Of a stretch of DNA of 64,000 nucleotides, positions 1-64,000 are shown in pieces. Origin of the DNA: Somniosus microcephalus. Lineage: Eukaryota. The stretch lies in assembly GCA_052327205.1 (NCBI GenBank), contig CM126212.1, forward strand, positions 60,636,001-60,700,000. Reading direction: 5' to 3'. Below the pieces are notes generated by a model. That model was not told the DNA's origin and did not search any database. It saw only the letters and a list, made by a program, of their open reading frames with translations. Every line of letters begins with the position of its first letter. The first letter of the stretch is position 1. The position numbers and the translations under genes are program-made.

Positions 1-172
1 TGCTCTTGTAGCCACAGTATTTATATGGCTGGTGCAGTTCAGTTTCTGATCAATGGTAACCCCCAGGATGTTGATAGTGGGGGGTTCAGCGATGGTAATG
101 CCATTGAATGTCAAGGGGAGATGGTTAGAGTCTCGCTTGTTGGAGATGGTCATTGCCTGGCACTTCTGTGGC
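1..172 (-). mobile_element. LINE (CR1/L2-group) RT C-terminal fragment
   Basis: Minus frame reads PQKCQAMTISNKRDSNHLPLTFNG..NILGVTIDQKLNCTSHINTVATRA. Confidence 0.75.
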
Positions 173-217
173 ACCTGATCCAGCTGCTCTGACTCACTAT
201 CTTATTTTACTGCCTCT

Positions 218-1017
218 CATAGACACATAGAAGATAGGAGCAGCAATAGGCCATTCGGCCCCTCGAGCCTGCTCCGCCATTCAATGAGATCATGGCTGAT
301 CATCCAAACTCAATACCCTGTCCCTGCCTTCTCCCCATATCCCTTGATCCCTTTAGCCTTAAGAAATATATCCAACTCCTTCTTGAATATATTTAATGAA
401 TTGGCCTCAACTGCCTTCTGTGGTAGAGAATTCCATAGGTTCACCACTCTCTGGGTGAAGAAATTCCTCCTCATCTCTGTCCTAAATGGCTTACCCCTTA
501 TCTTTAGACTGTGATCCCTGGTTCTGGACTCCCCCGCCATCAGAAACATCCTTCCTGCATCTAGTCTGTCCAGTCCTGTTAGAATTTTAAAAGTTTCAAT
601 GAGATCCCTGCTCATTCTTCTAAACTTCAGCGAGTATAAGCCCAATCGACCCAATCTCTCCTCATATGTCATTCCCGCCATCCCAGGTATCAGTCTGATG
701 AATCTTCGCTGCACTCCCTCCATGGCAAGAACATCCTTCCTCAGATAAGGCGACCAAAACTGCACACAATACTCAAGGTGTGGTCTCACCAAGGCCCTGT
801 ACAACTGCAGCAAGACATCCTTGCTCCTGTACTCAAATCCTCTCGCTACAAAGGCCAACATACCATTTGCCTTCTTAACCACCTGCTGCACCTGCATGCT
901 TACCTTCAGCGACTGGTGCACAAGGACACCCAGGTCACGTTGCACTTCCCCTTCTCCCAATCTATTGCCATTCAGATAATAATCTGCCTTCCTGTTTTTG
1001 CCACCAAAGTAGATAAC
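218..1017 (-). mobile_element. 5'-truncated CR1 (HER1-type) LINE
   Basis: ORF 310-1047 is the CR1 ORF2 C-terminus ([25 protein letters not shown]) plus 3' stem-loop and CTATGT tail. Confidence 0.93.
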
Positions 1018-2234
1018 CTTTGGGGAATTTTTTCCAATCTGCAACACCTCTGCTCAGGAGGAAAATGCATCTTATTTTTGTATTAAGAGTTAACACTCAG
1101 ATGGAACATCTCTTTTACAGTGAAAGTCTGTTGCAGACACTGCTGTACTGTTCTATAGGGAGGAGCAAAGACATCAACAATATACATTTGCAATTCAATA
1201 TACTGTAGATCAGAGGTTCCCCAAACGTTACGTATTGCCTACCTGCTTCCTGATCTATATTTTGCTTCATATTTTATTAATGGCATGATTTACAAAATAA
1301 GCTGTTGCAAACAAATTTATCTTGAATTCATGAAAATAAATCTATATTGTTAAACATAGCCTATTATGAAAATATTATTTTTCTAAACTAAAACAGTCCT
1401 TTCAACTGGTGCTACGAGATTTAATGCAGCTCCCGCTGATGGAAGTATCTGCCAGCTACAATGGTTCTAACTAAGAGCAAGTCCACAGAACAAAACCAGC
1501 CCTAATGAATATCTAATTGGGTTTGTGTTGATAGTCTCATTTGCAGATCACAATGATGGCTGATGTGGAAAATTGACACTGATGCAGTAATTGCTATTGA
1601 GGTGGGATTAAAGCACATGAAAAGAAACATTGGGAAAGCTTTACTCAGCAGAAGGAAATGTGATGGTTGCTGAAGTGTAAACTAGATGATTTAAAAAAAA
1701 ACTTTCATGATTATGAAACCTTCCAAGTTACTTGTGTGAATATGGGAGATATATAAAAGCTGCAACATGCAGCAACAGACCCTCCCTACTTAGTCCACTT
1801 AATAGGATTACATTCATCGTCAGCAAAATCCATCAAAAATCAACAGTAATCAATTTTAAGATGCGAGTTTTCTCCATTTGCACAAATTTTCGTTTCAAGT
1901 TACACATTGTTCTACTAAAGTGCAAGATAACTGTTCACATTGCCTCGGCTCAATTCCTTTTTCCTAGCTTTCTTTGCCATTCCAAAGCTCTGATTCCATC
2001 CCTAAAACCTGGAGTTCACAAGAGTGATTGAGAGTCTGGTTTACATCAGGAAGGGAACATCACTAAAAAGGTGAAAGATGCAAAGAGAAAATGATCAATC
2101 TGAACACAAAATAACCACATCCTGGATCAAGACTGGGCCAGATATACTACAGTACCAAATTCTAAGGAATGAATAGTTAATCTAGTAAAGCAAAAATAAA
2201 TAGAAGATAAATATTTTATTCTTGCTTCAGAGTA

Positions 2235-2533
2235 CAGGAAACTTTCTGGTATCCGGCACGGACGGGACCGCCGTGGTGCCGGTTCATCAAAAAGTCCGGA
2301 TAACCGAACGCTAAACGATACGGAGCTCAGAGCTCCGCATAAAAGCAACAAACCCTGTTGCTTCAGAACAACGTCCACAAGTTGCAAGCGTCTCTGTAGC
2401 TTAGCAAAAGCTGCAGCCACATGCTTGCACAGCAACAAATGGACTAATAAAAGTTACCTGAACCTACTCCTGAATTTTGCCGGTTAACCGACATTTCCGG
2501 TTATTTAGGGGCCGGTTAATCAAAAGTTTCCTG
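2235..2533 (+). mobile_element. Tc1/mariner-pogo (Tigger-like) MITE family A, copy 1
   Basis: TA|CAGGAAACTTT...AAAGTTTCCTG|TA. Confidence 0.85.
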
Positions 2534-2692
2534 TAGTTTGCAACCACAATATAAATCCAAATTTAGTTAAATTTTATTCAGAACCCTGCAGCAAAAATAC
2601 ATTTAAACAGTTTGATTTACCGAGAAACATCATTTACTGACATCCAGCCAAATAACCCACAGCCGAAAGACAAGGGATTTATTCAAACAACT

Positions 2693-2831
2693 TGTCCGAT
2701 CGCAGCCCTGCCTCCGATCTATCTTTTCTTTCCAGTTTTGAAGAAGGGTCAAACCCGAAACGTCAACTCAAATTTCTCTCCACGGATGTTGCCTGACTTG
2801 CTGAGTTTTTCCAGCATTTTCTGTTGTTATT
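2693..2831 (+). mobile_element. Penelope terminal (pLTR) fragment with minimal hammerhead-like motif
   Basis: Near-identical reverse complement of 3865-4000; TTGAAGA-A-GGGT..ACCC-GAAAC-GTC. Confidence 0.8.
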
Positions 2832-3864
2832 TTTACTTCCCATTAAATCTGATTAATGATTCTAACTAAAAGAACTGGGCTTAAATGCACATACTGCTTT
2901 TTTGTAATATGTTGTACATCTCTCTACACATGGGTTGAGAATATAGTGCACAGTGCCAATTATATGCAATATTTCATTGTTGGATTCATTCTAAATGGTG
3001 TTAATGTTTGAAAATACATAATCAATGGGGACCAATATGATCTTAAGTTAATAAAAGCTGTGCATTTGTTTTGCAGAGGTAACGTTCATAATAAAAGTGC
3101 TTTATGTAAGACAATAAGCTGCAATATTCGTATTGTGCCTACTGAGCTGCACACATATCTGACTAATTTGTCCCATCCAGTTGTTGGAATGAGATGCTTA
3201 GGATTTTCCTCAGTGGCAGTTGCTGAAATCTAAATTCACGTTTGTGTAGATTTCCTGTAGTTTTCTCTGCCCCTCAAAATTTCTCAAAAGATTGTCCAAA
3301 GAATGGAAAACATTTCAAATGCATACAGATTGCTGAACCAGAATCTTATGTGCATCTTCTGTATGCATTTGGTTGAAAAATAACATGTTTCAGTTCCATT
3401 ACCACATTTGCAGGATTTGATGTCCATAACATGCACTCATCGTCCAGAATGTTTGCATCACTTTGTAGTGCAGAGCTGGATTCAAAATTAGATACACAAA
3501 TTAGGCAGGTAAGCTTGTTTTCACTAAATCAGAGGACTGAAGTTCACATTGCTAGTTATCTCTCCCCTCCCCATCTGTACTTCCCTTTACGCTAAAACAT
3601 TTAAATCCACTACAAGCATATACTCGTGACTTGGAACTCTGATCACTGCCATTATCAAAACTACAACACATAAAGCTTCCTCTCTCCTCCCTTGGACACG
3701 CCCATAATTTCTGCAAGTTGAGTGCAAGTGTGATTTCTCTCCGTTCTTTAAACAGAAACACAATGGTCTGGATTTTACTCTCAGCGGCGAAGGAATGGCT
3801 TTCGCCGTTCACATCGCCGACAGTTGCCCAGAATCTTTTTGCAGGCTGGTCAGCGGAGATCTCT

Positions 3865-5125
3865 AATAACAACAGAAAATGCTGGAAAAACTCAGGTCAG
3901 GCAACATCTGTGGACAGAAATTTGAGTTGACGTTTCGGGTCGAACCCTTCTTCAAAACTGGAAAGAAAAGATAGATCGGAGGCAGGGCTGCGATCGGACA
4001 AAAGAATAAAAGAAACAAAAGAAGTAAAAAAGAGACAATAAAAGGTGTTAGAAGCTAGACGAGATGGTAATAGGCTGAGATTGGGTGTAAAGTGTACTGG
4101 CAGGGCAAGGCATAGCTGCCAGGTGAGAGCGAAACAAAAGGAAAGGGGGGGGGGGGGGGGAAAAGGAGTGGAAAAATTACAAGAAAAAATGAAATGGGGC
4201 CGAGGTTATGATCTGAAATTGTTGAACTCGATATTGAGTCCGGAAGGCTACAGAGTGCCTAATCGGAAGATGAGGTGCTGTTCCTCGAGTTTACGTTGAG
4301 CTTCCGTGGAACAATACAAGAGGCCGAGGACGGTGAGGTCCGAGTGGGAATGGAGCGGTGAATTAAAATGACAGGCGACCGGAAGCTCGGGGTCACCCTT
4401 ACGGACTGAACGGAGGTGTTCCGCAAAGCGGTCACCCAATCTGCGTTTGGTCTCCCCAATGTAGAGGAGACCGCATCGTGAGCAGCGAATACAGTATACT
4501 AGATTGCGAGAAGTACAAGTAAATCGCTGTTTCACCTGGAAGGGGTGTTTGGGGCCCTGGACAGTGGGAAGGGGGGAGGTATTACATCTCCTCCGCTTGC
4601 ACGGGAAGGTGCCAGGTGAAGGGGAAGGACTGTTTGGGGTGATAGAGGAGTGGACTAGGGTGTCTCAGAGGGAGCGGTCCCTGCGGAATGCTGAAAGGGG
4701 AGGGGAGGGGAAGATGCGTTTGGTGGTGGGATCACTTTGGAGGTAGGGGAAATGCCAGAGGATGATCCGTTGAATGTGGAGGCTGGTGGGGTGAAAGGTG
4801 AGGACAAGGGGAACCCTATCGTGGTTCCGGGAGGGAGGGGCAGGGGTGAGGGCAGAAGTGCGGGAGATAGAACCGACACGGTCGAGGGCAGTGTCAATCA
4901 CGGTAGAGGGGAATCCTCGGTTGCGGAAAAAGGAAGACATGTCTAAAGCACTGGTGTGGAAGGTGGCATCGTCGGAGCAGATACGGCGGAGACGGAGAAA
5001 CTGGGAGAATGGAATAGAGTCCTTACAGGAAGTGGGGTGGGAGGAAGTGTAGTCCAGGTAGCTGTGGGAGTCAGTGGGCTTGTAGTGAATATTGGTCGAT
5101 AACCTATCCCCAGAGATGGAGACTA
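3865..5125 (-). mobile_element. Penelope-like retroelement, 5'-truncated (RT C-terminus, GIY-YIG endonuclease, pLTR)
   Basis: VYCIRCSRCGLLYIGETKRRLGDRFAEH..GLN is a GIY-YIG domain; SYLDYTSSHP..SQFLRLRRICS is the PLE RT end; frameshift and stop present. Confidence 0.93.
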
Positions 5126-5398
5126 CTAATTCAGCGTCCGATCCAGTGTAGCACCCTCTCTACAGGGGATCTGTGCCGTGTGTGAACAGGGCAAGCAACA
5201 ATCCTCACAGACACGCAGAGTCTACACCAGGAATAGAAAACAGGAAATATAAATTACATTTAAAACATATACAGGAAGTGAAAAATATTGGGGGAGATAT
5301 GGGATTAAGGGGGGGGGGGGGGGAAGAGATAAAAGAGAAACAGAAAATCTAAAAAAAAATCAGCAACATTAATTTTCTTCTGATGGAATGAGACTCCA

Positions 5399-6103
5399 GC
5401 CGGAATTTTCAGCAGGGAGGGGAAACCCCGCAGGCCCTGCCGACTTTAACGGCAGGGCCCGATTTGAATGTGAGGCCTTGGATTCCCGCCCGCAGCCAAA
5501 CAGATTGAGGGGCTGGCTGGCTGCGGACGGGCCTCAGAAGTGAGGGATCGTGAGAGGAGGGGGAGAAGAAAGCATCGGCGGGGATCGGGGGAGGGAAGAG
5601 AGTGAGAGTCGGCAGTGGTAGGGGATTGGGAGGCTGAAGAGACCATCGGCAGGGGTCGGGGATCAGGAGGCTGGAGAGAGCATCGGCGGGGTCGGCCAGG
5701 GATCGGGAGAAAATGAGAGTATCATAGCCGGCCTCATCATCGTTTTGGCTGTGAGGGGTGGGGGGGGGGCGGAGGTTGGAGAGGGATAGGGCAGAAGGCC
5801 CAGGAAGGTGATCGGAGGTCCGGGGGTATGGTCGGGACCCTGGATTCAGGAGGTAGGTATAAAGCCACTGTCCCCGCCTCTTTAACTGCCAGATTTCACT
5901 ATGTGGAAAAAAGGCTTCCAGCCTCATTACAATATTTAAATTGAGGTAACGCCCCCTCGGAGCGGGTTGGTCCGCACCCCCCCCCCCGGTAAAATGAGCG
6001 CGCGTTGGAGGCGGGATCAGGTTGGGAAGCCCATTTTCAACACTAACTGCCCCAACGTTCCAAACCCACCCCTTTTTTTTTAATAAAAGGGGAAAATTCC
6101 TGT
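5399..6103 (-). mobile_element. GC-rich MITE family B, nested
   Basis: Ends share GGAATTTTC/GAAAATTCC; CTCCA duplicated at both flanks; homologous in reverse to 33811-34905. Confidence 0.65.
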
Positions 6104-6234
6104 CTCCATACTTGTAAAATTAATTTTACAGGGCCAGAGAGGTTGTTCAGCAGTAATTATCACTTAATATGCCGTTGAATACTCACTAGCCCTAACATTT
6201 TCAGCCGTTTTTAAATGCGGAACTAGTGACCAAG

Positions 6235-6386
6235 CAATGTTTTTTTAAGCTGCGCGACTGCACAGCGCTCTGCAACTCGCGCGCAGCCAGTTCACTGGCT
6301 TTTAAATGGGAAAAACCGCACATGCGCAGTATTTTGAATGGGCCACAAGGGGTAGCGCACCCAACAAAGGTTTAACGGGAACATTG
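6235..6386. mobile_element. Small hAT-like MITE, nested
   Basis: CAATGTT...GGGAACATTG ends; 8-bp flanks tgaccaag/tgggtaag (5/8). Confidence 0.5.
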
Positions 6387-7109
6387 TGGGTAAGTATCCC
6401 AACTTCACGCCATTACAGTGATTTCAGTGCCGAATCTGCGAGGACTACAAAAGTGCACCCTGTGGAGCAGGATATCTTTGACAGTAACTTCTGGATTTCT
6501 GCCTTTAACTGCACTTATGCAGACGCCAGAAGTTGACAGATTTACACTGACAGCAGCGAGCGCCGATAGTCTTGCCATTATTGTTGCACCAAAATCTGGG
6601 CCAATTTGTCTTCCAATGTTTCCCCTCCTTGTAGGGAAGTGCCTAGTCTTCATACTGTACTGCACTGCAGCCGCCAGCTAAGAATAAGTCTGTATGAGAA
6701 ATCATGGATGTAACCCTTCTATATATTCATGGCTTTGCACATTTGGCCATTACACCATTTCTTCCATCCACTTTTACCAATCCCACCTCTACCTTCATTT
6801 ATTGCTTTTGATCATTCTCTAGCTGTACTTTGGCTTCTCTTCAAATTCTTACCACATCACATCTATTTTACACATATTTCTATTAAAAAATATCACATTT
6901 GTCAATGTAGTTAATGATTTATTTTAAAAAGTGTCAAGTTTAAAATACAGAATGCATTATAAATTTAATGAACTAGAAATTTAGTTGCCTTCATGCAGAT
7001 AAGAGACTGCAGCCAAATGTGTCTCATTTACCAACTCCACCACCCACCCCCCCACCCCACTAATAAGCTAAAAAACATTTAACCAAAATGAAGGACAATC
7101 CAAACAGGA

Positions 7110-9200
7110 AATATGCTTGCTGTAAAATTTTTATTCATGGCAAAATAAATTTGGTCCCAAACAAAAGCAGCCAGCATTTGATAAGCCATTTTTCTGGTTC
7201 TATTTTTGTTGGACATTCATAGAAAGGAAACAAAGCAGGAGCCCTTGTCATATTTTCAGAAATATCCAATACTTAGTCAACATAATAATGTTTGAAGACC
7301 TCAAACAAATGTGTCTCTACCAGTTTACATCAGTTGTACAAAGTATGTTATTCAAATCAGTCTAGAGATTACCAACACAAATTTATGCAGCTCTGCATAT
7401 ATAAGCCACCATTTCAGAACAATTACTATAACAAACATACTGTGGGTTTTAGACATCACAAAACCAGAAACCGACTATACTGTGACTTGAGTGGCTTGTA
7501 ATAATAATAAATCAGAATATTTCTGTTCCTCTTTGCTGATATTCCAAGCAGGAACTGTTAAAAGGTGTTCAGCAATAGTTACTGCACATTGACTTCTTTA
7601 GCATCTAATCTGCTGCCATTCAATAAGATTTTAAAAAATCTACTTAAGTACTAATGCACAGACATTAAACACCTTATCCAAATTTATCTTCAGCATGAGT
7701 TCCAGTTTTAACTTGAAACAGATGTTTCCATACAATTGTTCAATTTATTCCAGTTTTGCTACTTTCCAACATTGCTGAAGCTAATATTTCAATGTTTATG
7801 CACATTATAAATTTGCATTACGTCACAGGTGCAAGTCTGTAGAGAAAGTTTGTTTCAGTAATTACACTAAACATAAACTCAGAATCTCTGGCACCAGTGG
7901 AGAACCTTTTTTTAAAAAAAAAAATAGGTTACCTGTAATCTAGAAAATCTGTGTCCTGGCAAATACAACCCATTGTAAAAGCCAGATTCTGTCCAGAAGG
8001 CCCTAATGGGCCTACTGCCACAGTATCAAATCTTTCTAACCTTGTCCAAGGTCATCACACTGGCACTGCTGTCACCAACTCTGACACTTAATAGACTTAA
8101 AACTTCCCAACAGCAACTACTCAAAAACACAATGGAATAAAAGCAGTCCACATTAAAAAGACAACCTTCTGTGACTGTTACTTTATACACAGCTCCCCAA
8201 TGAAAAATGGCTTTAAAAATAAACACAAGGTTTAACAGCAAAACCTTGACATTTCCACACTTTCAGGGGGCGATTCAGCTCCTTTAACTGTCAAGTGGAA
8301 ATGATAACTTTTAAACAGTTTTCCTTACCTGACCCATGACCTGTGATTTATGCAATAAATGCATATTTCACATTTCTGCACCAGTGCCACCAGCATCAGA
8401 CTGGAGACACACCATAAGTGTAGCAGATTGCTAAGGCAATGGTGAATTCAGCTTCTAGATGTAATTCATGAAGTCAGGATTGGAGAGAACTGATTAAACC
8501 AACTTGCAGTAAAAACTCACAACCTAAACCTTATGGGAAGCCATCACATCCCAACATAATTTGCACTACTAGGAGGTTCTTTTTAGTTCCATTCTTCAAC
8601 TACAGGACATTATGAACAAAACCACTGAACACAATCTATTCTTTCTACAGACAGGTAAACAAAACTGGAGCCTAGATTATAATTACAAGCCATTCAAGCG
8701 ACATTCTAAACATTTCAACTACACTTGTACAGTTAGATTATACAAGACTGTAGGTATCAGATCAAAAAACCTCAACTATCAGATTTTGAGATATCATGCA
8801 TTTTACTAAAAACCTTGGAAGTTGGAGATATAATATGAACAGGCTTTTTAGTGCAAGAAAAACACTGCTTTCTTTGACCTTAAAAACAAAAACCTTGGTC
8901 AAACATCACAAATATCTAAATTATAACAAACTATACACAAATCTTGGAATCTTAATTGCAGCCAAGAAAGATCATGGACTACAGCAAATTCAACAAAAGT
9001 TTTGGGTTAAGCTCCAAATACAGACCAAGTTTTCTTCCTATATGTTTTGTGGCTCTTTTTAAATAGTTTAAATACAGAAGTAGAAGGCGGAGATAAAAAG
9101 GTGTGTAATTCTTTGGATTTAGCACTTTGGAATCAATTTTAGTGCTTTAAATAGTAAAATTCTTCAGTACACAAGCCACTTCTTTTCCCCTTAAATTCAT
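7110..9200 (-). other. MARF1: Putative MARF1 3'UTR
   Basis: AT-rich stretch after the stop with no recognisable TE; AATAAA (minus) at 7130-7135 followed by GU/U-rich sequence. Confidence 0.6.
7130..7135 (-). terminator. Candidate polyadenylation signal AATAAA
   Basis: tttatt on plus; downstream minus-strand GTTTGGATTGTCCTTCATTTTGGTT; alternative signals at 7744 and 6918. Confidence 0.5.
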
Positions 9201-9442
9201 TTAAAGATTAATGGGGGATGCCAGTGAGAAATTTGCTGCCAACTTCACTTTATTTCTGGGCTTCTTAACAGGGCTGTCAGTCACTTCCAGGTGCAGTGAC
9301 TTGGTTTCATGCATATCCTGGGGTTGAGACACAGTGGGAACATTTTCTTTAATCTGGTTGATAACACTGCCACTGGTAAAAGCCTCTTCAGTCATAGCTG
9401 CAGGAAGGACAGTTTTCTCCTCCTCTGTCAAGCTCAACATGT
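9201..9442 (-). CDS. MARF1: MARF1 terminal coding exon 26
   Basis: aaacag|[34 protein letters not shown]. Confidence 0.94.
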
Positions 9443-12400
9443 CTGTTTAGAAAATTATACAGCATTATAATACATTTTGAAACCTTGATCATTCCATGTT
9501 AAAAGTTGCATACTACTTTCCCCCTCCCCACACTCAATTACCGTGACATTCTAACTTCAGGTGTCAATTGATTTAGACGTTTCTATTCCAAGACATCTTT
9601 GCAATTGACATTAATTGGCCCCAGCTACCTATATAACTGGGTTATTCATCCAACAGCTTCATCACTTAATTGACTTGGATTGTATTTTAAAAGCTGCAAA
9701 ATACACAACTTTAGGATTGAAAAGTGTAAAAAAAATCATTTGAAGGTCATTACCAAGACAAATAACTCATCAGCTCTTCCCCCATGCACAAGGTTAAAGT
9801 TATGGTCCCTTGCATTTAGCCCAAGTCACAATTATCTGATCCATAAGTCATCAAAATGTTGTGTGTCTAATAAAGCATCACTATAGGAGTAGTCTATCCA
9901 GCATTGCTGATTGGCAATTACATGATCATCTGCTTGGTATGGACCAATCAATTCCACAACATACAAGGCAGCCTTTATTTTCAATCTTTGCTCATATTCC
10001 CCATTTTTAAAGCCCTAATTATTTTGGTTTTAAAAAACAATTTCATCCTGCACTTGCTTGGATTCTCTGCTCTGCCAAACCTAAATCTTCCATCCCCTCA
10101 GTGCACAGCTGCTTGTGCTACTCAGCCCATATTTCTCAGACTCAGAAAGGAAAAGAGAGGGAACAGCAAAAAGTGAGGGTAATGCAAATGTTTTCTTTTG
10201 TCCACTCGAGACTTGAGCACAAAATCTAGGCTGACACTCTAGTGCAGTACTGAGGGAGTGCTGCACTGTCGGAGGTGCCGTGTTTTGGATGAGATGTTAA
10301 ACCGAGACCCCATCTGCCCTCTCAGGTGGACGCAAAAGATCCCATGGCACTATTTTAAAGAGTAGCGGAGTTCTCCCTGGTGTCCTGGCCAATATTTATC
10401 CCTCAACTAACAGATTATCTGGTCGTGTCGCTTTGCTGTTTGTGGGACCTTGCTGTGTGCAATTTGGCCGCTGTGTTTCCCCACATTACAACAGTGACTA
10501 CACTTCAAAAAGTACTTAATTGGCTGTAAAACGCTTTGGGATGTCCAGGGGTCATGAAAAGCACTATATAAATGCAAGTCTTTTTTATAAGCAGTGCGAC
10601 AGCAGCCAGTATTAAATAGTTTTTACTGCTCCTTTAATGAACTATACTTCTTTCCCCACACCACAAGTGATTATATTAATGTATCCCTAATATTGTGGAA
10701 TATACAGTTCTAATCCATTATATAGCAGAAACTTTATTGACAGTATCTGAAAGGGAAAAATTAAAATTTGTTCTCAACCTGCAACATTAGGTGGCCGTTC
10801 CTCAAACTGAATAAGATCAGCATTTTCAAGAATAACCGGGTCTGGTCTGAGCTGAGGGGATGGCAAGCAGGATGGGACGGGTCCACACAGCAAGTCAATG
10901 GGAGATGGGTTACTAAGGCAGAGAAGCTCTTGTTCAGTCTGGTATGAACCTATGAAAAGTGATGCACGTTACAAGTTGTGCACATTACAGAACATATTTA
11001 GTAGTCAATGCCCTCTATACCATACATTGCATTCCCATAAAATCTTGTACATCAACACACATTTTGGAACAAAAAGGAACTACACAGCATTTGAAAAATT
11101 TTAAATGAAAATTTACATTACTATCTGCCTTACTTTGCTGATAATCAGTTCACAATATGAACAGTAAGATACCACTACATTATAAAATATGTAGTTTAAT
11201 AATCATCCAGTTTAAACATTGACTTTTTTGTGGTCACTGCTCTGTGGAAATTTGTTAATTTTGTCAGTCTTTGCAGGATTCAGAATTGAATTTAGATGCA
11301 TCTAGTGGTTTCTCTGAATCGTGAGACTTGCTTTTGAGGTTACGATTATCAAGAACAAACTACCCAATTTCATATTTCAGCTTCCAAAGCCCCTCATTCT
11401 GCCACCTGCAGAGAAGCCGTGCAGGTATTCCAATATCCAAGTCTCTCCACAGCTTTCCAACAGCAACTCTGGCCCATTAGTCACTACATCGAGCAGCTTG
11501 GTCAGGACTGCACATATTAGAACTAGTGTTATTCTTGATCATCACCCAGTTTGCAAACAATAGCCGTACTGTGTGTTTACAAAAAGATACCAATGCTAAG
11601 AGAACTCATGGGGTTAAATATCCTTCCTTTGCACAATTGCCAGACCTACTCACCCCCATCAGTTTTTAAAAAAATATTTATTCCCGGGATGTGGGCGTTG
11701 CTGGCAAGGCTGGAATTTATTGCCCATCCAGAGTTGCCTTAAAAAAGGTGGTGGGCCGTCTTCTTGGAACTGCTGCAGTCCAGCTGCTCCCAGAATGCTG
11801 TTAGGTAGGGAGTTCCAGGATGTTGACCCAGCGACAATGAAGGAACGGCGATATATGTTCAAGTCAGAATGGAGAGAGACTTGGAGGTGATAGTGTTCCC
11901 CATGCACCTGCTGCCCTTGTCCTTCTAGGTGGTGGAGGTCACTGGCTTGAGGGGTGCTGCCAAATAATTTCTTACATATCCTATTCCAGAGCTAGAGGGG
12001 ACCGATTGTTGCAACACATTGACTTATGAAATCCATTACTTACAGGAGCTGGAAGTTTCAAACTCCTTTGTCTCAATGTCACTGGAATTCTCTACAGCCA
12101 AGGTCACTGGTCGTTTTGGGCCTTCTTGTATCTGCTCGTGTTCTTCAACCATACAAGCAGGAGAACAACTGGCAGAGCTGTTACGAACTGGAGGGGGGGG
12201 GGGGGAAGCAGGAGAAAAAAAAAAGTAGAATAAAAGGCCATGCAACTGCAGTTAGTTTGGAAGGACATTTTTTTTTTTTTTTTTTTATAAAAAGGTTAAT
12301 TCATGGCCAGAAAGGACCATTTAAATGTACAGCAATAGCAGCATTTATTTTTAATTTTATTTGCTTGGCCAATTACTTTGCTTTCGTGGTCTCTACAGAG

Positions 12401-15400
12401 AGTTAGTAATTTTCAGCTAGGGCAACTATAAAGGATAATGAAGTTCAATTCAGCATCCCTAAACGAAGAAGGAAGGGAGGGGGAAGATTAATAATCAGAG
12501 CTCTTGCTTCTCATGGTCCCTCTGCTTTTTTCTTCCTCTCTAACCAGTCTAAAAATGCAGAAAGTTTATACAAATCTTACTGGATCACCAAGTCATTGTT
12601 GCAGTTTTCCTTGCTGATGTGGTGGTTTGGGGCACAAGCATAAATCTTTTCAGTAAACATTTCTGTAATTTCCCCTTTCAACAACTGCTTTATTAGCAAA
12701 GAAAATGGCACTTAAAAATCAGAACGTTTTGTTCAGTTTAAAACAAACTTTACCTTTCATATCATTTTTTAAAACTACTATTCTTTTGTGTCCATGTCCT
12801 TTTATCCAGATGACCTGTTCAAAATGGAGAATATTAAAAAAAAATTAAAAGTTTAAAACCCCACACGTACTAAAAAGTAACAAGTTTATCTGAAAAGCTT
12901 TCCTTCAAATACTGGCTGACATTTAGTGGCTTGGGACAATCCAACTTGTGCCGGTCAAGCTTCTTGTGCTTATGTTCTTTCACATGGTTGTCACTCTAAC
13001 CCAGAATGAAAGCACAAAAAAGTGGCAGAATTTGCCACAATCTGCTCCAAATTCTTTAAGTTCTCTAGTTTAAGACGAAACGTGTCTCCTGGGACAAAAG
13101 AATGGCTCACACACCACTGTGCAAAGTTTAGCTTAAAACTGCACAAAGTCACTTCACAGCGAGAGAGGAGACTTTCATTCGATTAAATTACAGGAAACTT
13201 TGTGCTATCCGCCACCCACGGGACCGAGCTGCTGCCGTTGCCTCAAAACTGCCGTACTCTCCAGAGTTAATGTTGAGAGATACGGAGATTCTTATCTCCG
13301 TATTTGACAACAAACACTGTTGCTTAGCAACAGCTTCTAAACACTCGGGTGTGGCCCTAAAGCTCTGTAGCTGAAGCTGTTGCTATAGCTACAGACCTTG
13401 CACAGCTTGACTGTTCAAACAAAGCAAAAAAAACAAAAAGAATAAAAAACGGCTGCTGATTTTTGCCAGTGGTTCCAGATTGCCGGATAGCACAAAGTTT
13501 CCTGTAGCTAGTTTTGAGCCAATGTCCCAGAGCAGTGTGTTCTAACCCACCATAGCAACCCATCTTCTCCTAGGATGGGAGAGGTTACCAGCTTTGTACA
13601 GGCGATGCACATGATCAGAACAACCAGCAACATCGTGGCTTCATAATCTATATATATATAAAAAAGGATCGTGGTGTCGGTCTGTCTGTGTGGATGTCCG
13701 GGCATCACTCAAAAGTTAGAGCGTACCTACACATATGTTATATCAAAAAAAAGCTTATGATTAGGGGAGTGTCATAGGTGTGGGTGGAGGCGGAGCTGAG
13801 CGGCAGAGCGACTACAAGAGGCCCCAAAGGCTCAGGTAGGCCCCAGTGCGGCATCGGCAGTGGGTGGAAGCGGAGCCGAGCGGCAGAGCGACTACAAGAG
13901 GCCCCAGAGGCGTACCAATCTCCAATCTCAGGGAAGGAGAGAGGTAAAAAGTATTCAAGGTGTAACGTCACCACAAAGCGGGTAAGTGATTGGTTGGTAA
14001 GTATTTCTCCCTTTTTAAGCTTAAATCTCCTTGGTTTATAGTTTCTAAGGTGTGATATTCACCATCTAGAATCGAGGCAGAGGGTATTTAAGAATAATAT
14101 TAATAAATTTAATTAATTACATAGAATGGGAGATCAGGCAATGTGTTGCTGCTGCAATATGTGGGAGCTGGTGGACACCATTGATGCTCACGGTGATCAC
14201 ATTTGCAGTAAGTGTTGGCTGCTCGAGGAATTCCGGCTCCGTGTTGAAGAGCTGGAGACCGAGCTTCAAACACTGAGACACATCAGGGAGGGGGAGAGTT
14301 ACCTGGACTCTGTATCAGGAGGTAGTCACACCAATTAGATTAATTAATTCAGATGTAGTCCGTGGCCAGGGTCAGGATGGCGTGACTAGAAGTGAGGCAG
14401 GTACGGGGATCCAGGAGGTAGTGTTGGAGGAGCCGCAGCCCTTGCACTTGTCCAACAGGTTCGAGGCTCTTACTCCCCGTGAGGATGGGAACAGGGACTG
14501 CAGGGAGGATGAGCAACCTGGCCACAGCACCGTGGAGCGGGGGGCCATTCAAGTGGGGGGAGTTAAAAGAAATGTTGTAGTGGTAGGGGATAGTATCGTT
14601 AGGGGGATAGATAGAGTTCTCTGCAGCCGAGAGCGAGAGTCCCGAAGGCTGTGTTGCCTGCCCGGTGCCAGGGTTAAGGACATCTCCTCTGGACTGGAGA
14701 GAAACTTGGAGGGGGAGGATCCAGTTGTCGTGGTCCATGTTGGTACCAATGACATAGATAGGACAAGGAAGGAGGTTCTGCTGAGGGAGTTTGAGCAGCT
14801 AGGGGCCAAATTAAAAAGCAGAACCACAAGGGTAATAATCTCTGGATTATTACCTGAGCCACGAGCGAATTTGGCTAGGACAAATAAAATTAGAGAGTTA
14901 AATGCGTGGCTCAAAGACTGGTGTGGGAGAAATGTGTTTTGCTTCCTGGGACACTGGCACCAGTACTGGCGCAGGAGGGAGCTGTTCCGTTGGGACGGGC
15001 TTCACTTGGCCAGTGCTGGGACTAGAGTCCTGGCGGATCATATAACTAGGGCTGTAGAGAGGGCTTTAAACTAGCTAGTGGGGGGGGAGGTTCCTAGAGA
15101 GCAAATAATACAAATGACAACAGAGAAGGTCATAGACTTAGGTAGCAGTGGGGAAATTAAAAACCAGAGCATGTCAGGAAGGGGCAGAAGGTATGGAGTA
15201 AAAGGTAAAGTAATAAAAAGGGCAAAAGCAGGAACTAAGTGTCACAAAACATCTTTGAAAGTTCTCTATCTGAATGCACATAGCATTCGTAACAAAATAG
15301 ATGAGTTAATGGCACAAATAACTACATATGGGTATGATGATCTTGTGGCCATTACAGAAACATGGCTGCAGGGTGACAATGCCTGGGAATTAAACATACC

Positions 15401-18400
15401 AGGTTATTTAACGATCAGGAAGGACAGGCAGGAAGGAAGGGGAGGTGGGGTGGCTATGTTAATAAAGGAAGGAATCACTGTAATACAGAGAAATGATATT
15501 GGGTCAAAAGATCAGGATAATGAAACAGTTTGGGTGGAGGTAAGGAATAAGGGGGGAAAAAACACTAGTGGGCGTAGTCTATAGGCCTCCGAACTGTGGC
15601 AACTCTGTTGGACGGAGTATCAATCAGGAAATAGTTGAGGCTTGTAATAAGGGAACATCTATAATTATGGGGGATTTTAACTATCATATTAATTGGACAA
15701 ATCAAATTGGGCAGGGCTGTCTTGAGGATGAGTTCATTGAGTATATTAGGGATGGGTTTCTTGAGCAGTATGTAACTGAACCGACCAGGGGGCAGGCAAC
15801 CTTAGATCTGGTCCTGTGTAACGAGACAGGATTAATTAAAAATGTCCTAGTAAAGGATCCCCTTGGAATGAGTGACCATAACATGGTTGAATTCCATATT
15901 CAATTAGAGGGTGAGAAGGTTGGATCTCAAACAAGCGTGCTAAGCTTGAATAAAGGAGACTATGAAGGTATGAGAGTGGAATTGAGTAGAGTGGATTGGG
16001 AAAATAGATTAAAGGGTAAGACGATACATGATCAGTGGTGTACATTTAAGGAGTTATTTTACAACTTCCAAAAAATATATATTCCACTGAGAAGAAAAGG
16101 GTGTAAAAGAAAAGACAGCCATCCGTGGCTAAGTAAAGAAATTAAGGATAGTATTCGACTAAAAACAAGGGCATATAAGGTAGCCAAATCTAGTGGGAGG
16201 ACAAAGGATTGGGAAAACTTTAAAAGACAGCAAAAAGTAACAAAAAGATTAAGAAAGGGAAGATAGATTATGAAAGTAAATTAGCAAAAAATATAAAAAC
16301 AGATAGTAAGAGTTGTTAGTTTTATATAAAAAGAAAAAGGGTGGCTAAAGTAAATGTTGGTCCCTTAGAGGATGAGACCGGGAAATTAATGGTGGGAAAT
16401 ATGGAGATGGCAAAAACACTGAATGAATATGTTGTATCAGTCGTTACAGTAGAGGACACTAAGAATATCCCAACACTGGACAAACAGGGGGCTAAAGGGG
16501 GGGGGGGGGGGAGAAGAGGAGCTAAACACGATCAAAATCACTAAGGAAGTGGTACTCGGTAAAATAATGGGACTCAAGGCGGATAAATCACCTGGACCTG
16601 ATGGCTTACATCCTAGGGTCTTGAGGGAAGTGGCGGTAGGGATTGTGGATGCATTGGTAATAATTTTCCAAAACTCCCTGGACTCGGCAATGGTCCCGGC
16701 AGACTGGAAAACTGCTAATGTAACACCCTTATTTAAAAAGGGCAGTAGACAGAAGGCTGGAAACTATAGACCGGTTAGCCTAACATCTGTGGTAGGTAAA
16801 ATTTTGGAGTCCATTATTAAGGAGACAGTAACAGGACATTTGGATAATCATAATTTAATAGGACAAAGTCAGCATGGTTTTATGAAGGGTAAGTCATGTT
16901 TGACAAATTTGCTGGAGTTCTTTGAGGAAGTAACATACAGGGTGGATAAAGGGGAACCAGTGGACATAGTGTATTTAGACTTCCAAAAGGCATTTGACAA
17001 GGTGCCACACAAAAAATTATTGCTTAAGATAAAAAATTACGGGATTGGGGATAATATTCTGGCATGGATAGAGGATTGGCTATCTAACAGAAGGCAGAGA
17101 GTTGGGATAAATGGTTCATTCTCAGACTGGCAATCATTAACTAGTGGTGTTCCACAGGGGTCAGTGCTGGGGTCCCCAACTCTTTACAATCTATATTAAC
17201 GATTTGGAGGAGGGGACCGAGTGTAACATATCAAAGTTTGCAGATGATACTAAGATGGGGGGGAAAGTATTGAGTGAGGACATAAAAAACCTTCAAGGGG
17301 ACATAGACAGGCTAAGTAAGTGGGCAGAGATTTGGCAGATGGAATACAATACTGGAAAGTGTGAGGTTATGCACTTTGGCAGGAAAAATTGTAGAGCAAG
17401 TTATTATCTTAATGGCAAGAAACTGGAAAGTACTGAAGTACAAAGGGATCTGGCGGTCCTGGTGCACGAAACTCAAAAGGTTAGTATGCAGGTGCAGCAA
17501 GTGATTAAGAAGGCCAATGGAATGTTGGCTTTCATTGCTAGGGGGATAGAATATAAAAATAGGGAGGTATTGCTTCAGTTGTACAAGGTATTGGTGAGGC
17601 CGCACCTGGAATACTGCATACAGTTTTGGTGTCCATACTTAAGAAAAGACATACTTGCTCTCGAGTCAGTACAAAGGTGGTTCACTCGGTTAATCCCGGG
17701 GATGAGGGGATGGACATATGAGGAGAGGTTGAGTCGATTGGGACTCTACTCATTGGAGTTCAGAAGAATGAGAGGCGATCTTATTGAAACATATAAGATT
17801 GTGAAGGGGTTGGATCGGGTGGATGCAGGGAAGATGTTCCCGATGATGGGTGAAACTAGAACTAGGGGGCACAGTCTTAGAATAAGGGGCTGCTCTTTCA
17901 AAACTGAGATGAGGAGGAGCTACTTCACTCAGAGGGTGGTAGGTCCATGGAATATGCTGCCCCAAAAAGCTGTAGAAGCTACATCATTACATAAATTTAA
18001 AACAGAAATAGACAGTTTCCTAGAAGTAAAGGGAATTAAGGGTTACGGGGAGCGGGCAGGAATTTGGACATGAGTCTAGGTTCGGATCGGACATGGCCCT
18101 GTGGGTAGCGGAGCGGGCCCAGGGGCCGTGTAGCCTGATCCTGCTCCTATTTCGTGTGTCTAATTCTGTTAGATGCAGGAGATGGTTCTGTGATAGTGGA
18201 TTGGCAGTTAGGACCACATCAGCCATGATCTTATTGAATGGCGGAGCAGGCTCGAGGGGCCGATTGGCCTACTCCTGCTCCTATTTCTTATGTTCTTATG
18301 TTGTGTGTATTTACTTTAAAAAAACGTTCAAAAAACGTACAAAATAACCGCACGTCCAGAGAGAGAGGGAAGCGAGCAGGTGAGCGGCGGCGCACCGGGG

Positions 18401-21400
18401 GCTCCGGGTCACCAAGTCGGGATTTTAATTCTCTCTCTCTCTGGTACTCCAGCTAGTATATCATATTTGCCATTCCTCAATGGCCTGGATTTTCCAGTGA
18501 GCAACAAAGGAACAGCTTTCCAAAAAAAAGGTACGGATAACAAGGCATTAAATTTAACATTGCAGCAGTCACTCTTACACAGAATTAGCCACAATCTGCT
18601 CAAAATTCTTTAAGTTCTCTAGTTTAAGACAAAACGTGTCTCCTGGGACAAAAGAATGGTTCACGCACCACTGTGCAAAATTTAGCTTAAAACTGTGCAG
18701 TCACTTCACAGTGAGGAGTGTGTTTAGGGTTCATATTATAGTAATACAGCTAATCTACTACTGCAAGTTTGTTGCACAATCACAGTATGCTGAAACAACC
18801 AGCTGGCCCAGGCAGACTAACTGCTAGCAGGTCCACAGAAATAACTACGGGTTAAATGGCAAGACTACAACAGAAAAAGTCACACATTTTGGCATTGCAC
18901 AGTTTAAAAGTAAACAAACTTATACTTAATGATCTCACTTTACCTGTGGTATCGCAACAAGGAGATCCTCTATGCTTGCATAGCCGTATATTTTAGGCTG
19001 TAGCACTTCACCTGTGTACTTGTGGTAAGTGGAGGGAAATTCGGTCAGAAAGATTTGCTGGTAGTGGTAGGTGTGCAGCAAGGCTCGCACATTCTTAGCA
19101 AACTGGTACACTTTAGTAAGTTTCACATATTCTTCTCCTGTTTCATTAGTGAATACCTGTCACAAATTGACCCAAAAAGATAAAGTTTAATAAGCAGCAT
19201 TCCTCTCCACCATCTAAATCCTGATGCAAGTTACTACAACAGGCAATTAAGGAAACAGGGCAAATTACCACAAAGTAGCAGAGACAAATTACCACAAAGT
19301 AAAAGAGACAATGTCAAAAACCATGAATGAAGTTTAACCCCAAATATATGCCGTTATATCCTTGAGGCAGACTCCACCCGTGTTAAGAATATAAACTTTC
19401 CTTTTTAAATTCAGCTGAAGATTTCTTGTCACACAACAGGCCCTACAATATAAGCGAAAATTTATCTTCTACACAGAGTTGTAGTAAAAAATGGTTTATT
19501 TCACTACATGTTACAATAGGACAGCATTCCCCATGTAAAACTGTAATGTAACTAAACATTTGGGCAAAGAAATGGTTGGTTTTGAACATCCCCCTCAAAA
19601 CAAGGCATAGTGCAAGCAACCCTGGCATTGCAATTGCCAGGGGATTAACAGCACTTCCACTAGGATTTCCCAGTCTGGTACCCTGATTATATCACCATCA
19701 CCTACCGAAACTTTGGCCGGTTGTGTAGGTGAAGATATCATTAAATGGGCACATCCTGACAGTTCAATCCTAGAGGAAGTTACAAGACCTATAAAACACC
19801 CCCTATTGTGCAAGCTGAAAGAATATGGTTGAGGTAATGCATCTTTAATACATAGCCTTGTAAAGAAACAAAAATCTTATTACTCATGTCCAGTACTCTC
19901 CATGTGATCTGGAGAGAAGGGTTTGAGGGATGCTTCACTGCACCCGATGCAGGGGCCTTCCTGTTCTGGGATGAGTTAAGTTTGTATATTGTGGAGACGA
20001 GGGATTCCTTTCAAAGTTTGCATCAAGGTCTTGTGCGCAGTTTGGAATAGATTTCATGAGGCGATAATTGAAGGCAACAAATCAGGCAGTGTGAACCTAT
20101 TGCTTTTGATATAAACTTCAGCATCCGGGAGCCTTAAAAGACCCAAATAGGCCTCAATGCTAAAAAAAACTGGTTGAATGGTTCGATAACTAATACTTTT
20201 GTTAACAAAAACAACTTGCTAAGACTCGAGAGAAAGAAACCTTCCCCATATATCCTTAGGAACTGAAGAGATTTGAAAACTAAAAGCAACAAAATCAAAA
20301 CAAGTAGAAACTTCTGTAGCGCAGGAAAGGACACAACTGCTCCTCAAAATAAGACAAATAGCAGAAAGGTGTGCATCAGATCATGATTATGCTACAGCAA
20401 TAAAGGAAGTGAATTTCCAGAAAAGGAGGACAGCATCATAGGTGAACATGCAGCAATTGCTACTTTGATGTGGAGATTGCACAATATGGAATAAAAGCAG
20501 CTTTCATACATTACCAGAAGCAATTTTGTAACAATGCTAGTTATTAGAGAATTCATACCTCAACCAGGTAAGGCAAACTCTTCAACAGTTCTGCCAAAGA
20601 CATGAAACCATATTCAGAAGGGACAAGAGGATTTCCATAAGAAGAATCAAAATGGTTTTTAAGTTCGTCGATTGTGAGGAGTGAGATACCATCCAGAGAC
20701 ATCAACAACACAAGAAGTTGAGCAGTTAGAGTGCGAAGAGACTTCCTGTTTATCAGCTGGAGCTGCTTACCTGCTGGTGTGCTAGCAATCTTTTGGGGGG
20801 GGGGGGGGAAAAAAAAGTTATACTTAATTCGAAGACACTCAAATAAAACTCCCAATGGGGAAGTCATAACAAAGTAACTAAACAACATACCTTTGCAACA
20901 TGGCAGAGTTTCTGCATAAGCTCTGGAACAGAGTTGACATCATAGTCTTGGAGGCGCAGGGTATATCCATAAGTATTGTTATACTCTGGAAGGAAATCCG
21001 ATAGTATCATACAATTGTCCTTCTGTGACCTAAGCAATTTAACAAGCTGGGACGTCAGTGCTTTAATTTGCTCATTTTCTGTTAAAACAAGGATTTTTTC
21101 CTCTCCACACTCCAGGACCTGTGGACAATATTATCATTTGCATCATAGTTCTTTAAACACTTCATAGAATTCACAAATGCAGTGTGCTGTCTGAAAGAAC
21201 CATCTCAGGTACACAACTGCTCACAGTAGTCTCTAAACTGTGGCAAAACCAACATTTTGTATACTACTACTAAAATGTCCCAAGGCACTTCACAGGAGCA
21301 TTATAAAAGAAAATTTGACAAGAGCCACATAAGGAGATATTAGGGCAGGTGACCAAAAGGTAGGTTTTAAGAAGCATCTTAAGAGGGAAAAGAGGTAGAG

Positions 21401-24400
21401 AGGTTCAGAGAGGGAATTCCACAGCTCAGGGCCTTGGCAGCGGAAGACATGGCCACCAATGGTGGAGCGATTAAAATTGGGACACGCAAGTGGCCAGAAT
21501 TAGGAGTGCAAATATCTCATTTTATTGGGGCAGTTAAAGGTAAGGAGGCTGAAGGCGAGAATAGCTTCAGTGCCCCCAGGTTCTTCCTCAGGTCACTGTA
21601 GGCTATGGTTTGCTGTTAATACTTGGTATGAGATAGTGATTTGGAGACATAACAGTTGTTAAGAGAAGTTCATGATGGGTAGCTGCTTTCGATGGAGAAT
21701 GAGGATCAAAATCAGCAAGGGCATGTTGTGGAGGGAGCTGCAAGTGGGCAGCAGAGAAGGGAGCAGTGGGGAAGAGCTTGCAGCAGCCCTACCCACCTAA
21801 CAGGGTCTATAGACAGAGGCTCAGCTTCCTTGACCTGACGGAGGGGCAGAGCTAACAAAGGCTCAGAATGTGATGTCAGTAGATTGCAGACCTCTGCAGC
21901 CTCCAAGTGTGAAAGACACCACCGTACTCAATTTCTTTTCTCTGGAGATGGTGAGGGTGTTGCAGTCAGCTACACATAAATGCATCAGGCATGTGACAGA
22001 TTATGTAAGGGCAAGCAGGAGGTGGTGGTACTAAAACTACTTATATAGCACCTTTAATGTCGTAAAATGTCTCAAGGCGCTTCACAGGAGCGCAAACAAA
22101 ATCTGACACCAAGCCACATAAGGATATATTAGGCCAGGTGACCAAAAGCTTGGTCAAAGAGTTAGGTTTTAAGGAGCACCTTAAAAAGGAGGAAAGTGAG
22201 GCAGAGAGGTAATTCCAGAGCTTAGGGCCTTGGCACGGCCACCAATGGTGGAGTGATTAAAATCAGGGATGCTCAAGAGGGCAGAATTGGAAGAGCGCAG
22301 ATATCTGAGGGTTATGGGGCTGGAGGAGATTACAGAGATAGGGAGGGCCATGGAGCAACTTGAAAACAAGGATAAGAATTCTTTTTTTTTTAAAAAAAGG
22401 CATTCCTTAACTGGGAGCCAATGTAGGTCAGTGAGCACAGGTGTGATGGGTGAACTGGACTCGGTGCAAGTTAGGACACAGGCAGCAGAGTTTTGAATGA
22501 CCTCAAGATTATGGAGGGTAGAATATGGGAAGCTGGCCAGGAGTGCGTTGGAATACTCAAGTTTAGAGGTAGCAATAAGCATGGATGAGGGTTTTAGCAG
22601 ATGAGCTGAGGCAGGGGCGAAGTCGGGCAATATTCCAGAGGTGGAAATAGGCGATTTTAGTGAGGTAGAAGTTTCAATGAGGATAGATGAAACAAACTGC
22701 TTGCCTTAAATACAGCATCAAGAATAGTCTTAGTTTTGCATCCCATCGCATCTAAAATCAACTGTATGTGGTTCTTGAGCACAGTAAAATCCACATGTAA
22801 GCAAGATATGGGCTAATCTACTTTAACATTTAACTACACATTGTGATACAGTATTTGTATACCATTTAAAAGACATATTAATGAAAATATCACAGCAAAT
22901 GTAGCCTTGTTACACTGTACATTGAATGCATGTCAAATTCAAGGCTTCAAAGAGCTGGGATTGAGTTAAAGTGGAACATTTAAGAGTTGCATACACAACT
23001 CTTGCAAGAATGAATTTAACAATAAGGCCGATTTTTTTAGCTTGTACATTTTACTGGCTGGTCAAAACAAATATTTGTACTCATTCTAATTAGTTTACAG
23101 CATTATATTTAGTCTCCTGTTATTGCTAGGTATCATCTTCAGCTTAAATTTCAACACCACACCAACTTTTCAGGAATACTGCAATGATAAAAGTGACTAC
23201 CACCACACCAACTTTTCAGGAATACTGCAATGATAAAGGTGACTACCAAGTTTTAATAATACTGTACTAGATATGCATAAATAACAAGCCAGGATGACTG
23301 AAAAGGAGTAGCCTCAATTTTAGTTTAATAGCAATGAGAACACATGGTTTGAATTTCCAGAAACTGTTCAACTTTTGTTTGAATGTCACCACATTCCTGG
23401 CTTACTGAAGTCAGCTATCTAGTTCACATGCCCTTATGCTCACCTGCAACACATCAGGTATAGCTTCAAACAGTTCCATGAGTTTGTTAAATCCATAGTA
23501 AGTGAGTTTGCACTGGCGTCCAAAGTGGTGGTGGTATGTCGGTATAAATTTGCTAAAGGGCATACGACAATGAGACTGATGTCGCAGCAAGTCCACTACC
23601 TCTTTTGCAAACTGCTTTGTCCTCTCTATTTCCTCTGGAGTACGTTCTAAATTAAAATGCAATATCTTTTTAAAAGATTGAACACGGTTTACAGCTTTCA
23701 AAAACATTTATCATAAAAAGTTACTCAATAATAATGCTAAATCCAACAGCATATTAAAGTGAAACCATAAATGGTAGATGTACAATCTGGAATAGTTCTA
23801 GAAATATTAGTAAACTACCTGTGGCATTACCCTTGGTCAGTTGATGAATGGAAGTGTATTTTTAATTATTTTTTAGATACATATACACAACATATATATT
23901 TTAATAACATGTACACACATGCACATACAAATGCATACACAAGATGGAGAAATTGAAGGGAATTTCAGAAACGAGCTCCTCAGCACCATCTACTGGACTG
24001 AGCCCGCAACTACATTGTTACAGACAACTGCTTACATACAGGATTTCCATTCTAAATGTTTATATAAGCAGCTTCTATGTTAAATGTATGGGCATGGTAG
24101 TTTAGTAGTTAGGATACTGGACTAGCAATCCAGAGGTTGCAATTTCAAATCCCATCCTGGCAAGTTGTGAAACTGAAATCAATGAACCAGTAATTTGTGG
24201 GCACTGGAAAATGATCATGAAAGTTGCTGGATGGTCGTAAAACCCACACAGTTCACAAATTTCCTTCGGAAAATGGAACCTACCACCCTTACCCGGTCTG
24301 GTCCACATGAGGCTCTAGTCTCACACTATGTGGTTGACTCTTCATGCTTCAGAGCAACTAGGCATGGTAATAAACCCCAAGAACAAATAAAAACAAGAGG

Positions 24401-27400
24401 AAGTTGGACAGGAAGTTTGTGCATACACAAGGTACATTATGTAGACTGGAACCTCATCAGGTCTTTAAAAGCGCTGTGGGGGGTGTGGGAGGGTTTGCTT
24501 TTTCCTCATACCAAAACAATTTCCATTATAGATCAAAATCATCTTTCTCCCTTTTCTTCCCTCCCCTGCATCCAGAAGTCCACAAGCACAAGTACTAGAA
24601 TTTTCTTTGCAGAGGTGAGGGGGGGGGGGGGGGTAGAAAGAAAAAACCCCACAGAAAACATTGACAGTGAGCTGGAGTGAGCACCCTACCAATGTTTCCA
24701 CCCCTCTCTAGCCCAGGGATACCACCTTCCCTTGAAGAAGACTGCGGCCTCCAAGCACCGCCTTTCAAAAGGATACAGTTAAGTTGGGAAAAACAACCAT
24801 GTCGCACCATCTATTAGTACTCCAAATTACTGTTCCGCTGATCTTTATTTTACATTTCAGGAAAGTTAACAAATCTATCCACCCAGCATGCACCACAGTT
24901 GGAAGTCCATCTTCATGGCTTACCCAACCACTAAGAAAATAAATCTCAGGAGGAGGAATCAAAATGCCCAGAGACTTGGCACTACATGCATGACAAAGCT
25001 GTTGGTGCAGCTGAATTTTTAATTTTTTAAATAGGAACTCAATCTCATTTAAATTAAAACAGCACTACATTATAATGCCAAGCATAATTGCTTACTGCAA
25101 CATAGATCAGTTTTGTTTTTAATCACCTCGCTTTGGGATAGAAATCACAGTATCATCATCTTGTTGTGAAACACAGATTGTAGTATCTGGTATTTCTGAA
25201 AGCAGATCAGCCAGTTCACACACACCATAGTCCGTGACATCCCAGTCCTTCGAAAAACACCTAACAGAATCAAAACATGTAGAAAAATCAAATAATATAG
25301 TTTTGTGGTCCACACGGTACAAATCTTATTTCACTGTTACTTGCATTACGTACTGTAATTTAGGAATAGTCCCATGCAAGATTGTTCAGAGTTACCAACT
25401 GCCACACAAAAGTCATTTAGGAAAATGTCATTCTAATATTTGAAGAATCATACAATATACCAGGAGGTGCGAGATCAGGTGTGCCAACTTATCTGCTGGT
25501 TTCTCTTGAATACCAAGCGAGTGCTCCACGCGTGCACCTCAGTCCTAATAATGACGCTTCATGATAATGTGTAGATGTCAGCTGTGGCTCAGTTGGTAGC
25601 ACACTCGCCTCCGAGTCAGAAAGTTGTGGGTTCAAGTCCCACTCCAGGGATTTGAGCACATAAAGCTAGGCTGACACTCCAGTGCAATGCCGAGGGAGTG
25701 CTGCACTGGCGGAGGTGCCGCCTTTCGGAGGAGATGTTAAACCGAGGCCCCATCTGCTCTCTCAGGTGGACGTAAAAGATCCCATGGCACTATTTCGAAG
25801 AAAAGTAGTAGGGGAGTTATCCCCGGTGTCCTGGCCAATATTTCTCCCTCAACCAACATAACAAAAAGAGATTATCTGGTCATTATCACATTGCTGTTTC
25901 TGGGAGCTTGCTGTGCGCAAATTGTCTGCCGCGTTTCCCACATTACAACAGTGACTACACTCCAAAAGTACTTCACTGACTGTAAAGCGCTTTGAGACGT
26001 CTGGTGGTCGTGAAAGGTGCTATATAAATGAAAAGCTTTCTTTCTTCAGGCATCACGACTGGGTGGGGCAGGCCTGATAGGACCAGATAGTCTCTTCTGT
26101 ATGTTCAGAACTGTCATGCTCTTCCTATGAATACCCTAGCCAACAAAGTCTAGGCTCACGGTCTATGGAGAACTGTCAATTGAACAAAGTACAGGAGGAT
26201 ACTTACGCCCCAGCATGAGCCAACATCGAGAAAATTAAAAGGTATATTGAGAGGGACTGAAATTTTAGCCATCATTGCTAGTCAATGACAGATTGTACAG
26301 TGAAAAAAACTGTTTGTATTTTCTACCTAGCTGAAAATAGGCATGGGCCCACAACACTGAACTGCCCAGACTTGGCACACTCCCTCAGAGGTCAGCAGAA
26401 TGGCTATGGGAAGAAATAATTCATTATTGTGCAGTGGAAGATTATCTTGTTAGGCTGGGGAAGACAGAGGCTACTTGATGATGACACTAGGTGCCAAAAA
26501 TGGAAAATTCCATTCCTCATTTAAGAAATGATCACAGAAAAATAACCAATGCCTAAATGACTAAGCTGAATTGTGGTACTTTAAGATCACACTTACCAAT
26601 GGTACGCTTGTCCAAATTCTCTTATGAAGACCTGTTTGCTGGCCTGAGATTTGAGAAGTTTAAGTAGATCTTGGGTAAAGCGCTTTACTTGTGCTCGATG
26701 AGTTAACATAAGTAGGCGTTTAGTGCCCAAGCCAAGGATCTGTAACAAATCATATGGAGAAATGATGGAGACAGATTGCAGTGAAGTGGTCAGTATCCCA
26801 GAGGACAGACCAGAAAGCACATGACTTCTTCATTGACAAGTTATGGTCGGTACTATTCCAGGAACATACGTCACATCACATGGGTTTTTGTAATATTTTA
26901 TTTATGCAATTACCCAACTCCATCAAAATTAGCTTAACAAAAGGAGTCTAATGATATCACTTTTCAATCTCCTTTCAGTTTAATCAGATTATGTGGCGTG
27001 GCCTTGGAGTCTTCAAAGCACAAGTACTTTCTTCAAAACAAATTTTCAAAGGAAAAAAAACCCAATTATTAAGAGTGTGACCTCACCTTCTTGTAATATG
27101 AAAAACATTTTACAGAAACTCCAATTGTGGGGAGATTTATTTCATCTGGTAGAACATTGGTTAATGTGTTTGTACAAAACTCATTGCAGTGTTATTTTAA
27201 TGCAGTTTAAGTCTGTTAACAGCTGCTTAACATGTGAAAGGCAGCTTTAGAAACAGGTTGGCCAGTTGCAGTATCAGTGGAAATTAAACCATGAAGATTA
27301 AAACCCTATTAAAACAATGGACTTTAGGTAGCATAACATAGTTTTATTAGAAAATTTACCCAAGCTAAATACAGGAAGCTTTGGTTTATCCGGAGGTTAA

Positions 27401-30400
27401 CTGTCCGGAATGCTCGAGTCACCGGCAAAATTCAGGAGTCGGTTCAGTAAGTTTTTTTTCTTTTCGTTGCGTTTTTTTCACCAGTCAGTCTCTGCAAGGT
27501 CTAGCTAAAGCTGTTGCTTAGCTAGAGACACTTGCAAGCCACGGCCGACTGTTTAGAAGCTGTTGCAACAGGGTTTGTTGCTAGATACGGAGCTCAAAAG
27601 CTTCCGTATGTTTTAACATTAGCGCTGGTTTGTCCGGCAGTTTTGATGGGACGGCAACAGCTCGGTCCCGTCGGTGCCGGATTTCACAAAGTTTTCTGTA
27701 TGATTAGACATGGCTTGTGTGCCCTAGTTAGTGACTGTGTCCCATGTCTCCCTCGTCAAGTCTTTGGAACAATTTGGTTCACTGTCTGGTAGTGATTTCT
27801 CTTGTCCCCTCCCCCAATTAATTTCTTCTCCCTGTTTTGTATTTGAATATCTTAGCTATAAATTCTAGGCTTGACCAGAATCAGCTCAATAATTATGTAT
27901 GTCCTAGGATGGTTCAGGCTGTAAAAGGATGTGGGGGATTGGACAGAAAAAAAGTTAAATGGCTGTTACAACCAGGGGAAAAAAGTGACCAGTGGCAGGC
28001 AGGAGCAGGGTTGTGCCAAGGTCAGTGGAAAGAAATTTCAGGAAAAAGTACAAAGGCTGGCAGAGCAGAAAAGGGTCACAGAGACACCAAGGCAGTAGTA
28101 CCGGGATAGCAGAAATAAAGGCTGGGAAAAGCTGTTACAGCCAGTAGGAATGAAGAGGCTTTCAGAGCGCCAGAACAAGACAGGAGCTCCATCACGACAA
28201 ACACTGCAGCAGTTCCATGGAAAAGGCCAACCACCACCTCCTCAGGGTAGGTAGAGATGGACAATAGATAAGGCCTTACCAGCACCACCCACATCCTACG
28301 ACAGGGACACAGGAAGAAAGGGTAATGTGAACAGGAAGCGTGGGCATTCACAAGACTTAATAGATAGAAACTTAATCCAAGTTCACGATCATCCCAATAA
28401 TAGTCATAAAGCAGTTCGATTCCCTTCCAAATATAAAACTGTCTAAAATTTGTTCAAAATATCTTTTTTGGATACTTGTAATTTTTTTCGCCTTCCCCAA
28501 ATTGAGATTTAAAAGCTCAAATTACAAAATGCAACTTTTGCCTGTACATCTTAAGAATCTAGTTCTTTGAATTGTAGAATGGCGTTTGTTTAGAAACACG
28601 AAATAGTAATGCACTCTTAATTGTTAAAGACAAATCATTGCTTTCATTAAAACACTAAGAAGCTAGTAGGCATTTGCAAAACTGTACCTACTGGTAGAAA
28701 AAGCCTAGTACTGTGGTTCATGGCGAAAAATGATTTTCTTTCCACAACTCACCTGCAAAACATGAGGCACTGCTTCCAGCAGCTCCATTAGTTTGGAATA
28801 GCCATAGTCTGAAACTCTGCACTGCTTCCCAAAATGGTGATGGTAGGTTGGTATAAATTTGTGTTGAGATATGAAGCAGCGAATCTGGTTCTTCAGAAGA
28901 TCGATTACTTCTCTACTAAACTGAATAAGCTGAGGATTTCCTACGGGGCTCTTACAGCGTAGCAACCAGGGATCTATAGAATAGAATACAGGTGAACACT
29001 GATTTAGCACTTCAGGTTAGTGAGCAGGAAAAAGGACTGTAAGCAAATCATTACTCGTTTTGATGAACTGTTCCTTAGTAATACCTCAATATTTGGGCTA
29101 TAAATACGAGGAGTTACCAGAATCAGCTCAATCATTTTCATTATGAAACTAGTAGCAGCATTTCACTAATCCAGACCTGGTCAACATGCATTAATTTTTA
29201 TGTGAGATGCTTGACATTTTATATAGAATTTAAAACACATAGCAGCTAATAAATTCTGCAGTTGTAACAAAAATTATACCATAAAAAGCTAAGAGACACC
29301 CTAGTACCCAAAATGATGTCATGATCCAGCCAATTCGAGCAAAAAAATGCTTCATCCAACACTGCATCTAACCACAGCTTGAATGATTCCATAGTTTGTC
29401 GCCATTACCCTACCCAGGTATTAATCATTCTGTATGAAGTTCATCCTAGCAGTCATGAACTTGCCTTTCACCAGTATTCCTATCTTCCCTTGCCTTGCAC
29501 AAGTGCTCTTGATTAACCACTTTTTATCTTACATGTTTCTACAAGGCCCTCTCTCTATTTGCTTTCAAGGGTGAAGAGTCAGAGCTTTTCTCATCTTTTC
29601 CCACATAACTCAAGTCTCCTGCCACTTGGGATAAACTTTATAGTATTTTGCTGAACCATTTTCTTGGTCATGAAATATTTTCCTTGTGTTTTGAGGACTA
29701 GAACAGAATGCAGCATTCAAGGTGTTGACTGGTCAAGGTGCTATATATACAGCTTCAGCATGATGGTCGTAAAGCCTGATTTTGATAATTGAACACTGTT
29801 TGCTTTGGTGATTGCTGCTTTGCAATGACAGGATATGGAAACTCAAATCATAACCATTTAATTGTACAATAAAGGCTTCACACTTTAAATATATGCTGGA
29901 AGTCAGGAACAAGGGAATATTTGTCATAGCAATCCAACGTTGGTGTGCCAAATACAGTAGCTTTTACTGGGAAGGTGGTAACTGTAATTATTCATAATAG
30001 ATAAAAGTTGTTCCATGGTGGACAAGCACCACTGTTCTTTTCTCCACTTTACCTCACAAAAACCCCTTCTAAATGTAGGTTTGTTGCATGGAGATTATGC
30101 CACATGCTGCCAGTGTTTTTAAATTAAACATCCATTAGTTTATTTCTGATTCAATTCAATGTCAGCTAACTATATATCTATACATTAAATGACATCTATC
30201 TGCTTATCTTCCATTATAAATTACTATATGTCCACACATATAATGAAAACTTAACATGCTGCAATTGCACTCTCCTTGTCATGGGATATTGCAGTGCCAC
30301 CACTGGCAGAAGAGTGCAATTATAATGCAACAAGTTTCCATAGCAAATTTCTGTTATAAATGTGGGACATGAAAACTTATATTGGAAATATAAAGATAAT

Positions 30401-33400
30401 ATACATGACTAAGATGGGGATTGAATTATGTCTGTCCGCCTTCTTCCAATTAGCTTCCATGCTCTAACCCAGCTTTACCTAAAAGACCACTCTTGGTTTC
30501 GACTTCCTGTGTGCAATGCACAGCAGATTGACTAGCCTTTAAAAGATTTGATAAGGTTACGATTTCACTTAGATACAAGACAATAATAATGCATTAAAAC
30601 AGTTGCACAATTTGTAGAAGTACTTACTAGACTGAAAATTACAACTTTATTTCAAATAAATCAGAATAACCATAGCAATTATGTTCACACTTTGATAGGT
30701 TACAGATTAATCCAGGTTTTTCCCCATTGCTTGCTTTAAGTGGAAAATTTGTGTCAGCTTACCAGCATTAGGTGGTGGTGGCTTGTTATGTACCCATTTG
30801 ACAACTTTAATGCCATTCTGTGCAGTAACAATGTTAACACCAGGGACACAGGTTATGAGGTGCTCCAAAGGAACACCACCTTCTCCCTCCTCCACTATCC
30901 TCAGAACAGTGAACTCTGCAGCATAACAGTCGAGAAAGCTACAGAAAAGAAAGTCAGAATTTAATTTTTTAAAGATAAAAATAATCACATTGAAAATAGT
31001 ATTTATATATGGTAATAAGGATACAACCAAAACAAAATCAAAAGTACATTAATTAAATGAATTACTTATATACAACAAAGGAGGCTTAAAAAGCTCATGT
31101 GAATACTGGAACACAGGCCGTGATCGGAGGAGAACAAAAAAAAAGGATCTTTTATCATAATGCGAGTTAATTTTCATTTACACTATGAAAATTACCCTAC
31201 AAGAGATAGGTATCCTTTTATGTAAGTCAGGGCCAATATGATCTCCTGGACTAGTTTTGATCACCTATGGGCAAAGAGGGGTTTTCCATTCTTTTGACCC
31301 CACTGGCCTGGGTTTTCACCTCTCCTAGGCGATTACATAACTGCGGTCAAGTGGGGTGTATAAGTATTGTGATGCACAAGGCATCACAACTGTGTGGGAT
31401 AGGCTGAATAGACCAGCAAGTCTTTTTCTGCCCATCATTTTTACATATTTGTAATTCAACTCCCCCCGCCCTGAACAGCTCAGCGTGTAACTGAGTTGGG
31501 GAGTCAGTGATGGGAGGTCAACTACAAAATCACCACCGAGGAGATGGATTAGGAGAAATTTCTTTACGTAGGTCTGGTGGAGCATGGAATGGTTAAGGGA
31601 GAGAGACCACTGCATCTTCTAAGGAAAAAATTAGATAAACATTTGAAGCAAAGGAAGATAAAAGGCTATAGGGAGAAACTGGGGCAGTGGAGTGAGTCTT
31701 GGACGGCTCCAGCACACACATGATGGGCCAAGTGGCCTCCTGTGCTATAAACTTCTACGGTTGTATGAAAGGTACAGTTCAGGAAATTCAGGTTAGGGAA
31801 GATTCCTGGGATAGGGAAGGCTGTGGGAAAAAGTCAGCAAGCTTCCAGTTCCTGAAAAAGTGATCCAGTGATTCCCCCGTTGAAATAAAATATACGTGCA
31901 TGAATAGTGGATGATGACATGACTGGGCTGAGCAACAATGCCCAATTATTTTGGCACCGTGGTGGTATTAAATATATTGTTGTCCACTTTCTATACAGGA
32001 AAACAGTAGTTTACTTCATTCAGCACATTTTCTGTTTTATTTAACAAAGTGATCTGCTGACACTACTGGTCAGTCAGGGAACTGCAGCAGAAAGTTTAAA
32101 CACCAGTTCATCAAGGTTGAAGCAATGACAATCTCAAAAATACATTTATTGGAGAAATAAGAATTGAGGCAAAGAATTGCAGGCAGCTTTTTAAATACTT
32201 AGAGCAAGTTTGAACATGTTTGAGTTTCAGATAATTAAGATATTGGGTTATTTCAATTGCCTGCTATGCCATTTTGTCAATGCTAGGGTTTCAAACAATT
32301 TAAAATGGAATGCACTCTGCACACTAACATTACTCCCATACCCCATTAAGAACTGCAATTAATTTATTTTATTACTTTCACAAAAAAACTGCAAGTGCTG
32401 GAAATCTGTATAGATGCAAAATGTTAACTTGTCTTTTCTCTTTATAGATGTTGATGGACCTGCTGTATATTTCTAGCATTTTTTAAAATTTCAGCTTCTC
32501 TAACTTAGTAACTTCATAACTCAGTCCTTTGTTTGTTCAAAATTTAGCTAGTGCCTACATGTAGCTTCAACATTAAAAACTCACAGAGAACCTAATAAGT
32601 TGCTGCCCATTTTAATATGTATGTATGTAATATTCCAGTACCAACTAGGATTGCAAACCCTCCTGGATTGGGCCATGATTCTCCTGGGTGCTGCAGTTAG
32701 TCATCGGGAGATCTTTGTGCTTTAAATTTCCCACCGCAGCAGCCCCACCCTCTCGCGCTGTGACATCATGGGCTGCCACTACAGAGAAGGCTCCGGCTCA
32801 GTGACATCACCTCCACACAACAGCAGAGAGCCGGGACCAAGCAGGAGAAAGCGAGAGAGACTGGGAATGAGGGCTTAGGCGGAGGGAGACTGCAATGGGG
32901 ACCAGCATTTTCTGCAGGGCTGGGAGCAGGAGGCGCAGCAGCAATGTGATGAGTGGAAGCAGTGTCGAGGGGGCAGCCAGTAAAAAATAAGGGGGGGGTG
33001 GAGAGGAGCAGGGAAACCAGGGGACGAATATAGAGGATTTTCACTGGAAGAACCAATGGGCAAGTGAGAAGGAAGTTTCTTGGAATGGAGGGCTATTAGA
33101 CCAGGGAATGCTGCACAAGTAGCTCTTGATGTAGAGACTAGATCATTTAAAGAGGATGGGATAAATATTTGTAAAGGAGGAATATCAAAGGATCTGGGGA
33201 AATGGGGTTACAGGAAAGAGCGCCAGTATCAGCAGACACTGGGGGACAAACGGCCTCCTCCTGTACTGTATTTTCTATCATTCTATGAAAACTCTCCTTT
33301 ATTGAGTTCGAGCCCAGGGAGTGGTTTAGAAATATTGATGCTGAGCTAAGTTCAGAACAATGTGCCCCGTGAGAGGTGCCCCAAACGCCGATCCCGCTGC

Positions 33401-36400
33401 CCCTGATGTAATCTCGGTTTGGTTCAGGTTGGCCTGTGCCAGGCTGTTTTGATGTGTGAAGTCCAAGTACAGATCGGCTCTGACTGAGGCTCCCAGTTTA
33501 GAGTTGTCACCTTCATACAGAGCCAGAGTCCAAGGAGATAAGAGAGCTTGGGCCTATTGAAAGTGGCATCGACCAGGGAGCCAGACCACAACTTGTGCAG
33601 GGTGATTTCAGCTGTCATTTGAGGAGAAACTCAGTGGGCTATAGGATTACTACTAGTTACTACAGGTAGGATATTTGGATGTTATGCCTATTACTTCCAG
33701 TTACATATAGACGATATGAGTTATTATATTACTGTTGGTTATGAAGGGAATCTGTGTGTTACCAGCATTAGTAGTTATTGATTCAATTTCAATTAGTTAC
33801 TATTAGCTACTGGTGGAATTTAAAGCTAAAAAAAAGGGTGGGTTTGGAGTGTGGGGGTAGTTAAATTGTTAAAAATCAGCTTTCTGACCCGAACCCGCCC
33901 ACTTCTGGTTTTAACGGCGGTGGGACGGGGGTGCAGGCAGCCAACCCGCTCCCAGGAGGCGGGATGTCAATTTAATTATGAGACTGTTAGCCTCTTCTTC
34001 AACCTCCAATTTATTTTTAACTGCATCTGGTCAGGTTTCACACACTTCGTAAAACCCGGCACTCACAGCAAGGCGGGGACTGCTGCATCCAAGAGGTAAG
34101 TGCCTTTACACTTAGCTCCTGGATCCAGGGTCCTTACCTAAGCCACCCCCTCACGAGGCCTATGATCGCCTTCCTGGACATAACACCACCGCCCCCCACC
34201 CCCGCCCTGAGCGATGATCCGTAGGCCGGCCCCAACCTCATGCCTCCACACCCCCTCCCCATCATCCCCGGTCCCTCGATGGCCCCGATCACTTGCTTCC
34301 TCCCCCACTCCATCCCAAAACTACCCCGATCTCTTGCCCCAACCCCCCTGCCACCGGCCCGATCTCTTGCTCTCTTCCCCCCCAACCGTCCCATGGCGGC
34401 CCCAATCTCTTGCCTCCCACACCACGACAGCCCCGATCTCTTGCCTCCCTCTGCACCCCTCCAATCTTTCACCTCCCCACCCCCCCCCCCGAACCGCATC
34501 CCACGACAGCCCCGATCTCTTGCAGCCACCCCCCCCCCCCCACCCCGCAACACCCTCGATGGCCCTGATCTCTTGTCCCCATTTCTCCCCCGCCCCCCGG
34601 TGGCCCCGATCTCTTGCCTCCCCCTCCTGGTCCCTTGACGGCCCCAATTTCTTGCCTCCCCACCAACGATCCTCTGGAGCCCGACATCGGCCCCCACCCG
34701 ATCCCTCCCTCCTCTGTGCGGCCTAGTGGCACAGGCCTACCCGCCCGCAGCCAGCCAGCCTCTCCATCTGGCGGCTGCTGGCAGGAAACGGAGGCTTCAG
34801 ATGCAAATCAGGCCCTGCCGTTAAAAGTCGGCAGGGCCTGCGAAAACCTTTTCTCCTACCCGCATCGGAGCCCCCCCCCCCCCCCCCCCAACTAAAATCC
34901 AGCCCACAGTTCCTAATACCTCTTTCCCACCCTCGGTTCCCCTTCCTCGCCTGTTCCCGGATGGCCTCCTAGTTATCAGTCAGAACTTCTCGTACAACAG
35001 CTGCTGGCGCGCAACCATGAGCAAAGATACTCAGCTACAGGGGGCCCAATCTTTATATGGTAAATGCAACATTTGCAGACATCGCATGATCAGAACGTCA
35101 CGTGGTCAACCTACAGTAATGCCTCCAAACCAGAGTTGGCAACCCTAGTACAGGAAACTTTGGTATCCGGCACTGATGGGACCGAGCTGGTGCCGTACCA
35201 TCAAAACTGCCGTAGAAACCAGCGCTAATGTTAAAACATACGGAGCTTTTGAGCTCCGTGTGAATCAACAAACCCTGTTGCTTAGCAACAGCTTCAAAAC
35301 AGTTGGCCGCAGCTTAAAGGCGTCTCTGTAGCTAAGCAACAGCTTCAGCTAGACCTTGCAGAGCCTGACTGGAAAAAAAAAAAGCAACGAGAAGTAAAAA
35401 AACTTATAGGAAACAGCTCCTGAATTTTGCCGGTAGATAGAGCTTTCCAGACATTTAACCTCCGGTTAAACAAAAGTTTCCTGTACCTAGAAAGATGGGA
35501 TTTTACTAGCCCACATCAAACAGCCTTTTCAGTGCATTTCTGCAACTGAATGAAGGATTATATAGTGATATAACCACACAATGAATAAATACAAAATTGT
35601 GGTAATAAAGCTAACAAAGTAGATTTTCACTTGAATTGTTTCTGTATTGTAGCATGACTTTGTACAGTGGTCCAGCAGACCAGGGCTATTAGAGTACAGG
35701 GCCAATAGAGTACAGGAGTTCTGAACAGTTTATGCACATCACAAGGCAGACCTTGGAAACGCTGTCGCTTTTCTCCTCAATCCCACCAATAAATTACATA
35801 ATGCAAAGAAAAGAATAGAGTACTATTTAAAAGGCAAGCACTCACCTGAGGAGGGGCACAGTACCCTCATGTGTATGTAACAGGCTATGAACCTGTGGTG
35901 CAAATGTTTTTAGGGACAATATTATGAATGGTATTTTATAAGAATCTGGATCAAATTCATTTTCACTGCAACAGAAAAAGGAAACAAAATGTTATTCCAA
36001 GGAACGCACCTTCTGCATTCATCTACCTCAAATCAGGTACTGAAACAATTGCCCTCGTTAGCACATTAACACATCTCTTAACTACTTTTTGAAGTGCAGT
36101 GACTTGGGCAAATGTGTCATATTATAGGCACGAAAATAGATAATATTCATTATTTTCAGGCAATTGTTACAGGCAGCAAAAGCTGTCTTGATGCTTATTC
36201 TTAACAGTTTAACATAAAATAGACCATCTATCGACAGGATGTGGACAACTACCAACAGAAACACGATTCCTACCTACAGCCATTATCGGAGCAGTGCTGT
36301 TTGCAGATTGGTTCATGGTATTCTAGTTCTTCAAATATCACTGGGCTGCAGTTGGCTGATGAACCATCATATGACAATACAGAACCCAATGGGCTCTGCC

Positions 36401-39400
36401 TAGCCTGACTGGACAGGAGACAAACCATTCGTCCATTTACTTGGTCACGAATAGCCACCGTGTCCGTTAATTTGTATAAGTCAGACACAATCAATTTGTG
36501 TCCAAATCTGGAGGGAGGTTAAAAAAAGTTACTAAACAGTTATGACATTTTCTGAAGAGCTTTAACCAGTTTCTGTGCTATAATCTATTTATGTATAAAA
36601 ATACACGTGCACTTAGTACCTGGAATATAAATAGACCTGAACCGAGCAATATAATTTTACTAAAAGTAAATACGTAACAAAGGTAAGAAACTTTCCATTT
36701 TGCCAAACACAATTTGATACATTTCATATAAACCGTCAGTGTGAATCACCACAACTTCAACCAATTCTCTACTTTAGAACTGCTGTATTTAGACACTTCA
36801 CACTAGTACCATCTACATCCAGTATCACAGAACTGAAGAGGTGAGAACATTCCTTTGTGTGCAACAGCAGCTGGCAAATTCAGTGTATAAATGTACCTTT
36901 CTACAATAGAATAGCTAAAAGATAGTCATAATATCTCTATAACCAATTTAACAGCTAATTTTCACTTTCCTCAGAATCCCAACTCCTTTATACTATGGCA
37001 TACAGTCCAGTGGGAGAAGGGGGTACCCGACTCCAAAACCAGTAGAGGGATAAAGCAAGTATCAACTGCTTAATTTGTTCCCCCTTCCCTCACATACTTC
37101 TCAAATCAAAGGGGTGAACACATTGCCACAGAATAATTGGTATAATAAATGAAGATAATGTGCGAACAGCCCACAGAACTACAATCTCTACCTTTTCTCA
37201 TAAATCTCGGTGAATTTGAACAGTGGCAAGCAACATGCTGGGGCATCCTGCAGGATGGACATGGCCTCAGAGCTGTAATCAAAAGTAAAGAAATCATAGA
37301 GCAAGGCATTCATTCATGACGTTTCTGAATCATATACAAGTCATCAATACCAAGTAGTTTTGTAAGATTTCTTTTTGAACTATGATGTAATACTTAGAGG
37401 CACAACTAGCAAGCCAAGATCAGGTGAAGGGACCAATCCTTTCTTCTGATATTTTATTTAAATTAACAAAACTCCAAATTTCACAGGGCTTAATCTTTCT
37501 TCCAGTGTACAGATTACTGGCGTTTTTGTTACTACTCCATACCATCAGATGCTTTTCTCATAGAAACACTCAAATTAAAAAGAAATTGTCTTAATTTGCT
37601 TATCTATAAATAGCAAATTGTGGTCTTCTCACGTAATAAATTACAACACTTGCTTTTGTTAGATTAGGTCAATGTTGCAATGAAAAAGGAATAGTTTTTG
37701 AATTGGTTGAAAAAAAACATGCAAGTGTGGCCATGTCATCGAGTCCCAAGCACATTTTATAGTGGTTGCAACTCCATTGATTCAACACCACAAAATGTGT
37801 GTTCACCAAGGTGAAGAATGTTTTGGTCACACAAGAATGCAATATATAGCATTTATTTATGGGTATTTTGTGCTGTATACTTGTGCCCAAAAGAACTACT
37901 TGCAGCATCTTTAAAAAAAAAAAAACTACAATTTCATGCAGGACCTTTACAGCTAGCAGAGATTTATCAGATTAGTATGCAACGGGTTCAGGCCCAAAAA
38001 GTGAACGATACTGAGCCATTCATTTACCCCTAGAATTCAGGTTTGAAATAGACACAAAATTCACGAGTAGGGGGAAGAGGGTGGGGTATAGTGGCTGCAT
38101 CAATGTGCAAGTGACATTACGGCAAGAATAAAAAGGTTGTACAAATGCATTAAGTAGCACCTCCACCAGCCCCCCATCCACCAGCAGTACACAAAGCTGT
38201 GAAGATGTGACTTGAGTACTTGTGTTTTATGGTAGCACCTCAGTGGGTACCAGTATTTTTTGGACTTGTGCAAATAGTTACACTGATTATTCACATTACA
38301 CTTGAGGCGCTGGGGCCGACGAGCTCAGTCAGTAGATTATAAAACTCTTAATGTTAGGATCATGGGTTCGAGCCCAACGTTGGGCGGCTTGTATTCAAAT
38401 ATTTATTCATCTGCCGTCCGGACACGCCTTGGCGTGCCAGCTTGCTGTCCGGCGGAGGTCCCCAATGGAGGGCTCTACGTGGGAGTCCTCCCTTTTTCTA
38501 TTGGGGACTTGGCCTGGAGGGTGTTGCATGGAACAGTCCTGTGCAATATGGTTTTAAATAGGTTCACGGACTCCCAGGCCACCTGCCTTTTCTTTGGCCT
38601 GCAGGAGTCCGTGTTTCATGTTTATACAGAGTGAGAGAGGTTGCAGCCCCTCTTTCACTACTTCCTCAATTTTTGGCTGCACTTCAGTCCCACGCTCCTG
38701 ATCTTTGATCACCCGGTGTAGAGGGGAGCGGGCAGATCGGAGGACCTCCTCGTAGGACTGCTCCTGGGCCTGGCCAAAATAGCCATTAACTGGTCCAGGC
38801 AGCGGGCAGTCGAGGGGGTCGTTCAGCCCGATTGCCTGCCTCTCTTACGCAGCCATGTTCGCACCCGGTGGCCCTGGAGCATGCGGTGTCCGCCGGCACG
38901 CTTACGGCCTTCCGCGACCGGTGGGCGCCGCGGGGACTGGAGTGCATCATCACCCCGGCCAATGAAATTTTAATTTAATTTGTTAAGGTTCTTTTAAAGT
39001 TTTATTAGTTAGTCCATTTGTTTAATCACCCAAAACCAGAAGAGTACACTTGAATCAGACAGCAGGGCTTTGTGTACACTCACCTCAGTCACATGCACAG
39101 CTCTGCTTTCTAACCTTCAACTGCCAATTAAGTTTTTAAAGTTAGAAAGCTGACAATCATTAGTTCTTCACTAATCATTAAAAACTAAAAGGTTAAAAAG
39201 GACATTAAATAAGTTTTAATCTTCACTTCAAATATAGCATGACACCATCTCCTCCTCCACCCCCAAATATTCAAAATTTGGCAAATATGGTTGTAAAGAT
39301 TGTTATAAATCTCATCATGAAGAAACGACTCATGAAACAACACTGGACGGCCAGCTGGTGGCGCTGTCCAAGGAGTATAAATACTCGGGCGTGGCCCAGC

Positions 39401-42400
39401 TTGCCCAGGGACATTTTGTAAGACAGGAACTAGTGAAGTACAACTAGACCTCCATGTTTTGAAACAAGTTGATTAAAGCCTTGCTTTATACTCGAACCAA
39501 GTGCATAGTGAGTTTTATTACATCAATGATCATGGAAAGTACAAGCCAGTAAAGCGAGCAATTTTAAACATGTGGTAGCTAGAGGCACAAACAACCTTAC
39601 CCAAGTAAAGCCAGAGATTTATTGGTGCTTCCGGTAGCTAATGACACTTGGACTCTCTTGCTTCCTATTTTGTATCTGTGTAAACTATTGACAGCCGAGA
39701 TCGCTTCCTGGAGACTCCCCATCTGAACTGTTGCCTTCAGCTGATAATCAGTATGAGGACTTAGTTCCACATTCTTCACCTACATATCCAGGAGTGGAGA
39801 CAAAAAAACCTTCCAGTTATGGCTCACTTTTGGGTGATTATAAAGTTTTTTTTTTTAAATTCAGAAATCTGTTCTGTTTTAAGTTAGTCAAGCAAGAAGT
39901 CTATTGATAATTCATGAGAAAAATACATCTAATTGCAGACTATTCATAAACTAATAAATTGCAGAAACTGCAAGAAACAGCCACACCTGCTCCCCTCATG
40001 GCTCAGTGGCTAGCTGCACCAGGTGTGGTACCGAGTCATACAGATTATGTAGGGTCTACATTTGGTTCTTGATCTGAGCTAAATGAGCAGATCTCAACCA
40101 GTGTGGTAAATAAAAATTAGAGGTTCTAGTCATCAGTCCAATTAGTCCCACTCAGGATTAGCAACCTTGGAAGAAAATTATATTTTAGACCCAACTCACT
40201 CTCCGCACGTCGCCCCCCCAACCCCCCACCCCAAAGGTTCTAAGAAAGGCTTCTGTCTAGCACTCCAATTGGGTTAACTTGTTCAAATGAGGCAGATCAA
40301 CCAAAACAGAATTAAATCCATAATCTGACTGGAAATCATATGCTTAAAAAGATCAGTGAGCTAAACTATCAAGGAAACCGGATTACAAAATCAATGGCCT
40401 GGAAATTGCATTTGGAGGCTTGCCGCCCGCCCGCCCACACCTCCAAGCCGCAAGAAAAATATGTACTTACCTGCTGTCTCCAGAACTTCGGACTCTTGTT
40501 GTCCTGGGCCTGCAGGCATACGCCTGCATAAAGGCCCACGCATCCCAGGGGCGCATGCGGTTCGCAAGCTTCCCTGGGATCACGTGGGTCGGCCCAACCA
40601 ATGACAAAGGAGAATTCCTATGACGCTTATGGGGATTTCATTTACGTATGGAATCCCCATAAGCAGAATAGAAATCACCTAATAAATACAATTTCACAAC
40701 AAATAAAAATGATGACAGGATCAAAATTTATTTAAAAATACCATTTAATTAAACATTTAAAATAAAAATTACATTTTTTGAAAAATAAATGTAAACATTT
40801 TTAACTAGGACAAATTGACCTAAACTTATTTTAAATGTAAGTGAATGTTTAAATAATTTTTTTTAAATTAATTTTAACATTTATTTAAACCCTTACACTA
40901 GTAAAAGGCCTTATGCCTGCTTTTACCAGATATAAAGGTTTGGTGGGTATTCGCTGGGCAGTAGTTGGGCAAACAGCCCAACCCTGCACCAGCGAAAATG
41001 AATTTACAGCGGATGCATAAGATCTGGCAAGACGAACCTTGACAGATCGCAAGTTCCGGGTTCACACGCATGCACATCGCCCGTGGAAACCTGGAACTTG
41101 TAGGGCACTCATGACGTCATACGCTGTGCATACGCCGTCATAGGCCCCGGAAAATCCAGGCCAATGTATGTAAACAGATCCTTTTATTCTGTCAATGCAC
41201 GAAGTTAGTAACCATAAAGGTGCAGATTAACTACAGTAAAATGGCGATTTCCACCTCTGCACACTTCAGTAAACTCCCTCTTCCAGTGAACTCCCTCCTC
41301 CAGCCCCCAAGTGAGAGTGTAACAAACATCACTGGAAGTTTAGCTCATCTTTAAGTGACAGATTGGGTAGTACTGTATCATTTTTACAAGCCGTTAGCCT
41401 TACAGGATATTTTAAGTGAATGTTTGAATATAACTGAAAAATGCAGGAAACATGTTCAAAACCTCAACCTGAATAACGGTAAATCGCTTAGCCACAGATG
41501 AACTAACTACAAGATGCCACAGCCCAAATACCTTCAACAGGAATGAGATAATCCATTGCCAATTTAAGGAATCTTTTTAAAAAGCACCCCAAAAATACAA
41601 CTTATCACAGCAAGGCAGGATTACTATATTAAGTATGCTCACAGTACAGAAGCAGACATTAAATGTGAACATTTTAACAAGCATTGGGCAAAGATGAAAG
41701 AATGAAGCACAATCAAAAATGTAAATTCTAAAACTTGAAATTGAGTGTATGGTCACTATCTTCTCCAGGTCTAACCGAAACATAGGCCAAAAACAGTTAC
41801 GTGGTATAAAAGTGCAATTGATGTGCTTTCAGGGCTTTTCTCCAACATACTCAGTATAGCCTGTGGCCAAGTCAGAAGTTTACATTCCCATTAAATTTCT
41901 AACCCGATACAAATCTTTCAGAGAAAGTTGGGCTCCAACTAAGAATCCAATTAAAAAAACTGAAAACACAATGAAAGCTTCACAACTACTACTAGTCTTG
42001 TTATTTACAGTGTTGCAATATTGCTATACTGGAGTGCAGCTATAAAACAGTATTCAGCATTACTCTTTATTTAAGCATTCAGCCAGTTTACCTTGCCATG
42101 CCTGAAGAAAATCTCACGCAATATTTGTTGTAGTTCTTTTCTGGACATCCTGTAATCCAAGTTGCTGACCTGTATGTCTGCTCCATTTGCAAACGGGTCA
42201 GTCTGGGAGTCAGAATAATGAGGTTGGTTTGCACTTATAGGAGAGGAGCGGTTTGAAAGGCTTGGGGATAGGCTCCTAGGATAATTAGCAAGAGAGTCAA
42301 ACATTGTACACTCTAAAGGTAACACATTAAAACTTCACCAGAGCCAAGTATCAAAAGTTCAACAGTGAAATTGCACTTCGAAGCTCCTATTACAACTCAA

Positions 42401-45400
42401 CTAGTTTGGATTTCCTATTCCTTACTAGTGGCTAATTTCAAGGTTTGTCTCCAAATAACTGTTGGAAAATGTAATTTTTTAAATCTTAAAAAAGTAGATA
42501 GATGTTAGAAAAATTAAGTTACCTCGCAGACCAAGAACCATGGCACATAATAGGAGGCGTGTTATGTCTTGAAATCGACAGCTTAGAAAAAGCAGAAGGG
42601 GAACTGACATGGAAGTCAACTTTCTTCTCAATTTTGTCTATGGGGGATTCCAGGAAACTTCTAAAAGTTGGAGTTTCTCTCCTGTTTAAGAAAAATGTAG
42701 ATTTTAAGCAACGTGTATATGTTTTGCATTTATACAAAGTTTGTTATACGTGAGCACATTAACATTAGAAGTCTACTTCTTGTGTTTCAATTGAATTTTT
42801 TGCATGCAAGAGTGACATTAGATAACGGAGTTCTACAGAAACATTTCTTCTCCCTCTTGGCACTAGAACAACTTCCCTATTTTGACATCTTTGCTGAGAA
42901 GATATAGATAGAAGGTGCAGAAGTGCAGTTTGAGAGAGGGGGAGGGAGGCTAATTTACCTCTACCCAACATTTCCCATGACTGTAAATTCACAGGCCAAT
43001 CAAGCGGATATTTAGCTAAAACTAAATTAGTCTTCACCTCTCTCTTTCAGATGCAAAATTCAGTTAGGATCAGAAACTTTGTATGGGGAATTTTCTGGTA
43101 CTATACCCTATCCCACTGAGTACTTCACCCATTGCATTTATTGCTCCAGCAGTACTTCACACTCCTGTGTTAAAAGTTCATACTGTGCTACATTAACAGT
43201 TTGTGGCACCCTAGATCACTCCTATTTGAACAGATGAAGTGTGCTAATGCATCAAGAATTCAGTTGTAATTAAGTATTGTACCTAAAATTTTAACTTGCC
43301 TTTCAGAAGCCAAATCACCTATGAATTTCCAGCACTGTTTTTTATTTTAAAAATTGACAAAAATCTGAAGGAAACATTTTTAACACTCCTTCAGTTTAAG
43401 GAATTATATAATAGGTTGATCAGTCCTTAACCAACCCCACTTACATTTAATTTATTTGAAGAGATTCATCAAAAAATACATTTGTGCCTATTCCTTACCT
43501 CAATAATTTGATTACAATAGTCAGTACAGTTACGCTCAAACAAATAATTCAAAAAAGCACAAGGAACTAAAAGTACATAAAGTTTAAAGAGTGTTATTGG
43601 AAGCCCGTCAAAAAAAATCAATTAAAAGTCAGCCAGTTTATAGATAATAAATAGAAACTTACTTAATGTTTTCACTGAAAGAATCTCCGTTTCCTACACT
43701 TTTAGGAGAGGCTGGGGAATAAATGGGAGTGCAATGGCTTATTGGTGGAGATTCAGTTCCTTGCTTTTTGATCTGCTGCGTACGTACACTTTGCTTGGTT
43801 TTAGATTCCATACCACAGAGCTCCTTATAAAACAAGTAATAAATAATTAACCACTTACAACTTAATGCACAAAATGGTTTCAACAACCTAAATCAGTGCA
43901 AGCTCTAAATCAGAACAGGGAAGAAAACCAGCTTTTAATTAAAGAGTTGCGAATAAACTAACTCATTTTCAAAACCCTAAGTAGGAGTTAAGTTTAAATA
44001 AGACTGAGGAGCCAAACTTTGTTCTCCGAGTCACAGCTGGGAGGTACAAGTGGTAGCAGAGATCTTTGAAGGGATTAAGCAATGTATTGATAAAGCCCAG
44101 CTCGACAACAGGAACAGAAACGACGTTTGGTTTTCTAGACCAAGGTTACAGTAATTAAAATTATAGGAGGTAAACACAATCAGGTCATTCTCCTTAAACT
44201 TCAAGGATTACAACATGATCTTTTAAGGTTGCAATAGCCATCAAGCTCACTTTTGCTGTTAACGCCCGGTTTCAGAAACCCTAACCGACCAAATTTTCCT
44301 TTACCTCCTACGACATTTACCTTCACTCGCTGCCAAGTAAACAACTTCAGGAAATAACTATACTCAGTTTCAGAGAACATTCAAATGCATTTTGTTTAGT
44401 TTTCATGAAACTACATGTCCCCACTAAACTACTCAAGTGAAAACTTGTTAAGACCACGGATTTATACATTTATAAATCAATATTGTGGGTGCACTGCAGT
44501 TTATTTCAGAAGTCTAACATTGATATTTGCATTACTCCATATTATTTGGCTCAATTCTGCAGTGTAAGATGCCGACACAAGTACTTACTATTTTAAACTC
44601 CTATTACTTCAAAGCCATGGATTGAGATGATGAGAAATGAGACATTAAAAGTTACTTTGCTAAAAGAATTCTATTTGTGATTACTGAAATGTGATAAGCT
44701 ATAGTAAACTAGTAGAGACATTGATAAGACTCAATATTCACATGCAGAAAAGCTGCTTAACTGCAGCCCCTGGTATGTATGGCATAATGGCAGGTCTACC
44801 ACAGAGGACTAAAAGCTTCCAAATTGAATTGTTAAGCACACAGCTAAAACACTACATTGGACCCTAAACTTCCATACTATAGGGCAAACAGCCACCATGT
44901 AAGTAGCTTAACACCAGGGACTATATGAAACAAGACCAGTTCTTCAGTCAGCCTCCTTTTTTTTGGGGGGGAGGGAAAGTGGGGGGGGGGGGTGAGGTGA
45001 GGTGGGGGAATTGCACATATTTTCTGCCTCTTCATGCAAGACACCTGTAGCACCTGAATCCATTATTAACTAATCAATCAATTACTTGTGCAGGACGTGC
45101 TGCATTAACTGTCTTGTAGGAAATTGTCTTCTCTCTCTTTTCATTGGACCCAATAAAAAAGAAACAATTTCACAAATAAGGTGACAACAACCCAATTACC
45201 CTTTTAAATAACCCTCCACCAATCAAATTAAAATTTGGTTGTCCCGATTAACAATGCACTCCAGTCCCCGCGGCGCCCACCGGTCACGAAAGAGCTCGAG
45301 CGTGCCGGCGGACACCGCGTGCTCCATCTCTAGGGCCACCCGGGCGCGAACATGGCCACGGAAGAGGGGGAGGATGGAAATTGTCTTCTGTGGTTAAGGA

Positions 45401-48400
45401 TTGATTGATCTGGACTGCCTGCCTGCTGGTTAATTTGCATATGAAAATGTATGCAGATGTCAAGAACATAAGAAATAAGAGTAGGCATTTTGAGCCTACT
45501 ACACCATTCAATAAGTTCATAGCTGATCTTCCACTTTCCTGCACTATCCCCATAATATTCAAAAATCTATCGATCTCTGTCTTGAATATACTCAACAATT
45601 GAGCCTCCACAGCCCTCTGGGGTAGAAAATTCCAAAAATTCACCCCCCTCAGTGAAGACATTTCTCCTCATCTCAATCCTAAATTGCCAACTCCTTAATC
45701 TGAGACAGTGACCCCTGGTTCTAGACTCTCCAGCCAGGGGAAACATCCTCCCTGCATCTACCCTGTCAAGTCGTGTAAGGATTTTGTATGACTAATTCGC
45801 ACTATAGTGACCAAATCAGTACATTTGATTGTCCAAAATGCTGAACTGTATTCTCTCGAGATACTGTATACAAGATGACCAACAATGTTACATTTGTGAT
45901 CCATGACAAAAGAAAGTTCCAATTACAATTTTAAACAATCCAGTGTCTGATGGAGAAGTTACTCATACCTTTGATTGAAAATCAAACAAGACCTTTAAGG
46001 GTACGTAAGCAACAATAAATGATAGTCATGGATGAAGAATCTGCACTTATATTGTGCCTTATCATCTATCAAGATATCTTCATATACATTTAATTATGCT
46101 GATGTGCAGTCATGTAGACAAATATGGCCACCATTTAAATACAGCAATGTCCTACAAACACCAAGAACTAAATGATCAGTTAATCTGCTTTTTGGTGGTA
46201 TTGTTTGAAGGGGGAATGTTGTCAAGATACTGGGAGAATGCTAAATAGTTATCTTTAACATTCAACTGCATAGGCAGACAGAGGCTTGGTTTAATGTCTC
46301 ATATGAAAGACCATTTATAAAATGAAGATAGTGTCAGTCTTGCACTGAAATGTTAACCAGGATTATGATCAAGAACAGGCTTGAACTCAATAACTTAATG
46401 GGTTTGAGTAATATTAAAAACTAAAATGGGTTGGAATGTTACAGCTTGAATACTCACAAATATCATTTTTATATAATATATATATTTAGCCCAGCTTGGT
46501 ATTTTTTTGGAACCAGTAAACCACATCTTTGGTTCCTATAATAAGTCTTTCCATTTGGCTCCACAGCATGTGATTGAGGGTGCTGGGGATTATTATAATT
46601 GTAGCCCACCATTTTAGTAGTTGTTGGACAGCAAGTGGGGAGGGTGTACTGATGTTGGAAATTCCTGTGTGCATTACATTATAAATTGCTAACTGTGCTA
46701 CATCACTTTGCTAAACAAAATTACACAAATTGATATGCAACCAATCAGGCCAATTTAACAGAGTTCAGAGTCCAATTAAGGATACCTGTCCCCTTATCTT
46801 TATCTTTTGAAGATGGTGAGTTGTAGCCCTTTAATATCTTGCCCCAGTAACATGTGATCCTAGCCAGCAAGTGTCAAGTAGGCTCTTGGACCAGAGGAAG
46901 GGGCCATCGCAAGTTCGCACATGAACAGTGCCAGTAGGGTCAATGGATACCAATCAGGAATTGGAAAATTTGCTGATTTATTTTTCCCATTCCTAAGCTC
47001 AAAGCACTGATGCGAACTGTAACATCCCAACAACTGTCCCAGTTAAAATCAGGTAACTCAGCAGAGACCATGCATTGAATTTGGGACTAGATCTGTGTGG
47101 CTCACTGTCACATTACATGATGCCTTTACCCAACAAACTGTGAAAAGAGTGGGAAGGATAGCACTTGTAAAATTTGTTTCAGGCAAAGCATTTTGGAGTA
47201 CCAGATGGTAAGAACATAAATGCCCTCCATCAGCATTCCAGTTGAAATACTATGGGGTCAAGGCAACAATTCAAAGGCAACTCGCTTAAAAAAATGCATT
47301 TCTCTCAAACAAATGCAGTAAAAGCAATTGGTACTTGGCCAATCATCTCCTTTAAAAGGAACTGGCTAAATATCTAATTTGGTATAAGATTATTGGGTTA
47401 AGTATTAAGAGAGACAGTCAAATGCTCCATGGACATAATAACTGGAGTTCGGGAAGGAGGTGGTGTTATCTGAGGAGGGCAGGACCCCAAGGTTGAATAG
47501 TAAAGGTGTGAGGGTGGACATATATTTCACAGCTCACGATTACTTTTGGGAATTAAGAGTGTATTTATACACATTTGACAGAAAATTGATTAGATTACAT
47601 ATGCTTGTGAAAAGATCAGTCTTGACGAGCTGAACAAGCCTTTTTCATTCCACTTTCTTGTATTTCTTCCTTTCTTTGCCAGTTTTTTCTGCGCCCTGCT
47701 CCTTTCCTGACAGCAATAACTACTTATTAGGATTGCTCTCCAGTACTTCACTTCCAACAGGTTTACTGGATAGCAATGAAGAGTGGGAAGTGGGGATTGA
47801 ACCTGGGACCTTCCTAGTCTGTATGTGTCAGCTACTCACCAGATACTCGTTGAGTCAGATTCCTCAACTTTTAACCTTAATTCCATTTCACAGAATCACA
47901 GAAACCCCACAGTGCAGATAGAGGCCATTTCGGCCCATCGAGCCTGCACCGACACATATCCCACCTGATCCCCGTAGCCCCTACACCAACACATATCCCA
48001 CCCTATCCCCCTAACACTAAGGGTCAATTTATCATAGCCAATCAACCTAACCCGCACATCACTGACAATGTATCACCACAAGCCCAATTTGAATCACACT
48101 CAATGGGACATTGGCATTGTGTTAGATGCCGATAATAGTTTTGTCTACCCTCATTACATAAGGATTTTCTGTTCTTTATCCATTTGTACAAAGAGATAGG
48201 TCACAGTAATATCTTATTGTCCCTCCTATGGTTCCATATGTAATTTGAGATGTATTAAATGAACAGATTACCTGTAAACTTCTGACACTGAAGTTTTTAA
48301 CTGCTGATCCTTCGGTTGTCTGCGAGTTCTTTACTGCAGAATTTTTACCATTCTGTAATTGCTCATCAAGGTCTTTGTTCAGCTGACAGTGTTTTGTAAG

Positions 48401-51400
48401 CTTGCTTGCCTTTTTAGGGGATTTTGTCTTTTCAACTGTAAAGCAGTTATTTTTGCTCTCATAAAGATCTTTATTTTTTGGTGTAAAAGATACTAGGATC
48501 TTATTGCCAAAGACATCTTCATTCTCCATACGCTTCTGTGCACGCTCAGCACTTTCCTGGCTTGTAAAACGAAGGATTGCACTGCTGCCGGTAATGCTTA
48601 AAACTTTTCCACCACAATTATCAGACAAACGGCGCAGTCTGTTGCTTACTTGCTTGCTGTCTCTGTTGAGTGGCAAATTGTACGCATACAGAAGAGTATG
48701 GCATTGCTGGAGAGCGAGTAAGAAAGTGAGTGAGCAAGAGATTGAGAAAATAAGAGGAAGAATGAGCAATTGAGAGAGAGAGAAAAGGCAAGAAACAAAA
48801 TCAAAACAAATGTTTTATTATAGTCTAAAAAGATGAAAACAAATCGTTAAATTTATTCTGATAAACAATATTCTGTTTGTTCATCCATGGGCAAATTTGC
48901 TTTTTTGTTAAAAATAAAATGTACTGAAATCTTTTATTGAGAACACTTTTTAAACAGCTGGTAACTGAGACATCGCAACTTCTGAGTACCAGGGCTACCT
49001 TTCACTCCAGTATGAAAAACCAAGTCACTGTTCAGGTACAAGTGCTGCAGGAGAAAGGCAGCCTTGCACATGGGAAAAACAAAACAACAGACTGTACAAG
49101 TCGGTAAAGGACCCAGAGTTCTCATGAGAAACTAACCAAATATTGTCTTTTAGGTAATTAATTTAATATGAAACATTTTGTACTAGGGTAAAGAGGACTC
49201 CAGCTTGTGAGACACAACTGAAGTGCTGCTTAGAGAAAAGATAGGGCCAAATTTCCTAATGAACAATGCTTGAACTCTCAAATGATCCATTAATACTTCA
49301 GATTTAGTCATTTGTTAATTTTAATTTAGATGATTATTTTAGAAGACACTTACTGGTGTTTTCTCTGGTAACCTTGGCGGTAAGTTAGAAACAAATTCCT
49401 CAAATTTGATATGCTTATGTGCATGTTGTAAAAGTGATTCTGAAACTTGATTCTTGTGTACCAAAATAACCTGAAAACCATGTCGATGCCGAAGGTCACT
49501 CAGTTCTGAGGCAAAGTTAACATCAGCTGCAAAATGACAAAACCACAATTATCAGAAAGAACAAATTCCGACCGAAATCAAACTCTCACCCTTTTATTTC
49601 AAACTACAAAAGGCTGGAAAAGGTTTCCTCAATGTTCACTCATTGCTCAGTACTTTATTAAGAAATGTATGTAAGGGATGACACAAAGTTCAACAGCTGA
49701 ACAATGAACACTTTCACAAAATTTGCCTTGATCTCCAACTAAAGAATATATGCTGCTACTGTTATACAAGACATCAATTTTCATCACTCCATTCATTGCA
49801 AATCTCCAAAACCTAAAATTGCAGATGTTTAACAGTGCCCATCCCAATCCCAATGAATTTATATTTTTCATTGTGGCGACAACACCACTGAGCTGCTATT
49901 CTTGATCCTGTTCCTTTCCTGTGATAAATGTTTCAAATGAAAATAAATGAAGTTTTGTAGCACTGATTACTTACAGGACACCAAAATAACAGTGGACGGA
50001 GCAGTGTGAGTGTCAGCAAATCGCCTCAAACTCTGTCTAAGCTTGTCATCTGCAGCATTTTTTGCTGTTGCATTGATATGTGCAACTGTCACCTGCAACA
50101 CAGAAGTGATATAAAAAAATACTAATTTTCAATCACAACCTCAGAGCTAGAAAGTACAAGTACTGTCTTACACACACAACAAAGGAGGATGAATCAAGAA
50201 CTAAATGGGTAATGTTAACCTAACCTGCCCGACAGGGAACTGACATGATCAGATCGGCTGCCTGTTTTACACCCCGCCTAATTTGAAAGTCAATGTAAAA
50301 TCAGGAAGAGTCTATTTGAATGCACAGGACATCACCATACACTTACTTGCCTCCCAAAAGTTTAACATACAAGAAACATTCTTCACTCTTACACTTTTAA
50401 AAACTTCTCATGGCAAAGTGCCTGTCTCTTTTTTTTAAATTAATAGCACATTATATCCTTTAGATTCAGGGGAATTACAGTAACTGGTATTGTCAGGTTA
50501 TACAGCTGCCTTACCTGGCAATTGTTAAGTTCCTGGATAACTTCCTTGTTTTCCTTGCTAATATCACACACACACATGAATTCTGCCTCTCTGTGGCCTT
50601 GAAAAAATCGTTGACGGATTCGCTGTACTATTGCCATGGCTGATCGTCCTGTTGGGACGGAGCAATTTTCTATATCCCAAAACACCCCAATAGGAGGTAG
50701 ATTCTCCTGCTGTCCTAGTACACCAATATCAGGTGATCCTGTAAAAAAGAATCCCAGAATTAGAACCACTTTTTTCAGTAACTGTTGCTGCTAACAATTA
50801 AAGCTGCATTCTCCTATAATTTTATTTTTAATTCAAAGGTGCCAATTAAAATAACACAAAAAATAGAACTGCTCATTAAAACATAACTGACACCCACTAA
50901 TCAGGACATCAGAAAGCATTTTGATATAGACAAGTGCAAAAATAATCAAAACATTATTGGTACAGTATACTAAGAAATGGAATCTTTCTAGAAGATATTT
51001 TAAAACCAGTTTTACTTACACAACTGAAGTTCTTCAACTGGCTTTCAGGTATCAATGTGAAAGAAATACTGTATCTTATCCATTTAAAGGAATAATAAAA
51101 GGGATTTGACAGTTTTAATAGTTTGGGGATTGTCAGTTTCCATTCTTTCAGCACCACAATCAGACTCCTGGAATTAAATCAACTTACACCCACGTGAATG
51201 TAACAGCAATTAGTTGTTGACTCTAAATTGCTTTAACAATGAGCAAAATAGGCAGGGCTCATTGACATGTGGAAATTAAATCCACTGATGGATGGCTCAA
51301 TAATTTATTCAAAGAAGTGACTGATTTGGTCGAATTCTGGAGGAACACATCTTAAAAAAAAATTCATAAATATGACAATGAATTACTAATCAATAAACGG

Positions 51401-54400
51401 ATCTTTAAAATGGCAGTTTGTATATTTAAACAGGATATATTTTTAATTTAGAAACCTTAGTTAGTCAAAACTAACACTGGTTTAAGATAGAACATACTGA
51501 AATTTCAAAACAGAATGATCTGGTAGTTAACAGCAAATGCCTAGTCTTCCATCAGTTTTGATTGATATTCCAACTTACTTATTTTGATTAGGCGTGTTTA
51601 TAATTCTCAGTTCGGCTTAGAAGGAACACTATGCAGCAACACAGCACTTCAACTCAGATAAGAAAAATGGCTGGGTCAATACAACCCCTAAAAGCACACC
51701 TCTTGCTAGCACTCATGGACATTATTAACATTGTCCCCGCCACAAGTCTTATACAGCCCGCTCCCATGATGGCTCAATTGATATCGGCACTTCCCAGTGT
51801 GGGACTCAAGGTCTCACGTTTGATCCCAGTCTATGCTGAGTTAGCTAAGCTCAGACAGGGTGGCAATAGGGGCGGTAAAATTTCCCTGCGCAATTCTAAG
51901 CTGAGGAAAGGTGAGGGGAGTGGAAATGGGGGGGCTGGGGGAAGTCAGTCACGGTTCCTGCTCCTAATCACAATTCAGTGACTCCCCCTAAAAACTGCAC
52001 ATATGTGGACATCAGTTGAAGAGAGGATTGGGTTTAGTTGCGATGCTTCCTTCATGTTTGTGTTCCTTGTTTGCAAATGAAGAATCATCACTCAGTAACC
52101 ACAGGATTTTTCTTGTTTTTGAATAGTTTGGTTTCCTTGATGTAACTGACAATTAAAGGTCTCTCCATATATACACACACACACACAATAAATAATCCAC
52201 TTCCAGTTGTTGTTTTATCTTTGTAGTCAGCTTGTAAATGATTCAATAATTTGAGCTTACCGATCATACGCAATGTAGCAGAGTCCACTAAAACTTGAAG
52301 TACTTTATCTGACTACCCCTCCCCAAGAAATAAAATTATACAATTTTGGGGGTGGGGGGGCTTCTCACTATAGATGTAAATAACAATTTACAACGAATTC
52401 TCATTTTTTATTAAAAGCAGAAGTTAACATTAACGGGAAAGACTATTAAAGCATAAACTAGGATAATACTGCAATCACACATACCATACTTCTGTGGCTG
52501 GAGGCCCAAGTTTCCTGCTGTTAATATTGGTGTCTCTGCAGTTTGACCTTCAATTTGAACACCATTGCACATAGATATGGGTGCTGGACCAGATGGAACA
52601 GGAGGGGGAATATTTGGCCAAATCTTTGTAGCATCTAGAACAGGACGTCTGGGTGGCTGCAAGAAAGATTTAAAAAAGACAAACTAGGGCAACTCTTCAG
52701 ATTACATGCAAAGCAACCTACTTTAAATTTTGAGAAATTCATGCAAAAACAGTATCTCAGCAACTAAATTAACATGCAATAGATATTTCAGATTTCCAGC
52801 ATCTGCAGTATTTTGCTTTTGCAATAGATATTCTTTGTGGCACAGACAATCCTGATTACATGATACTATGCAGATTTTCTACTTTTACAATACCCATAAA
52901 GTTGTCAATCATACTTTCAGTAACAACTTAGTCCATATTTGAATATCAACTGCAAATTTGTCTGTTTGCATTAACACACAATATCCTAAAATTATGTAGT
53001 GCATTTTTTTTATTTCAACAAAATTATTTACCCAGTAATATGGTAATGTATTAAAACACAATAGCCTAGACTTTGCTGTCATTATCCTTCTGAAACGGGC
53101 CGTAACTTCAGGATTTAGCGCATGCGCAGATAAACGCATAAATCCTGAAGTTGCGGTCGGCCATTAACTGCTCCGCCACAGGCTGCACTGTGGCACTCCC
53201 CATAGCCGGCAATCAGTGGAACTGACGAAAACTTAAGCCTTTCCGATCTAATTAGGCTGTGGAACACCCCATTAAATGTTAAGCCGTGTTGGAATAGGTG
53301 TAACTGGGGTTTTAATGGCATATTGACTGCTGAACAACCGTTCTGGCCCTGAAAAACTAATTTTATTTGTGGAATGTCAAATTTCTCCATTATGATAGAA
53401 AATTACTAGATTTTTAAAATAATTTATAAAATTTTTAAGTTTATTTATGATCTCTCAGCTTCTACCGTAACCCCCATGTGTATGCCCCAATCTTTATTTC
53501 ACTCTCTCTAAAATTTTTAAACAGTGAATTTAATCAATGCTTTTTATTTCTTGGTTTGCTGTCTGAGAATGTGTCAATGTGATTGGCTGCTTACACAGCT
53601 TGATGACATCACTGCTGCTCTGCGCTGGGATACCCTTTTGATGGTGCTACAATCAATTTCACGTCAAGAAACTTAAAAGTTTTCACCAGAGATCGCAAGA
53701 TCTTTGTGGGTAGCTTTCTTCGAGGTCAGCGGCGATTGTTGGAGTGATAAATGGTCAAAAGTGGTTTTTACCTGGCTGCTGGGCATAGTGAATAGTGACC
53801 AAAAGGGGAAAAAAAATTAATGTCTTTAAAAAAAGACACTCCAGGATGGTGCAGTGGGTAAATGTGTGCTGTCGTATTGAGCCATACAGAAGAGCTCTCT
53901 TAGCTGATTTCAATCTGCCAGCAGTGGAGTCACTAAAATTAGCCCTAGTATTCCTGGACTACGAAGATTTTTTTTTTTTTTTTTTAAATCAACCTGCGTT
54001 CCTACTTCTGATCTCTGCCCTATGATCCCTCCTTTAAAATGCACACGTGGACATTATGAGGACAGGCTCAAGCTTACGCCCAATACCGCCCCATGGTTGA
54101 ACAGCTTGCCATTACTACTCATCTGGGATAGTTACTGGAGGGCTGTCAGCATCAGTGGAATTGTATGCTGACATCCACTTTAGAATCGAAAGGAATAACA
54201 TTGGTGTGGGGGAGGTTTCACAAGGGTCACTTAATAGAGTGCACACATTGGAGAAGGTAAGGGAAATGCTCCATTTATATGGCAAGCCAGTGCTCCATTT
54301 ATATGGTATTACAATTTTAATTATATTTATTTACAGATAGATAAGAATTATGTTTTGGTCCACACTTAACATTCAGGCAGTGGCTCCTGTGGAATGCCAG

Positions 54401-57400
54401 ATGATGTTAATGTTTTCTCAGTGACAACTGAGGCTGGAGCTTGGAGGGTGAGGTTGTGCAGAAGAGCAACAAGAGAAAATTGGGATTTGATTGGTTGTGG
54501 GGTTTTTTGCACAATAATATTGTTGGTGTGACTATACATAGATACATAGAAGATAGGAGCAGGAGTAGGCCATTCGGCCCTTCGTGCCTGCTCCGCCATT
54601 TAATGAGATCATGGCTGATCCTTTAATTCAGTATCCCGTCCCCGCCTTCTCTCCGTAACCCTTAACCCCTTTTGCCCGTAGAAATATATCTAATTCCCTC
54701 TTAAATATATTTAATGAGCTGGCGTACACTGCCCTCTGTGGCAATGAGTTCCACAGGTTCACCACTCTCTGAGTGAAGAAATTCCCCCTCATCTCTGTCC
54801 TAAATGGTTTAGCCCTTATCCTTAAATTATGTCCTCTAGTTCTGTTTTCACCCGCCAAGGGAAACATTCCTTCTGCATCCAGTCTGTCTAGACCTGTCAG
54901 AATTTTATACACTTCTATGAGGTCCCCTCTCAATCTTCTAAACTCCAGTGTGTACATCCCTAAACTACATAGTCTCTCCTCATAGGTCATTCCCGCCATT
55001 CCTGGTATCAGCCTGGTGAATCGCCGCTGCACCCCCTCCATGGCAAGAACATCCTTCCTCAGATGAGGCGACCAAAACTGTACACAGTACTCGAGGTGTG
55101 GTCTCACCAGTGCCCTGTACAGCTGCAGCAAGGTATCCCTGTTCCTGTATTCTAACCCTTTTGCTATGAAGGCCAGCATACCGTTTGCCTTCTTGACCGC
55201 CTGTTGCACCTGCATGCTCGCCTTCAGTGACTGGTGTACAAGAACACCCAGGTCTCTCTGTACTTCCCCCTCTCCCAATCTATTGCCATTTAAATAATAA
55301 TTTGCCCTCCCGTTCCTGCACCCAAGGTGGATAACTTCGCACTTGTCCACATTATAGTGCATCTGCCATTTATCCGCCCAATCGCCCAGTCTGTCCAAAT
55401 CGCTCTGGAGCTTCCTGGTCTCTTCCTCTGAGCCCACCCCACCTCCTAGTTTAGTGTCGTCTGCAAATTTGGAAATGCTGCATCCGACTCCCTGATCCAG
55501 GTCATTAATGTAAATTGTGAACAGCTGGGGGCCCAGGACAGATCCCTGTGGTACCCCACTTGTTACTGCCTGCCATTCAGAAAATGAGCCGTTTATTCCA
55601 ACTCTCTGTTTTCTATCTGACAGCCAGTTCCCTATCCACGCCAAAACTTTCCCCTTTATCCCATGAGCCTCAATTTTCCATGCTAATCTTTTATGTGGGA
55701 CCTTATCGAAGGCCTTTTGGAAGTCCAGGTACACCACATCTACTGGCTCTCCCCCATCTATTCTACCAGTTACTCCCTCAAAAAATTCCAATAGATTAGT
55801 CAAGCACGATTTACCCTTTGTAAATCCATGTTGACTCTGTCCTATCCTGTCCCCATTTGCTAAGTGCTCCGCTATTTCATCCTTAATGATGGACTCCAGC
55901 ATTTTGCCCACAACTGATGTAAGGCTTACAGGTCTGTAATTACCTGCTTTTTCCCTACCCCCCTTTTTGAATAGTGGGGTAACGTTAGCTACCCTCCAAT
56001 CCATCGGCACTGTTCCCGAGTCTAATGAATTCTGAAAAATCATCCTTAGTGCATCCGCTATCTCTAGGGCCACCTCCTTCAGTACCCTAGGATGCATGTT
56101 ATCAGGCCCTGGGGATTTGTCCACCTTCAATCCCTTTAGCTTCCTTAACACCATATCCTTAGAGATATTGATTTGCGTCAGTTCCTCCTTTGCCAATGTC
56201 CCTGTGAACATTTTCTGTACCATCACATTTTTCACATTTGCAACATATTTTCTGACACAGTTGAGATACAAATGCATCACAAAAAACATTTCACTAGTTA
56301 TCTGTAGATTGCACAAATAAATTCTAGAAGCCACACATATGATATAAAGATATACATCATATAAGCTGAACAATATACTCAAGTGCAAACTCATCAACAA
56401 TTTTAAATTGAATTCAAGTTTGAAAGCTAAAGAATGGAAACTATTTTTTTAAATCCACTTGTTAACCTTTTTTATCTTAATGTAAAATTATACTAACCTT
56501 GTTCAAACAATCATCACAGTAATGTGAACCCTTCAGAAACACAGGTGCCATGTGCAAATGTAAAGAACTGGTACAAACACGTTTAGGTAGCTCAACTCGA
56601 TTCACACGATCTTCCAAGTGCCCACTAACCCCACCTGTGAGCTCCGTGCAGGAAAAAAAACTGGATGCATTATAGCTCTGATGCATAGGAATTTGATGCA
56701 GCTTGTGGACACTGCCATGGAAAGGCTGCAGCTGTTTGAAGAGGCTTCCACAACAGGACAGGTGCTGGGAAAGAGGTGGTTGAAGCTGACAACCAGAGAC
56801 AGCATTCTCTACATAGGGACCAGGCAAGTGGCATGGAGTCCCATCTAAACGGTTGTTAGCTATAGCCACCTTACATGACTTGGACGAGTGGAAAGTAGGC
56901 CTCGAGCCTATTTGACATGTGACTGTTCCAGCGCTTGTGTGTTCTAAAGCTCCACTATTTACAGAGTGAATGCAACCACCACCATTGTGAATTTGGAGGG
57001 AGCAAGAAGCCTCATTACCACAACGAGGGCAGCAGCTTACTTTAGTGCCAGTTGACTGCTGCTTTTGAAAGACCTGAATGTCAGAAGGCAGGGCACTTGC
57101 AAAGAAATTCGAATTAGCAGGATGAGGGGGAGGTGGAAAATCCTTCAACTCTAACACAGGTTTGTTGCTCTCCATGTAATTTTTCTAGAAGAAGAAAGGA
57201 CAAAACACTCAGGATTAGTATCTAAACTTCTGGCACTATGCTATGGTACACAACTACTCCCTATTACAAAATATAGCCAAACTTCTAAAATTTTTCAAAC
57301 ATCAGTTTTAGATTCTGCATTTAAAAAATAATCATTTTCTTTCGCACGAGCAAAGATTATTACAAAGGAACTCACACACACGAAGAGGAAAAGTATTGAG

Positions 57401-59342
57401 GCTTACAATATTACAGAAATTATTGTGCAATTTTATATATCCATAAACAGTGAAGAACATTAAACAATACTTCACCGTTGAAAGTAACATTTATGAAGCA
57501 GTATTTGCATGAATATAATGAAACAAAGATGAGATTAGGTTTTCAAAGGATTTTTTTCTGTTTGCTTTCAAGTTAGGCCAATTAAAGACCAATTTTACTG
57601 AAAACAATTTAAAAGTGCCTACTTCCTCCCCCCGCCCCCCCATTCACAGCAATTATTTGAGCTCTGAGGACTTCAACTTAACAGAGTTCCGAATTCCTAA
57701 TTTTTTCACACTGCAGAAGCCCTGATTATGTAAAATAATTACATTCATCACAATTGTTATATACAAATCACCTTGTGTACAGACATCGGTTTCCATGTTT
57801 GCACAGTAGTGCAGAGCCACTCAATAACTTATGTAGGAATGCATTCCAAATAAAAGCACCAGTTTCAAATTTCAGCTATTGTTCTAACTAGCAGATAATG
57901 CTACGCGACAAGTAATATTTCCAACTTCTATCACAACGCCACCTACAGGTATTACACAGAATTCAGTGACCCACTGACTTGAAATTAAGTCGACATCAGA
58001 AAATAAAAATAATTAAATAGTAGTCTCTAATTTCCTTGAAATTAGTCTATTGTGGTGAAGGATTCAATTATATTAAGCTCATTACAAGTGGCAAGTTTTC
58101 TAAACAGAAACGTTACACGGTGACAAGAAACTGTCCATAATTGGACAATGTCTCTGCTTCCATGAAGGAGAAAAATTACAATGACAAAACTTGCTATTCA
58201 CCTCTGGAAAACATTTTTTTTAAGTTACTGAATAACTGGATGAACTATGTTCAATTCACACATGCTGACATTAAGCATACTCAGCAGATTTTTTTAAAAA
58301 CTTCAATGAAACAAAATGAAAATTATACTACTCAATGTTACATCCATTACATGAAATAAAATCAATCATTTGCCATTTTCATACAGGTAGACTATCCTTT
58401 ATCCGAACTTCCGAAAACCTCTAAAAACCGAAAGTTTTTTCGTTCAGCGTAAGTCGTGCGCACGACATGACCAGAGTGGCGCACGACTTACGCTGAGCAG
58501 GGCAGAGGGTCACAGAGTTCCCTCCTGGGTAGGAGATTGCAGGCCGAGCCAGGCAGTGTGAAGGAGGTACCGGGTGAGTGAACCCAACAATACAGCGGCC
58601 GGTCCGATAGCTGCAGCGGCCCGTCCGATATTCTTTTCTCCCCCCGAGCCGAAACAAACCGCGGCCCGTCCGATATTCTTTTCTCCCCCCGGACCACCCC
58701 CCCCCCCCCCCACCGGACCCCGACCCGCCCCGGACCCCGACCTGAACCGCGGCCCGTCCGATATTCTTTTCTCCCCCCCCACCCGACCTGATTTGCGGGC
58801 CAGCTTAGTAGGAGTCAGCCGATATCCGGCTTTCCAGAGAAGCAGGAAGGGGAATGAGACACGGAACAGTCGCAAGAGGTAGCCTGAACTTTTAAAATTT
58901 ATATTAAATACAAATTTCCCAGTCTTCTAATAATACCTTCTGAAATCCAAAAAATTCCGAAAACCGAAACTCAGCTGGTCCCAAGGCTATTGGATAAGGG
59001 ATAGTGTACCTGTACTAGAGTGCTCAGCTTCAAAACACAATACCACGTGTAGAAAGCAGAAAAATGTTACTTGTAAACTGAGTATGAAATTTTATTTACA
59101 CCACTGCTATACTTCATAAGCAAATGTGGTTGTTACAATATACGGTAATGTAGTAAATGTAATAGGTTGCAATGAGAACTTACTGTTTTTCTACTAGGCG
59201 GCAATATCTGTTCAACTGTTGAAAAGCAATTGGAGATTTTCCAGAGCCACGGTTTAGAAATGTCACCATCATCATCTGGTTGATTCAGCCATCCAACAGG
59301 CCTACTGCAGAAGGAATTCTCCTTTCTGTTGCCATCCATCAT
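9201..59342 (-). CDS. MARF1: MARF1 (meiosis regulator and mRNA stability factor 1 / limkain b1), 26 coding exons, about 1750 aa
   Basis: Spliced translation is collinear with vertebrate MARF1 from [21 protein letters not shown] through VFWDIENC (NYN), two RRMs and LOTUS repeats to [16 protein letters not shown]. Exon lengths sum to 5253 nt; all introns are GT-AG with matching phases. Confidence 0.97.
10201..10585 (+). mobile_element. SacSINE1/Deu-domain SINE, 5'-truncated
   Basis: Deu core GGAGGTGCCG..TTGGATGAGATGTTAAACCGAG..GGCACTATTT..GTGTCCTGGCCAA; L2-like tail. Confidence 0.85.
10779..10949 (-). CDS. MARF1: MARF1 coding exon 25
   Basis: [46 protein letters not shown]; 171 nt; read manually. 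Confidence 0.94.
11675..11965 (-). mobile_element. LINE 3' end fragment
   Basis: [17 protein letters not shown] then GGATGGGCAATAAA..CCCACATCCC tail; related decayed copy at about 28150-28330 (+). Confidence 0.7.
12044..12187 (-). CDS. MARF1: MARF1 coding exon 24 (divergent linker)
   Basis: ccctccag|(V)[16 protein letters not shown]|gtaagt; 144 nt, phase 1/1; position fits, sequence weakly conserved. Confidence 0.82.
12754..12814 (-). CDS. MARF1: MARF1 coding exon 23
   Basis: [20 protein letters not shown]|gtaaag; 61 nt; read manually. Confidence 0.94.
13027..13163. repeat. About 135-bp direct repeat, copy 1 (copy 2 at 18581-18714)
   Basis: Shared GCCACAATCTGCT..TTCTTTAAGTTCTCTAGTTTAAGAC..CTGGGACAAAAGAATGG..GTCACTTCACAG. 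Confidence 0.9.
13191..13504 (+). mobile_element. Tigger-like MITE family A, copy 2
   Basis: Perfect 21-bp TIR CAGGAAACTTTGTGCTATCCG, TA TSD. Confidence 0.9.
14126..15074 (+). pseudogene. CR1 ORF1p: zinc finger, leucine zipper, SGNH esterase (frameshifted)
   Basis: CxxC..CSKC plus [15 protein letters not shown]; [14 protein letters not shown] and DGLH esterase blocks. Confidence 0.9.
15078..18073 (+). pseudogene. CR1 ORF2p: APE endonuclease and reverse transcriptase (several frameshifts/stop)
   Basis: YLNAHSI, AITETW, MGDFN, SDHN (APE); [33 protein letters not shown] (RT), spread over five ORF pieces. Confidence 0.95.
18581..18714. repeat. About 135-bp direct repeat, copy 2
   Basis: Roughly 90% match by eye to 13027-13163. 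Confidence 0.9.
18944..19156 (-). CDS. MARF1: MARF1 coding exon 22 (LOTUS)
   Basis: [41 protein letters not shown]|gtaaag; 213 nt. Confidence 0.96.
20559..20789 (-). CDS. MARF1: MARF1 coding exon 21 (LOTUS)
   Basis: [40 protein letters not shown]|gtatga; 231 nt. Confidence 0.93.
20891..21118 (-). CDS. MARF1: MARF1 coding exon 20 (LOTUS)
   Basis: [37 protein letters not shown]|gtatgt; 228 nt; read manually. Confidence 0.95.
21255..21520 (-). mobile_element. L2 LINE 3' fragment
   Basis: Same tail as 22035-22665. Confidence 0.75.
22035..22665 (-). mobile_element. L2 LINE 3' fragment
   Basis: [33 protein letters not shown] is the L2 ORF2 C-terminus; tail TGTGAAGCGCCTTGAGAC..GCTATATAA. Confidence 0.88.
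23155..23246. repeat. 46-bp tandem duplication
   Basis: CACCACACCAACTTTTCAGGAATACTGCAATGATAAA(A/G)GTGACTAC x2, one mismatch. Confidence 0.95.
23444..23646 (-). CDS. MARF1: MARF1 coding exon 19 (LOTUS)
   Basis: [33 protein letters not shown]|gtgagc; 203 nt. Confidence 0.96.
24090..24375 (+). mobile_element. tRNA-derived SINE (decayed)
   Basis: A/B-box-like head (TAGTTTAGTAGTTAG..TTCAAATCCC); tail GCAACTAGGCATGGTAATAAA resembles the LINE tail at 11675-11965. Confidence 0.65.
25127..25260 (-). CDS. MARF1: MARF1 coding exon 18
   Basis: [22 protein letters not shown]|gtgatt; 134 nt. Confidence 0.95.
25577..26046 (+). mobile_element. Full-length SacSINE1/Deu-domain SINE
   Basis: A box TGGCTCAGTTGG, B box GGTTCAAGTCCC, Deu core, L2-like tail and CTTT repeats. 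Confidence 0.9.
26597..26739 (-). CDS. MARF1: MARF1 coding exon 17
   Basis: [39 protein letters not shown]|gtaagt; 143 nt. Confidence 0.95.
27372..27698 (-). mobile_element. Tigger-like MITE family A, copy 3
   Basis: TA|CAGGAAGCTTTG...CAAAGTTTTCTG|TA; reverse homology to the other copies. Confidence 0.85.
28753..28973 (-). CDS. MARF1: MARF1 coding exon 16 (LOTUS)
   Basis: [50 protein letters not shown]|gtgagt; 221 nt. Confidence 0.96.
29330..29760 (-). mobile_element. Highly decayed CR1-like fragment
   Basis: Remnant GAACAGAATGCAGCATTCAAGGTGTTGACTGG corresponds to the LEYCVQFW region on minus. Confidence 0.5.
30763..30938 (-). CDS. MARF1: MARF1 coding exon 15
   Basis: [32 protein letters not shown]|gtaagc; 176 nt. 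Confidence 0.95.
32646..35147. mobile_element. hAT-like non-autonomous element containing MITE family B
   Basis: Ends TAGGATTGCAAAC...GTTGGCAACCCTA; flanks gtaccaac versus gta[MITE A]cctag. Confidence 0.5.
33811..34905 (+). mobile_element. GC-rich MITE family B with internal CCCGATCTCTTG minisatellite
   Basis: Ends AAAATCCAGCCC; subterminal hairpin CAGGCCCTGCCG..CGGCAGGGCCTG shared with 5399-6103. Confidence 0.7.
35151..35483 (+). mobile_element. Tigger-like MITE family A, copy 4
   Basis: TA|CAGGAAACTTT...AAAGTTTCCTG|TA. Confidence 0.88.
35846..35965 (-). CDS. MARF1: MARF1 coding exon 14
   Basis: [39 protein letters not shown]|gtgagt; 120 nt; read manually. Confidence 0.95.
36274..36507 (-). 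CDS. MARF1: MARF1 coding exon 13
   Basis: [37 protein letters not shown]; 234 nt. Confidence 0.95.
37192..37272 (-). CDS. MARF1: MARF1 coding exon 12 (start of first LOTUS)
   Basis: ttacag|[26 protein letters not shown]|gtagag; 81 nt; read manually. Confidence 0.93.
38314..38386 (+). pseudogene. tRNA-Lys(CTT)-derived sequence (pseudogene or retrocopy head)
   Basis: Ungapped 73-nt alignment to canonical vertebrate tRNA-Lys-CTT, about 60/73 by hand; anticodon CTT at 38347-38349; U8 and G18 mutated. Confidence 0.85.
38405..39044 (+). mobile_element. Tx1/L1-clade LINE 3' fragment
   Basis: [10 protein letters not shown]..[26 protein letters not shown] is a decayed CCHC zinc knuckle; AT-rich tail ending AAGAG. 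Confidence 0.8.
39601..39779 (-). CDS. MARF1: MARF1 coding exon 11 (RRM2)
   Basis: [35 protein letters not shown]|gtaagg; 179 nt. Confidence 0.95.
39993..40170 (+). mobile_element. AmnSINE2-like SINE head (decayed)
   Basis: TGGCTCAGTGG..GAGTCATACAGA..GATCTCAACC; same family as 51763 and 53838. Confidence 0.55.
40396..41162 (+). mobile_element. PIF/Harbinger-like MITE
   Basis: AAT|GGCCTGGAAATT...AAAATCCAGGCC|AAT; homologous to 62407-63139. Confidence 0.82.
42092..42275 (-). CDS. MARF1: MARF1 coding exon 10 (start of RRM2)
   Basis: [41 protein letters not shown]|gtaaac; 184 nt. Confidence 0.94.
42523..42681 (-). CDS. MARF1: MARF1 coding exon 9
   Basis: [30 protein letters not shown](R)|gtaact; 159 nt, phase 2/2. 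Confidence 0.9.
43663..43823 (-). CDS. MARF1: MARF1 coding exon 8
   Basis: ataag|[11 protein letters not shown]...SENI(K)|gtaagt; 161 nt, phase 0/2. Confidence 0.88.
45133..45375 (-). mobile_element. Tx1-clade LINE 3' fragment with 14-bp TSD
   Basis: Homologous to 38840-38980; GGAAATTGTCTTCT at 45119-45132 and 45376-45389. Confidence 0.9.
45462..45790 (-). mobile_element. CR1 3' fragment
   Basis: [26 protein letters not shown] plus TTCTTATG tail. Confidence 0.85.
46130..46385 (-). mobile_element. Decayed Deu-SINE fragment
   Basis: Reverse similarity to 25577-26046. Confidence 0.5.
46780..47135 (-). mobile_element. AmnSINE2-like SINE (decayed)
   Basis: Minus strand GAGCCACACAGA..TGCTGAGTTACCTGAT..AAATCAGC..TCCTGAT. 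Confidence 0.55.
47340..47660 (+). mobile_element. Decayed CR1-like 3' fragment
   Basis: TTTAAAAGGAACTGGCTAAATATCT..GGGTTA and terminal GAGCTGAACAAGCCTTTTTC resemble a CR1 tail. Confidence 0.45.
47887..48060 (-). mobile_element. HE1 (V-SINE) 3' fragment
   Basis: Near-identical reverse complement of 61903-62100, apart from a deletion of about 24 nt. Confidence 0.9.
48272..48706 (-). CDS. MARF1: MARF1 coding exon 7 (RRM1)
   Basis: [49 protein letters not shown]|gtaatc; 435 nt. Confidence 0.95.
49354..49526 (-). CDS. MARF1: MARF1 coding exon 6 (end of NYN)
   Basis: [35 protein letters not shown]|gtaagt; 173 nt. Confidence 0.95.
49975..50092 (-). CDS. MARF1: MARF1 coding exon 5 (NYN)
   Basis: [39 protein letters not shown]|gtaagt; 118 nt; absent from the ORF track, read manually. 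Confidence 0.95.
50515..50738 (-). CDS. MARF1: MARF1 coding exon 4 (start of NYN domain)
   Basis: [39 protein letters not shown]|gtaagg; 224 nt. Confidence 0.96.
51763..52050 (+). mobile_element. AmnSINE2-like SINE
   Basis: GATCCCAGTCTATGCTGAGTTAGCTAAGCTCAG..GGTTCCTGCTCCTAATC..CAGTGAC..TGTGGACATC matches the recalled AmnSINE2 core. Confidence 0.65.
52485..52656 (-). CDS. MARF1: MARF1 coding exon 3
   Basis: tgcag|[19 protein letters not shown]...QKY(G)|gtatgt; 172 nt. Confidence 0.92.
53063..53765 (-). mobile_element. Harbinger-like MITE related to the 3765-6602 host
   Basis: Shares CAGGGCCAGA..GGTTGTTCAGCAG and the subterminal hairpin; ends uncertain. Confidence 0.6.
53838..54170 (+). mobile_element. 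AmnSINE2-like SINE
   Basis: GCAGTGGGTAAATG..TGAGCCATACAGA..TTAGCTGAT..GTGGACAT..GAGGACAGG..CTGGAGGGC. Confidence 0.6.
54535..56205 (-). mobile_element. Young 5'-truncated CR1 with uninterrupted RT frame
   Basis: About 520 codons open from just before KSPGPD through FADD to the stop at 54628; 3' stem-loop and CTATGTAT tail. Confidence 0.95.
56498..57184 (-). CDS. MARF1: MARF1 coding exon 2
   Basis: ttctag|[15 protein letters not shown]...CDDCLNK|gttagt; 687 nt, phase 0/0. Confidence 0.93.
58384..59012 (+). mobile_element. Tigger4/MER46-like pogo MITE
   Basis: TA|CAGGTAGACTATCCTTTATCC...GGATAAGGGATAGTGTACCTG|TA; CCGAAA subterminal repeats. Confidence 0.85.
59184..59342 (-). CDS. MARF1: MARF1 coding exon 1 (exon begins at about 59400, 58 nt of 5'UTR)
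   Basis: [45 protein letters not shown]; acceptor tatag|GAG at 59400; donor ACA|gtaagt. Confidence 0.92.
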
Positions 59343-61748
59343 ACAGCCTTACATACTTCCTCAGCATCCTTCCATCTGTCCTTCCTTTCATTCTTCCCTC
59401 CTATACTTAAAAAAATGTAAGCAAATTTTGTTCAGAAAGTGAAGCAGCTGCATCAGTTTTTTTTTGCATTTAGCTTTCCCCAGCCACGCACCACTTTCAT
59501 CGACATAACACAAGTTTAGGAACTGCAATAGCAAAGCCAGCACTATATGGTTAACTTCTTTACATGACTATTAGTACCATAAAACAAACTGGTACTTGAA
59601 CACTACATACACACACTCACACAGGAGCAGTGGTACAAATCAGATCCTCCCACAGTCAGCAATACTGGGACTTGAGATAGTTCTGTCAACAATACGATAA
59701 AGCTTTACATGCAGGTGTTAAGTAACTGCACAAATAAAGTTAGTGAGACAGGGTGTAATTAATATCAGGTTTGAGACTCTGCACTCCACAGCATATGGTC
59801 ATTTTGTGAGCTTTATTCAATAGACATGAACAGATCATACATTACTGTAGCCTGAGAGACACCAGTAGTCTTCCAATTTAGATCAATTCTATCTTGCACA
59901 CTCCTGGGGGTGTACTCACTGGAGCTGCTCATATCATCACTATTTAAGCACTAAAATCACAAGTACACATGAGTACTGGCACATTTTCTCTTAACTGCAT
60001 CATATCAAGGAAAAGGGAGGCAAAACTAAAACTAACAAATATAGCTCTGTCCAGAGTACACTTATTAAATCAGAGGCTGCTCTTGGTCTCCGTTATCTCG
60101 ACCCTGACATCACATTCTGCAGCAGCTGATCCTTCAGTTCGGAGTTCCTTCAAGGTTTTATTTGAAACTAAACCAGTGACCTGTTGACCTTTACACAGAT
60201 ACTGGTAAGCAAAGGATTCAATCACTCAAATTCATCTTTGTCTACTGTCAGTAACGAGCAGAAGTACCCAAGTTTTTGAGCAACTTTAAAAATAATATAC
60301 TTTTAACTTTTAATTAACTGCAGATGTGATGCATTTTACAGAGATAAAGTAGGTTGTACAATTAAAACCTCCAGATGTATTGGTGCAGTTTTAATTAAAA
60401 TTCTACACTTTGTGGTGAGTGACTGTTTGCTCAGACTACCTGATGTAATGATGCTTTCATCCTGGCAAGTAAATGTAGCCGGAACTCCGGGGGGGGGGGG
60501 GGGGGGGGCAGGGAGGGGGAAATAACTTGTAGTTTTAAAAGATGATAGAAGGACTTTGAAAGGTTTGGATAAATTATAAGTGTAGAACAGAGTCTATGCA
60601 AGTTAACTTCATACTATAAGTTTGCAGATGCATAAAAGATAACAGTATAAATATGTGCATGATATTATTAGAAGAGAGACAGTTAATGAACCAGGAAAGT
60701 TTAAAGATGACTCGTCAAAGATGTAACCCAGAGAAGAACCAGTGCACCATGAAGAAGAATTGAACTATTTTGATACATTAGTTAAGCTTCTGCCTCATCA
60801 AAAAGGTCATATGCACTTTTACTATCAATTAAGTTAAAGACTTAGACAGCAAATGATTAGGACCTGTTACATTGCTGTAAAAATTACAAAATGGCTAACT
60901 ATACTGCAATCCTTGAAATTGACTGCTTTAGGGTGAAACCGCTAAGACTGTGATACTCTAATACTGGGTCATGCTATGTTAAATTGAAGCCAACTAATGC
61001 TGCACTGTTGTAATTCTGAAACTAGACTACTGTAAGGTTTGTGATAACTATGTTACCAATTGTATTATCTTTGCCTACGTAGAAGTTACAAAAGAAAGCA
61101 GTTATTAAAATGTCAAACCAATGTTGTATTCTTGCCAATGTTCGAACTATAGCTGGATCTTTTTAATACAGTGTTTGATGCAGAACAATTCAAGAGCAAA
61201 ATTAGGCATCACAAATAAAACTGTAGCTACAAATATAAATCCTGAGCAATTCAGATCCCATATCAGCAAAAGTCTCCTCCCCTAGCGTAACACAGTCTAA
61301 CCAGTGCAATAGAGGTCGGATGAATTAATCACAATTGTGACAGGTGGAACAAACAGCTATGATTATCCAACAGCTCACACTGCTTGGTCTTCTCCTCAAC
61401 CAAATTTCACACTCCTTACTGACCTTTGATCTTAAGCTACTCAAATCCAAGATTAAAGTGCATTTTTTAAACATATAAAGCTCAAGTAAAATCTACTAAA
61501 AATTGGTCTCCACAGATGCTTCCTCGCCTGCTGAGTATTTCCAGCATTTTCGGTTTATACTTCAAACACAAAGGGATCTGGATAGGTTGGGAAGGTGGGT
61601 TGATGAGTGGTATATGGCATTTAATGTGAACAAATGCAAGGTAATAAGACTAGGGAAGGAAACTAATTTGGGGGGGTGGGGGGTGATATAAAGTGTCCAT
61701 TTGGCTCAGTTGGTTACACTCTCACTTGTCAAAAGATTGTAGTTTCAA

Positions 61749-62100
61749 GCACGGTGGCATAGTGGTTAGCACTGTTGCCTCACAGCGCCAGGGACCCGGG
61801 TTCAGAATCCGGCCTCGGGCGACTGTCTGTGTGGAGTTTGCACATTCTCCCCGTGTTTGCGTGGGTTTCCTCCGGGTGCTCCGGTTTCCTCCCACAGTCC
61901 AAAGATGTGCGGGTTAGGTTGATTGGCTATGATAAATTGACCCTTAGTGTTAGGGGGATTAAATACGTGGGGTTGTGGGGATAGGGTGGGATATGTGTTG
62001 GTGTAGGGGTTACGGGGATCGGGTGGGATATGTGTCGGTGCAGGCTCGATGGGCCGAAATGGCCTCTATCTGCACTGTGGGGTTTCTGTGATTTCTGTGA
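61749..62100 (+). mobile_element. Full-length HE1 V-SINE
   Basis: tRNA head; V-domain TGTGTGGAGTTTGCACATTCTCCCCGTG..TTTCCTCCGGGTGCTCCGGTTTCCTCCCACAGTCCAAAGA; CR1-like tail. Confidence 0.92.
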
Positions 62101-62406
62101 AGCCGCACTCCAGACTTAAGCATATAATTTGTCCAGTTGAGGGAGCATTACATTGTCAGAGGTGGCATCTTTTGGATGAGTCATTAAACTGTGAGCTCAG
62201 ATTGAAAAACAAAACATGATTTGAAGAAGAGCAGACAGTACTCCCAGTGTCCTGGCCAACATTTCTCCCTCAACTAACACCACCAAAACAAATTATCTAA
62301 CAATTCCTTAATTTGCTGCTTGTGAGACCTTGGTTGTGCACAAATTGTATGTCGTGATTGGCTGCTACATTTGCCCTCATAGCAATAGTTGCACTTCAAA
62401 AGTAAT

Positions 62407-63139
62407 GGCCCGTATTTTCCGATCGCAGGCCTCCCTGGAAAAATCTATGCCCTTACCTGAGGACTCCCGGGACACACACGCTTCCGATCCTGGACCTCTC
62501 CAAACTCCAAGTGTGCAGGGCCCACATATCCCAGAGACGCAGGCAGTTCGCAAGCGTCCCTGGGATCACGTGGGCCATGGGGAGCCAATAGAAGGGAATC
62601 TCCCTTCATACACTTGACAGATAGACCTGTCAAATATATGAATGGAGATCATCCCAAAAACATAGTAAAACTTTAAATAATTTTTTTTTTTAATCACATT
62701 TTTAAAATGACTTGAAATTACAATAAATTAAGTATTTTAAAACAATAAAAATTACATTTTTTGAAAAAAATTTGTTTTTTACAGGGCTAAAAATAAACTT
62801 ACCTTTTTAAAAGTATTTTTAAATGATAAATCAGTGAAATTTTTTTTTAAACCTTTTTTCAAACTCTTATCCTGGTAAAAGCAGGTCTTACTCCTGTTTT
62901 TACCAGGCGTAAGAATTGTCAGGGTTTTCTGTGGGCGGAGGTTCTCCAAAAAGCGGAACTATCCGCCCGCAGAGGCCCTTCTCCAGGGCAGGCGGAGGAT
63001 CTCTCAAGACCATTCTTGACAGATCGGAAATGCCGGTTTTCAGCGCATGCACTGTGCATGCCTGAAACCGGCATTTCCAATGTCCCTACGGGTGTGTACA
63101 CAGCACGTACCCACCCGTAGGGATCGGAATATCTGGGCC
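62407..63139 (+). mobile_element. PIF/Harbinger-like MITE
   Basis: GGCCCGTATTTTCC...GGAATATCTGGGCC; homologous to 40396-41162. Confidence 0.8.
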
Positions 63140-63399
63140 ATAGTGTTGGATGTTAAGTGCTTTGGGATGTCCTCTGGCATGATAGGGCACTGGATAAATA
63201 CGAGTTATTTCTTTGTATGCTACAAGAGAAAACACTGGAGCGGGATTGGGTGGTACTGGTGGATAGCTCACTGAAACCAATACAGGTGTGGTAGCAGTAA
63301 AGAAATCTAACTGGATGCAGGGATCATTTGCCAAAGGGATCCCCGGATGGTAATAGTGAATCTGTACAAGCACTGCTACAGCCACAGTAAGGTTATCCA

Positions 63400-63750
63400 G
63401 GCATTGGAAGCAGTACAGTACTGATACCTATCTTAAGGCATCTGAGTTATGAGGAGAGATTGAAGACCTTGGGATTGTTTACTCTGAATGAGAAGATTCA
63501 GGGAGGCATTATGCAAGATTTTTAAAATAATATATTCAAAATTGTCACAAATTCTAGAACCAGGGGACAAAACTCAAGCTTAGAAGAGTGAAGGTGCACA
63601 GACTAATTTATGCAGCAGGTGGTGAATGTGTGGAGTGAACTGCCCAAAGAATTAGTGATGGCAGATAGCTGAGGGAAATATTTAAGAAAAAATTGGTTAG
63701 ATATTTGAGGGAGTGGGCGATCCTGATCCACTACTTTCCTATGTTTCCAA
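63400..63750 (+). mobile_element. Decayed CR1 3' fragment
   Basis: GAGTTATGAGGAGAGATTG (SYEERL), AGAACCAGGGGAC (RTRG), GGTGGTGAATGTGTGG remnants. Confidence 0.6.
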
Positions 63751-64000
63751 TGAAATTAAACTTACAGTTCTCTTGCGAAGCCAGGCAAACCAGTGATTCT
63801 AACACGCCACAAGGACTTTTACACTGGAACTCAAGCTATAATAGAGTGGCACTCAAACAGAGAGCTGCAGTCTCTTCTGCCATTTGTGGTTCACCCTTCG
63901 TTGGAGGAACAAGATGCACTTCCGTTGTCAAGAATCATGAAAAACTGAGCTACCAATGCTACTACTGGCTTTATGAAAGTTTGGTTGTATATTTTATAGT

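Follow-up and report, generated by a model that had tools for sequence, protein, structure and literature searches.

A window of 64,000 nucleotides of the Somniosus microcephalus genome (CM126212.1, positions 60,636,001 to 60,700,000; coordinates below are those of the window) contains a full-length but decayed copy of tRNA-Lys(CTT) immediately ahead of the 3' end of a Tx1-clade LINE. We consider it probable that the two arrived together as a one-event chimera, formed when the reverse transcriptase of Tx1 left its own RNA and continued on a tRNA-Lys transcript that had yet to be processed.

Structure of the insertion and target preference of the Tx1 subfamily

The sequence TACACTTGA occurs on the plus strand at 38297-38305 and again at 39045-39053, and the match is extendable on neither side. 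Between these copies lie, in order, an 8-nt leader (GGCGCTGG, 38306-38313), a 73-nt copy of tRNA-Lys(CTT) without CCA (38314-38386), the start of a 3' trailer (38387-38395), a 10-nt linker (38396-38405) and 639 nt of a 5'-truncated Tx1-clade LINE (38406-39044), head and tail having the same orientation and being separated by 19 nt of trailer and linker. This confirms the coordinates given in a preliminary description, which had placed a leader, a 73-nt tRNA without CCA, a trailer and a Tx1 tail of about 640 nt within one repeat. That description had also called the tRNA complete, which holds for its length and not for its integrity, since it differs from an intact array gene at 13 of 73 positions.

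Upstream of 38406 sister copies run on as ORF2, so the copy in the window is 5'-truncated. It retains a frameshifted ORF2 C-terminus, with the stop codon at 38976-38978, and a short 3' UTR that ends AGAAGAG without poly(A). The tail matches residues 1102-1259 of Xenopus Tx1 ORF2 (tblastn, E 9e-19), and a near-full-length sister of 7.2 kb (L061), in which APE, RT and zf-RVT domains are recognised, is 59% identical to the same Xenopus protein over 99% of a 283-aa RT stretch; by this similarity alone the tail is assigned to the Tx1 clade.

Target preference was read from 29 sister loci (L077-L105) found among the best 40 matches of a 3'-end query that ended before the duplication. By script, TACAC stands exactly at the 3' end in 18 of the 29, and over 30 copies, this one included, the motif is conserved position by position as T26 A26 C28 A27 C26. 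A target-site duplication (TSD) of at least 13 nt was found at the Tx1 5' end of 23 of the 29 (script, with one to two mismatches allowed); these duplications are typically 13-15 bp long and also begin TACAC, so that the motif is part of the target. Among the remaining six sisters, two have a TSD of 13-14 bp recognisable by eye, two a decayed one and two none. The subfamily therefore appears to have a short target preference, with cutting before TACAC, TSDs of 13-15 bp and no poly(A). The window tail, at 6.1% from the subfamily majority, falls within the range of its sisters (3.7-8.9%).

Against this background the TACACTTGA repeat is likely to be the TSD of the whole tRNA plus Tx1 insertion, because the subfamily inserts at TACAC, with which the repeat starts, and duplicates 13-15 bp by the 5' end of the element, whereas here the only match in the window lies 100 nt upstream of the Tx1 5' end, beyond the tRNA. 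A particular 9-mer would fall no further than 30 nt from a set position with a probability of about 8e-5 if bases are independent, and of about 1e-3 when measured in the window, its own three occurrences being counted in. At 9 bp, the duplication is about 5 bp shorter than those of the sisters.

A second Tx1 fragment, at 45133-45375 on the minus strand, is flanked by a 14-bp TSD (45119-45132 and 45376-45389) whose target start is not TACAC. It had been cited as a sign that the same family makes TSDs; the 14-bp duplication stands, and the common family does not, since the fragment is only 78% identical to the window tail over 171 nt and, with its non-TACAC target, belongs to another subfamily. 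It is thus weak support, and the 29 sisters are the proper control. Separately, ten Tx1 copies (L006, L007, L008, L020, L021, L015, L028, L010, L022 and L023), several of them on small contigs, do not have the AAAAGAG end and continue into one common downstream sequence, which may mark either another target site or a unit that was duplicated.

The tRNA-Lys head and the copy number of the junction

ARAGORN reported no tRNA in the window, and the head scores 19.4 bits against Rfam, below the cut-off of 29; a match to the Rfam family Flavivirus_SLIV (E 0.15, far below its cut-off) was taken as chance. Of the best 40 matches to the head with its flanks, 36 fall on tRNA-array contigs (30 on C35, 4 on C38 and 2 on small contigs). 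The trailer GTTGTATT of C35 genes is matched by the window at 8 of 8 positions with one inserted base (background 1.7e-4 per comparison), and the leader TGCGGTGG of one C35 subfamily at 6 of 8 (background about 0.003 per comparison), where the leader match is the best among several leader types and the loci compared had been picked by a query that itself contained leader and trailer. This C35 subfamily has three head variants in common with the window copy, its tRNA body being only 54-56/73 identical to the head, and searches for the source gene with exact patterns returned this locus alone or nothing. The leader and trailer are likely those of a pre-tRNA, towards which their likeness to array flanks points without naming a source gene; the proposed comparison with the flanks of real tRNA-Lys genes gave these partial matches and no exact source. 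The linker is absent from L061 on both strands and from the array trailers seen, and candidate origins for it are untemplated bases or the trailer of an unseen source gene.

The arrays themselves are large (loci L033-L060, L157-L185 and L107-L125, on contigs C35, C38 and C19). C35 carries tRNA-Lys genes and amplified pseudogene variants in large spread-out arrays, C38 has tRNA units of about 4 kb, and C19 has large arrays of U6 units of about 4.8 kb.

The head, with its 13 differences from the intact gene, is more diverged than the tail is from its subfamily majority (P 0.0004, or P 0.013 if the three variants derive from the source gene). Because it lies inside the TSD, it cannot predate the insertion event here, and we infer that its source was likely an array gene that was already variant. 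This divergence is also the best point in favour of two separate events, either an older tRNA retrocopy behind which Tx1 later inserted (the upstream 9-mer would then match by chance) or a later insertion of the tRNA into the left TSD, and the shortness of the TSD would fit as well. Two events would demand, however, the loss of an adjacent TSD that most sisters have kept, together with a 9-mer match, at a chance of 1e-3 to 1e-4, that begins on TACAC; moreover, a tRNA inserted later should be less diverged than the tail, yet the head is more so. We regard such a history as improbable.

Counting copies of the same tRNA-Tx1 junction in the genome, the check suggested in the preliminary description, gave one locus, the outcome that had been set for a chimera. 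Patterns for the tRNA end, with and without the Tx1 start, matched this locus alone in 6.4 Gb, and none of the other 39 best matches to a junction query spans both parts. When 44 distinct Tx1 5' ends were compared with a set of 105 array tRNAs covering ten types, and with U6 (nine loci without a 5' end and six duplicates being left out), a tRNA head was found at one, namely this locus. A few diverged copies could have been missed by these searches, which either demand exact matches or give scores for the top candidates alone. A pattern designed to find further tRNA-Lys copies preceded by TACAC returned one intact array gene only, and it is insensitive, needing an exact match and missing this locus too; a further search of the genome returned only the query locus and array-type genes.

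These counts bear directly on the suggestion that the locus is a member of an undescribed Tx1-mobilised tRNA-Lys SINE family. Its layout is that of a SINE2, with a tRNA-derived head that has an intact B box and an A box with T8G, followed by a LINE tail, and in crocodilians SINEU is described as mobilised by Tx1 (PMC4494074). The many dispersed copies with one head-tail junction that characterise a SINE2 were nevertheless not found in the searches above, the single head among the 44 Tx1 5' ends being this one, and the tail is not free of internal Pol III terminators: it contains seven T4-T5 runs (T5 at 38493 and 38670, T4 at five further places), compared with six in the subfamily majority, and oligo-T is reported to terminate Pol III transcripts (PMC4494074). 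With the junction found once and Pol III stop runs inside the tail, a SINE family is scarcely credible.

The same two observations also make it very improbable that the insertion is a read-through copy, as had been proposed. The donor would then have been a truncated Tx1 that had landed behind a tRNA-Lys gene, whose promoter drove its transcription. A donor of this kind would account for the leader, the trailer and the variant head, and array turnover could have erased it. Nonetheless, no donor with the same junction was found, 29 tRNA-Lys loci (about 3 kb each) contain no Tx1 within 1.5 kb, such a transcript would meet the first T run as early as 38493, and the donor junction, which would be expected to start TACAC, does not. 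Dewa is the name of a type of Tx1 that targets tRNA genes. Whereas Dewa-type elements use a fixed site of tRNA arrays, the subfamily described here is found at TACAC in varied flanks, and the absence of Tx1 from the 29 tRNA-Lys loci likewise gives no indication of insertion at a fixed array site.

Template switching and ligation as possible mechanisms

The locus combines three of the features by which small-RNA/LINE chimeras are recognised, namely an RNA 5' of a truncated LINE, one TSD with the target motif and an independent junction. In the template-switch mechanism that we favour, the Tx1 endonuclease would have nicked the target at TACAC and 639 nt of Tx1 RNA would have been reverse-transcribed, after which the enzyme would have moved onto a nuclear pre-tRNA, adding about 10 bases in the process, and copied it from the 3' trailer up to the 5' leader; joining to the target would have left a duplication about 5 nt shorter than usual. 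Since Pol III would terminate at the T runs, far short of the 3' end of Tx1, the copy likely failed to spread. The chimeric retrocopy of a pre-tRNA and Tx1, one of the readings first offered for this locus, is in this way backed by the TACAC repeat, the array-like flanks, the missing CCA and the unique junction. The short TSD, the more diverged head, the want of an exact source gene, the 10 linker bases and the fact that no empty site was seen all count against it.

The main rival is a route in which RtcB first ligated the pre-tRNA to a cleaved Tx1 RNA, the product of this fusion serving afterwards as the template for reverse transcription. The sense orientation and the complete head would fit ligation equally well. 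Pol III pre-tRNAs end in U-OH, which counts against this route, as does a junction with 10 untraced bases instead of a clean T run; a trailer cut by a nuclease could, on the other hand, bear a cyclic phosphate. Joining by RtcB has been demonstrated for U6/L1 and is reported to require a 2',3'-cyclic phosphate (PMC6789731). On balance, ligation seems to us rather unlikely here, and a switch of template by the Tx1 reverse transcriptase remains the preferred explanation.

Related junctions, known systems and genomic context

Similar arrangements occur elsewhere in the genome, an indication that the process recurs. Of 48 U6 loci found, 26 were examined; five of these (L128, L131, L134, L137 and L143) have same-sense CR1-like sequence directly 3' of U6, and two have a Tx1 of another subfamily in that position. 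These two (L139, C4:238160726, and L147, C12:22669938) are copies of one event, being 95% identical over 489 nt that include 200 nt of upstream flank, and no third copy was present among the best 40 matches. Three further U6 copies run into what we take, by eye, to be SINE-like (L129, L146) or 5S-like (L136) sequence.

Four of the best 40 tRNA-Lys matches lie on non-array chromosomes, and three of these four stand directly before a truncated LINE. They include two candidate tRNA-Lys/CR1 chimeras, at C1:385717891-385717955 (L154) and C13:42515165-42515235 (L153), in each of which a full-length copy is followed by a same-sense 5'-truncated CR1 that starts no more than about 5 nt after the tRNA, no CR1 being present in the 400 nt upstream. 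Neither the two tRNA-CR1 junctions nor the U6-Tx1 junction showed a convincing TSD, and they are treated as candidates only. A dispersed tRNA-Lys on C7 was considered as a retrocopy and rejected, since its array-like flanks on both sides indicate a copy made at the DNA level. We tentatively suggest, from the small sample of four tRNA-Lys copies, that the Tx1 and CR1 reverse transcriptases of this lineage may as a rule take up entire pre-tRNAs, unprocessed and in sense, unlike human L1. Were this so, the genome would preserve failed SINE births as a fossil record that can be counted, and comparison of its one-offs with real SINE families would test whether internal Pol III terminators in the captured tail decide which chimeras become SINEs.

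The human tRNA/L1 chimeras described comprise 21 loci, mostly tRNA halves and 16 of them antisense, the antisense halves being ascribed to twin priming (bioRxiv 10.1101/2025.02.02.635956; PMC13174262); as here, the tRNA lies 5' of a truncated LINE within one TSD. One of them, tRNA-Glu 1-72/L1MC1 on chr6 (PMC13174262 supplement 3), is by its coordinates in the same sense, with a leader of about 8 nt, no CCA, a gap of 11 nt and an 11-bp TSD (the TSD cells being printed one row up in that table). The partner in these cases is L1, whereas here it is a Tx1 that has a target preference and lacks poly(A). In U6/L1, U6/L2 and U6/RTE chimeras (PMC4476161, PMC6789731) a full-length Pol III RNA likewise precedes, in sense, a 5'-truncated LINE, although here a pre-tRNA, whose promoter is internal, takes the place of U6; U6 chimeras are reported for several LINE clades in PMC4476161, in the text of which Tx1 does not occur. 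Retropseudogenes of pre-tRNAs are also known (Schmitz 2004, as cited in PMC4476161).

Crocodilian Tx1-Mar elements with U1/U2 heads, and SINEU (PMC4494074), have in common with the present locus the Tx1 machinery, a 5' small RNA and a target preference, but they are multi-copy, with snRNA heads and a Mariner target, in contrast to the one copy, tRNA head and short TACAC found here. Similarly, Xenopus laevis Tx1L (UniRef YTX2_XENLA), which L061 resembles at the RT identity given above, is reported to target the Tx1D transposon (PMC4494074), whereas the present subfamily inserts at TACAC in varied flanks. Neither a tRNA/Tx1 chimera nor a TACAC-targeting Tx1 family was found in the literature searched, to which Repbase and subscription journals did not belong. 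The process is already known, and what is new here is the Tx1 partner, by which tRNA/LINE chimeras are extended to the Tx1 clade, and the TACAC preference. As a neutral, decayed accident the single locus is of little weight in itself; it is also a clean instance, as a dead end, of the intermediate from which SINEs are proposed to arise, in which a tRNA head and a LINE tail are joined by template switch (PMC4476161).

The age of the insertion was examined in 18 sequencing runs, of which four were aligned, those of organisms B-F, with small word shares, being set aside; one related organism (organism A) has the flank, and no outgroup with it was found among the 18. The organism A contigs, from two studies, reach 38445 and 38435, so that they take in the flank, the tRNA and the first 40 nt or 30 nt of Tx1, respectively, and stop before the 3' junction; the first alone satisfies a 31-letter bridging rule. 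Organism A has 38 listed differences in 37300-38177 (4.3%); its 48 gap letters in 1146 are too few to remove a 73-nt head. No empty site was seen, the sole relative with the flank carrying both the tRNA and the junction. The chimera thus predates the split from organism A, and the insertion common to both could be a phylogenetic marker.

Minus-strand exon frames of MARF1 lie on both sides of the insertion, that of the LOTUS domain at 36273-36518 (Pfam PF19687, E 1e-42), downstream of it, and that of RRM1 at 48179-48814 (Pfam PF11608, E 3e-24), upstream, so that the insertion is intronic and antisense inside MARF1, where it is dead and probably neutral. Nearby, a high-copy repeat of about 230 bp (about 39298-39527), with TG...CA-like ends, is missing from the organism A contig and is possibly a solo LTR inserted after the split. 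Elsewhere in the window, a tRNA recognised by Rfam at 34.1 bits, its T arm broken, lies at 24091-24159 on the plus strand and is probably the head of a SINE.
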